64,000 nt of DNA from Eledone cirrhosa (taxonomy: Eukaryota): positions 2,367 to 66,366 of the forward strand of contig CAXHJY010000126.1 in the NCBI GenBank assembly GCA_964016885.1. Direction: 5' to 3'. The notes under the pieces are model-generated. The model saw only the letters and a list, made by a program, of their open reading frames with translations, was not told the origin of the DNA and did no database searches. Shown piece after piece: positions 1 through 64,000 of this stretch. Positions within the stretch are counted from its first letter, which is position 1. Each line of letters opens with the position of its first letter. Made by a program: the position numbers and the translations under genes.

Positions 1-699
1 GAAAGTTATTTATTTTTTCGACAAATATTTATTATTCAAAATTATAAAAACCTCATAGTAGTATTACCTACGATTTTTTTTTTATTAAATATGGTCACTA
101 ACGGGTTAAGATAAGTAAGTAAATATGTAAGTAAGCCGAGGCAGTTATAGCAACGTAGCATGAGAACTGTGCTACTGAAAGTTGGGAAAGGAACAAAGAA
201 TCATCAAATAATATTTTCTTTTAGAATCGGCAAGAAGTCCTATTGAGGCTTTTTCTCGACTCTGTTAATAACATTATTCTTTTGACAGGAAAATGAAGTT
301 ATAGAATAATCTGTGATATTGTTCCAGAAACAATGATGCTATACAAATCAATAATGTTCTGTAGAGTTGCGGGATAAATATGACCTGCAAGAGAAACAAC
401 CACTGCTGATCTGAAAACTAAACTAGAAAAAATATTCCTGTAGTTGTGTACTAATTATCTCATGTATAAATCGATGAAACATAGTGCAGTAACTCTGTAG
501 GGCATGTTCTTCTTATACGTAACCGACTTGTTGTTGCTCTTGTTATGGCACTAGTCTGCTATAGTTAGGCAGAACTATAATCAAAAGCGTTCCATCCATG
601 ACAAGTCTGTTTCTTTTTCTTCCAATCATATTTTTTCGAGAAATAGTAAAAAACTTGTCGACTCTTCTGTTCATAATCTTCATGAACAGGATTGACATG

Positions 700-1470
700 T
701 GCAGCCGAGTCTGAATCAGCATCAGAGTTGTCGGATGTAGGATCAGTCGGCTGGAATTTTTAGACGGTCTGGTACTACTTAACTTCCCAGAAGGTTATCT
801 CCAATATGTACTTGATAGGGTTGCTGCTAGGTACTGCACGGCAGGAAGTAAAATCAGTGTTACGAAAACTAAGATATCCGTCCTCTCAAAGATGCAGTGC
901 ATGTTACATCTGAGTGGAGTTCCTCTGAAGCTGTCAGAGAAATTCAAGTATCTTGGGGCCGTTTACACGAGTAATGGAAGGCAGGAGCTGAAATAAATGC
1001 AAGAATTACTGAAGCTGATGTAGTAATGTGCCAGAAGAAGGGAGATAAGTGTAAAAGCCATACTATCTAACTAAATTCAGTATTCCTGCCAACCCTTATC
1101 TATGGTCATGAATCTTGGTCAATGACCGAAAAAATAAGATCGTAAATACAAGCGGCCGAGTTCCTCCGAAGAGTTTTTGGAGTAATATTACATTCCGTAG
1201 CTCAGATATCAGAGAACCGTTACAGGTAGAGCAGCTAATTCTCTAAATTGAGAGGTCACACCTCCGATACTACGGACATGGGGTTAGAATGTCTCAGGAA
1301 AGAATTGTTGGACGGATTTTACGGTCAAAACCAACCAGCAAGAGACCCAAACAGAACAAAATGGTTGCATAATATTCACGAGTTCAGCTGGTCTCATTTA
1401 GGGTTCCAGCCGGATTCAATGGTGACAGGACCTGTTTGAATGCGTGCTTGAGAACTCTTCCCCCTAGAAC
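700..1470 (+). pseudogene. Decayed RTE-clade (Expander/Rex3-like) LINE, C-terminal part of RT ORF
   Basis: Broken-frame translation gives EKFKYLGAVYTSNG, EINARITEA, SVFLPTLIYGHESWSMTEKIRS*IQAAE-FLRR, typical post-RT RTE motifs; stops and frameshifts; boundaries approximate. Confidence 0.75.
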
Positions 1471-1635
1471 CTCACATGAATAAGTAAGCAAAGAAATAGA
1501 AAATGATGTGATTCTGAATACAGGCACACTACGCAAAATCTGGGCAAGTGTCTTCTTCTAGAACTTCGGGTTAACTAATGCCAAGTGAGTGGAATTTGGT
1601 TGACGGATTCTGTAGAAGCCGTCACCCCTCATATA

Positions 1636-1674
<39 letters not shown>

Positions 1675-1680
<6 letters not shown>

Positions 1681-1963
1681 GTGAGGTTTTTTTTACAAAT
1701 TGAAAAATAACCGAGGTGTCCTACACGAGTGAAAGTATAAAGAAAAAGAGATGAAATCGAAAATGCAACTGGAGTCTTATTTTTTTTTTAAATATATATT
1801 TTTATTTGGTTCCTTTACCGGTTTCGCAGTTCTTCTGCTTTTCAAAAGGTGAGTTGAAAAGCAGAAGAACTGCGAAACCGGTAAAGGAACCAAATAAATA
1901 TATATATTTTTTAAAAAAATAAGACTCCAGTTGCATTTTCGATTTCATCTCTTTTTCTTTATA
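1675..1963. mobile_element. Fold-back mini-element (family A) in (TA)n, hammerhead-bearing
   Basis: Inverted arms ~1736-1845 and 1854-1963, 8-nt loop, one-sided ~60-nt tail 1675-1735, (TA)n on both flanks. Confidence 0.85.
1812..1849 (-). ncRNA. Minimal type I hammerhead ribozyme, U3-A8 core variant
   Basis: Reverse complement reads CCTT-TTGAAAA-GCAG aagaa CTGC-GAAA-CCGG-TA-AAGG (stem I 4 bp, stem II 4 bp, palindromic stem III). Confidence 0.7.
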
Positions 1964-1975
1964 TATATATATATA

Positions 1976-2155
1976 TAATTGTTTCTACTTTTGGCACAAG
2001 GCCAGCAATTACCCAGTGCATTACTGGTACTTTATTTTATCGACCCCGTAAGGATGAAAGGCAAAGTTAACCTCGGCGAGATTTGAACTCAGAATGGCAA
2101 GGACCGTAACTATGCGTCAAAGCATGGCGTCCGACTCTCTACCGATACTGCCAAT
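1976..2155 (-). mobile_element. tRNA-derived SINE (major family)
   Basis: Reverse complement of the copy at 37818-38005; box A/B-like motifs and conserved core GCCTTTCATCCTTACGGGGTCGATAAAATAAAGTACCAG. Confidence 0.85.
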
Positions 2156-4777
2156 ATTTTGTATAATCTTCAGCTTGTGCCCACTATTGATAATACAAAA
2201 TGGATGAGAGATAATCTCTTGGATAAAACATTAATCTACCACATTAAGATTTTCCCACAAGAACAGTTGAACCTGACACTCACGTCAACGAATCATTCGT
2301 AAAATTATCAGTACTGACGTTTATTTAAATAGTTTGGGCCATTTACATATTGTTTCCTGGCCACATACAAAACATAGGAAAGGATATGAAACCACCTACC
2401 TCTTAACTAGATAACCATTATCTTCCCTATCACCCCATTTTCAAATTTATTTAAAATTTCAATCTTTTTCAGACCACTGTTAGCAAATGATTAGTGTTTT
2501 CATTAGCTCTTTAAATATTTGTCATTTTGCAATCTGACTTTCACAACCACAGAAGTAATAATCTCTTTCTATGTATTGTGTACATATAATGTACACAATA
2601 CTTTAGTTTATATTTAGATAATAATAATGTCGGTATCAGAGAGCTATCCGATAAAACCTACTGTCATGCTTCCGGTGAATATGACGAGAACGAAACATAT
2701 TTTCTTACCTGATTTCGAGATGCCATTCTAATCCTGAATTTCAAAGATATTCTACATAACATAGGTTGGATATCACAGCCCAGTAAACTTTATTAATATT
2801 AGAGTGTGCATGTTACCTGTCACAGGAAATGGGACCATGTCGTTGTTTCTTTTCAGTTAAATAACAACTGAATCAAAGAAGACTATTCTATTTTTCAAAC
2901 GTGAAGTTCCATTGATCAATAGTTTTAACAATATATCATATAAGCCAATCAACTCGAAAACTACATAGCCTTAATGTAACCAAAATAACTCCATTTACAA
3001 TTCAAGATACAAATAATTTATTGAGCATGCAATGCAATAAATCCCCAAATATCCATTTAGTTGCATATTTCACTAGCAATTTGCATTAATAAGAACAGTG
3101 TGTGAAAATACTAAAGAGAAAACAACCAAAAAACTCTATATCAGTAATAGTAATAAAAGATATAGTAATGATTATTGTTTTACATTTATTGCTGTTTGAA
3201 CATACTATTGATTTGCGTTGAATGTTGCATGAGTGAATTTATTGTGGCGCACCACAAAAGGTTCTATATTTAGGACACGGAAAATTAGATGAGTTGAAAT
3301 TCCTGCTTTTCTCAGAAGATTTAAAATTGTAAATGAAACAAAATCTCTTCTTCTGGAGATTGAGATGTTGTACTCCAAATCTTATTTCTACTGTACCGTA
3401 CTCACCGCTCGAAACGTAAAAAGATATGGAAAAATAGAAGTCTAAACTCTACATAAACAATTCAAATTGACATACTTTGAAAGAACTCATTTTAATAGTT
3501 TACAGTTGATATTCTAGTGAATTCTGTCACTTATAACGAATCTCTTATTAAACAGGCAAGAGTATAATTAATCTTAACGGGCTATACATGAACTAATATA
3601 TAAAGAACTGATAAGAAACTACCTTGAGCATCATTTAAAATAGGGATTGGAACTTATAACTTCATCTATTAATCTTTATTTCTCCATTTTATTTTGTTTA
3701 GTTGTTATATGTTACCACAAAGTAAGCATGTCTACTATTAAAATAGAATCAATCAGCTACTAGTGTTATCTTTGTATACCATGTCTCACCCTCAACTTTC
3801 ACACAAAATTATCAGTTATTGACATTCCTGCTTCTCAACATGTTTCCATACTCTCATTTGACGATAATCAACCCACACTATTCTCTTCCTTTTTATGATT
3901 ATGATCATCACCTGTTGATGACCAGAATCAACCAAATGGGTTTCTTTTGTTCTTCCTCATACTTGGATTATAACAGCTACGGGCTTAACTCTCTTTCATA
4001 AAGATGACTTACTAACTTAATTAGTTAAATTCAAATTCATCTAAGGTTCTGTATAATAAATATTTTGTCTTTAATGTTTCCATATTAATTGTTATAAGTT
4101 AATAATTAGATAACCTCCATAAAACCATTACAATTCAAATAGTCATTAACTCTTTGATCTTATACGGCTTCCGCTGTAGCTCTCATTTCAAATATGGAGA
4201 TCATTCTCCACTGCCGCACAAAGTTGCGGTAATTGACAAGGGGCTCTACTGAAAGTTAAAAATGATCAAAGATTTCTGCATATTTGACATTATCAAAATA
4301 CCCTGATAGTAAACCAAGTGCAAACACTAGTTCAGTATCATCGCTACTATTTGTTACATATTATACATCTAATGTAAAAGGTCTCTAGTGTCATCGAATT
4401 AGAACACTGAAGCAAGTAATCATGAATAAATGCTTGTAATTTTCTCTACTATTCAAAATGACGGTACTAGAAGTACATAAAACTGCATTTGCAGACGACT
4501 GGAGAACTTACTAGTCGAAACGTAATTCTGTTACAGTGAAATCTACAGAGGATATATATATATTAATTGCCAAGAAATATATAAAGGTATCTGTTTCTTC
4601 CTTATATTGATTGTCATCTCTCTTGCCGCTAATCATTAAGTGAATATTGTCGAATGAGGCTATGGAAGAAAACAGCCACCACGATGGATCACAATGGACA
4701 TTAGCTATTGCTTTCTCTCCCAGAGAAATGTCTCTTTATAGTATACTGTCAAACTAATATTAACAAGAATAACAAGA

Positions 4778-4977
4778 ATAATTGTTTCTATTTTAGGCAC
4801 AAAGCCAGCAATTAAATAAACTCCAGTGCATTACTGGTGCTTTATTTTATTGAACCCGTATGAATGAAAAGCAAAGCTAACCTCAGTGGAATTTGAAATC
4901 AGAACGTAAATGGCTGTAACTCTATGTCGCGAAGCATGGTGTCCGACGCTCTACCGATACTGCCAATCCACCGCCCA
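4778..4977 (-). mobile_element. tRNA-derived SINE (major family)
   Basis: Full-length similarity to the other copies, ends in ...GCCAATCCACCGCC. Confidence 0.85.
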
Positions 4978-5077
4978 ATAATTATAATAATAATGACAGG
5001 ACTAGGAAAACACTTGGCAAGAAAAGGAAATAAAACTGACGGAATAGGAAAAATATGAACAATAATGATAATAATAT

Positions 5078-5168
5078 ATATTTATTTGCCACAAGGGCGC
5101 AGAATGACGGGGATATTACAAGAGCATGTTACATAGTGTGGGGTTATAGGGAAATCGGATTAATTAAA

Positions 5169-5212
<44 letters not shown>

Positions 5213-5620
5213 TACATGATGAAACAGTCCTGATACAAGGAAGTTTCCAGACGGCTACCCTTTCTCCCATACATTTTTTTCTGACAAACATTCTTGCTCT
5301 GTTTGCTAACACACTCCTAACGTTTCGCCACAGACACTCATCTTTTAAAGACATCCCTCTCTACCTTTACCAAGTGTAACTTTAAAAGGCCGATGAGAAC
5401 TTGACCGAGCAGAAAAATGTCTGCACTCAATCCTCTCAACTACATCGACCACATGACATCTTTCGCCATAGCCACCAACCAGAAGAAAACTGTTTGTTTA
5501 TCCCTGATGAAGGATAGAGGTTGGTAACCTTGACGATGGATTCACTCGATAATCGGATCCATTCAACGCACGTAAGAAGCTCTTCAGGCACAATGATACA
5601 TTTCATCGTTGGACAATGTT
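5078..5620 (-). pseudogene. Old 3' fragment of an L1/Tx1-type LINE related to 29641-32796
   Basis: TTTATTTGCCACAAGGGC matches the 3' end GCCCTAGTGGCAAATAAA of the long copy; minus translation FFWLVAMAKDVMWS..LRGL...FL.GQ.L matches [20 protein letters not shown]...FLSGQQL. Confidence 0.8.
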
Positions 5621-7961
5621 GATGAAATGTTTTATGTTTGAATTTAATTCTAGTACGATTATGATGAATATTTCAGTTAGTATGCAGAGTTTGCTTAACC
5701 AGCCGAAATTCTGTTCATTTGTTCAGCTTTTTCTAACATTAGTTAGAATATGATTGCATAATTATAGCTAACGTAGAAAAATAGAAAGAAAATACATCCT
5801 TCGTGAAAATAGCTTTGATTCATGAGAATCACTCTGTTATGTATTTTGACAGTCGGAACAGGTAAACATACACTGAAAGCTGTTATCTACGAAAATGAAA
5901 CGATCAGTTTAAGAAAATTTTCACTTGAGCTGGCATTGAGTTTAACTTATTTTGCATTAACTGATTTCTTTCTTCGCATTTCGTTAAACTCAAAATTTGG
6001 ATATCATACAGAACAAATGAGCAAAGTGAAAATAAAGCCCGTTGGTTTTAAAAAGCAAAAGAAAATAAATTTCAGAAGGACCTGAAGGACCTAATAATAT
6101 TCCATTAATATAAAAATAAGGACATTTCATATTGGTAATATAATTTTCATTTCATATTGGTAATATAATTACAAATTTTAGCTTACAAGTTACTGGAATG
6201 GTGATCTCATATCACATTCTTACTGCTGAATGATATGTTAAATTTTATTTTGACAATTATATACTCTTTTTTTACGTACAAATAAAAACTGCCCTTGTGA
6301 TAATACTTTTATTTAAGCAATTCTTTTTTGGAATACAAAGATGGTTAAGCAAAACTTCAGAATGTCATACATTTGACACAGGCATAGTTGTGTGTTTAGA
6401 GTGGGCACGTTGCCATCGTAAGGTACTGAGTTTGATTGGGCAAGTATCGTTTACTATAGCCTTGGACAGACCCAATCGTTGTAATTGAAATTAGATACGA
6501 TGATTTGTTCTAACTTTCATGAGGTATATTTAACTGTCGTCAAATTTAACTACCGAGCCGCAAAGAAATAATTAATTTGTTTAAAATTATATAGTAGATA
6601 GATTGAATATTAGTTTTTAATTTTAAAAGATTTACATGCGAGTCAAAAGATTATACACGTTTTCTTCCATTTAATAAATTGTTCTCTTTATTATTGCTCT
6701 CTTTATCAAAATGATCTTAAATTACACCTATGTGAAAATACCGATCCACGGAAACATGGTCCGGCATGAAGCCGGTCCGTGGTATAAAAGAATTTGGAGA
6801 CCACTGCTCTAAAAGGCATTACGAAATAGTCACGAGCTCCTCCCGTTCTCTACTGACTAAGTTATAAAAACAAAACAAAGAGTATGAACTTTATAAACTA
6901 GAATACTGAGAACGTTGGGCGGAAAATTGGCAGATTTAGATTAAATTAAATACTGTATTGCTTCTGGCTTTCTGCGATCTAATTCAAATGCTACCCAGCT
7001 CAATTTTGTCTTTCGTCGTTCGGGATTGATAAATGAAGTACCAGTCCAGGGTGTTGAATTGATTGGAATGTTAGATTGTCGGACAGGAGGCCATGCAAGA
7101 GATATTCCAGTTCTGTGCCTTCTGAGTACAAATCCCGCCTCATGTTATCGTACATAGAGGCCCCAGTCCTAACACGTTCCTATGAAATATAACCACATAG
7201 AGAGCTGATTATACTTACACACGCGTAAGCTGTAGCAACAACAACTACAACATGAAACATTTAACATGCTTGCTTGATATTATATTTTATGTTTCACCTA
7301 CATTATATCAATATATATTTCCCTTTCTCTAATTTGATGACCTATGAATTTCCACAACGAATTTCCATTTTAGCTAGACCATTGAGAATTTCCGTTTTCA
7401 TTTTCTTTTCTTTCTTGTTTATCATTGCTGTTATTGAGATGCGCTAATTAGAGACACACTGTCATATATTGCCTCTTCTTCAGGACAAAATAAATTACCT
7501 TTCCCTCTTCTTTTTTTTCTTTTCATTTTCCTTTTCTTTCTTTTTTTGTGCTTTTGTTTCGTTTTGTTAGAAAACAACACGCTATACAGCAAAGAGTTGG
7601 AACACAATAAATTGCTAAATGTACCTTATAGTTCTCACTTGGTATTTTATCGTTGCTGTCTAACTGAAAAGCATATATTCATATGTTAATATTTCATCAC
7701 AGCCAAACTTCTTAGCGTCAAATTATTCATTAAATCTGGGAGATTCGTCGAATCTTGTTTTACTGATTAACTGTTGAAAATTTGTTGCAACGTTTCCGCT
7801 TTAGCAAGCTTATTCTCTCACTTGCTAATTGAGCCACGAAACTAAGTTACTGAACTAATTGAAGCCTCTTCTTTGTTCATTATTACACTCATATCCTTTT
7901 GGCTCTAACAAATAAAATCTCCTTCACACGCGCATATATTGTTTTCTGTGTATTTATACAA

Positions 7962-8129
7962 TTATATATATATATATATACACACATATATATATATATG
8001 TGTGTGTGTGTGTGGAGGGGATATGGAAAGAGAGAGAGAGTGAGTGTATGTACGTATGTATATATATATATATATATGTTTGTGTGTGTGTGTGGAGGGG
8101 ATAGGGAAAGAGAGAGAGAGTGAGTGTAT

Positions 8130-8220
<91 letters not shown>

Positions 8221-8223
8221 CGC
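7962..8223. repeat. Compound (TA)n/(TG)n/(AG)n microsatellite with a short duplicated unit
   Basis: Directly visible; GTGTGGAGGGGATA.GGAAAGAGAGAGAG.GTGAGTGTATG occurs twice. Confidence 0.95.
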
Positions 8224-8904
8224 ATTGGCCTCTGTTTTATTTGTTTCTGTGTCTATCTGCGTGCGTGTTTTTGTGCTAGGTTGTAATTATCCATATGAAG
8301 ATGCTACAAATGAAAACGTGTTGAGTATAGAGTTCACAGCAAACATTGAAGCGAAAAATATCTTTACTTTTATATCATTCCTTTTTATTGAAACTTTCGC
8401 CGACATTTTATGGTCATTTCTTTTATTTCTTCGCCATGAGTTGATATATCGATATTGGGAGGAAAATATAAAGCAAAGTCATTTGTGAGTCTCTCTTTTC
8501 AAGAATTTATTTTTCAAAATAGACGATTCCTGCAACTTTTGATTTGATTATTTTACCTGACAGTTTCTACATGCCATCCTTTCTAGAATTCAAGAAATAA
8601 GTACCAATGGAGTACTGGAGTATATTTAATCATCTTTACTTTGTAACTACTATATATCATTATAAGTTATTTAAAAGGTATTGGTGGTTGAAGTGAATAA
8701 GCGAGAGTCCAAAATATATGATAGTGCAGTACCTATATGAACACAACCACAAGGATATGGTCCGAACGTGAAAGAGCCGAACTCCCACTGTCATCGCCTC
8801 CATCTCTCTCGCCCCTCGCCCCCCTCCAATCTCTAGGTATGGTGAGCAAATGGGGTTCCACGTGCTGGCCTCCCCACAGCCCCGGCAGATAGAATGTAGA
8901 AGCA

Positions 8905-9500
8905 CACACAAGGCCAACAATTTTACTGATACTTCCTTTTATCGACCCCGTAAGGATGAAAGGCATAGCTAACCTCTGCAGGATTTGAACTCAGAACGCA
9001 AAAGGCCGTAACTCTATGCTACACAAATATCATACCAAGTACTTGACGGGTAATTATTTTATTAACCACGGAAGGATGAAAGTGACGTTGCAGGAATTAA
9101 ACTTTGAATGTTAAGATACGTGACTGCTTAACTCAATTTATATGATTCGGCGTCCTATTATTTCCACCTACATACCACACTCCTTTATGTACTTAATGAG
9201 TGTATTGAAATAAATACCAGTAACACACTGCAGTCAATTTAATGGACTTTTCCTTCTCTCAAAATGTTTGGCCTTGTGCCTGAATCAGAAACCATTATTG
9301 TTACAAGGGCAGTGGATTGGCGATATCGGTAAAACATCGGACAGCATGCTCTACGGCGTAGAGTTATGGCCATTTACGTTCTGATTTCGCCGAAATTAGA
9401 TTTGCCTTTCATCCTGAGATTGCTAGTTCGATTCCCGGACCGGGCCATGTGTTATGTCTTTGAGCAAGACACTTTATTTCACGTTGCTCTATCTCTGCCA
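8905..9500. mobile_element. Cluster of partial SINE copies in both orientations, including a second tRNA-headed family (GTTCGATTCCCGG..TTGAGCAAGACACTTTATTTCAC)
   Basis: Similarity to the SINE copies at 37818 and 37070. Confidence 0.7.
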
Positions 9501-10877
9501 GAAGTTACGACCGCTACATAGTATCAGCAATGGAAAGACCAATGGAAACATAATTTCTTTGGTTGATTTGACGAGTCCCACCCCATACGGTAAGTGGATA
9601 AGATCTGGGATATTATCGATCGTTTCCGAAAGAAAAAGGAGTTTATTTTCTATACCTAGAGTATACAGGCTTCCTTATTATCTCGCGTTGAAAACTAAAA
9701 TCAGTACGTGGACGAATGAAAGTACGTAAATATTGCCAGGAGTTAAAAGCCGACTCCCTATCATTGCTAGCAAAGACTAATCAGGAATTTAACAAATGCG
9801 CATCTTCCGAGACAAGAACTGATAGTATGTTATGTTGTATATATTTTGTCTTGTTGATTTATAGATTTTAACAGTCAACTAAACGTCCGTTCTTTATCCG
9901 AAAAGATATGTACTGCGTTCATTAATATACTGATATATTCATAACACGAATACAACTTGTATTGCTTACTATATATTGGTGGGTATATTCACATGTCTAT
10001 CCACGAAGATATAGACGTCAATCTCTAAAGATTTGCATACATCTGTATAAATCTTGTGTACCTATATCAGAGATCAGACTTAGTTTGACAATACATTGCT
10101 TCTCAAATCACAAATTTAATCTTTGCTTTGACAAAGGTATTTCAAAAACAAACTGGTTGAAAACGTTGCTGTCATATTTCGTATGAAATTTAATAATAAT
10201 AAGGATTTCTGATTTAGGAGCAAGGCCAACAATTTTGGGGTGGAAAAAGTCGATTATATCGACCCAGTACGTTACTGGTGCTTTACTTTATCGACCCCGT
10301 AAAGATGAAAGGTAAAGCTGGCGTAATTATTAACGCAGTAATATGTTTTACGGCAGATGAGGAATACATTCTCATTATGTCTGTCTGTGTGTGTGTAATA
10401 TATTTATGTGCAACTTATTTTTTTTCTTACAAACCTTTCAACCCCCTTAACCTTAATACCCAACACCTCTTCCTATAATCTGCTCTGTCATATATTTTCT
10501 ATTACACACTAAACATTCTCCCTTTATCCTGTCGCAAACTCGTTAATACATTCACGCTTACATACAAATCAGTTAGATTATTTACACGTACACAATATGA
10601 ACTCCAACATATATACACACGTTTACATTTAATCATACACTCACACATACAAATCCACACATCTCACGGTCATACGCTAACACTGCCAGATACTTTACAC
10701 ACACACACACAACATAACTTCAACGCATATATAATGTACACTCATTTCCAACTTATATTCACTCACACATACTAGTCCACTACTACATACCACAAGAATA
10801 TATGCATAACACACTAACTTTGCTACTTTACCTTAAAAAAACACACACACACACCTTTAAACATACACATACTCACA

Positions 10878-11389
10878 CAAGGGCCTTGTTTCAGGGAGGT
10901 ACCAGGTGACAAGTCCCCCCCCCCCCACACACACACACACACACTTTTTCAAACGTCTATGTTTTATTTTTTGTTTATTTGATATAATAAATTCTTTTTA
11001 AGCTTATTTTTTTATATCTGAACTTCACTTGAATATATAAAATTTAATTAGCGTAAAATGTTACTTATGTGATAACGTTTTATTTATTCGACAAATTTCA
11101 ATTCGGTTATATAATGTTTGCAATAAGAAAAAGATAAAGAAGGAGGGGGAAAAAATTAAATAACGAAAGTAAGGAAAAGGTTTAAGGGAAGGGAGAAAGG
11201 CAATGTCTAAATAAAAGAAGAGGAAAAAAAACTGTGTGGAAACTTAAGAATGAATATCAAACAGTACTAAAATAAAACAAACAAACAAATGAGATAGGGT
11301 CCGGCAATTTATGCTCCTTTAAGAATCAACAGATGTTGGTTTGTTCCCCTCCCCATATACACACATTTTTAAGGCAAACGAGGCCCCTG
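10878..11389. mobile_element. Putative MITE with 14-bp TIRs and 6-bp TSD
   Basis: CAAGGGCCTTGTTT ... AAACGAGGCCCCTG (12/14 inverted match), flanked by CTCACA on both sides. Confidence 0.55.
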
Positions 11390-13077
11390 CTCACACATAT
11401 ATCGACATTAATTCTCACACATTTCACTTTGCGTTCCAAATTCGTTACCAAGACTACCTAACGGTTTGTCTTCTTTACACTCTATATTTTCGTTTTTTTT
11501 CTTCTGTACTTTAATTGGACTACCTTTCATTTTCTACATCTTCCTTTGTGATCCTCTTTCTCTTCTTGTACTCCTGAAGAAGGGCTAAAGCTTGACACGT
11601 CAAACTTTCTTTCCCCTTTATCACATAAAGCATGAAACTAATAAGACTGCTTTGAACCTCTGTTGTTTCCTTGAACTGTGTATATATATTTATATGTGTG
11701 TGTGTGTCTATTAATTTATTTATGTATATATGTGTATGCGTGTTCATAGATGATTATAATTATACAGATATAAGACAAAGATGGGATGGTGACAGTAAGC
11801 ATAACCATTATATCGTATAGATAATAAATCATTATTTTACTAAGTTATTTTATTAATTTTTCATTTATTCTACATTACTATTGTAAGATTCACTCGTGAA
11901 TTTCATATTACATTATCTGATAGCCTAATAGAAATGGCAACCAGGCTGATATCTGTTACAAGTAGATGATGGTCATGTTTAACCTCAAGTTGAAATTCCT
12001 CTTGAAAATATTATGAAGGCGTGATATTAACCTCTCCGACCTGTCAAATTACCCACCAATTGCCCTCATCGCAAACATGTCCATAGTGACACGACGAGAT
12101 TATAGTTGTACGTTTTCTATAACACTTTTTACTTTCATTCTCTTCTCAGCAACTATCAATATATATTTTGTATGTCGTGACCTTCTCTGACATACTCCCC
12201 TCGTTTACAAATTAATGGTCACTTGCCATCATTAACCTTAGAAACACCAGAAAACCTTTCAGAAGTATTTGACCTAAAAAAAATCCTAGTTAAGCACCCT
12301 ATCTAAAACGTCATATGAACAAATGTCCGGCCCCTTTCCTAAGTATGACAGCTTCTGTAGATAAAACCTTCCCTTTCTCCGATACCTACAGACCTGGACA
12401 TTTTTTCAAGCCATGTCACCACTTGAAAATGTCTCTCTCCTTTACACTGGTCACCTATTATTATCATTTCCAACTCTAGACCATTGAACTATTTATTAAC
12501 CATCACTCTGGTCATTTAGAACGTCTACAACCCCGGTTCTCAGATTACAGTCTTATTAGGTCCTGTTTTCAATGCTGCCCTTACTCTCTAGGAATAAGGA
12601 CATTTGATATAGTCTATAACATAATCTAGTAATGTTTCAAAACACAGACATTACTCATCTACACAAATTGAATTGTTCCCTTACTGGCTTGTCAATTACA
12701 ACGCCATATATATAATAAAATTATCTTTTATAACCAGTTCTGTAAATTCCATAATAAGCCCATCATAAAACGCAGAGAATGAGTTTCTTTTTAGACTAAA
12801 ATGTATGTATGACTATGTTTATATTGTTGGTGTTGAGTCGCTGCTGTTAAATGAGAAAATAATGCAACAGAATGACGTGATATTAGAATAATACCAAAAT
12901 GGTAAACCAGATGATAGGTGTCTAGTTGCTGGATTAGGTTTTAATGCTAAATGGTTTAGACTGATGAGTCGGCAGAAATAGGTACTCATTTCTGGCACTT
13001 CATATATCTGTACAGTTGAGCATTAAAATCTAAACCAAGGCAATTATCGCTTTATATATATATATATATATATATAT

Positions 13078-13335
13078 TTATTATACTTATTCACATGACA
13101 GTCATCAACCAACCAAATTACTTTTCTAAAAACCTAGCATTTCGAGCCACTTTTTCCATATAAAACAGAAGTAACATTCGAACACCAACCAGATGCGAGA
13201 AAAACCACAAACCCTCCATCTCAATTCTACTTTTGAAAAGCACAAGAACTGCGAAACCGGTAAAGGAACCAAATAAATATTTTTTTTTTTTTAAAAGACT
13301 CCAGTTGCATTATCGATTTCATCTTTTTTCCTTAT
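13078..13335 (+). mobile_element. Family A element, single (non-folded) copy in (TA)n; HHR fold at 13229-13266
   Basis: 3' ~100 nt nearly identical to arm 1854-1963, including TTGAAAA..GAAACCGGTAAAGG; ends at the same point; (TA)n flanks. Confidence 0.8.
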
Positions 13336-15463
13336 ATATATATATATTTTGTCCTTTTGTTATATTAATCCCTCACATCGTTATATATTGCGTATAACAG
13401 CGGGACTCGAGAACCACACAACTTAGTCTATTAAAATAAACACTCCCATATATAACATACATTTCTATAAACTATACTATACTGACTCTGCCTGTCTAGA
13501 TGTTAAGCATTAATGAATAATGAAATGCCTTAGAATCTCATATGTAATTATGAGAAATTAAAATATTCACTATTTGGAATATCAGATTACAAATTTTAGA
13601 TGTTTATTAAAAAATCATTACGAGAAGTTTTCTTCAAGGAGAAGTTGAATGATGAAAAGAAAAAATACAGTGGATCAAATATTGCATATATTAATATAAA
13701 AAAAAACATAAGTCTTTGGCAGCAATTGGCAAAGTTGTTAAAATGTATAATAGAATGTACTGTATTATTCGTTCCGGTTCTCTGCACCCTGAGTTCAAAT
13801 CCCGCTTTATTGACTTTGCGTTTCATCCTTTCAGGATTGATAAAAAAAGGATCAATCCAGCACTGAAGTCGATTCTTCCTTTATATCTTTTTCTCTCTAT
13901 CACACACTCTCTCTAGCACACACACACTCTCTCTCACTCTCCCCTTCTTTGGAAGAAATCGAATGTGTTTAAACCTGGAGAGGGATGGGCTCTGTCAGGG
14001 ATTAAAATATCTAAGAAACACCATGTATGAAGACGCCGCCCTTACAACCCCACCAGGTGTTACGGGTTCCTATCTACATAATAGGTTTACTATGAAACAA
14101 ACTAAAAAGTGGTTATGTAAGAGGAAATGATACTTGCAAAAAGATTTAGGAAATCATGTTTAATATTGCATAGGATGTTCTGTTACTTTCCTATTAACTT
14201 CATTTGAAAAATGTGTGACAGATCTATAGTAGAACTTTAATTAAGCATACATAGCATATCAACGAAGCACTCAATAAGTCGCGAAGTGAGCGCAGGATGC
14301 AATTGGAGGGTGAAAACTAACCTCAAACTGGAGACTTGACCTGAATGTTTGCAGCAATTACGGTTCCCCTAAAGCACCCAAGTGTCAGATCGTATTGTTA
14401 TCCCGGGTAACTGATTAAATTTACCACCTAAAGCGAAATGTGAACTCAGAAAGAACTGGAAACAATTACAGCAAGGTATCAATCTCACTAACAACTCCGC
14501 CAGTCCATTACCTTCAAAGATGACCCTGATGAGATTTGAACTCAATAAATACCGCATGGCATTTCGTTCGGTGTCCTATAACTACAAATGCCTTTCTCTT
14601 GAATAGACATGTAATCAAAGGCGTCCCAATCGTGACCATCTATTTTTTTTCTTTTCTTTTTGTTTGTTTTTTAGCATACCAGTATCTAATACTCTATATT
14701 AAAGTGTGTATTTATATGGAGATTTGGCTGCTATTTCTTGCAGATAGATATACTAAAAGTAAAGCTTCAGAGTATTTATACGTAGGCAGCCTAGGCAGTA
14801 ATGGGTAAGATTCTTATAATGGTTGAAGTGAAGCTTCGATGACCAGATAAAAACCATGGTGTTCAGGTATGTTATTCCTCAGGTACCATTGCCTCTGAGA
14901 TGGGTTTCTATTCAAATAAATATTTGAATTTCGAAAATTAAGGTTGGAGATTTAATTAAAATGGAATGCAATCTAGAATATGATTAACACATAAATATTT
15001 CTTTGCTTTTAACTCTCAATGTTTCATATCCCGGCATCACAATAATCCAAAGTACGCAGGAAACAAGATTTTGAAAGAATCACTTAAGGTTTTATAATAT
15101 TCAAGGCAATAGAATTAACAGATAATGATTTACTAAATTTAAAGTAATTGTATGAAACTGAGATCAGGTAAAATGTATAGTAAACTATTGCAGGAGGAAA
15201 GAACTGCTTAATATTTTATATGTAACAAAGCGACTTCAGAATTCTTAACACTATCCTTTCAGATTTATTTTTCTAATTGCACACTCGTTCAAAGGTATTT
15301 TGTTAAGGAAGACAAGCATTTGCCCAACAAGTCTTCCATCAATGTTGCCGAGGAAAACGGCAGGGAGTGATATCACAGCTAAGCCCCATATTACAGCCAA
15401 ACTGAGAACGTAAAGAATCGGAACAAATACTGGAAAGCATATTTGTTTAGCATTATAATAATT

Positions 15464-15655
15464 GGCGGTAGATTGGCAGTATCGGTAGAGCATCAGACAC
15501 CATGCTTTGCAGCATAGAGTTGTGGCCCTTTGCGTTCTGAGTTCAAATCCCGTCGAGGCTAACTTTGCCTTTCATCCTTACGGGGTCGATAAAATAAAGT
15601 ACCAGTAATGCACTGAGGTAATTGTTGGCCTTGTGCCAAAAGTAGAAACAATTAT
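15464..15655 (+). mobile_element. tRNA-derived SINE (major family)
   Basis: GGCGGTAGATTGGCAGTATCGG (box A) ... GAGTTCAAATCC (box B), conserved core. Confidence 0.88.
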
Positions 15656-16189
15656 AATTGTGTCAATCCATCGATCTGTAGTGGTACTATATTTTATCGA
15701 CCATACCAAGATAGATAAAAGGCAAAGTTGACCATGGTGAAATTTATACTTAGAGCGTAATGAGTCTGAAACCAATTCCGCAAGTCATTTTCCACGACAC
15801 ATTAATGTTTCTATCAACTCGCATTAACATTTCTAATGAACTATCTAAATGTTTGGAATGGTAATACTCTTAGAATTTTGCCAGTTGTAAATCTCTTCTT
15901 AAGAAATGTAAATTGCAATAATATTTACATCCTCCCCCACGCATGACTGTCTGGTAAATGCGTTCGCTGATAGTCATCTATGATATGCACATAATATGAA
16001 ACTGGATTCAAACTCAAAGGTAGTGAGATTCTTATTCACTTTGACACTGGAAATAAATTTACTGTGGTAATCCCTTTTCAAAACTTTGAAGAATAATCAC
16101 ATAGTCCTCAAATATTTATAGAAATATTCTTCCTGAAATTTGAGATATATTTTTTTTATTTATCTTTGATAAATTAAGTAATAGGAATA

Positions 16190-16980
16190 CGTCCCCTCTC
16201 TAGACTCCCTCCACCTGTAGTTATGCCACACTTCCTAACCCCCTTCCGTTCGTAATTTTGCCACCCTTTCTAGCCATGTTCCACCCGTAGTTATGCCACC
16301 CTTCCAAACCTCCCTCTGTCCGTTGTTATGCCACTCTTTCCGTCCGTTGTTATGCCATCCTTTACAACCTCGCTCCGTCCCTAGGTATGCCACCATCTCT
16401 CGCCTCCCACCTCCCGTAGGTATGCCACCCTTTCTAGCCTTTGTCTTTCCGTAGGTATGCCAGCCTTCCTAGCCTCCATTTTTTTCGTAGGGTGGCACAC
16501 TATGGCACTGCCGAGCTTGGGTTGCATACTATGGAGCTGGGGAGCTTCCGTGACACAGTATGGAAATATGGAGCTAAGGTGTCCCCTTGTGTCAATAGGA
16601 AGATAACGTGGACAAATATGGCTCTTTGGAACTAGAGTGCCGCACTATGGCACTTCGGAGCTAGGGCGACACAATATGGACTTGGGGAGCTTCAGTCACA
16701 CTGTATGGAAATACGGAGTTAGGATGAACTCCTGTGGGAAAATATGGCACTTTTAATCTAGCGTGCCGCAGCATGACACTGCGGGGCTAGGGTGGCACAC
16801 TTTGACACTGAGAAGCTTCAGTAAAATAGTATGGAAATATCAAACTAGGATGTCACAGTATGGCAATGGGGAGATAGGGTGGAAAAGTACGGCACGTCAG
16901 AGCTAGGGTGCCGCACTATGGCACTGCTAAGCTAGGGTGGCATACTATGGAGCTGGGGAGTCACCAAGCTCCCTATGGTA
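16190..16980. repeat. Bipartite GC-rich minisatellite
   Basis: 16190-16480: ~33-bp units CCGTAG(T/G)TATGCCACCCTTTCTAGCCTCC; 16487-16980: units GAGCTAGGGTGGCACACTATGGCACT with a longer higher-order period. Confidence 0.85.
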
Positions 16981-17035
16981 ATGGGTAGATAGTGTGGTAA
17001 AATATGGCATTTTGAAGATAGTAATAGTATTTAGA

Positions 17036-17222
17036 TAGCTTCTACTATAGGCACAAGGCCAGCAATTATGGGGTGGGGCGAGTCGATTAAATCGACTCCA
17101 GTGTATTACTGATACTTTATTTTTTCGACCACGTATGGATGAAAAGCAAAGATAACGTCGGCGGGATTTGAACTCAGTGTAAAGGGCCATAACTATGCTG
17201 CAAAACATTGGTGTCCGATGCA
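17036..17222 (-). mobile_element. tRNA-derived SINE (major family)
   Basis: Similarity to other copies. Confidence 0.8.
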
Positions 17223-17422
17223 ATGCGTTGTTAATAGACCAGTTATTCATTGACTGAGAAATTATTATTACCAGGAACTTATGATAAAACAAAAACATGT
17301 TACCTATAACTATTTTTAATGCACAAATGTTTTCAAAATGTGATCCATTAAATTCATAAGAAAAAACTTCATAGATATTAAATATAAATATACTTTTAAT
17401 TGTATTGTGCAACACCACAGAC

Positions 17423-18331
17423 CAGGGGTGGGCAAACGTTTTGGATCGGGAGCCACATTGACTGGATCATGAACACCAGAGGGCAGCACCATTTATTATT
17501 GTATGTAGTATTGTATAGTACTAGATAGTTTGGCTGAAGATGTCACCAATGTGGTAGAGAATAGTATATTTAGAGAGTTATGTTTAGAGTGCTGTAATGT
17601 TGCCACGAGGAACCAGGTTTGGTAGAAAGATATGATAGGAATATCGACAACGACTTTAGCTTGTTTTTACATTATTTATTAACAAAGGTTAAGAAGTGAA
17701 TTAAGCTGGCCTGCCAAGAGAAATGAAATAATTCAATTAAGATTACAAGAAAAAATACGGTCGACTGGCTGAGGCGTTTGGCCAGGCCCGTAGTAATGTT
17801 GTGTCATTACATATTGTTTGTGCTTACGGAGCAAAAGAACAAGTGGTGTTTACCTTAGCATGATCAAGCTGCGAGTGTGAGTTTTCTCAAATCTTCGCGG
17901 GTTATTTCTCTCTCAGAACGCGTAGGGATACATCCTCTTCTCCTGGCGCTGATTGGCTGAGCTGAGCCAAATCACGCACAGAGAATGTATGTGAGCCCGC
18001 GGAATGTAGGTCACTACAATAGTATTGGATATAGTGTGCCAGTAACCTTACTTTTCTTCAGTTAGAATTTAGAAAATATAAAATATAAACTGCATCATTA
18101 TAATACATAAATTAATGAAATGATTAAATACAAAAATCTTGAAAGAAAGTTTTCTTTTAATTTGTGTCTGTACATCACAAAACATTATTAAATATTATAT
18201 ACGACACATACATATACTAAAATGTGTTGATTTTAATATTTTTTTGTTAATTCACCGAATGCTTCCAAGTGCCGCACAAAACTCTTTGGCGGGCCGCATT
18301 TGGTCAGCGGGCCGTAGTTTGTCCACCCCTG
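17423..18331. mobile_element. Non-autonomous hAT-type DNA transposon
   Basis: TIRs CAGGGGTGGGCAAAC / GTTTGTCCACCCCTG, subterminal GCGGGCCG motifs, 8-bp TSD CCACAGAC/CCATAGAC. Confidence 0.85.
17542..18018 (-). mobile_element. Possible LTR remnant nested in the hAT element
   Basis: Minus strand starts TGTAGTGA, contains CCAAT and AATAAA, ends ..CTACCACA followed by PBS-like TTGGTGAC; no TSD found. Confidence 0.4.
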
Positions 18332-19366
18332 CCATAGACTATAGATATTTAAAATTTAAGAATTGATCATTTATTTTATATGAATCATGTACATTTATAT
18401 TTACTTGATTTCGATTTTAGCTTGTCCTACTCTTTTTATACGCTTTAACAGGTTTCAGTAATTAGACTTCGGCTCTGTTTGGGCACTTCTTTATAGATTT
18501 GTTGTTTGTGTAAACCAAAACTAGCAAATTCCTTGGATTTATGGAAAGTTGGTACGGCCTAAATTGCGCACTACTGCTTACTGCTGTAAATCATTCAATA
18601 TGGTACTCAAGTGTGTCTGCTGTTTAATCCCATACAACCATCTGAATAATAAGAGTTCCTAAGATTAACAGATGACCACATATTTTAAAGGTAGCTACAC
18701 TTGATTTAATCAATCTCCATATACATGACTGGTATATATATATTTTTTTATCGATTCTGAGAAGAAAAGGTGAGGTCTGTCTTGGAATGATTTGAACACA
18801 AAACTTCAAGCGACGTAGTATTTCAATGTATTTTGCTCGGTTCATTACTGATTCTACCTCTCTCTATTTCCATCTATTACAAAGATAATACCAACTTCTA
18901 TTAGTATAACAGGAAATGGGAAACAACTTAATGAGAATAATGTACGGTATTTCAGAAATTTGTAGTCTTCAACAATTTCTATTGTCTCCGCATTAAATTG
19001 ATTGACTCCCAGTTTAGAATTATTGTTAACCTCCTCATCTATAGTATTCTATATGGCAATAGCATACGAAGTCTTACTCGTCATTTCATCAGAGACTTAT
19101 ACAGTAGTTTTATGTAAAGTAAGAAGCCTCATGTGATATTTTAGTTTTATTAAAAGATGCAGTATTTATGGTCATTACTAACTCTCTATATCAAAATGGT
19201 GGTATGGACGCCGTTGATTATACATTTATTATCTGTAAGTCAGGAAATGAGAGGAGGGGAAATTCAGATTGAGTGTAACTGTTTTCGGGAGAAATGAAGT
19301 ATTTAAATTAGTGCCGTCTAAGTGGATGTTGATGAGAGGAGGGTTACACAGCCAACTTCTTTAAAA

Positions 19367-19512
19367 TAACTGTTTCTACTTTAGGCACAAGGTCAGCAAT
19401 TACCCAGTGCATTACTGGTACTTTATTTTATCGACCCCGTAAGGATGAAAGGCAAAGTCAACCTCGGCGGGATTTGAACTCAGATCGTAAAGGGACGTAA
19501 CTATGCTGGAAA
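19367..19512 (-). mobile_element. tRNA-derived SINE, 5'-truncated
   Basis: Near-identical core to other copies. Confidence 0.85.
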
Positions 19513-20226
19513 GAATAGTTTAAAATAACGGACGGCATTAAGAGTATAAATGATCAGAAACAGCTTGTGTGTTAAAAGGTGGTTGAAGTGTGGTCATAAC
19601 GGAACCTTTAACAATCAGTTGATTTTGAATTTGGTTTAGAATATGTTTGTATGTAGTAATTGAGAGTGATTCTTGGTGATTCTGGCGGGTTAATGTTACT
19701 ATTGAAAAATTGTAAGATGACTGCTAGAAATACATGTTTAGGTAACGAAATTTTTTTTTTATCATATCTATCTCTAGTAACCCAAGGATGATTTTTTAGA
19801 TTATCAGTAGAGAACCTCATAAGGCTCTTATTCCAGATGTTAGTATGACCGTACTGCTCGAAAAATTATATTTTATGACAAATTTGGGAATCAAATAAGT
19901 ATTTTAATTAGTCAAAAGGACCGGGAATGATAATTTACAATTTTTTCATATACCACGAAAAGAAAGTTTCATTTACGGATCTAACAACACTGAAGCCTTC
20001 AGACGTTATTATGATAAAAGCGAACCCAAGTTACAAGTATTGGATAGATTCACAATGCTAGGGAATTTTTAGATTAGCATAACTTTACAAATATTCAAGG
20101 GTTGGGGTAGACTTCATTTAATGGATATCAGTTTAATATTTGTTGTTCTGCTATTTATCTTCATGTCTACAATTCACTGAGTGGACCTTTTGTCATGGCT
20201 CACTTTGTATTATTTAAGTATTGTAA

Positions 20227-20443
20227 GGGCGATGATTGGCAGTATCGGTAGAGGCTTGGACGCCATGCTTTGCAGCATAGAGTTACATCCCTTTATGAAC
20301 TGAGTTCAAATCCCACCGAGGTTAACTTTACCTTTCATCCTTACGGGGTCGATAAAATAAAGTACCAGCCACGCACTGGGTCGATTTAATCGACTTTCCT
20401 TCCCCAAAAATTGCTGGCCTTGTGCCTATATATAAGAAATCGT
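20227..20443 (+). mobile_element. tRNA-derived SINE (major family, longer 3' variant)
   Basis: Box A/B, core, extra GTCGATTTAATCGAC palindrome in the 3' part. Confidence 0.88.
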
Positions 20444-21678
20444 TATTTAAGTATTGTATTAAAGTGCATCGACTCAGTCCTACAACTCACTGTATCTACG
20501 ACAGCATTTGAACTTAGTACTGCATTAGTAGGCTGTCGTACTCAAAGAAATGAATTATACATTTGAAATTATCTACAGTCTGTCTCAAGCACGGAGGGTC
20601 ATTAAGTCGGTGTTTATCCCGGTCTCTTTTATGTTAAGCGACTGAGAATATATGAATCCCTCTCCTGGACAGGACGTCAGCCCTTCGAAGAGATAAACTC
20701 ACAGCTACTGCAACTATGTATATAGGAACAACGTGGAATGGAGTATGTTTTCTCAAGAATGCAACCCTGTTAATGAATCGAATCCACGACATTGTGATTG
20801 TAAGTCTGGAACCCTAACCACTTCGCTATGCGCTTTCATTTACCATACTTACATTTAGTTAAGTTGGCTGAACTGCTGAGAGTTAACTATAAAAACTCTG
20901 TTGACACAGGCCCAATACCAGAGTACGAACCATTGTTTGTTCGTTCATCTACAGATGCGGATATCTGTGATTCCATATCAGATGAATAGGAAAATGAAAA
21001 TTAGCTGCCAAGAAGAGAAGCGAAGTCTTTCACAATCAGGTAGAATCATTTATATATGATATCGTGTGTCTCAAGTTAATATACAAGGCGTGGGTGAAAC
21101 GATCACTTATTGGGATCGAAACGACGCTATCCACAATCAAAGGATAATGCAATACATTAATTCATTAAGACATTAATATTCAAAAACTATCATCATCTCT
21201 TAAACTTCTTATGAAGTTGCTTGATCTGATACATTAATATAAACTGTACTAATGTTATTGGTAGTACTTGGATGTCAGCTGCAGATTTATCAAAGATCTG
21301 CTGTATTATATTACATAATTTACTGAATTCTAAAAGATATTGATATTACATGGTCATGTTGAATATTCATTTTAGATTATTCGATTATCACTAACTGAAT
21401 TATAATATCTACGACACGAGCTGTTGCAACGATCGAGTCGACTAATGAATTTTCTCTTTACATATATTATATATATCAACATATATGTTTCAAGTTCGTA
21501 CTTTCTCACTGGCTCTGATCTGTTCCTCCACATAGTTAAGTATGGAATATCTTGATGAAGACAAAAGAGAGGAAGAGTCTGAATAAACGGAAGGAAAAAT
21601 AACTTAGTGGCGAAGAAGAGACGTTTCTGAAAGAAAAACAAGGTGTGTGTGTGGTGTAGGGGTTTATTGTTTAATACT

Positions 21679-22109
21679 GGTTTCTTATATAGGCACAAGG
21701 CCAGCAAATTTGGGGGTGGGGAAAGTCGATTAAATCGACCCCAGTACGTTGCTGGTGCTTTATTTTATCGACCTCGTAAAGATGAAAGGCAAAGTTAACC
21801 TTGGTGGGATTTGAACTCGGATCATAATAGGCCGTAACTCTATGCTGCAAAGCATGGCACCCGGCTCTCTAACGATACTGCCAATCCATCGCCCTGTTAT
21901 GAGTTAATAAGGGTTTCTTATATAGGTAGAAGGCCAGCAATTCTCGGGGAGGGGGAAGTCGATTAAATCGACCCTAGTGCGTGACTGGTACTTTATTTTA
22001 TCGACTCCGTAAGGATGAAAGGCAAAGTTAACCTCGGCGGGACTTGAACTTAGATCATAAAGGGCCGTAACACTTGCTGCAAAGCATGGCGTCCCGCCCT
22101 CTACCGCCC
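21679..22109 (-). mobile_element. Two tandem SINE copies (21679-21894, 21911-22109)
   Basis: Both copies are followed by the same CGCCCTGTTATGAGTTAATAA. Confidence 0.85.
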
Positions 22110-23568
22110 TGTTATGAGTTAATAATAACTGAATGAATAGGGGAATCCGGAGATTTTCGCCTTCAGATAAAACATTAAAGGAGAAAGGATCCAATGAAAA
22201 TCCTTCTCCATTTCTCTCGTTCAACATGCTAGAAAATGCAGCTAAAATTCCCTCAAATTACGAATCCGACTATCGGACGAGATTATCATGAAGGTAATCC
22301 TGCAGCCTTCCTGATCGGAAATGCAAACGATTTTCCTGTCTTATAGCTATGGCAAAACTGGTTGTAAAGCAGACACGAGTGAAAGAAATGAAGACAGATA
22401 CATTTCTTTTCGGTCAAGCCCTCATCGATTTGACATGAGAGGGGAAAGAGAAATGTTGCAATCCAATAAACATACTGAAAGGTGGATGGGAAGAGTGAGC
22501 ATGGTTCGTGTGAACGGACTTGCTCTGGGTGTACGCCGGTAGACGATAGTTGAGAGAGGGTACTTGCCCTTAGTGGTCAGTTTGGACTAGGTTTTTACGG
22601 GTTCCTTCATTGTCCCTAGATAGCTAACCCACCTATTAAAGGACAGTTTTTTTGTTGATATTTCCTTATTTGCGTCCCTTTCTTCATCTGGTTTCAAATA
22701 TCGACTTAGACTTTTATCAAATAATCCGTTGCCTTGTGACTGTATTAGAAATCAATGACAGATAGTTTAAAAAATCGGTAGAGCGTCGAAAATATATATT
22801 GCGTTATTTAATAATGTATTTTAATGCTGAGGTCAACTTTGCCTGTCATCTTAACGAGGTCGATAAAATGAAGCATCAGTCAAGAGCGAGGGATCGATCT
22901 TAATGTCCGAAGGGTTAAGAAATTCGCTTCACAAATATTAGGTCACTGATTCGATCCCAATGTCTGGCATTTTAAAGAATTGTCATTTACCATAACCTCG
23001 AGTCGCCTCTTGCTACGTGAGTGAAATTTCGCAGATAAAAACTGTGTTGAAGCCTGCCGGATCGACTGTACTGTACCTATAACTGAAAGGGCTAGCCTTC
23101 TCATGCGCTTTGTCACACTGAATCTCTCTAAGAACTTCGTTATAGTTGCACGTGTCTGCGGAATATTCAGCCGCTTACACGTTAGTATTACGATCAGGCT
23201 GTTCCAGTGTTCAAACAACCGGAGAATTATTGGTTGGAAACGAAAGAGGTCCAACAAGTTGAGGCAGATATAATCACGTTTAAATATCACCACACATTCA
23301 GAACTCATCGAGAAGTCGGCGCTCATCGGAGTAGAGAGTTTTAAGGTCTCCGCAATTAAATTAACTCGGTAATTGCCTTAAATATGTAATTACATCAACA
23401 CTGTATTTAGTTTAGGGGTACTTCTTCGGTCCTGAAAATATCTGATGTGTCATGGGAGCTTTTATCTTCCTCATGTATAAAGCTTAAGAAAGAAATATTT
23501 CGCGGTTGATATTACCGCATAAATGCACCACTATCTGAATCTAGTGTACAGGATGAGGAAGGCAACAA

Positions 23569-23624
<56 letters not shown>

Positions 23625-24311
23625 TTATATGTGTGTCTCTGTGTGAATGCGTATGTATATTTGTGTGTGTAGCATATTACACAATAGATCAGTTTAGGAA
23701 ATTGCATACGATATTAATTAAGTATATTATAGATGACGTCAAGAATTTAATATATCGTAGAACATATTAATACAATTAATCGTGCCGGGCTTGGTGTATT
23801 GTACGATATGTCATTTTAATTTATTGACATGTCAATTTAACTTAAGGAATTATCTAATACCACTTTCCTCCTCACACCTCTATCCTGCTTTTTCTCTCAC
23901 TGTCTCTTTCTCCCCACATTTCTCTGTTTCCGCCTCTCTCTCTTTCTCTTTCTATCTTTATCTTTCACGGTTTCTGTTCTCTCTCTCAATCTCTCTATTC
24001 CTCACTCTCTCTTCCTCACTCTCCCCCTCTATTCCGCACTCTCTCTTCCTCACTCTCTCCCTCTATTCCGCACTCTCTCTCTCCCTTTTCCTTTACCGTC
24101 CATGTAATTCGCACGACTATTTTGTTGTAATTTTCAATACAGTAATTCTCTACCGTTTACAGTATTTCGGATATACAAATAACAGACAGAACCCATTTAG
24201 AAAGTCAATATAATCGCTTTTGCACTCGACAGTCGCTATCATTTGACATAGGGAAACATTGGATAAGGAAGAAAACTAAATGATAAATGCTATATATATA
24301 TATATAATACA

Positions 24312-24416
24312 TATGCAGTATGTAAACGGTGATTAAGTAAGCAAAAGCATGTCTACCAGTGAGTCTAAGCTAACCACTCTTCCTAAAGTCTTACTTCACA
24401 TGTCTATGACGTTCTC

Positions 24417-24462
<46 letters not shown>

Positions 24463-24565
24463 GTATGTAAGCGGTGATTAAGTAAGGAAAAGCATGTATA
24501 CTAGTGAGTCTACGCAGACCACTCTTCCTAAAGTCTTACTCATATATCTGTGGTGTTCTCACTTT
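24312..24565. repeat. ~109-bp direct duplication separated by a (TA)n run
   Basis: TATGCAGTATGTAA..GTTCTCACTT at 24312-24420 and 24457-24565, moderately diverged. Confidence 0.85.
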
Positions 24566-26192
24566 CTCTCCCTCTTTGCTCTGTCATACTCCTATTCTTT
24601 TTCTCTTCGACTTCCCCCCATTCTCACCCCCCCCATTCTCACCCCCCTCCCCCATTCTCTCCCTCAATAAATTTCATCGAAGTATTTTCTATATTTCTAT
24701 ATTTACTGTTATACTTGAATAAAGTCAAAATAGTCAGTTATTAAGTACATGCTCTGGAACTAGTTAATTAATTCTATTAACGTTTCTTCTTGTGGCTAGA
24801 GGGATTATAATCCCATTCTATTTTAGAAACATTAAATAAAAATATATTCATTCTTATTCTATATGGTGTCATACGTAATTATTATCATACACTAATTGTC
24901 AAATAACTATACTTTACCAATTGACGGTGAATTAGCAGAGTAATTAGAGAGTAGGGAACATTACTTGTGGTATTTCTTCTGGTTCTCTTCTCTCTGATTT
25001 CGAATCCTGCAGTGATCAAATTTTTCTTTCATACTTTCGGGACTGTTTAAATGATATACGCGCAGTTCAATTGTTTGACACTAACAGAATGTCTTTCAAT
25101 GCTTTTAAAAGGGGGTCACTCGATGGCAAACTTTCTGGGAAGGATTCCGATATGGAAATGGTTTCTTCATTTTCTACCGCCAGTGTCAGAGGTTTTGAAA
25201 ACAGAAGAACCTTGGATGCTGAAGAATCTAATGAAACTAAAAGAGCAAGTGTAGCTCTAACTGTTCCAAAACTGACGACACCTAAACGAGCGAACATCCA
25301 ATCCCTCAACTGTCAGACATCCGAAATTTATTGTAGGAAAATCTGAATTTTATTCTCATACAATTTATGGAGAATTGTGCATTTTTTCTGGTACACCCAC
25401 CTATTCTTTAATACAGTTACATCTATGACCTGGTCAATGACAAGTTTTTTTTCTTTACAATGTTCTTACAACACATGGCGATTAACCTGTCGCTTTATGC
25501 TTGCCTGCTTGGATATCTGAAACGGCTACATGTTGATATAATTCTCAAATAGGCAAATAAATCCAAACGAATTCTATCAGCTTTTGTCTAGTAGTGACAA
25601 ATCTTGGGAAAATGATGCTTCAATGAGAATTAGCAGATTTTTAACAGTGGGGGCTATATTAGTCTCATGTAGCATACAGATTGCATTTTTCATTAACACC
25701 AACCAGCTAATCAACATTGTAAAATGCATACGAGAACGGCTACAGGCAACCTCACGCAGTTTGCTGTCAGAAATTCAATCACAGATGTCTACTTTATTTA
25801 CACATCAAAAGAAAGCAATACCTTCAAAATATTTCCGCATCAATTCAGAAAGCTTTCTTTGACAACAGGGAACCAGACTTGTTACGAAAAGAAGAAACTA
25901 GATGTTGATGATGGTGAAGTTAAGATTATGAAAATCATGATGGTGAAAAAAAAAGAACACAACTAGATGGTTTCCGCATGAATGAGAGGAAAGTGGTGTA
26001 GTTGGGAAAGATGAAAGCAGTACAAACTTAAATGCACACATACATATACAAATGTGCACACACACATAAGAGTGCATGTAAACATGTATACTTATAAATG
26101 TATGTGCCTCTATAAGTATGAATAATATATATATATATATATATGTATAATATATATATGTATAATATATATATATGTATAATATATATATG

Positions 26193-26236
<44 letters not shown>

Positions 26237-26280
26237 AAGTTAAATAAAAGTCAAATGATTAAAATTTAGCTTCGTTTATT

Positions 26281-26335
26281 ACTGCTATATATATTTCGGT
26301 GACAGCCATCTTTGGCTGTGACCTCTTCAGGCAGT
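26281..26335 (-). ncRNA. Type I hammerhead ribozyme (family B)
   Basis: ACTGC-CTGAAGA-GGTCACAGCC aaagat GGCTGTCACC-GAAA-TATATA-TA-GCAGT. Confidence 0.85.
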
Positions 26336-26530
26336 TTGAATTAGTATGGTATAGACAAGTACATATGTTGTTGAGGTGTATAATATTGTCAATACTCTGA
26401 TATGCCCAGTTCCTTGTTGGGTTGTTAATTCACTGAGAAACTGGAGTCATAGGAAATGAGGCATATCAGAGTATTGACAATATTATACACCTAAACAACA
26501 TATGTACTTGTCTATACCATACTAATTCAA

Positions 26531-26585
26531 ACTGCCTGAAGATGTCACAGCCAAAGATGGCTGTCACTGAAATATATATAGCAGT
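26531..26585 (+). ncRNA. Type I hammerhead ribozyme (family B, mirror copy with weakened stem II base)
   Basis: ACTGC-CTGAAGA-TGTCACAGCC aaagat GGCTGTCACT-GAAA-TATATA-TA-GCAGT. Confidence 0.75.
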
Positions 26586-26729
26586 AATAAACGAAGCTAA
26601 ATTTTAATCATTTGACTTTTATTTAACTTTATTTTACACTAATCCGGAGTAACTAAACCAACCTGCGCACTTTGTCGAGTGCTCCAGCCTGCATACTGAG
26701 CTGTTGGTATACAACCAACAAATTCAAAA

Positions 26730-26731
<2 letters not shown>

Positions 26732-26776
<45 letters not shown>

Positions 26777-26886
26777 AATATATATATATATATATATATG
26801 TATAATATATATATATATATGTATAATATATATATATATGTATAATATATATATATATATATATGTATAATATATATATATATATG

Positions 26887-26959
<73 letters not shown>

Positions 26960-27109
26960 AATATATATATATATATATATATATATGTATAATATATATA
27001 TATATATATATATATATGTATAATATATATATATATATATATATATATGTATAATATATATATATATATGTATAATATGTATAATATATATATATATATG
27101 TATAATATG

Positions 27110-27145
<36 letters not shown>

Positions 27146-27650
27146 AATATATATATATATGTATAATATATATATATATATATATATATATGTATAATAT
27201 ATATATATATGTATAATATATATATATATATATATGCATTATATATATATATGTATAATATATATATATATATATGCATTATATATATATATGTATAATA
27301 TATATATATATATATATATGCATTATATATATATATGTATAATATATATATATATATATATGCATTATATATATATATGTATAATATATATATATATATA
27401 TGCATTATATATATATATGTATAATATATATATATATATATATATGCATTATATATATATATGTATAATATATATATATATATATGTATAATATATATAT
27501 ATATATATATGTATAATATATATATATATATGCATTATATATATATATGTATAATATATATATATATATATGCATTATATATATATATGTATAATATATA
27601 TATATATATATGCATTATATATATATATGTATAATATATATATATATATG

Positions 27651-27711
<61 letters not shown>

Positions 27712-27912
27712 AATATATATATATATATGTATAATATATATATATATATATATGTATAATATATATATATATATATATGTATAATATATATATATATATA
27801 TATGTATAATATATATATATATATATATGTATAATATATATATATATATATATGTATAATATATATATATATATATATATGTATAATATATATATATATA
27901 TATATATATATG

Positions 27913-27954
<42 letters not shown>

Positions 27955-28001
27955 AATATATATATATATATATATATATATGTATAATATATATATATAT
28001 G

Positions 28002-28074
<73 letters not shown>

Positions 28075-28170
28075 AATATATATATATATATATTATACAT
28101 ATATATATATATATATATATTATACATATATATATGTATATATATATACAATGCATATATATATGTATAT
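26732..28170. repeat. TA-derived satellite with ATGTATAAT and ATGCATTAT interruptions
   Basis: Directly visible. Confidence 0.95.
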
Positions 28171-28244
28171 CACGATTTTTAGCCATTTTGAAATGAATTC
28201 TTGGCGCGATCGTTTTGGAAAATTTAATGTCTTGATATGAGCGA

Positions 28245-28332
28245 GCTTCCTGAAGAATCCGGCGCTCGAGTTTATATAATTATTACATAATTATTGGATA
28301 ACTCAAAACACGGACGAAACAATGGTAGAGGT
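28245..28332 (+). ncRNA. Type I hammerhead-like fold (family C) in a unique island 28170-28540 between TA arrays
   Basis: GCTTC-CTGAAGA-ATCCG..GAGTT..ATAATTAT..ATAATTAT..AACTC..CGGAC-GAAA-CAATGG-TA-GAGGT; some mismatches. Confidence 0.65.
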
Positions 28333-28533
28333 ATTTAAGTGTATTCTATTTTCTCCAAGTTTATTTTAAAACCTAATTCTGCTTAGTTGACAGTATCTAG
28401 GCGATTACGCTGTCGAAATATTCGATAAATATTCCACTACGGCCGACGCGAAGCGCTAGTTTTGGTTATTGGAGATTCCTTCATAGAAGCCTCATTCGTA
28501 TAGCCTGGTCTATTCGATTTTTTATATAGTTAA

Positions 28534-28605
<72 letters not shown>

Positions 28606-28736
28606 TTATATATATATATATTTATATTTATATATATATATATTTATATATATATTTATATATATATATATTTATATATATTTATATATATTTATATATA
28701 TATTTATATATATTTATATATATTTATATATATTTT

Positions 28737-28769
<33 letters not shown>

Positions 28770-28894
28770 ATTTATTTATATATATATATATTTATATATA
28801 AATATATATATATATTTATATATAAATATATATATATTTATATCTATATATATATATTTATATCTTTATATATATATAAATTTATATATATATT

Positions 28895-28959
<65 letters not shown>

Positions 28960-28974
28960 TTATATATATATATT

Positions 28975-29031
<57 letters not shown>

Positions 29032-29056
29032 TTATATATATATTTATATTTATATA

Positions 29057-29107
<51 letters not shown>

Positions 29108-29120
29108 TTATATATATATA

Positions 29121-29163
<43 letters not shown>

Positions 29164-29166
<3 letters not shown>

Positions 29167-29364
29167 GGAACCAGTAAGACCCCGACAGCTGAGCTCAAGC
29201 CGTTTCGACGGCTAATTCTGGACAGAGTCCAGAATTAGCCGTCGAAACGGCTTGAGCTCAGCTGTCGGGGTCTTACTGGTTCCTATTACCCACTCTACTA
29301 CCTCAAGTATTGAGTACTTTGGTGCGTTATGGTCCACCTGGTTCCTTACCACATTTCCTTCGTT
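29164..29364. mobile_element. Fold-back mini-element (family D)
   Basis: Perfect 60-bp inverted arms 29164-29223/29227-29286, one-sided tail 29287-29364; homolog at 59758-59958. Confidence 0.9.
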
Positions 29365-29551
<187 letters not shown>

Positions 29552-29566
29552 ATATATTTATATATT

Positions 29567-29599
<33 letters not shown>

Positions 29600-29600
29600 T

Positions 29601-29633
<33 letters not shown>

Positions 29634-29640
29634 ATATATA

Positions 29641-32600
29641 TTCCGACTGCGCCAACCTGGACTTGGGCAAATCGTAGCGGATCATCTAGGTCGTACCTAG
29701 ATAGGTTCTTAGTTAGAATTAAGGATAAGGACTTTTTAAGTTGTCCAAAAATGCGCATTGTTGGCTATTCAGACCACAAATTAGTGACCTGCATGGTCAA
29801 CCTTGACAGAACTCATAGACAGGGCCCCGGTTACTGGAAGCTCAACTTGTCCTTGCCGGCAAGTAGAGCCTACAGGAATCGGATTAGTACGTTAGTTAAG
29901 GAACGGTTGACTGGAGCGATCGTCAACAACAGGTGGTGGGTATCTCTAAAGAGAGAGATTAGAGTAGTCTCGATTGAATTTAGTAAGGTTCTAGCTGCGG
30001 ATAGGAATAGGAAGGAAAGGGAGCTAATAGATAGAGTAGAAGAGGCAATTAGAAGCGGCGACGTGGCCAGAGTGCTAGCGTCGAGAACGGCTTTGAGCCA
30101 GTTTTTCGACGCGAAGCACGAAGGCTGCGTTGTCCGAAGTAAAATACGTGCTCTAGGGAACGAGGGGGCCAAAGCTGTTAGCTGGGCCCGCGTGACAGAG
30201 GCCAACAGTGGAACTAAATCCACCATCCGGTCTTTGCGAGACCTGGATGGACGGGCGATTCTTGAGCCTAAGCAGATGTGTGAGGCCTTTCAAAGGCACT
30301 TTGCCCGACTGTTCGGGAGGGGCGGGGAGCCGGTTGGGAACGTGGACTTCGGTCCATACCTCGACGGCCTGCCGCGCCTCTCGGACAGGGAGGCGAAGTC
30401 CTGCGAGGAGCCGATTTCGGCCGCTGAGATAGAGGACGTGCTGAGCCAATGCGGCAAACGCAAATCCCCGGGTCTCGATGGTCTTCCTTACGAATTATAT
30501 CTAGCTATGCCGGACTTGTTCCCCGATCTCCTCGAGGTGGTCTACTGCAACTGGCAACAGAACGGGAGAATTCCCTGTACTGTGACCAAGGGCGTAGTCA
30601 CGCTAGTGAGGAAGGACGAGAACAAGGGGGACGAAATAAGTAACTTCAGGCCCATAACACTGCTAAATACAGAGTTACAGATTTTGGCCAAGGTGCTAGC
30701 AAAGAGGTTGGCGCTTGTCGTGGGCAACCTGGTGGGAGATGCGCAGACATGCGCTATCCCGTCCAGGTCCATCCATGACAACCTCCACCTCATGCGATAC
30801 ATCATAGAGAGGGTTGGGAACGAACCCGGCTTTGGTGGGGCTCTGATCAACTTGGATCAATCTAAGGCGTTCGATAGGGTCGACCATGGTTACCTGGATG
30901 CGGTGCTAGCGGCGGCAGGCTTCGGACCCGTTTTCAGGGGCTGGATCACTGCTATGCACAGCAGCCGCATCTGCTCTAGGGTCAAGGTGAACGGCTACCT
31001 CTCGGAGCCGTTCAAAATCGCGCGGTCCATCCGACAAGGGTGCCCTCTCTCCTCCCTTCTGTATGTGTTGACTCTAGAGCCACTACTGCGGAAGTTGGAG
31101 TTGTTGCAGGGCATCCCTTTGGAACCGGGATTGCGGAAAGCGGTGTCGGCCTACGCCGATGACGTGACAGTAATGGTGTCGACGGCCTCCGAAATCGAGG
31201 CGGTCGGCACCTTACTGGAGGAGTACGAAAAGTTCACAGGGGCTAAGCTGAACCGGGACAAGTCGATCGGTTTGCAACTCGGCACGTGGAGGGGCAGACC
31301 GAAGCCCTCCGATGGCGTCGTCGGACGCTGGACGGAGGGCCCGGTGAAGTTGCTCGGGGTCTGGTTCGGACCGGACCTCCAGGTGGAGAAAAACTGGGCG
31401 GAGGTTACGAACAGGGTGTTTGCACTGACCCAGAAGTGGGCCAGTTGCAAACTATCCCTGAAAGGTCGGGCGGAGGTGGCGAACACCTACATAGCGTCCG
31501 TCATCTACTACCGCCTGACCGTAGTGCCCTGCCCAAGGGAAACCCTCACCAAGATGGAGCGCGCGCTCTTCCAATTCCTTTGGAAGAGGCGGGCTCCTAT
31601 GGTGAGGAGATCCATCTGCTGTCAACACCCTTCGAAAGGAGGGCTGGGGATGCCGTGGCTAATGATGCGTAAACACGCATTAAGGCTACGGCACATCTAC
31701 GTATTCCTCACCGGACAACCGGTGTGGGCCTCGTTTGTAAGACGAACCTTTCCCAGACTCGTCTCACTCACCGAGCTGCAATCCTGGGTCAAGCAAAGAC
31801 CGAGAAAACTGGGCGCCTGGCACACTGAGTGTGCCCAGGCGCTCACCGCCCTCTGGCAGGCGGATCCGGTTATCAGTGGAGACTCCACCGCAACATTCTA
31901 TAGAGGGCTGGTACGCAGCAGGTGCGACGACGCCCTCGGAGAAGCCCTAGACATGGAGGAGGACGAACTGGCCAGCCTGTTCGGTAGGACATTCAGCCCG
32001 GGACCTATGGACAACTTCCAGAAGTCCCTGGCCTGGCAGTGCTACCGAGGGGCTTTACCCGTTCGAGAAAGGCTCTACAGACACGGGCGCCCGGGTAGGG
32101 ACCCCGCCAAAAAGATCTGTCCCAGATGCGTGTGCGACGAGGAAACCGTTGCACACGCATTGGTACACTGCTCGGGCGTAGCCGATCTGTGGGGCTATGT
32201 CGAACAACTGCTGTCAAGGGTGGGACCGATCCGGTTGACCACCGAGTCTATTGTAATGATCAAGCCGCCTCCCCCCTTCAAAGATGAAGCAGAGGCGGTG
32301 TTTCTGTGCGTAATAGCCATGGCGAAAGAGGTTGTATGGTGGACGCGTCTGAAAGGACTGAGGTCAGGCACCTTTCTCTCTGGCCAACAACTGGTCCGTT
32401 TCTTCCGATATCATTTCGGAAGAAGGATCAGGATGGAGAGAGAGGTGCTGCACCCCAGCCGTTTCTATGAAAGATGGGTGAAAGTGGCGAGAATGGCCCG
32501 TGTGAATGGGCCTTCACTCTACATCAGACTATAGGTGAGGAAGATGAAAGACCAAGGGAGCACCCCTTCTCTGTGCTCCTGAGGAGAAGGGTTGCACACT

Positions 32601-32796
32601 TTTTTCGGGGGTGTGTGCGACCCCCCAAGGCGCCTCCTCTCTATTGAGGATTTTGTTAAAAATTTTATTTTTTGTTATATCTTATTTTATTTTTATATTT
32701 TGTTATTGCCTCCTCCTTATTGAGGACGCCTTTTTGTGTAAACTCCCCCCTTTGTACTTGTCCCACTTTTGATGCCCTAGTGGCAAATAAAAGAAA
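29641..32796 (+). mobile_element. 5'-truncated L1/Tx1-clade non-LTR retrotransposon
   Basis: GC-rich island in TA satellite; uninterrupted ORF2; ~260-nt 3' UTR ending GGCAAATAAAAGAA. Confidence 0.93.
29643..32534 (+). CDS. LINE ORF2 (C-terminal end of APE endonuclease, reverse transcriptase, CCHC zinc knuckle); N-terminus truncated, no true start codon
   Basis: [14 protein letters not shown] (APE); [41 protein letters not shown] (RT); [14 protein letters not shown]. Confidence 0.92.
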
Positions 32797-32806
32797 TATA
32801 TATATT

Positions 32807-32840
<34 letters not shown>

Positions 32841-32854
32841 TATATATATATATT

Positions 32855-32903
<49 letters not shown>

Positions 32904-32928
32904 GTATATATTTATATATATATATATT

Positions 32929-33003
<75 letters not shown>

Positions 33004-33016
33004 ATTTATATTTATG

Positions 33017-33089
<73 letters not shown>

Positions 33090-33152
33090 ATTTATATATA
33101 TATATTTATATATATATATATTTATATATATATATATTTATATATATATATT

Positions 33153-33288
<136 letters not shown>

Positions 33289-33302
33289 TATATATATATA
33301 TT

Positions 33303-33336
<34 letters not shown>

Positions 33337-33500
33337 TATATATATATTTATATATATATATTTATATATATATATTTATATATTTATATATATATATATT
33401 TATATATATATATATTTATATATATATATATTTATATATATTTATATATATATATATTTATATATATATATATTTATATATATTTATATATATATATATT

Positions 33501-33535
<35 letters not shown>

Positions 33536-33544
33536 TTATATATT

Positions 33545-33577
<33 letters not shown>

Positions 33578-33636
33578 TTATATATATATATATTTATATA
33601 TATATATTTATATATATATATTTATATATATATATT

Positions 33637-33705
<69 letters not shown>

Positions 33706-33808
33706 ATTTATATATATATATATTTATATATATATATATTTATATATATATATATTTATATATATATATATTTATATATATATATATATTTATATATATG
33801 TATATATT

Positions 33809-33857
<49 letters not shown>

Positions 33858-33906
33858 TTATATATATATATATTTATATATATATATATTTATATATATA
33901 TATATT

Positions 33907-34027
<121 letters not shown>

Positions 34028-34030
34028 ATT

Positions 34031-34081
<51 letters not shown>

Positions 34082-34675
34082 ATTTATATATATTTATATA
34101 TATATATAAAATCAATAATAATGAGTTCAAATCTCAGGCGATCATTTACAATGAAATAGCTCGAAGAAAGACTATTCTGAGCCGTGTAATATAGGTTAAC
34201 TCATTATTATTGATTTTACACTGCTCCTTCGTTGAGCTGATTTTAGCCCCATACAAACGGCTGTTATTTCTAGCAGCACGAGTATGTGGCTAGCTAGACA
34301 CTGGATAACCGCATGAGGTTACCTCGTGCGCTAAACAGTCTTCCTAAATATTTTGAAGTGGAACATACCAATTTTATAGTGCTTGCTGAGGAGATCAAAA
34401 TGCGGTATTCCCTCCACTTTTTCATTATTCGAAACATATTTGGATTTTAAGGTTTAAACCTGTCTACGGAACAGGTTTGATTTTGAAATTTAAATTTGTC
34501 CAAGCACCACGGCCATTGCCAATACAATTTGTTTTTGTTGATTTATGATGTATTATCTTAAGTCATGATAGGCAAACTGTAATATTAGTATATTTCTATC
34601 TAGCTAACTTGGTCATTTACAATACATACATAAATATGAGGATTTGTTTATCAAATATATTGATTTGTGTGAACC

Positions 34676-34708
<33 letters not shown>

Positions 34709-34774
34709 CTATATATATATATTTATATATATATATATCATATATATATATATATATCATATATATATATATAT

Positions 34775-34815
<41 letters not shown>

Positions 34816-34855
34816 GATATTAAATAAATGGAAACTATATTTATAAAACCATATT

Positions 34856-34921
34856 TATTTCATTATACATATTTCAGGGATATCATATTAACAATATGTT
34901 ATGCCTTCTTCAGACAAAATA
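34856..34921 (-). ncRNA. Type I hammerhead ribozyme (family E)
   Basis: TATTTTGT-CTGAAGA-AGGCATAACATATT gtt AATATGATATCCCT-GAAA-TATGTA-TA-ATGAAATA. Confidence 0.75.
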
Positions 34922-35026
34922 CAATATAGGCAGTTTTATAAATAAATAGATTTGACATACCTTTCAACATCGACTTGCATTTGAAAAGTTGATTTGGCAG
35001 TAAAAATATTATGGACAGTTGTAAAC

Positions 35027-35057
<31 letters not shown>

Positions 35058-36217
35058 AAACGAAGAAAAACAAGAAATGCATGCAACTAAATAGAGAGAG
35101 ATGGAATGATAGATAAAGAGAAGAACTTCATGTAAAGAAACAGAGAGAGATATATAGAGAGAGGAAATAGATAGAGATAGATAGAGATAGATAGAGAAAA
35201 GTAGGTAGTTGAACATCAGTTGAATGACGTATCAATGATACATTTATTTATTTATTTATTTATTTAGCTCTAGTATTAATGTAAGGGAGATATATGTGGT
35301 TAGGAGAGAAAACAGCCGTTATATAGAGAGAAAAAATGAAAAGTAACCAGACATAGGCGAGGCAGAATTTAAAAATACTATGTTTCAATGTAGAAATATT
35401 AGTTCGTATAAAAACAGGCACTATAATGTAAATATCAGTATTCTTGAATGAGACACGTATCTATAATGTGTGAAAAGTAATGATCATATGTCTAGTTTTA
35501 AAAATTCATATGTTTATATCATAACTATAAACATCGATGTGAATTTAGGTGATCAGCTCTGCAAACTCCTATTTCACACGGAAAACATTCTCATTGTGCT
35601 ATAAAAATTCAAGTATACATATATGTGTATATATACACATATATATAGAGTCTATATTAATTCTAACAATACTATTCTTGTCTTTACTCTACATGATTAT
35701 CGATCAAGCAGAAATAGAGAACAGATTTCAATATATTAATAAAAATATCAGAAACAAAAAACAAAAATAATAATAAATAAATAAAACAGAAAACTAAAAA
35801 ATATTAAATATTAAAAATAAAAATATTAAAAATATAAAAAAAATTAAAATAATAAAAATAAAAACATAGTATGCCACGCAAATCGACCACAAAGATCAAC
35901 CCTTCAAAGTTAATTGACAATATATTGCCAAGTTCGTTATAAGCATCAGAGTCAAAAACAGATAAAACCAAAAATTATTTACCAAATCCTGTCTAGCAGA
36001 AATCATTTCAAAAGTTTAGGATACCCATTTGGTCTACATATGTTCTTATATTTAATATAGAAGTTTATCTAGTGTAACATTTATTCGATATATTTGGAGC
36101 ATCAACTTTTAGGGTAGTTTAATTATTCATGAAGAATGTTTAAAATAAAAATAAAAAGAAGAAATCGAAATATTTATCGGCTAGTTTCATAAATAATTAC
36201 AAATCAAACTAAATATA

Positions 36218-36985
36218 CTACATTTTAAATTTAAATTTATATTTAAAAGTTGAGTTCAATCTATGTCTGCAGCACCTGAATAAATTTGTCCGTAGATTAA
36301 GGGAATTTTTAGATTTTAGTATAAAGAATATCTCCTCCGCGCAGAGGTCACATGTCTCAGAGGATGAATTAAAAGGAATCCCTCTTGAGACTATATTCCA
36401 AGCCGTCGAATATCTAACGTTATCATGCCTAAGTTGCCAGAGTACGCCTGATAGTGCTGTTGAAGATTTTTTGCTTGGATCTGTGAAAGAATTCTTGTGG
36501 TTATTATAGCGAAGTTTAAATTCCGTCGATGTGGAACCAACGTAGTTAAAAGAATTAAAGTCCGTTTTAACGTTACAGTTGTATATTATATTTTTAACTA
36601 AGCAGTTGTTATTTAACGGACATTTAGATCTATCTCTACAGTTACATTTGTTAACTTGGATATTATTTATGCTATTATCGCTAGGTTTTAAGTTCCTATT
36701 ATTTATTCTATTAATATTTTGTGCTAAATTTTTGGTGGATGAGTAGGTTAATTTTATAGTATGTCTATTGAAAATTGAGTGATACCTATGTGTTCTAGGG
36801 AAGCGATTATCAAGAGCTTTAAAAAATAGTTTAGCGATGTGGGTTTTAATGTTTAGTGAGAAAGTGGGGGCAAACCATATTATGTTCCTAGTTCTATTTC
36901 TTTTTTGGCTTTTGGAATTATTGCAATGCTTTCTAATATAGTTGTTAAGGTTGTGGCCATAATTAAAATCGTAAATATACTCCAA
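36218..36985 (-). CDS. Penelope-like linker plus GIY-YIG endonuclease fragment
   Basis: NIIWFAPTFS, IFNRHTIKLTYS, CNC.DRSKCPL.NNCL..NIIY.C, YVGSTS.FKLRY.NHK.SF, CDLC.EE, CRH. Confidence 0.85.
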   Translation of the reverse strand: MEYIYDFNYGHNLNNYIRKHCNNSKSQKRNRTRNIIWFAPTFSLNIKTHIAKLFFKALDNRFPRTHRYHSIFNRHTIKLTYSSTKNLAQNINRINNRNLKPSDNSINNIQVNKCNCRDRSKCPLNNNCLVKNIIYNCNVKTDFNSFNYVGSTSTEFKLRYNNHKNSFTDPSKKSSTALSGVLWQLRHDNVRYSTAWNIVSRGIPFNSSSETCDLCAEEIFFILKSKNSLNLRTNLFRCCRHRLNSTFKYKFKFKM

Positions 36986-37069
36986 ATACTTGTTGAGTGC
37001 TTTTATATCAGTTATAAATATTTACTCGTTGTAACCCAACAATTGCTAATACTATCTATCGGTCGCAAC

Positions 37070-37197
37070 TCCAGGTAGAAGGAGCAACATGAAATAAAGT
37101 GTCTTGCTCAAGGACATAACGCATCGCCTGGTCCAGGAATCGAACTCACAACCTTACGATTGCGAATCCAATTCTCTAACCACTCAGCCACACGCCT
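37070..37197 (-). mobile_element. tRNA-headed SINE (second family), 5' part
   Basis: Minus strand GGCGTGTGGCTGAGTGGTTAGAG..GTGAGTTCGATTCCTGG then TTGAGCAAGACACTTTATTTCA; degenerate relatives at ~9420 and ~20720-20835. Confidence 0.75.
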
Positions 37198-37216
37198 TCA
37201 CTATATATATATATAT

Positions 37217-37309
<93 letters not shown>

Positions 37310-37817
37310 ATATATATATATCATATATATATATATCATATATATATATATATATATATATATGATATATATATATATCATATATATATGATATATATAT
37401 ATATATATGATATATATATATATATATCATATATATGATATATATATATATATATATCATATATATGATATATATATATATATATATGATATATATCATA
37501 TATATGATACATATATATCATATATATATATATATGATATATATATATCATATATATATATATATATGATATATATATATATTATATATATATATATATA
37601 TATGATATATATGATATATATATATATATGATATATATGATATATATGATATATATATATATATGATATATATATATATATGATATATATATATATATGA
37701 TATATATATATATATCATATATATATATATATCATATATGCAAAAGCACATGTATTAGGCTTGCGACAGATCAGTCTTAAGATTCTTATCTTAGGAGAAG
37801 TAACTATAATTTATCTA

Positions 37818-38005
37818 GGCGGTGGATTGGCAGTATCGGTAGAGGGTCGGACGCCATGCTTTCCAGCATAGTTATGTCCCTTTACGATCTGAGTTCAAAT
37901 CCGGCCGAGGTTGACTTTGCCTTTCATCCTTACGGGGTCGATAAAATAAAGTACCAGTAATGCACTGGGTAATTGCTGGCCTTGTGCCTAAAGTAGAAAT
38001 AATTA
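37818..38005 (+). mobile_element. tRNA-derived SINE (major family)
   Basis: TGGCAGTATCGG box A, GAGTTCAAATCC box B, conserved core, AT-rich tail. Confidence 0.9.
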
Positions 38006-38072
38006 TATATATATATATATATATATAATATATGATATATATATATATATATATATGAGATATATATATATG

Positions 38073-38110
<38 letters not shown>

Positions 38111-38492
38111 GCATTATATATATGATATATATACATATATATATGCATAATATATAAGTATATATATATATATATATACATAATATATAAGTATATATGA
38201 TATATATATATGATATATATATATATATATATATGCATTATATATATATATATATATATATGATATATATATATGCATAATATATATATATATGATATAT
38301 ATATGATATATATGATATATATATAATATATATGATATATATATATATTATATATATATATATAATATATATATATATATATAATATATATGATATATAT
38401 GATATATATGATATATATATATATATGCATAATATATATATGATATATATATATATATGCATAATATATATATGATATATATATATATATGC

Positions 38493-38536
<44 letters not shown>

Positions 38537-38710
38537 TAATATATATACATATATATATATATATATTTATGCATAATATATATATATCATACATTTATAT
38601 GCATAATATATATATATATGATATATATATGCATAATATATACATATATATATATATGTATATATGCATAATATATATATATATATATATATGATATATA
38701 TATATGCATA

Positions 38711-38769
<59 letters not shown>

Positions 38770-38773
38770 ATAT

Positions 38774-39459
38774 ATTTATCTGAATTATTGAGCCCTCTGC
38801 CTTCATGTCGGATTTGTTTATCGTAAATTCGTGAGCTGATTTTCCGATACTCGATTATTCTACTATATTTAGCTCTAGACATAGCTATTGACCAGTTAAT
38901 TTTATTGTTCATTTGTTGTCGATTCTATTGAATGATGAATAGCTCCTGTTTATTTTAACATGTCTATCGAGCACTCTTATTCGATATGTGTATTCCACAT
39001 TACCGATTATTTTTCGCGAATATAGAGGTTATCTCCCTTGCTGGACTCCATGTGCGTCTAGCTATAGTTAACTTCCTTATTCGTCGGACATGACACGTTG
39101 ATAAAGCATTCCGGTCCGTCCGCTCCCTAGATGTCTTATATATTTTTATGTGGGCTGATAGGGGGCGGATTAAGGAATTGCAGAAACCCAAGAAGCTAGA
39201 TTTACCACCTTTCTAGTGGGTCCAGGTAAGTTTTTACATTCATATAAATTATTGATTTATTAATATTTTATCTGAGTGACCCGAAACTTCCTGGTCGTTA
39301 TTTTTCGGCTGCAAGGGTGATTTTAGGCATAATCTTTGTGTGTTGGTATTTTAACGATAGTTATAGTTTTGATTTATCTGAATTATTGACCCTCTGCCTT
39401 CATGTCGGATTTGTTTATCGTAAATTCGTGAGCTGATTTTCCGATACTCGATTATTCTA
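38774..39459. mobile_element. Non-coding island with ~88-bp direct terminal repeats in TA satellite
   Basis: 38774-38862 equals 39372-39459 (one indel); period 598 bp. Confidence 0.75.
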
Positions 39460-39482
39460 TTATATATATATATATATGATAT

Positions 39483-39536
<54 letters not shown>

Positions 39537-39733
39537 ATATATATATATATATATGACATATATATATATATATATATATGACATATATATATATATATAT
39601 ATATGATATATATATATATATATATATGACATATATATATATATATATATATATGACATATATATATATATATATATATATGATATATATATATGGTATA
39701 TATATATATATATATATGATATATATATATATA

Positions 39734-39772
<39 letters not shown>

Positions 39773-39825
39773 CTATATATATATATATATATATGATATA
39801 TATATGATATATATATATATATATA

Positions 39826-39860
<35 letters not shown>

Positions 39861-39894
39861 ATATATATATATATATATGATATATATATATATA

Positions 39895-39949
<55 letters not shown>

Positions 39950-40051
39950 ATATATATATATATATCATATATATATATATATATGATATATATATATATA
40001 TATATGATATATATATATATATATATGATATATATATATATATATGATATG

Positions 40052-40087
<36 letters not shown>

Positions 40088-40392
40088 ATATATATGATAT
40101 ATATATGATATATGATATATATATATGATATATGATATATATATATGATATATATATATATATATGATATATATATATATGATATATATATATGATATAT
40201 GATATATGATATATGATATATATATATATATATATATGATATATATATATGATATATATATATATGATATATATATATGATATATATATATATGATATAT
40301 ATATATGATATATATATATATATGATATATATATATGATATATGATATATATATATGATATATGATATATGATATATATATATATATATATG

Positions 40393-40423
<31 letters not shown>

Positions 40424-40747
40424 ATATATATATGATATATATATATGATATATATATATATGATATATATATATGATATATATATATATATGATATATAT
40501 ATATATGATATATATATATATATATGATATATATGTGATATATATATGATATATATATATGTGATATATATATGATATATATATATATATGTGATATATA
40601 TATGATATATATATATGATATATATATATATACGTGATATATATATGATATATATATATGATATATATATATATATGTGATATATATATGATATATATAT
40701 ATGTTATATATAATATAAGATCAAAAGATGGTTAAAGGAGTTCCATA

Positions 40748-40818
40748 TATTTTATTATGCGCATTTCAAAAACAAACATCATCAAGCAATAATATTTGTG
40801 TTTTCATCAGATAAAACA
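40748..40818 (-). ncRNA. Type I hammerhead ribozyme (family F) in PLE 3' end
   Basis: TGTTTTAT-CTGATGA-AAACACAAATATTATT gctt GATGATGTTTGTTTTT-GAAA-TGCGCA-TA-ATAAAATA. Confidence 0.8.
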
Positions 40819-41814
40819 GGAGAACATGATATGAAGGCTAAAAAACACTTGTGGATAGTGCAGTTTTAAATCAACATATGAAAAATGGTTTTAGATTGAT
40901 GTGTGATATTGGGAAAAATATTTCATTTAGAGAGGGGGGGAAGGATGAAAGGGGAGGAGATGAGAGGGAGAGATGGGTGATAGAGAGAAAGAGATAGTTT
41001 TTATAACTGAGAGGAGATATATTTTTTACAAAGAGAGGTTGAAATCCGTTGGAAGATACTGTATAAATTAAAGATTTTGAAAATTAACGAAGGGAGGATA
41101 TGTGCGAGGAAAAATATTTTATTTAGGGAGGGGGGGGGTGGAAAGGATGAAAAAAATGGGGGAGGAGATGAGAGTGAAGGTGGAGAGGGAGAGATGGGTG
41201 ATAGAGAGAAATAGATAGTTTTTATAACTGAGAAAAAGATATATTGTTTTAATATAGAGAGGTTGGGAACCGTTGGAAGATAATGTATAAATTAAAGGAA
41301 TTTGAAAATTAACGAAGGGAAATTATGTATGAAGATAGAGAGAAAAAAATAATAATTGTGGGTGAATATTCTAACGTCAAAAGAAGAAATGTATGTATTG
41401 TGGCAATTTCAAAATTAGCGAAGAGAAAAATTGTTAAGGTTTGTGTGTAGAAGGATTTGAGAAAAATAATGTGAAGTTAAAGTTTGTATATGATATGTGG
41501 GAATAAAGAGTTAATATGTATTAATAATGAGTTCGTTGATGGGGAGAAAAAAATAATAATAATAATAAAATAAGGATGAAATTGAGATTAAAAAGATTTA
41601 TGATAGAGAGAAAAAATAATAATGATTGCGGATGAATATTCAAATGACAAAAACAAATGCTATGATTTTACGAGAAGATAGAATGAGGGTAATGAGTAAA
41701 CGAGTATTATAGAGTGTATAATGCCCTTTAAAGTAAGGTAGATGGGTATATTTTAAAGAGGTGTATGTATATGTGCCTTTGAGAAAAGATTCTAAATTGA
41801 TAAAGAATTGAATA

Positions 41815-43398
41815 TTAACTGTATACTTTGTGAAAAGTTCTATGGAATTTATGCAGGCAGATAGAAAACAAATCTGAGCGTCTATTTATTATAGAATCTA
41901 GGTTAGAGATAATGGTAAATTTTTCATTTAGGCAGAGATTACAGATTTTAGATAGAGAGCTGTTCAAGTATGAGGATGCAGAAGAAATCTTCTTCCAAAA
42001 GATGGTATATTTAATGTTTTTGTCTTTTAAGGACCATATGAGTTCTGAGAGAGCAGTGTTAGTTCTTTTAAGTTTGTATTTGAAAGATGAATGATGATTA
42101 TAGAGACGAGCTTTAAAAGAGGTGGAAGTGGAGCCAAAATAGGTGAAGGAATTGGTGCTAGTTATAATTTTACATTCATAAATTAAGTTTTTATCGAGGC
42201 AATGGTTGTTGAGAGGACATTTATTTTTAATGCGGCAGTTGCAATTAGAGAGATTATTAATGAGTGATCTAGTGTTATCTATAGAAGGAATTGGATTGGA
42301 GAAGTTGTTTGCGATAGGAATAATAGGAATAATAGTTTCTTGATTTAGAGTTGCATTATGAACATATAGCGAAGTTGTGTTTGACGTTGTATTTGGGTTT
42401 ACAGAAGTTAGCCTAGGGTTTACAATGACGTCGGGAGTACTATTACTGTTATTATGAAATTCAATATTGGAAGGAAGAGATTTAGTATTTAATATTTTGT
42501 TGTTGTGTTTAGAGATGATGTTGGAAATATTGGAGGATGTAGAATACGAAAATTTGATGGTGTGTTTGTTAAATATTTTACTATAGATATGTGAGGGAGG
42601 GAAGCATTTATTTAAGGCACTAAAAAATAATTTAGGAATATTGTTATTAATAGAGATGGAGAAAGGAGCATTATACCAGATTATGTTTTTGTATCTAGGT
42701 CTTTTATTAAAATTATTGGAATGGTTATGATTAATTATTCTACTGTAAGTTTTTCTAGAATTTGTTTCTTTATTATATTTGATTTTATCTGGATAGCCGG
42801 CTTTAGAAAGTGCGTTATTATAGTAATTAGCGTTAGCATCAAAGATGTTTTTATTAGAAGATATGTTAGATATTCTATTTCCAATATTATTAACTATAGC
42901 ATTCTTGATATTGGTAGGATGGTTAGATTTAAAGTTAACATAATTAAGGTTCTCATTTTTTCTATGGTAAGGGTAATATAGGCCAGTGTCAAGATTAAGA
43001 GATACATCCAAGAAATTAGCTAGTTTGATACTATTATCAAATTCAATTTTTAGGTTATGTTGGTTAAAGAGATTACGTATATTGTTCTTAATAATATTAA
43101 GTTTAACTATATTGCAATTTAGGATAGTAAAGAGTCCATCGTCACGATAAATTCCACCGCGAAGTTGAGGAATTTTCCGACTCAAAGAGTTCAAAATGAA
43201 GATACCAATTAAATCAGTCAATTGGGATGAATCGGATGCTCCCATTGTGATGTCGAAGTTGTTAGAGGTATCGGCTCTGGTCCAATATTCGTTGTTGAAC
43301 TCTAGGATGGTTTTACGTGCGGTGAGGATGATGTGAAGTTCATCTGTGGTGATGTCAGAATATTTAAGTGCGAAAGATAGAGCATTATTTATAAGCCA
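41815..43398 (-). CDS. Penelope-like RT (C-terminal half) plus Zn-linker and GIY-YIG endonuclease, Naiad-like; 5'-truncated
   Basis: FDITMGAS, GIYRDDGL, NFLDVSLNL, YVNFKSNHP, IIWYNAPFS, CNC..KCPL..CL..LIYEC, YFGSTS.FKARL.NH..SF, CNLCLNEK; the ORF-track start (43416) lies in the inverted arm. Confidence 0.92.
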   Translation of the reverse strand, partial: WLINNALSFALKYSDITTDELHIILTARKTILEFNNEYWTRADTSNNFDITMGASDSSQLTDLIGIFILNSLSRKIPQLRGGIYRDDGLFTILNCNIVKLNIIKNNIRNLFNQHNLKIEFDNSIKLANFLDVSLNLDTGLYYPYHRKNENLNYVNFKSNHPTNIKNAIVNNIGNRISNISSNKNIFDANANYYNNALSKAGYPDKIKYNKETNSRKTYSRIINHNHSNNFNKRPRYKNIIWYNAPFSISINNNIPKLFFSALNKCFPPSHIYSKIFNKHTIKFSYSTSSNISNIISKHNNKILNTKSLPSNIEFHNNSNSTPDVIVNPRLTSVNPNTTSNTTSLYVHNATLNQETIIPIIPIANNFSNPIPSIDNTRSLINNLSNCNCRIKNKCPLNNHCLDKNLIYECKIITSTNSFTYFGSTSTSFKARLYNHHSSFKYKLKRTNTALSELIWSLKDKNIKYTIFWKKISSASSYLNSSLSKICNLCLNEKFTIISNLDSIINRRSDLFSICLHKFHRTFHKVYS

Positions 43399-44223
43399 AT
43401 TACTATAATAACGCACTTTCTAAAGCCGGCTATCCAGATAAAATCAAATATAATAAAGAAGACAAATTCTAGAAAAACTTACAGTAGAATAATTAATCAT
43501 AACCATTCCAATAATTTTAATAAAAGACCTAGATACAAAAACATAATCTGGTATAATGCTCCTTTCTCCATCTCTATTAATAACAATATTCCTAAATTAT
43601 TTTTTAGTGCCTTAAATAAATGCTTCCTCCCCTCACATATCTATAGTAAAATATTTAACAAACACACCATCAAATTTTCGTATTCTACATCCTCCAATAT
43701 TTCCAACATCATCTCTAAACACAACAACAAAATATTAAATACTAAATCTCTTCCTTCCAATATTGAATTTCATATAACTGAGAAAAAGATATATTAAAAC
43801 AATATATCTTTTTCTCAGTTATAAAAACTATCTCTTTCTCTCTATCACCCATCTCTCCCTCTCCACCTTCACTCTCATCTCCTCCCCCCTTTTTTTCATC
43901 CTCCCCCCCCCCTCCCTAAATAAAATATTTTTCCTCGTACATATCCTCCCTTCGTTAATTTTCAAAATTTTTAATTTATACAGTATCTTCCAACGGTTTT
44001 CAACCTCTCTTTGTAAAAAATATATCTCCTCTCAGTTATAAAAACTATCTCTTTCTCTCTATCACCCATCTCTCCCTCTCATCTCCTCCCCTTTCATCCT
44101 TCCCCCCCTCTCTAAATAAAATATTTTTCCCAATATCACACATCAATCTAAAACCATTTTTCATATGTTGATTTAAAACTGCACTATCCACAAGTGTTTT
44201 TTAGCCTTCATATCATGTTCTCC

Positions 44224-44294
44224 TGTTTTATCTGATGAAAACACAAATATTATTGCTTGATGATGTTTGTTTTTGAAATGCGCATAATAAAATA
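44224..44294 (+). ncRNA. Type I hammerhead ribozyme (family F, mirror copy)
   Basis: Inverted copy of 40748-40818. Confidence 0.8.
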
Positions 44295-44503
44295 TATGGA
44301 ACTCCTTTAACCATCTTTTGATCTTATATTATGCATACTCCAGTCCCACAAACTGTAGAGTGCTTCTTATCCGATATCTGCATTGCTTTATTGTACTACA
44401 ATAAAACTCACCTCCTACATATGATATATATATATATATATGTGATATATATATGATATATATATGTGATATATATATATATATGATATATATATCTATC
44501 TAT

Positions 44504-45749
44504 CTAGGGCTGGTAAAATTCCCGAGATCCATGGACGAGTTCTCTCCAGCGGTCTCTGTCCCTCATTATCGCTGCCATGTCCTGCGTCTCCAACAGACCA
44601 GTGTTTGACCTTAGGGCATCAACATAGCGTTAACCTTGGTCTTCCTCTTCTAGTGTGTCCATGTAGGGGCTCCCAAATAAGTACTGAGTGCAATGTCAAT
44701 TCTGGATGTCGGGGAGCATGTCCAGCTAACCTCAGTCTCCACTGTGTCACTTTTGAGCTGACTTTTGGGATGCTCCCATACAGCTCTGAGTTTTTCATCC
44801 TCAGTGTATACTGATTAATGTTCAGAGCCATCCTCAGCATTCTCGTGTAGCACCCATCCACCATCTGAGTGAGTTTCTTGGTCAGTGTCCAAGTCTCAGA
44901 CCCATACAGCAGCACAGACTCCACTACAGCAATGAAGAGGCGGATCTTCGGGTCTCTACGAAGGTCCGACTTCCACACCGATCTCAAGCTGTGGCACGCC
45001 GCCCAGGCCTTGCTCTTCCTCTCAACCACCTTCACATCCTGATGCTGAGGATATATGATATATATATATATGATATATATATATATCTTCACTACCTTCA
45101 GAGAGGGTAGATCAACCACCAGTCACGTCCTGATGCTGAGGAGGATATTAGAGGGAGCTAGAGCAAAGTGCCTTCCTGCGGTCATGGTTTTCATTGACTT
45201 TAGGAAGGCCTTTGATTCTGTGGACCGTTACTGCCTGATGAAGATCTTACAGGCTTATGGAATCCCCAAGAAGATAGTGGACCTGATATCACTGCTCTAC
45301 ACCAACACCAAAGCCCAAGTCATTACGCCTGATGGGATGACAGAGTTCTTTGAGATACTGGCTGGAGTGCTCCAGGGAGATACATTGGCTCCCTACCTTT
45401 TTGTCATCGTAGTGGACTATTGTATGCGCTTTGCACTGGAGAAACACCAGGACTCTGGCTTTACTGTAGCACCGGCTCAGAGCAGGAGAGTTAGGGCGAA
45501 AAAGGTATCGGATGCTGAATTTGCCGACGACATAGTTTTGGTGACAAATACAGTGAAGGAGGCAGAGGATTTGATGCGGGAGGTTGAGACTGTGTCGATG
45601 AGTGTGGGGCTGAGAATGAATGAGACTAAAAAAAATATCTGGTAGAGAATGTTGAGAAGCCAGAGGGGATCACTAATGTAGGCGGGAAGCCACTGGAATT
45701 GGTTGAGGACTTCTTGTATTTGGGAGCAAAGATTGGGAATACGGAAGAT
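44504..45749. mobile_element. RTE-group LINE fragment with 5' inversion (3' part minus 44504-45029; RT core plus 45087-45749)
   Basis: FIDFRKAFDSV, GVLQGDTLAPYLF, FADDI, FLYLG on +; KAWAAC, VESVLLYGSETWTL, RRGRP on -; 3' end runs into (TAGA)n. Confidence 0.9.
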
Positions 45750-46726
45750 TTATATATATGATATAAATATATGATATATATATATGATATATATATATAT
45801 GATATATATACATATATTATATATATGATATATATATATATGATATATATATATATATGATATATATATATATATGATATATATGTGATATATATATGAT
45901 ATATATATGATATATATATATATGATATATATGTGATATATATATATGATATATATGTGATATATATATGATATATATATATGATATATATATATATATG
46001 TGATATATATATATATATATATGATATATATATATGATATATATATATGATATATATATATGATATATATATATGATATATATATATGATATAAATATAT
46101 GATATATATATATGATATATATATATATGATATATATATATGATATATATATATATGATATATATATATGATATATATATATATGATAAATATATATGCA
46201 TGATATATATATATATATATGATAAATATATATGCATGATATATATATATATATATGATAAATATATATGCATAATATATATATATATATATATATGATA
46301 TATATGATATATGATATATATATATATATGATAAATATATATGCATAATATATATATATGATATATATATATGATATATATATATATGATATATGCATAA
46401 TATATATATATATATGATAAATATATATGCATAATATTTACATATATATATATGATAGATATATATGCATAATATTTATATATATATTTATGATAAATAT
46501 ATATGCATTATATATATATATATTTATGATAAATATATATGCATAATATTTACATATATATATATGATAGATATATATGCATAATATTTATATATATATT
46601 TATGATAAATATATATGCATTATATATATATATATTTATGATAAATATATATGCATTATATATATATATATATATGATATATATATATGCATAATATATA
46701 TATATATATATGATATATATATATGC

Positions 46727-46935
<209 letters not shown>

Positions 46936-46937
46936 TA

Positions 46938-46970
<33 letters not shown>

Positions 46971-47000
46971 TGCATAATATATATATATGTATATATATGC

Positions 47001-47056
<56 letters not shown>

Positions 47057-47295
47057 GCATATATATATATATATATATATGATATATATATATGCATTAT
47101 ATATATATATGATATATATATATATATATGTGATATATATATGATATATATATATGATATATATATATGATATATATATATATATATGTGTGTGATATAT
47201 ATATGATATATATATGTGATATATATATATATATGATATATATATGTGATATATATATATATATGATATATATATGTGATATATATATCTATCTA

Positions 47296-48025
47296 TCTAG
47301 GGCTGGTAAAATTCCCGAGATCCATGGACGAGTTCTCTCCAGCGGTCTCTGTCCCTCATTATATATATATATGCATGTAGGGGCTCCCAAAGGAGTACTG
47401 AGTACAATGTCAACTCTGGATGTCGGTGAGCATGTCCAGCTAACCTCAGTCTCCTCTGTGTCTCTTTTGAGCTGAATTTTGGGATGCTCCCATACAGTTC
47501 TGAGTTTTTCATCCTCAGTGTATACTGATTAATGTTCAGATCCATCCTCAGCATTCTCGTGTAGCACCCATCCACCATCTGAGTGAGTTTCTTGGTCAGT
47601 GTCCAAGTCTCAGACCCATACAGCAGCACAGACTCCACTACAGCAATGAAGAGGCGGATTTTCAGGTCTCTACGAAGGTCCGACTTCCACACCGATCTCA
47701 AGCTGTGGCACGCCGCCCAGGCCTTGCTCTTCCTCTCAACCACATCATCTTCCGTATTCCCAATCTTTGCTCCCAAATACAGGAAGTCCTCAACCAGTTC
47801 CAGCGGCCTCCCGCCTACATTAGTGATCCCCTCTGGCTTCTCAACATTCTCTACCAGATATTTTGTTTGGACACACTGGAAGAGGAAGACCAAGGTTAAC
47901 GTATGTTGATGCCCTAAGGACAGACACTGGTCTGTTGGAGATGCAGGATATGGCAGCGATAATGAGGGACAGAGACCGCTGGAGAGAACTCGTCCATGGA
48001 TCTCGGGAATTTTACCCGCCTTAGA
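47296..48025. mobile_element. Second rearranged copy of the same RTE family, with 3' termini at both ends
   Basis: Minus arm 47296-47868 with an internal gap filled by TA; plus arm 47869-48025 is the 3'-terminal ~155 nt. Confidence 0.88.
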
Positions 48026-48089
48026 CATATATGCATAATATATATATATATGCATAATATATATATATATATATGATATATATATATAC

Positions 48090-48133
<44 letters not shown>

Positions 48134-48210
48134 TAATATATATATATATATATATATGCATAATATATATATATATATATATATGCATAATATATATATA
48201 TATATCATAA

Positions 48211-49540
48211 TCTATAAAGCTCAGTGTATTGTCACATTTCTTTTTTATAGAAACCTACGATATAGAATTTCTTCAATTGAAATTTACAATTCAGTATTCG
48301 AAATAGCTTCGATTGGATCATGGCACATATATGATTTTCAATTTCACCCACAATTACGCAAAAAATCAATAAAACTCAATATTTTACGATCGACCTCTCT
48401 CATTTCAACTGCTAAATTATTTCCATTACCCTTCAAAATCTATACAACTTCATACTTACTGCTACTTTCTCTTTCCAAGCTGAAACAACTATTCTTTTCA
48501 TTTTACATTGTTCATGTTGATGGTGATACTGTCCGTTTTACTCTCTCACTCATACACTTTACAGACTAAACAACAAAACATTAGCCACATTAACGTACAA
48601 TTTCGTTTATTCTAAATGTGAGTCTTCAAACTGATTTATTTATTTGCAAACATACAAACACACACTCACATCAAATGAATAATTAAACTTTAAATCAATT
48701 TAACCCCGTGCCGGATTTCTAATCACACATACACACTTCATTAACAAATAAAAATTCTAATTTGCGACAATTATTTTCTTTCAATCGTAAAATCAAACGA
48801 CATAATTATTTTCATTTTAGGTTGTTAATCTTCATGTCGATAATACTACCCTTCCAATTCACATCATGTGAGTTAACAAATAATTTTTTAAAACACTATT
48901 CGCAGACTTCCTTAAACAACAAGATCAATTGCGTAGCCGGTATTCATTATGTAGCCGGTAAAGCTATGTAGCAGGTAAAAGGCTATGTAGTCAGTACGAT
49001 GTTATATAGCATGAAAAGTTTATATAACCGGTAAATGTTATGTCGCCGTTAGCATGTGTGTGTGTGTATGTGTATTACCGTCAATACACACGTGTGTGTG
49101 TGCGTTTTTCAATGTAGTTTTCGTTAACAATGACGAGAGTACAATTCAATTTCTCATTCAATTTCTCATTCTTAACTGCTAGGGACGTTCACAGGTTCAT
49201 TAAGTACTTTCAGTAAGGAATAAAAAATTAGGGATTGAACACAAAACCACGACATAAACAGGCACCAACAAACGTTTTCTTTGTCCTGTCAAAGAGTGAT
49301 TGATCCTATCCCTTTCACCTACGACCTCAGTTAGGTCAGGCGAAAGTCAAATAGACAGGGGATCACCTATGTAGGTACAAACCCTGCTGCGGTATGTCTA
49401 TTTTTCTAGCTGCAACCATATTATATATACGGTAGTTAACATAGACCATGATACACCAGGCCTGCAAACCAAACGAGATGGAATATTCATTATAATACAT
49501 CAGTTCCTCAGCCCCGAGCAGCGCCGGGCACTTCTGCTAG
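48211..49540 (+). mobile_element. Non-autonomous Helitron
   Basis: A|TCTATAAAGC 5' end; 3' GC hairpin GCCCCGAGCAGCGCCGGGC followed by ACTTCTG-CTAG|T; internal short tandem TGTAGCCGGTAAA at 48930-49050; the 5' end is less certain. Confidence 0.7.
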
Positions 49541-49665
49541 TATATATATATATGCATAATATATATATATATATATGATATATATATATGCATAATATAT
49601 ATATATATATGATATATATATATGCATAATATATATATATATATATGATATATATATGTATATGC

Positions 49666-49703
<38 letters not shown>

Positions 49704-49735
49704 ATATATGCATAATGTATATATATATATATATA

Positions 49736-50068
<333 letters not shown>

Positions 50069-50144
50069 TATATATATATATATATACATTATGCATATAT
50101 ATCATATATATATATATATATATATATGATATATATATATATGC

Positions 50145-50191
<47 letters not shown>

Positions 50192-50238
50192 TATATATAT
50201 ATATATCATATATATATATATATCATATATATATATAT

Positions 50239-50288
<50 letters not shown>

Positions 50289-50319
50289 ATATTATATATG
50301 TATATATATTATATATGTA

Positions 50320-50370
<51 letters not shown>

Positions 50371-50423
50371 ATATTATATATGTATATATATTATATATAT
50401 ATATATTATATATGTATATATAT

Positions 50424-50454
<31 letters not shown>

Positions 50455-50626
50455 GATATATATATATATGATATATATATATATATGATGTATATATTTA
50501 TATATATATATATATATGATATATATATATATATATGATATATATATATATGATATATATATAAATATGATATATATATGATATATATATATAGATATAT
50601 ATATATATATGATATATATATATATA

Positions 50627-50679
<53 letters not shown>

Positions 50680-50783
50680 ATATATATATACGATATATAT
50701 ATCATATATATATATATGATATATATATACGATATATATATCATATATATATATATGATATATATATATACGATATATATATC

Positions 50784-50817
<34 letters not shown>

Positions 50818-50874
50818 GATATATATATATATGCATAATATCTTTATATATATATATGATATATATATATATGC

Positions 50875-50924
<50 letters not shown>

Positions 50925-50999
50925 ATATGTATATATATATTATGCATATATATATATATCATATATATATATAAAGATATTATGCATATATATATATAT

Positions 51000-51037
<38 letters not shown>

Positions 51038-51049
51038 ATATATATATGC

Positions 51050-51091
<42 letters not shown>

Positions 51092-51132
51092 TGATATATA
51101 TATATATATATATATGATATATATATATATGC

Positions 51133-51180
<48 letters not shown>

Positions 51181-51716
51181 ATATATATATATCATATATA
51201 TATATATATATGCATATATATATATATGATATATATATATATGATATATATATATGATATATATATATATATATATATATGATATATATATATATCATAT
51301 ATATATATATATATGCATATATATATATATGATATATATATATATATATGCATATATATATATATATGATATATATATATATGCATATATATATATATAT
51401 GATATATATATATATGCATAATATCTTTATATATATATATGATATATGCATAATATATATATATATAAGATATATTCATAATACATATATATATGATATA
51501 TATATATGCATAATATATATATATGATATATGCATAATATATATATATATAAGATATATTCATAATACATATATATATGATATATATATATGCATAATAT
51601 ATATATATGATATATGCATAATATATATATATATATGATATATATATATATGCATAATATATATATATTATATACATAATATATACATAATATATATATA
51701 TATATATATATGATAT

Positions 51717-51758
<42 letters not shown>

Positions 51759-51799
51759 TGATATATATATATATATATATATGATATATATATATATGC

Positions 51800-51835
<36 letters not shown>

Positions 51836-52410
51836 ATATATATATATGATATATATATATGATATATATATATATGATATATATATATGATATATATATA
51901 TATCATATATATATATATATGATATATATATATATCATATATATATATATATATGCATATATATATATATGATATATATATATATCATATATATATATAT
52001 ATATGCATATATATATATATGATATATATATATATGCATATATATATATATATGATATATATATATGCATAATATCTTTATATATATATATGATATATGC
52101 ATAATATATATATATATAAGATATATTCATAATACATATATATATGATATATATATATGCATAATATATATATATGATATATGCATAATATATATATATA
52201 TAAGATATATTCATTATACATATATATATGATATATATATATGCATAATATATATATATGATATATGCATAATATATATATATATATGATATATATATAT
52301 ATGCATAATATATATATATTATATACATAATATATACATAATATATATATATATATATATATATATGATATATATATATGAATAATATATATATATGATA
52401 TATATATATG

Positions 52411-52445
<35 letters not shown>

Positions 52446-52851
52446 ATATATATGAATAATATATATATATATATATATATATGATATATATATATGAATA
52501 ATATATATATATATATATATGATATATATATATGCATAATATATATATATATATATGATATATATATCCATAATATATATATATATATGATATATATATA
52601 TATGCATAATATATATATATATATGATATATATATATATATATATATGATATATATATATATATGATATATATATATATGATATATATATATGACATATA
52701 TATATATGATATATATATATATATATGATATATATATATATGTTATATATATATATATTATATATATATATGATATATATATATATATATTATATATATA
52801 TATGATATATATATATATATGATATATATATATATGATATATATATATATG

Positions 52852-52884
<33 letters not shown>

Positions 52885-53247
52885 ATATTATATATATATA
52901 TATGATATATATATATATTTATATGATATATATATATGATATATATATATATGATATATATATATATATGATATATATATATATATGATATATATATATT
53001 ATATATATATATATGATATATATATATATTTATGATATATATATTTATATGATATATATATATGATATATATATATGTATATGATATATATATATTATAT
53101 ATTATATATATATATGATATATATATATGATATATGATATATATATGTATATGATATATATATATTATATATTATATATATATATATGATATATATATAT
53201 GATATATATATATATATATATGATATATATTATATGATATATATATG

Positions 53248-53278
<31 letters not shown>

Positions 53279-53927
53279 ATATATGATATATATATATATT
53301 TATATGATATATATATATATGTATATGATATATATATTATATATATATATATATATGATATATATATATATATATATGATATATATATATGATATATATA
53401 TATGATATATATATATATATGATATATATATATCATATATATATATCATATATATATATCATATATATATATCATATATATATGATATATATATGATATA
53501 TATAAGATATATATATATGATATATATATATATGATATATATATATATATATATGATATATATATATATATATGATATATATATATATGATATAGATATA
53601 TGATATATATATATGATATATATATATGATATATATATATATGCATATATATATGCATATATATATATATGATATATATATGATATATATATATATGATA
53701 TATATATATGATATATACATATATGATATATATATATGATATATATATATGCATTATATATATATATTCTTGTGTATAATGGTAGCTATGGTGCTTCCAT
53801 AGGCGGTATGCCAAAATTAGCACTCAATATTCGGCGAAACAATTGTAACACGCAATAAATTGAGTCCAGATGCATCACTGATTTTTCGTTTTTTTATACT
53901 ATATATATATATATATATAGATAGATA

Positions 53928-54520
53928 GATAAAAACAAATAACGAAACGAAATTAAATTTCGTTTCGCTTCTAACTCACTTTTGTATGACTGACGCTTAA
54001 ACAATTAAGTCAAAGTGTACATCTACATATGTATACGGAAGTATTAGTATGCATATAAATACACATATGTATACATATGTACATGTACCGAGCTTTTCAC
54101 TAGACACTTTGCAGTGAGTGTCTAGCTAGTCTGTATGTAAACACACAGACGAACCGGGTTTTAAAGTCATACGGGTTTTCAAGGAAACACACTTCCTCTA
54201 TCCTCCAGAGAGCCAGACAGGAATATTGGACTAGTTTCGATGTTATTACATCTCATCAGCAATATATACCTATCTTCTGGCTTCTCCGGAGAATTGTAAA
54301 AGCACATATCGTTATATGCTTTTTCTATGAAAATCAGTAGTGGGCAGACTAATTTGCATAGAACGTGAGTCATTGTACGCGCCGGTTCAGCGGAAACGAT
54401 AAAAACAAATAACGAAACGAAATTAAATTTCGTTTCGCTTCTAACTCACTTTTGTATGACTTACGCTTAAACATACTAATACTTCCGTATACATATGTAG
54501 ATGTACACTTTGACTTAATT
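53928..54520 (-). mobile_element. Retrozyme-like non-coding element (family G): 470-nt unit with terminal redundancy and short inversion
   Basis: Direct repeat 53928-54003/54398-54473; inverted 49-mer 54003-54051/54472-54520; canonical HHR inside; TA-type repeats on both flanks. Confidence 0.8.
54223..54265 (-). ncRNA. Canonical minimal type I hammerhead ribozyme (family G)
   Basis: ATATTG-CTGATGA-GATGT aata ACATC-GAAA-CTAG-TC-CAATAT; all stems perfect, GUC cleavage triplet. Confidence 0.9.
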
Positions 54521-54998
54521 ATATATAGATAGATATGTATGTATTATATATATATATAGATATGTATGTATTATATATATATATATAGATATGTATGTAT
54601 AATATATATATATATAGATAGATATGTATAATATATATATATATATAGATATGTATGTATAATATATATATATATATATATAGATATGTATGTATAATAT
54701 ATATATATATATATATAGATATGTATGTATAATATATATATATATATATATAGATATGTATGTATAATATATATATATATATATATAGATATGTTTGTAT
54801 AATATATATATATATAATATATATATATGTATGGTGTGTGTGTGTCGATGCAATGATAACAATAATTATACTGTTCTTACAAGTTAGGCTCCTGGCTGGG
54901 AATATTGTATTACAATTAATCCTATGCGTGAGCTCCAAATGAATTTATTGAGCAAATTGTAAATAAGGAGACCGAAATCACTGTATATCGATTTAAAC

Positions 54999-55000
<2 letters not shown>

Positions 55001-55067
<67 letters not shown>

Positions 55068-55097
55068 TGTGTGTGTCTGTGTGTGTGTGTGTGTGTG
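55001..55097. repeat. (GT)n microsatellite
   Basis: Directly visible. Confidence 0.97.
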
Positions 55098-56183
55098 TTT
55101 AGAATGCCGCAGTATTTAAATTTAAAACATGCAAAGATTAACTAAATGAGCATTCAATATTGATGGGTAGGATTAAGATATTTATTATTTTTAAGCGGAA
55201 AAGTGGCAGTGACTTCGAATTTTGAGCTTCGTCGCTTCACCTAGCTGTATAGAAATATTTATACATATGTACTAATGGCCCACAGTATGTGAGATCAAAG
55301 GTTTTAAATATTTGATAAGAAAGGCGTACTAATCGAACCCGGTAATATTTAACTTAACAAAATTAAATTTTAATGTAACAGTTATACAATTATTAATTCT
55401 GTCGGATTTAAAAAAAGAGAAATTGTTAAATGAACAAAACGTTTTTGCCAAGGCACCTTGCTCGAGTGAGCTGTGCGTTGTCATGATGCAGCTGCAAGTT
55501 TTGCGAGGCCTATTGATTCGGTCTCTTGCGCTGAACTGTATCACAAAGTCGTCGTCGGAGTTCCTGAAAGTACTCTTTTGTAACTGTTTATCCTTTTAGT
55601 AAGTATTTATAATGCACAATAATCAAGGGAGTCGAACAATTCGCCACATGACGTGCTTTTGAAGGATTTGGTGATGAGGAATGCCACCTTTCTGATGACT
55701 TAAACTAAGTTTCTGGATTTTACCCGTACACCCATGTCTTCTTGTCAGTTATCAGGATATTTTTTGGCAGCGTGAACAAAGCGTAAATGTGAGAAGGGAC
55801 ACAGCACCTCGCGCGCTGGTTGCGTGACGGCAACTGGCGCATCGAATGAAGTCTGTATGTGTGTATGAGTTGGATACAATTTAGTTTACAACATTTTGTT
55901 TCATAGAGTTTCATATATTTAGGCTATCCTTAGTGAATCCTTACACAATCCTCACACGTGAAAGTAGCATGAGAAATGCCAACCTTTCACTATCGAATTG
56001 ACTCGAATTCACTAAGGGTTCCTTGTAGATATGAAACCTGAACTATCAAAATGGTGCAAAAATATCTATAAACAGCTTATTAAATATTTTCTTTAGACAA
56101 GATACTGAGTTCTTTTTTACGTTGTTCATTAAGTTACACCGCATACAAATACACACACACAATATATATATATATATATATAT

Positions 56184-56908
56184 AGGAGGTGAGTTTTATT
56201 GTAGCACAATAAAGCAATGCAAATATCGGATAAGTAGCACTCTACAGTTTGTAGGACTGGAGTATAAATAATATAAGATCAAAAGATGGTTAAAAGAGTT
56301 CCAAGTATTTTATTATGCGTATTTCAAAAACAAATATCATCATGGGATGATATCTGCGTTCTCATCAGATAAAATAGGGAGACATGATATGAAGCTTAAA
56401 AAACACTTGTGACCAGTGAAGTTTTAAATCAACATATGAAAAATAAACTAAGATGGATATATGAGATTGGGAAAAAGTGAGGGGGGCTGGAAAAGGTAAG
56501 AGTAAAGGATGGTGGAGGAGGAGTATAAGAAGGAAGGATGAGAGAGGAGGAGAGATGGGTGATAGAGAGAGAGAGAGATAGTCTTTACAACTGAGAAAAA
56601 ATATTGTCTCACAGAGAGAAATTTAAAAAGCCGTTGGAAGATAATAGATAATTTAAAAGATTTTGAAATTAAAAGTTAATGAGGTTTATGCATGAAGAAA
56701 AAGGAATTAAGAAAAGTATTAAATTAAGGTTTGTATATTGAAGGGTTTAATAATATGTGCGAAGAAAAGAATTTATTAATATGTAGTCTTTATCATGTCT
56801 CCCTATTTTATCTGATGAGAACGCATATATCATCCCATGATGATATTTGTTTTTGAAATGCGCATAATAAAATACCTGGAACTCTTTTAACCATCTTTTG
56901 ATCTTATA
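56184..56908. mobile_element. Non-coding fold-back derivative of the family F Penelope-like 3' end
   Basis: Homologous to the 3' UTR and tail of 40711-44417; arms 56270-56389/56791-56908; tail on the left only; HHRs at 56306-56376 (-) and 56804-56874 (+). Confidence 0.9.
56804..56874 (+). ncRNA. Type I hammerhead ribozyme (family F)
   Basis: TATTTTAT-CTGATGA-GAACGCATATATCATC ccat GATGATATTTGTTTTT-GAAA-TGCGCA-TA-ATAAAATA; stem II substitutions relative to 44224 keep pairing. Confidence 0.85.
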
Positions 56909-56930
56909 TATATATATATATATATATATA

Positions 56931-57144
56931 GTGGTAGAACACTGGAAGGTAATATCCGTAGTGGTAGAGCACTCAGTCCATGGGACGAGTTAGGTAGAAG
57001 TGGTTACACAACAGTTAGTTCGCCACACCGAGAACAATTGATCAACCTTAGTGGATCCTCACCTCGTGATTACGAACTGAGGATCCGCTAAGGTGAAACA
57101 ATTGTTCTCGGTATGGTGAACTAACTGTTGTGTAACCACTTCTA
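56931..57144. mobile_element. Fold-back mini-element (family H) with HHR-like fold at 57073-57110 (+)
   Basis: Arms 56995-57061/57078-57144, tail 56931-56994; CGAA-CTGAGGA-TCC gctaa GGT-GAAA-CAATTG-TT-CTCG. Confidence 0.75.
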
Positions 57145-58005
57145 TATATATGCATATATATACATACACACATATACATATATACATATATACATATATA
57201 TATACATATATATATATAATTTAAAAATCTAATGTATAAAAACGAGATTTACTTTTCAAATGAAAGAGAAGAAAACTACTAAGTAAAAATGACAAGTCAT
57301 AAATATATAATAGAAGAAGCTGTCCATAGCGGGTGTATGTGATAGAATGGTAATGTGCTGTCTCCAGAAATCGCACACTAATAAATGATACTTAATACCA
57401 TATAACACTACATAACTTAGAACCTAATGTAATTCTTTCGTATGTAAATAACAAGTGATTATACTGTCCTCACAATCACACACACACATAAGTACATATG
57501 TATGTATGTTTGTATGCAGGTATGTATGTATGCATGTATGTATGTAAGCATGTATGTATGAATATATGTATATGCAGGTATGTATGTAAGTATGTATCTA
57601 TTTATGTATATGTGTATGCAGGTGTGTATGAATATAAATATGTATGCAGGTATGTATCCATGCGTGCGTTCCTGTATGTATTTCTTGTTTCGTATCTTCC
57701 ACGCTGCAGCGCCCTGGATTCTAAATAGAAACACGGCAGTGTTTATATATCTAATACTGTTGGTTGGTCTTTCTAACTGTGAGAATACGTAGAATATTCG
57801 TAAACTGAGAAGTTCTAATAAAACTGAAACATGCTCGCTGCTTTCACTTGCTTAATGACTATATATAATACCAATGCAGCTTATGAATAAAAGGCAAATT
57901 ACGAATGTTTCAACGAATGAAAGGCAAAGACATCAGTGTGTTTTGAACATGGAACACAAAGAACCGGAATAAATACTACAGGGCCTTTCGTCCGACTCTC
58001 TAACG

Positions 58006-58254
58006 CAGTGGTTCCAAAACTGTTCATCGCGAGATGTAACTAGATGCACTGCGAAAGATTACGTTTTCAGATGTGAAAAATACAAACTGAAATTCGTAAG
58101 AAACTCATATATAGTTGTCAAAATGGCAAACAAATAATGCTTAGTAACAAAGTTTGCGAAAAATAACACGATCTGTCATTTATGGTAAAAAGTGCGCCAG
58201 CATATTTTTACTTTTTTAAAAATGCGTCGTGTAAAGAAAGTGTGGGAACAACTA
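58006..58254. mobile_element. Degenerate hAT-type MITE inserted in a SINE relic
   Basis: CAGTGGTTCCAAAAC ... GTGTGGGAACAACTA; TSD-like CTCTAACG/TTCTAACT. Confidence 0.55.
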
Positions 58255-59371
58255 TTCTAACTCTTCTGCTTTTTTATCTGCCTTAGCATTTTGTTTATTT
58301 TAATCCTTTATTATCTGTTTTTAAGATCAACTAAAATGCCTATCAGTTTTCTGATTTACCACGCATGTAACTTTTGAATGCTCAGTCTGACTATTTAATA
58401 CAGTGTCTGATCAACAAAAACTGCAGATTCATTGAGTCGCTTTGTACTGAAAGGTGCTAGTAATGCTTTTGAGAGATTCATAAATGACACAATTTTAGTT
58501 TGCGTCTGTATAAACTTGTTACGCTGATTTTTTTTTTTTTGGTAGGGGGAGGGTGCTGTTGTTTTTTCATCACAGCAATTGTTTTAACTTCAAGACAATC
58601 ACTGATAAAAACCATTCCAACAACGATTGAATTTTATTTATGGGGGTATCAAGGGATTTTTAATCTAGCCTATATCTTCAAGATGGCGTTGGTCCGAATT
58701 TTGTAAAATGTGGCGTCTATGCCTATATAGTACGTCGAATCGCCATGTGAAGGCTCACTCAGTGGTTAATAAATATTTAACCATTTTAGTTGAGCAATGT
58801 TAGTGTCTGAAATATAAATCAGCTCCAGTGAGTTAATTGCATTTTGCTGTTTAGTCAGTAAAGGACGAGTAGTATCCAGAGCTTCCTAGACTGGTTAGGA
58901 GGGAGAGAGAACTATTTCTCAAAATTGAAACCTCTTTTGAATGTTTGCAACAGGATTAACCCCACTAAATATACCCAAGGACTATGCGGTGACTTTAAAC
59001 TATGTGGCCGATTAAATCCATTACTCTATTCCATAAACGACGGAGAGAAAGAAAGAGCACCTTGACGGACTAAATTATTTCTTAGGAAATAAAGTTTCTG
59101 TGGGAGAAATGCTAACAACTTCATATCATAAAAGCTGGATTTGTTACTAGAACAACTCCAAGGACAAACTGATGGGATATACAGTAGGAAACGGAAATAA
59201 ATATATATCTCTTGGTTAGTGGATTATTGGAATCATTAAAGTCCAGGACAAAAGGCTTTGCGATATTTTGTTGCAACCCTTTATGTTCCAAATTCAAATC
59301 CTGTAGTGGTTGACATTTCAGTTTTCTCTGTTCTTCTATGGTCAATGAACTAACTCCCAAAATGAACTGGG

Positions 59372-59414
<43 letters not shown>

Positions 59415-59416
<2 letters not shown>

Positions 59417-59737
59417 GAATATCTGTTGGTTGTTTACCGACACCTCAGTATGCAGGTAGGAGCATTCAACGAAGTGCGCAGGTTGGTTTGTTCACTCTGG
59501 AGTAATGTAAAATAAAATGCGTAAGTCAAACATATTAAAGTTGGCTTCGTTTATTCCAATTCGCTGCTATATATATTTCAGTGACAGCCATTATTGGCTG
59601 TGACCTCATCAGGCGGTAAGTATTTAGGCAGAAAAAAACAGGAAAACATGATGTTGTAATGGGTTCTACCCTGTTAATTCATCGATATGTCCAGCTCCAG
59701 TGTGCGTTGTTAGTCCTCAAAGGAACTGGAATCATAA
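59415..59737 (-). mobile_element. Family B element, single unit with tail; HHR at 59563-59617
   Basis: Diverged homolog of 26231-26731; ACCGC-CTGATGA-GGTCACAGCC aataat GGCTGTCACT-GAAA-TATATA-TA-GCAGC; (TA)n on both sides. Confidence 0.85.
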
Positions 59738-59757
59738 ATATATATATATATATATAT

Positions 59758-59958
59758 AGAATAAAGAAAGTGTGGTAAGATACCAGGTGGACCATAACGC
59801 ACCAGAGTACTCAATACTTAGAGTAGTAGAGTGGGTAATAGGAAAAGAGTCAGGACCCCGACGGCGGAGCTCCGGCCGTTTCGACAGCTAGATCCGAACT
59901 GTTCGGATCTAGCTGTCGAAACGGCCGGAGCTCAGCCGTCGGGGTCCTGACTCTTTAT
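59758..59958. mobile_element. Fold-back mini-element (family D), opposite orientation to 29164
   Basis: Arms 59844-59899/59901-59956; tail 59758-59843 is the reverse complement of the 29.3-kb tail. Confidence 0.9.
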
Positions 59959-59959
59959 C

Positions 59960-60042
<83 letters not shown>

Positions 60043-61856
60043 GTGTATATATATATATATATATGGATTTTAGTCTTCAAATTTATTATTAATATATATA
60101 TATATATATATATATATCTACACGTTCAAACATATGCACATACACACGATATTCGTGCCTATGTCAGTTATGTTGCTGCAATAGGAGGTTTACTTTCCAA
60201 TTACAAAGTTCTGGGTTCTAACCCTACATTTTTTGCTGTTAATAATTATTTCTCTAAAGTTATTTCCTGCATGTCATTGCTCATACATTTGATCCTGTAT
60301 GTCATTTGTACATACATTTGATCCTGTATGTCATTTGTACATACATGCTGAATATTTAAGTCATGATATTCTAGAAATAAAGTATCAAAATATAGTTTTC
60401 ATCTTCATTCACTTCCACGTGTCAGTGAGGAATATAAATTATAGTGTTTCTCTCATGCAAATCATTAATTTATCAAAACGACATTTCCCAGTTTGTATGA
60501 TAGTTCATATATCCGGCAATCCTGGTATATATGTCATACCAATCTTGGACTCCAAAAATGAAATATGTTCAATGCTGTTGTAGTTGTTATTGGCGGGTAC
60601 TCATCCACTAGTACTTAATATAACCAACAAGAATTCGCCATCTGTAAGAAGCATTTATTAAACAATGAGAAATATAAAAGAACATATGTGTGTGCGTGTG
60701 CGCGTGAGTGTTTGCATGCGCGCACGTGTGTGTGTGTGCGCGCGCGCGTTTGTGGGGTGTAAATATGTGTATGAGTGAGAGTCAGAAAGAGAAATTAGTT
60801 CTCCACATAATGTTACATATTTCTTATTCTTACATAATACCAACAAGCCCGACTATTTGCTTTTTACTGATGGTACTTAGAAACCTTGTTAAGATCTGAA
60901 ATAACTCATATCCAAAATCTCAGCATAAAAGCAAAAATAATTATTAGTCTGCACTAGAGTGAGTGCATAGGCCTATATGTATGAGAAATATATGTATTTG
61001 ATACTATTCTCATATTTTCTCACTTGTTTTCCTTCTTTTTTAACTCAAAGGAAACAAGAGAAATGTAACGGCACAAAAATCACAGGAAAAGTAATCATTC
61101 TTAAAATAAATATTGTTATTTTTCTAATTGAAACCCGATAGTCTATGTCGGAATATAACATTTTAAGGTCACGTGTGCAAGATTTATTACAGCTACCATT
61201 TATGTTTATTTATTCTTTCATATTTGGTTTATGCTTGAAGTAAGAAAAAATGAAAGCAAATGCCTATATAATTATTTTTCTTTGCTCTGTGGGTACTTTT
61301 CAGGCAACTATCTGAATCCAACGCATATACATCTCGGTTTTATTTATGTATACAATTCAATATAAAACATAACACCATACGTATAATCAAATATTCTCAG
61401 GTATATAGACGCTGGTGAATTTTTCTGCCAACAGAGCATTGGAATAAATATCAATCTTCTCTTTTTTCCTCTATTTTCTTTCTGAATTCAATATCCTCAA
61501 GAAGTGCTTATTACCTGTTTTTCCTTCACCGACGCAAGTTAAGTTAATTCAAAGAACATAAAGATAATCAAGGACATTTCAGCCGAGCTCATCCTGTTTT
61601 ATATTCAACCCTTTTCAAATGCGTTCATTTCTAAGATGTAAAGTAAGGATGGTTTCGAGCGACTAGTGACGCCGAATAGAGGCTTTCTTATTGGCTTCAG
61701 CTCAGTCCATTTAATTGATTTTGACCTTAAAAGAAATTGGAATACCCATGTGTACCAGAATCAATATAATACTTTAAACATTTGCGTTACATAAGTAGCG
61801 ATGAAATATTCATTTAGGATCATACAATATCAAATTTAGCAGGCACGCACACACAA

Positions 61857-61899
<43 letters not shown>

Positions 61900-62084
61900 G
61901 ATAAATCTACCAAGAGTTTACGGTAGTGTCCAATCCGTATGAAGAACTCAATGTATTCCGGATATCATGGAAAGAAGAGATGTAATGAAAAACCACTTTC
62001 GGTGAAAGATAAACGGTATACAGAGTCAAGATAAAATATTAAACAAATAATGAATAAACAATTCCTTATATTAAACAAAAAAAG

Positions 62085-62239
62085 TTCATTATTTAACGAT
62101 CGTTTCTAGGATATATATGTGTTAGAATTGGTATGCATATTCAACAGATCTATGTACAAAATTATACAAAATTATACAAATTATCAAGATTAAATATACA
62201 TACCAAACACATATATACGCCGTCTTCAGAAATAATGAA
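62085..62239 (-). ncRNA. Type I hammerhead-like fold with ~115-nt stem II (family I)
   Basis: TTCATTATTT-CTGAAGA-[long hairpin]-GAAA-CGATCG-TT-AAATAATGAA; ~190 nt upstream of the (TA)n run at 61858-61896. Confidence 0.7.
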
Positions 62240-62889
62240 GTATATTTATTGATAATAACAACAATTCAAAATTTCAGTTCAAAATTGACCAATGAAAACA
62301 CAAAGGGTTAAATGCAGTTCGGTGTGTGTATATACATGTAAAACCCTTACACATATTTTACAAAAATGTATGTATAATTTGTATACGCATACTAAAAGGA
62401 TGGATGCAAATACAAAATTTCAAGGTTAATGTCTCTGTAAGCTTACAATGCGCAGATAAGATGCGTATTGACACTAATGAAGTCAAGTATATAAATATAT
62501 TTTTTCATACTCACACATATCCGTACAATCACACATACACGCGCGTATATGCATAAATATACACATAACCACGAACATACAAACACACACACACCCCCAC
62601 TCACATTTATATATGTGGATATAAAATCATAAGCACATGGATATTAATTCACTCACATAAAACACTGGCACACACATTTTTAGATCAAGATACAGAAATT
62701 AGGTGGGAGGGGGGGGGGGTCAGTATTCAACTGTCTGAGCAGACTGCCTAATATAAATGTATCTATAAATTAAGAAAAATAAAAAAATAAAACAATAAAA
62801 TATAATAAATAAAACATTAAAGAGGAAAGAATAGAAAGAAAAACAGAAAAAAGAAAAAAGAAAAAAGAAAAAAGAAATATATCAAGAAA

Positions 62890-62917
62890 ATAAATATATA
62901 TATATATACACATATAT

Positions 62918-62959
<42 letters not shown>

Positions 62960-63158
62960 ATATATATATATACACAAAAACATACATATATATACACATA
63001 GACACACACATATCCATACATAAATATACACACATATATAAACACATACATACATATACACACATCCACACTAAGAACATACATATACACACATATATAT
63101 AAACATATACATATACACACATACATACATATACACATATACATACAAATACACATAC

Positions 63159-63220
<62 letters not shown>

Positions 63221-63602
63221 ATGTACATACACGTACATATACACACACATATACATATAATTACACATACTATATAGACACAGATATATATAACCACACA
63301 CATACATGCACATATACAACACTTACATACTAATATACATACAGATATACACATACATAGCTATAAATACACACAAATATATACAGACTTACATATATAC
63401 ACATACAGACAAATACTTACGCATCTATATATCGGTATATACATACAAACACCACTACACTATCACACAACTTAGAAATACAAAGAGAAAGGTATATACC
63501 TATACACACATACATATACAAATAGAAAAACATATAGATATATATATATATATATATATATACATACACACACATATACATATAGATATATATATATAAT
63601 AT

Positions 63603-63650
<48 letters not shown>

Positions 63651-63892
63651 CAAATACACATACATACACATACAGATATATACACATACATACATGTACA
63701 CACACATAGAAATATTTACGCATACACACATACACACATACATATACAGTCATACACACACATACACCTACACGAACATACACATACACATATATAAAGA
63801 TATATATATACACACACACACACGCAACACATACACACATACACATATATATAAAAAAAATAAATAATAAAGATATATACATATATATATAT

Positions 63893-63949
<57 letters not shown>

Positions 63950-64000
63950 CACCTAAATATACATACACATACATACACACATACATAGACATACATGTAC
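62890..64000. repeat. Degenerate (TA)n/(CA)n/(TACA)n low-complexity tract
   Basis: Directly visible. Confidence 0.95.

Follow-up and report, generated by a model that had tools for sequence, protein, structure and literature searches.

A non-coding insert of 592 bases carrying a hammerhead ribozyme motif occupies positions 53928-54519 of the window, the 64-kb stretch of Eledone cirrhosa DNA analysed here, in surroundings of AT-rich, microsatellite-rich animal DNA. The insert is bounded by an exact 16-nt target-site duplication on the plus strand, of which the left copy (53912-53927) is the first unit of a host TA/GATA minisatellite, and the right copy (54520-54535) runs into that same minisatellite, extending to about position 54833. 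Removal of the insert makes the minisatellite continuous again. Of the three occurrences of the 16-mer in the 64 kb, two flank the element and the third lies in the minisatellite alongside; because the word is of low complexity, the evidence for a duplication is good but not absolute. The duplication supports insertion by target-primed reverse transcription, and the insertion is real and probably young.

Read on the minus strand, the insert consists of an inverted piece (X), a repeat (R1), a body with a type I hammerhead, a second X and a second repeat (R2), with a period of 470 nt. R1 (54398-54473) and R2 (53928-54003) are identical at 75 of 76 positions, the single mismatch setting 54462 against 53992, and their spacing of 470 nt makes them a terminal direct repeat, or partial tandem. 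X lies at 54004-54051, the hairpin-rich body at 54052-54397, and the inverted X, on the plus strand, at 54472-54519, joining R1 through a 2-nt overlap (54472-54473). The layout and period of the original prediction were thus recovered, with X inverted without a mismatch, and its twin-priming geometry is borne out by two primed strands that abut exactly, as placed by the 16-nt duplication. The predicted length of 49 nt for X needed correction: 54051-54003 and 54472-54520 do match as inverted copies at 49 of 49 positions, but T54520 is part of the target-site duplication, so that X is 48 nt long and the element is 53928-54519. The same boundary means that the long strand, which ends at 54473, stops at the unit position where the inverted strand begins. 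The 3' end of R2 (53928) is the putative start site of the long strand, site A, and the 3' end of X (54004) that of the short second strand, site B, which falls in the loop of a small hairpin predicted by local folding; R2 itself contains a 13-bp hairpin (53941-53969) in the fold analysis. The two outer ends of the insert differ by 76 nt, leaving a tail at one end only. The long strand measures 546 nt, one 470-nt lap plus the tail, in which R is repeated and the ribozyme site is crossed intact. The locus therefore holds 1.16 units and one hammerhead, with no tandem of at least two hammerhead units. Elsewhere in the window neither the unit, nor R, nor the full X recurs, the remaining matches being AT-rich low-complexity sequence.

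The hammerhead with its extended helix I spans 54200-54294 on the minus strand and is supported by the Rfam match, fold scores, a helix map and dimer energies. Its core (54259-54229) comprises CUGAUGA at 54259-54253, GAAA at 54238-54235 and GUC, with C17 at 54229, after which the cut is predicted. Helix I has 6 bp and is continued by a long bulged stem, and helix II has 5 bp. The ribozyme had been described as perfect, which holds for the core; helix III is the palindrome ACUAGU (54235-54230), which amounts to one A-U pair capped by four bases. The Rfam HH9 model matches 54207-54277 (E 1.1e-6) with a score of 34.2 bits, which falls short of the family's gathering threshold of 52. A strict hammerhead descriptor gave one match in the window and none in 200 block shuffles, and none of 200 shuffles folded as well as the hammerhead region (z -4.8). 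The active monomer fold has an energy of -2.3 against -10.4 for the best fold, a cost of 8 kcal/mol, and the double hammerhead (-21.4) is about as stable as two inactive monomers (-20.8). With a minimal, palindromic helix III, the ribozyme is predicted from these energies to cut well only as a dimer, and a solitary copy with one hammerhead could not by itself release a monomer. A weak palindromic helix III with a costly monomer fold also fits the published picture of newt and axolotl repeats, in which single copies cut poorly and dimers cut well (PMC7229834, PMC4209133).

The unit has a GC content of 37% and a longest stop-free frame of 88 aa in the ORF scan. Translation of the unit was rejected on this basis, and the RT plus GIY-YIG ORF of an autonomous PLE was not encountered. 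Folded as a circle, the 470-nt unit reaches -158.7 kcal/mol, against -98.4 +/- 5.3 in shuffles, and none of 60 shuffles was as stable; the z score is -11.3 on the hammerhead strand and -6.3 on the opposite strand, and 65% of bases are paired. All three extra hairpins named in the original prediction are present in this highly structured unit, and the retrozyme-like nature proposed there agrees with a non-coding, self-paired unit bearing a type I hammerhead. Matches to Rfam miRNA families on the island were rejected as far below gathering scores. A scan of the island for bacterial promoters, which is not apt for animal DNA, returned no sites. The insert has no poly(A) or simple-repeat 3' priming tail; on the hammerhead strand it ends 3' in U-rich sequence, which in the other copy of R continues into the body.

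Six other inserts within (TA)n runs of the window show inverted arms and a one-sided extra stretch of 64-95 nt (median 85), with edges uncertain by a few bases because of flanking repeats. Four are palindrome-plus-tail inserts, at 26230-26731 (tail 95 nt), 29164-29365 (79 nt), 56931-57144 (64 nt) and 59759-59956 (85 nt); another has inverted arms and an 85-nt tail (56186-56909), and the sixth is a coding PLE with inverted arms and an 86-nt tail (40710-44418). Since its 76 nt lie inside this range, R is most likely a PLE-type tail, with the outer ends of the insert corresponding to start sites A and B. Two of the neighbouring families are represented by two copies each with the same tail (89% and 95% identical), which indicates that ends are fixed within a family. 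The neighbours' tails fold weakly (z -0.3 to -2.1), and no shared tail structure is claimed. A comparison of the unit and tail with the PLE ends among 11 islands of the window gave no match (best E 0.21). Co-inserted segments in the window differ at 19 of 996 positions, gaps ignored; against this background, the single mismatch between R1 and R2 was rejected as a sign of two templates (Fisher p = 1, X vs R).

The element at 40710-44418 is a 5'-truncated coding PLE with a hammerhead at 40810 and a minus-strand ORF (43419-41818) for a truncated RT and a C-terminal endonuclease region. The ORF gave no Pfam match, and neighbouring PLE ORFs are likewise missed by Pfam; some members of its Atlas neighbours have RVT_1 or GIY-YIG, and the CxCx5C linker described for Hydra PLEs is present. 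The inverted part of this element is built from two separate pieces, 43395-43778 and 44042-44332. It is a candidate for the helper type. The insert at 56186-56909 belongs to the same PLE family, at about 85% identity, and contains 3' ends only, as an inverted pair with two hammerhead cores.

Several further observations concern the mobile elements of this window. The palindromic insert at 26230-26731 and a single copy at 59415-59737 form one family of PLE 3' ends (79% identical), with a long helix II and an (AU)n palindromic helix III. A family of short palindrome-plus-tail inserts comprises 29164-29365 and 59759-59956, the former just upstream of a recent-looking, GC-rich LINE ORF of 951 stop-free aa with RVT_1 and zf-RVT domains (29679-32531, plus strand) that lies inside TA repeats. 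The insert at 56931-57144 has a hammerhead-like core, and its GAAACAATTG motif recurs in a 130-nt island (53768-53899) directly to the left of the 592-base insert. A further PLE endonuclease fragment on the minus strand at 36218-37021 shares 45% identity with the 41.8-kb ORF across 145 aa, and the stretch 34810-34920 includes an additional hammerhead core at 34913. RT-coding fragments with direct and inverted duplicated segments lie between TA runs at 44501-45748 and 47295-48025. One candidate exon, compared in order to place the host, matched other sequences weakly and none that is related, while SINE features suggest an octopus-like host.

A second structured, non-coding insert, unrelated to the first, was found within a TA run at 38774-39459. 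It has a terminal direct repeat of about 88 nt and a period of about 597 nt, and its unit folds with z scores of -5.4 to -6.3 (-6.3 on the plus strand), with no hammerhead and no Rfam family recognised in it. The repeat length lies inside the tail range, a coincidence expected about 5% of the time by chance according to a hand estimate. The insert comes without an inverted piece, so that its site B cannot be fixed independently. It is possibly a second PLE parasite, with an unfamiliar ribozyme or none, and the pair of inserts suggests, without proving, that one lap plus tail is the rule for short PLE parasites in this genome.

Searches for relatives in viral and metagenome contigs found none for the unit, and the strict hammerhead pattern had no match in either collection. 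A looser hammerhead pattern returned 109 stretches; of the 107 loci compared, 2 reached E<1e-3 against the body, and in both the similarity was confined to the ribozyme core. The 107 loci share only the ribozyme core and helix III with the insert; PLE-type RT motifs occur on the ribozyme strand in 14 of them and on the opposite strand in 1, a split that ties the ACUAGU type of helix III to PLEs in other organisms. Six metagenome contigs (L031, L038, L060, L062, L077 and L083) carry two identical-type hammerheads 490-730 nt apart in direct repeats, and look like tandem retrozymes or viroid-like circles. In a search of sequencing runs, 17 of the 21 listed runs hold part of the stretch and none holds half of it; four runs from two studies hold 0.20-0.41 of 54 sampled words, the 13 rows with small shares count as no evidence, and the absence of an RNA run says nothing on expression.

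Published PLE insertions provide the closest parallel to the arrangement of the insert. These combine a partial tandem with a directly adjoining inverted copy that is truncated 5', a one-sided tail and TA targets (PMC8557442, PMC3846280). In the one PLE tested in vitro, two internal RT start sites enclose the tail, and the template is predominantly uncut RNA (PMC11167929). The insert agrees with the elements described by Craig et al. (2021, PMC8557442), Arkhipova et al. (2013, PMC3846280) and Frangieh et al. (2024, PMC11167929) in its layout, microhomology join, TA-rich target, duplication, hammerhead and two fixed outer ends with the tail between them. It differs from them in having no ORF and in an upstream direct repeat made up of nothing but the tail and reaching exactly to the second start site. 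Also comparable are the non-autonomous PLEs of Chlamys, such as MRC1, non-coding PLE parasites with pseudo-LTRs and head-to-tail copies (PMC8557442); unlike the insert, the Chlamys elements are mostly without hammerheads. Those that are non-autonomous have 3' sequence in common with their helper, a match for which the insert has no counterpart within the window.

The metazoan non-LTR retrozymes of Cervera and de la Pena (2020, PMC7229834) and of Li, Clavereau and Pollet (2026, bioRxiv 10.64898/2026.07.22.740005) resemble the insert in being non-coding, self-paired and low in GC (<50%), in having a duplication of >4 bp, and in coexisting with PLEs. The unit of 470 nt is just above the 150-450 bp given in PMC7229834 and inside the 51-972 bp given in bioRxiv 10.64898/2026.07.22.740005. 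With axolotl HHR_Amex1 the insert shares a type I hammerhead, a 6-bp helix I and a weak palindromic helix III (PMC7229834). It departs from the retrozymes in that it holds 1.16 units and one hammerhead instead of a tandem array. Because it has one hammerhead, we class it as a PLE parasite likely to behave like a retrozyme and do not count it as a proven retrozyme. A link between retrozymes and PLEs has been proposed (PMC4209133, PMC7229834) and is supported by co-occurrence and pLTR similarity (bioRxiv 10.64898/2026.07.22.740005). The main texts of PMC7229834 and bioRxiv 10.64898/2026.07.22.740005 describe no retrozyme copies that combine a PLE tail with an inverted 5' piece, although their supplements may show them, and no report of such a copy or of a cephalopod retrozyme was found among titles and abstracts, in a search that mostly excluded subscription journals.

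One question raised by this anatomy is what template the enzyme copied. With R repeated and the cut site intact, the 546-nt strand requires a template that exceeded one unit or was circular, or else a jump by the enzyme. The predicted passage of reverse transcription more than once through the unit is to this extent upheld, as the strand exceeds the unit with the cut site intact, but a circular template is not implied, because the same inverted-arm-plus-tail layout is found in six neighbours, including a coding PLE, and in published PLEs. Fixed ends are of no help here, being expected under circular and linear models alike because PLE start sites are internal and fixed within a family, nor are reads across the GUC site, which are collinear with the genome and so do not separate a circle from a tandem transcript. 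The long strand ends within 2 nt of site B, with a chance of about 1% if ends were uniform over 470 positions, by a post hoc hand estimate.

The reading that we favour, to which we give about half of our belief, is that of a retrozyme-type, non-autonomous PLE for which a borrowed PLE enzyme copied uncut tandem RNA, starting at two internal sites. A source with at least two units would be transcribed, and uncut multimers would persist, as proposed from a weak helix III that would restrict cutting to pairs of copies folded together. The minisatellite would then be nicked on both strands, 16 nt apart, by a PLE endonuclease, for which the Hydra type encoded in the window is plausible. One nick would prime at site A, the end of R, in the downstream unit, and copying would proceed through R, X, the body and R again, while the other would prime at site B, the end of X, in the upstream unit, and 48 nt would be copied. 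The long strand would halt where the second began, and the two would be joined through the 2-nt microhomology. Two enzymes working on a single tandem RNA, in the style of twin priming, best account for the exact stop at B; in a monomer circle there is just one B and one X.

Copying of a tandem RNA by a PLE enzyme is further favoured by the 16-nt duplication, the layout of the six neighbours and of published PLEs, the coding Hydra-type PLE nearby, the monomer and dimer energies of the hammerhead, and the use of uncut RNA as the dominant template in vitro (PMC11167929). Against it stand the single copy on which it is built, a tandem source, RNA and helper of which none was seen, and a unit and tail unlike all neighbouring PLE ends. 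Published full-length PLE copies pass the upstream start site, so that a block at B is not general (PMC3846280), published tails measure 30-40 nt (PMC8557442) against 76 nt here, and the related retrozymes of coral, mussel and axolotl build up largely as circles (PMC7229834).

A possible though doubtful alternative keeps the same element and PLE enzyme but takes as template a ligated circular RNA, a monomer or dimer circle, with the enzyme making one lap and displacing its own product through the tail. It accounts directly for an insert of one lap plus tail with the cut site crossed intact, and the insert at 38.8 kb likewise looks like one lap plus tail, although that unit shows no hammerhead. 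The pairing of 65% of the unit (z -11.3) suits a circle, and the long extension of helix I would be expected to keep the ends of a cut monomer together; the helix layout resembles that of axolotl HHR_Amex1, whose repeats give circles (PMC7229834), and circular PLE templates have been proposed (PMC4209133, PMC7229834). However, a monomer circle's one site B and one X would already be paired with the first strand, and the stop at B on a second pass is left without an explanation. The template in vitro was uncut RNA (PMC11167929), and 8 of 9 predicted Xenopus dimers stayed uncut in vitro (bioRxiv 10.64898/2026.07.22.740005).

Rather improbable, and less so than what follows, is the linear read-out of a parent that already had the form R-body-X-R (546 nt), the long strand extending to the 5' end of the RNA or the edge of the parent and the inverted X coming from a second RNA in a dimeric particle. 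In palindromic neighbours both strands copy the same stretch, so that an inverted copy needs no second X on one RNA, and the PLE protein is predicted to be a dimer; such a read-out would also suit the 38.8-kb insert, which is without an inverted piece. It needs transcription to start, or trimming to occur, exactly at site B, and no promoter of this kind is known in PLEs, whose tail is downstream of the promoter; it also leaves the hammerhead without a partner and without a reason to stay intact.

A template jump between two self-cleaved linear monomers, rebuilding the ribozyme site in cDNA, is very unlikely: the two-piece inverted part of the neighbouring coding PLE is consistent with jumping, but the core and helix I remain perfect across the 54229/54228 junction, where no bases are visibly gained or lost, and the stop at B is again left unexplained.

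In L1 twin priming, an inverted 5' piece has its outer end abutting the start of the forward piece, and the two are joined through microhomology. The insert is alike in its inverted 5' piece abutting the forward piece and in the microhomology, and differs in the lack of poly(A), in internal priming sites and in a PLE-like target and tail. A LINE twin-priming product, or a one-off internal deletion of a coding PLE copy, rather than a mobile non-coding family, is hard to believe given that the unit contains no coding remnant, its longest frame being 88 aa, that there is no poly(A) end, that the whole unit folds as one structure, and that tail length and target match the PLE neighbours, even though the window contains a single copy and LINE-type RT ORFs.

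Taken alone, the locus is one copy of an already known kind of element, and both retrozymes and their PLE link are already in print. PLE mobilisation of animal retrozymes has so far been argued from co-occurrence and pLTR similarity, with the mechanism left open (bioRxiv 10.64898/2026.07.22.740005). The locus puts the footprint of PLE integration, that is a tail, an inverted piece, a duplication and a TA target, on a retrozyme-type unit, and as such is more direct evidence. More tentatively, and with odds that we regard as clearly against it, the insert may be the fossil of a PLE enzyme's single lap of an animal circular RNA, with its start and its stop at two fixed sites. If so, copies of one lap plus tail would be direct genomic proof of PLE retrotransposition of retrozyme circles, and the 597-nt unit at 38.8 kb, which shows no hammerhead, would represent another class of structured RNA parasite taking the same route. 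Because the unit is short, full-lap copies survive, and the genome-wide statistics of this family's ends could separate circular from linear templates and test the role of the hammerhead in PLE biology.
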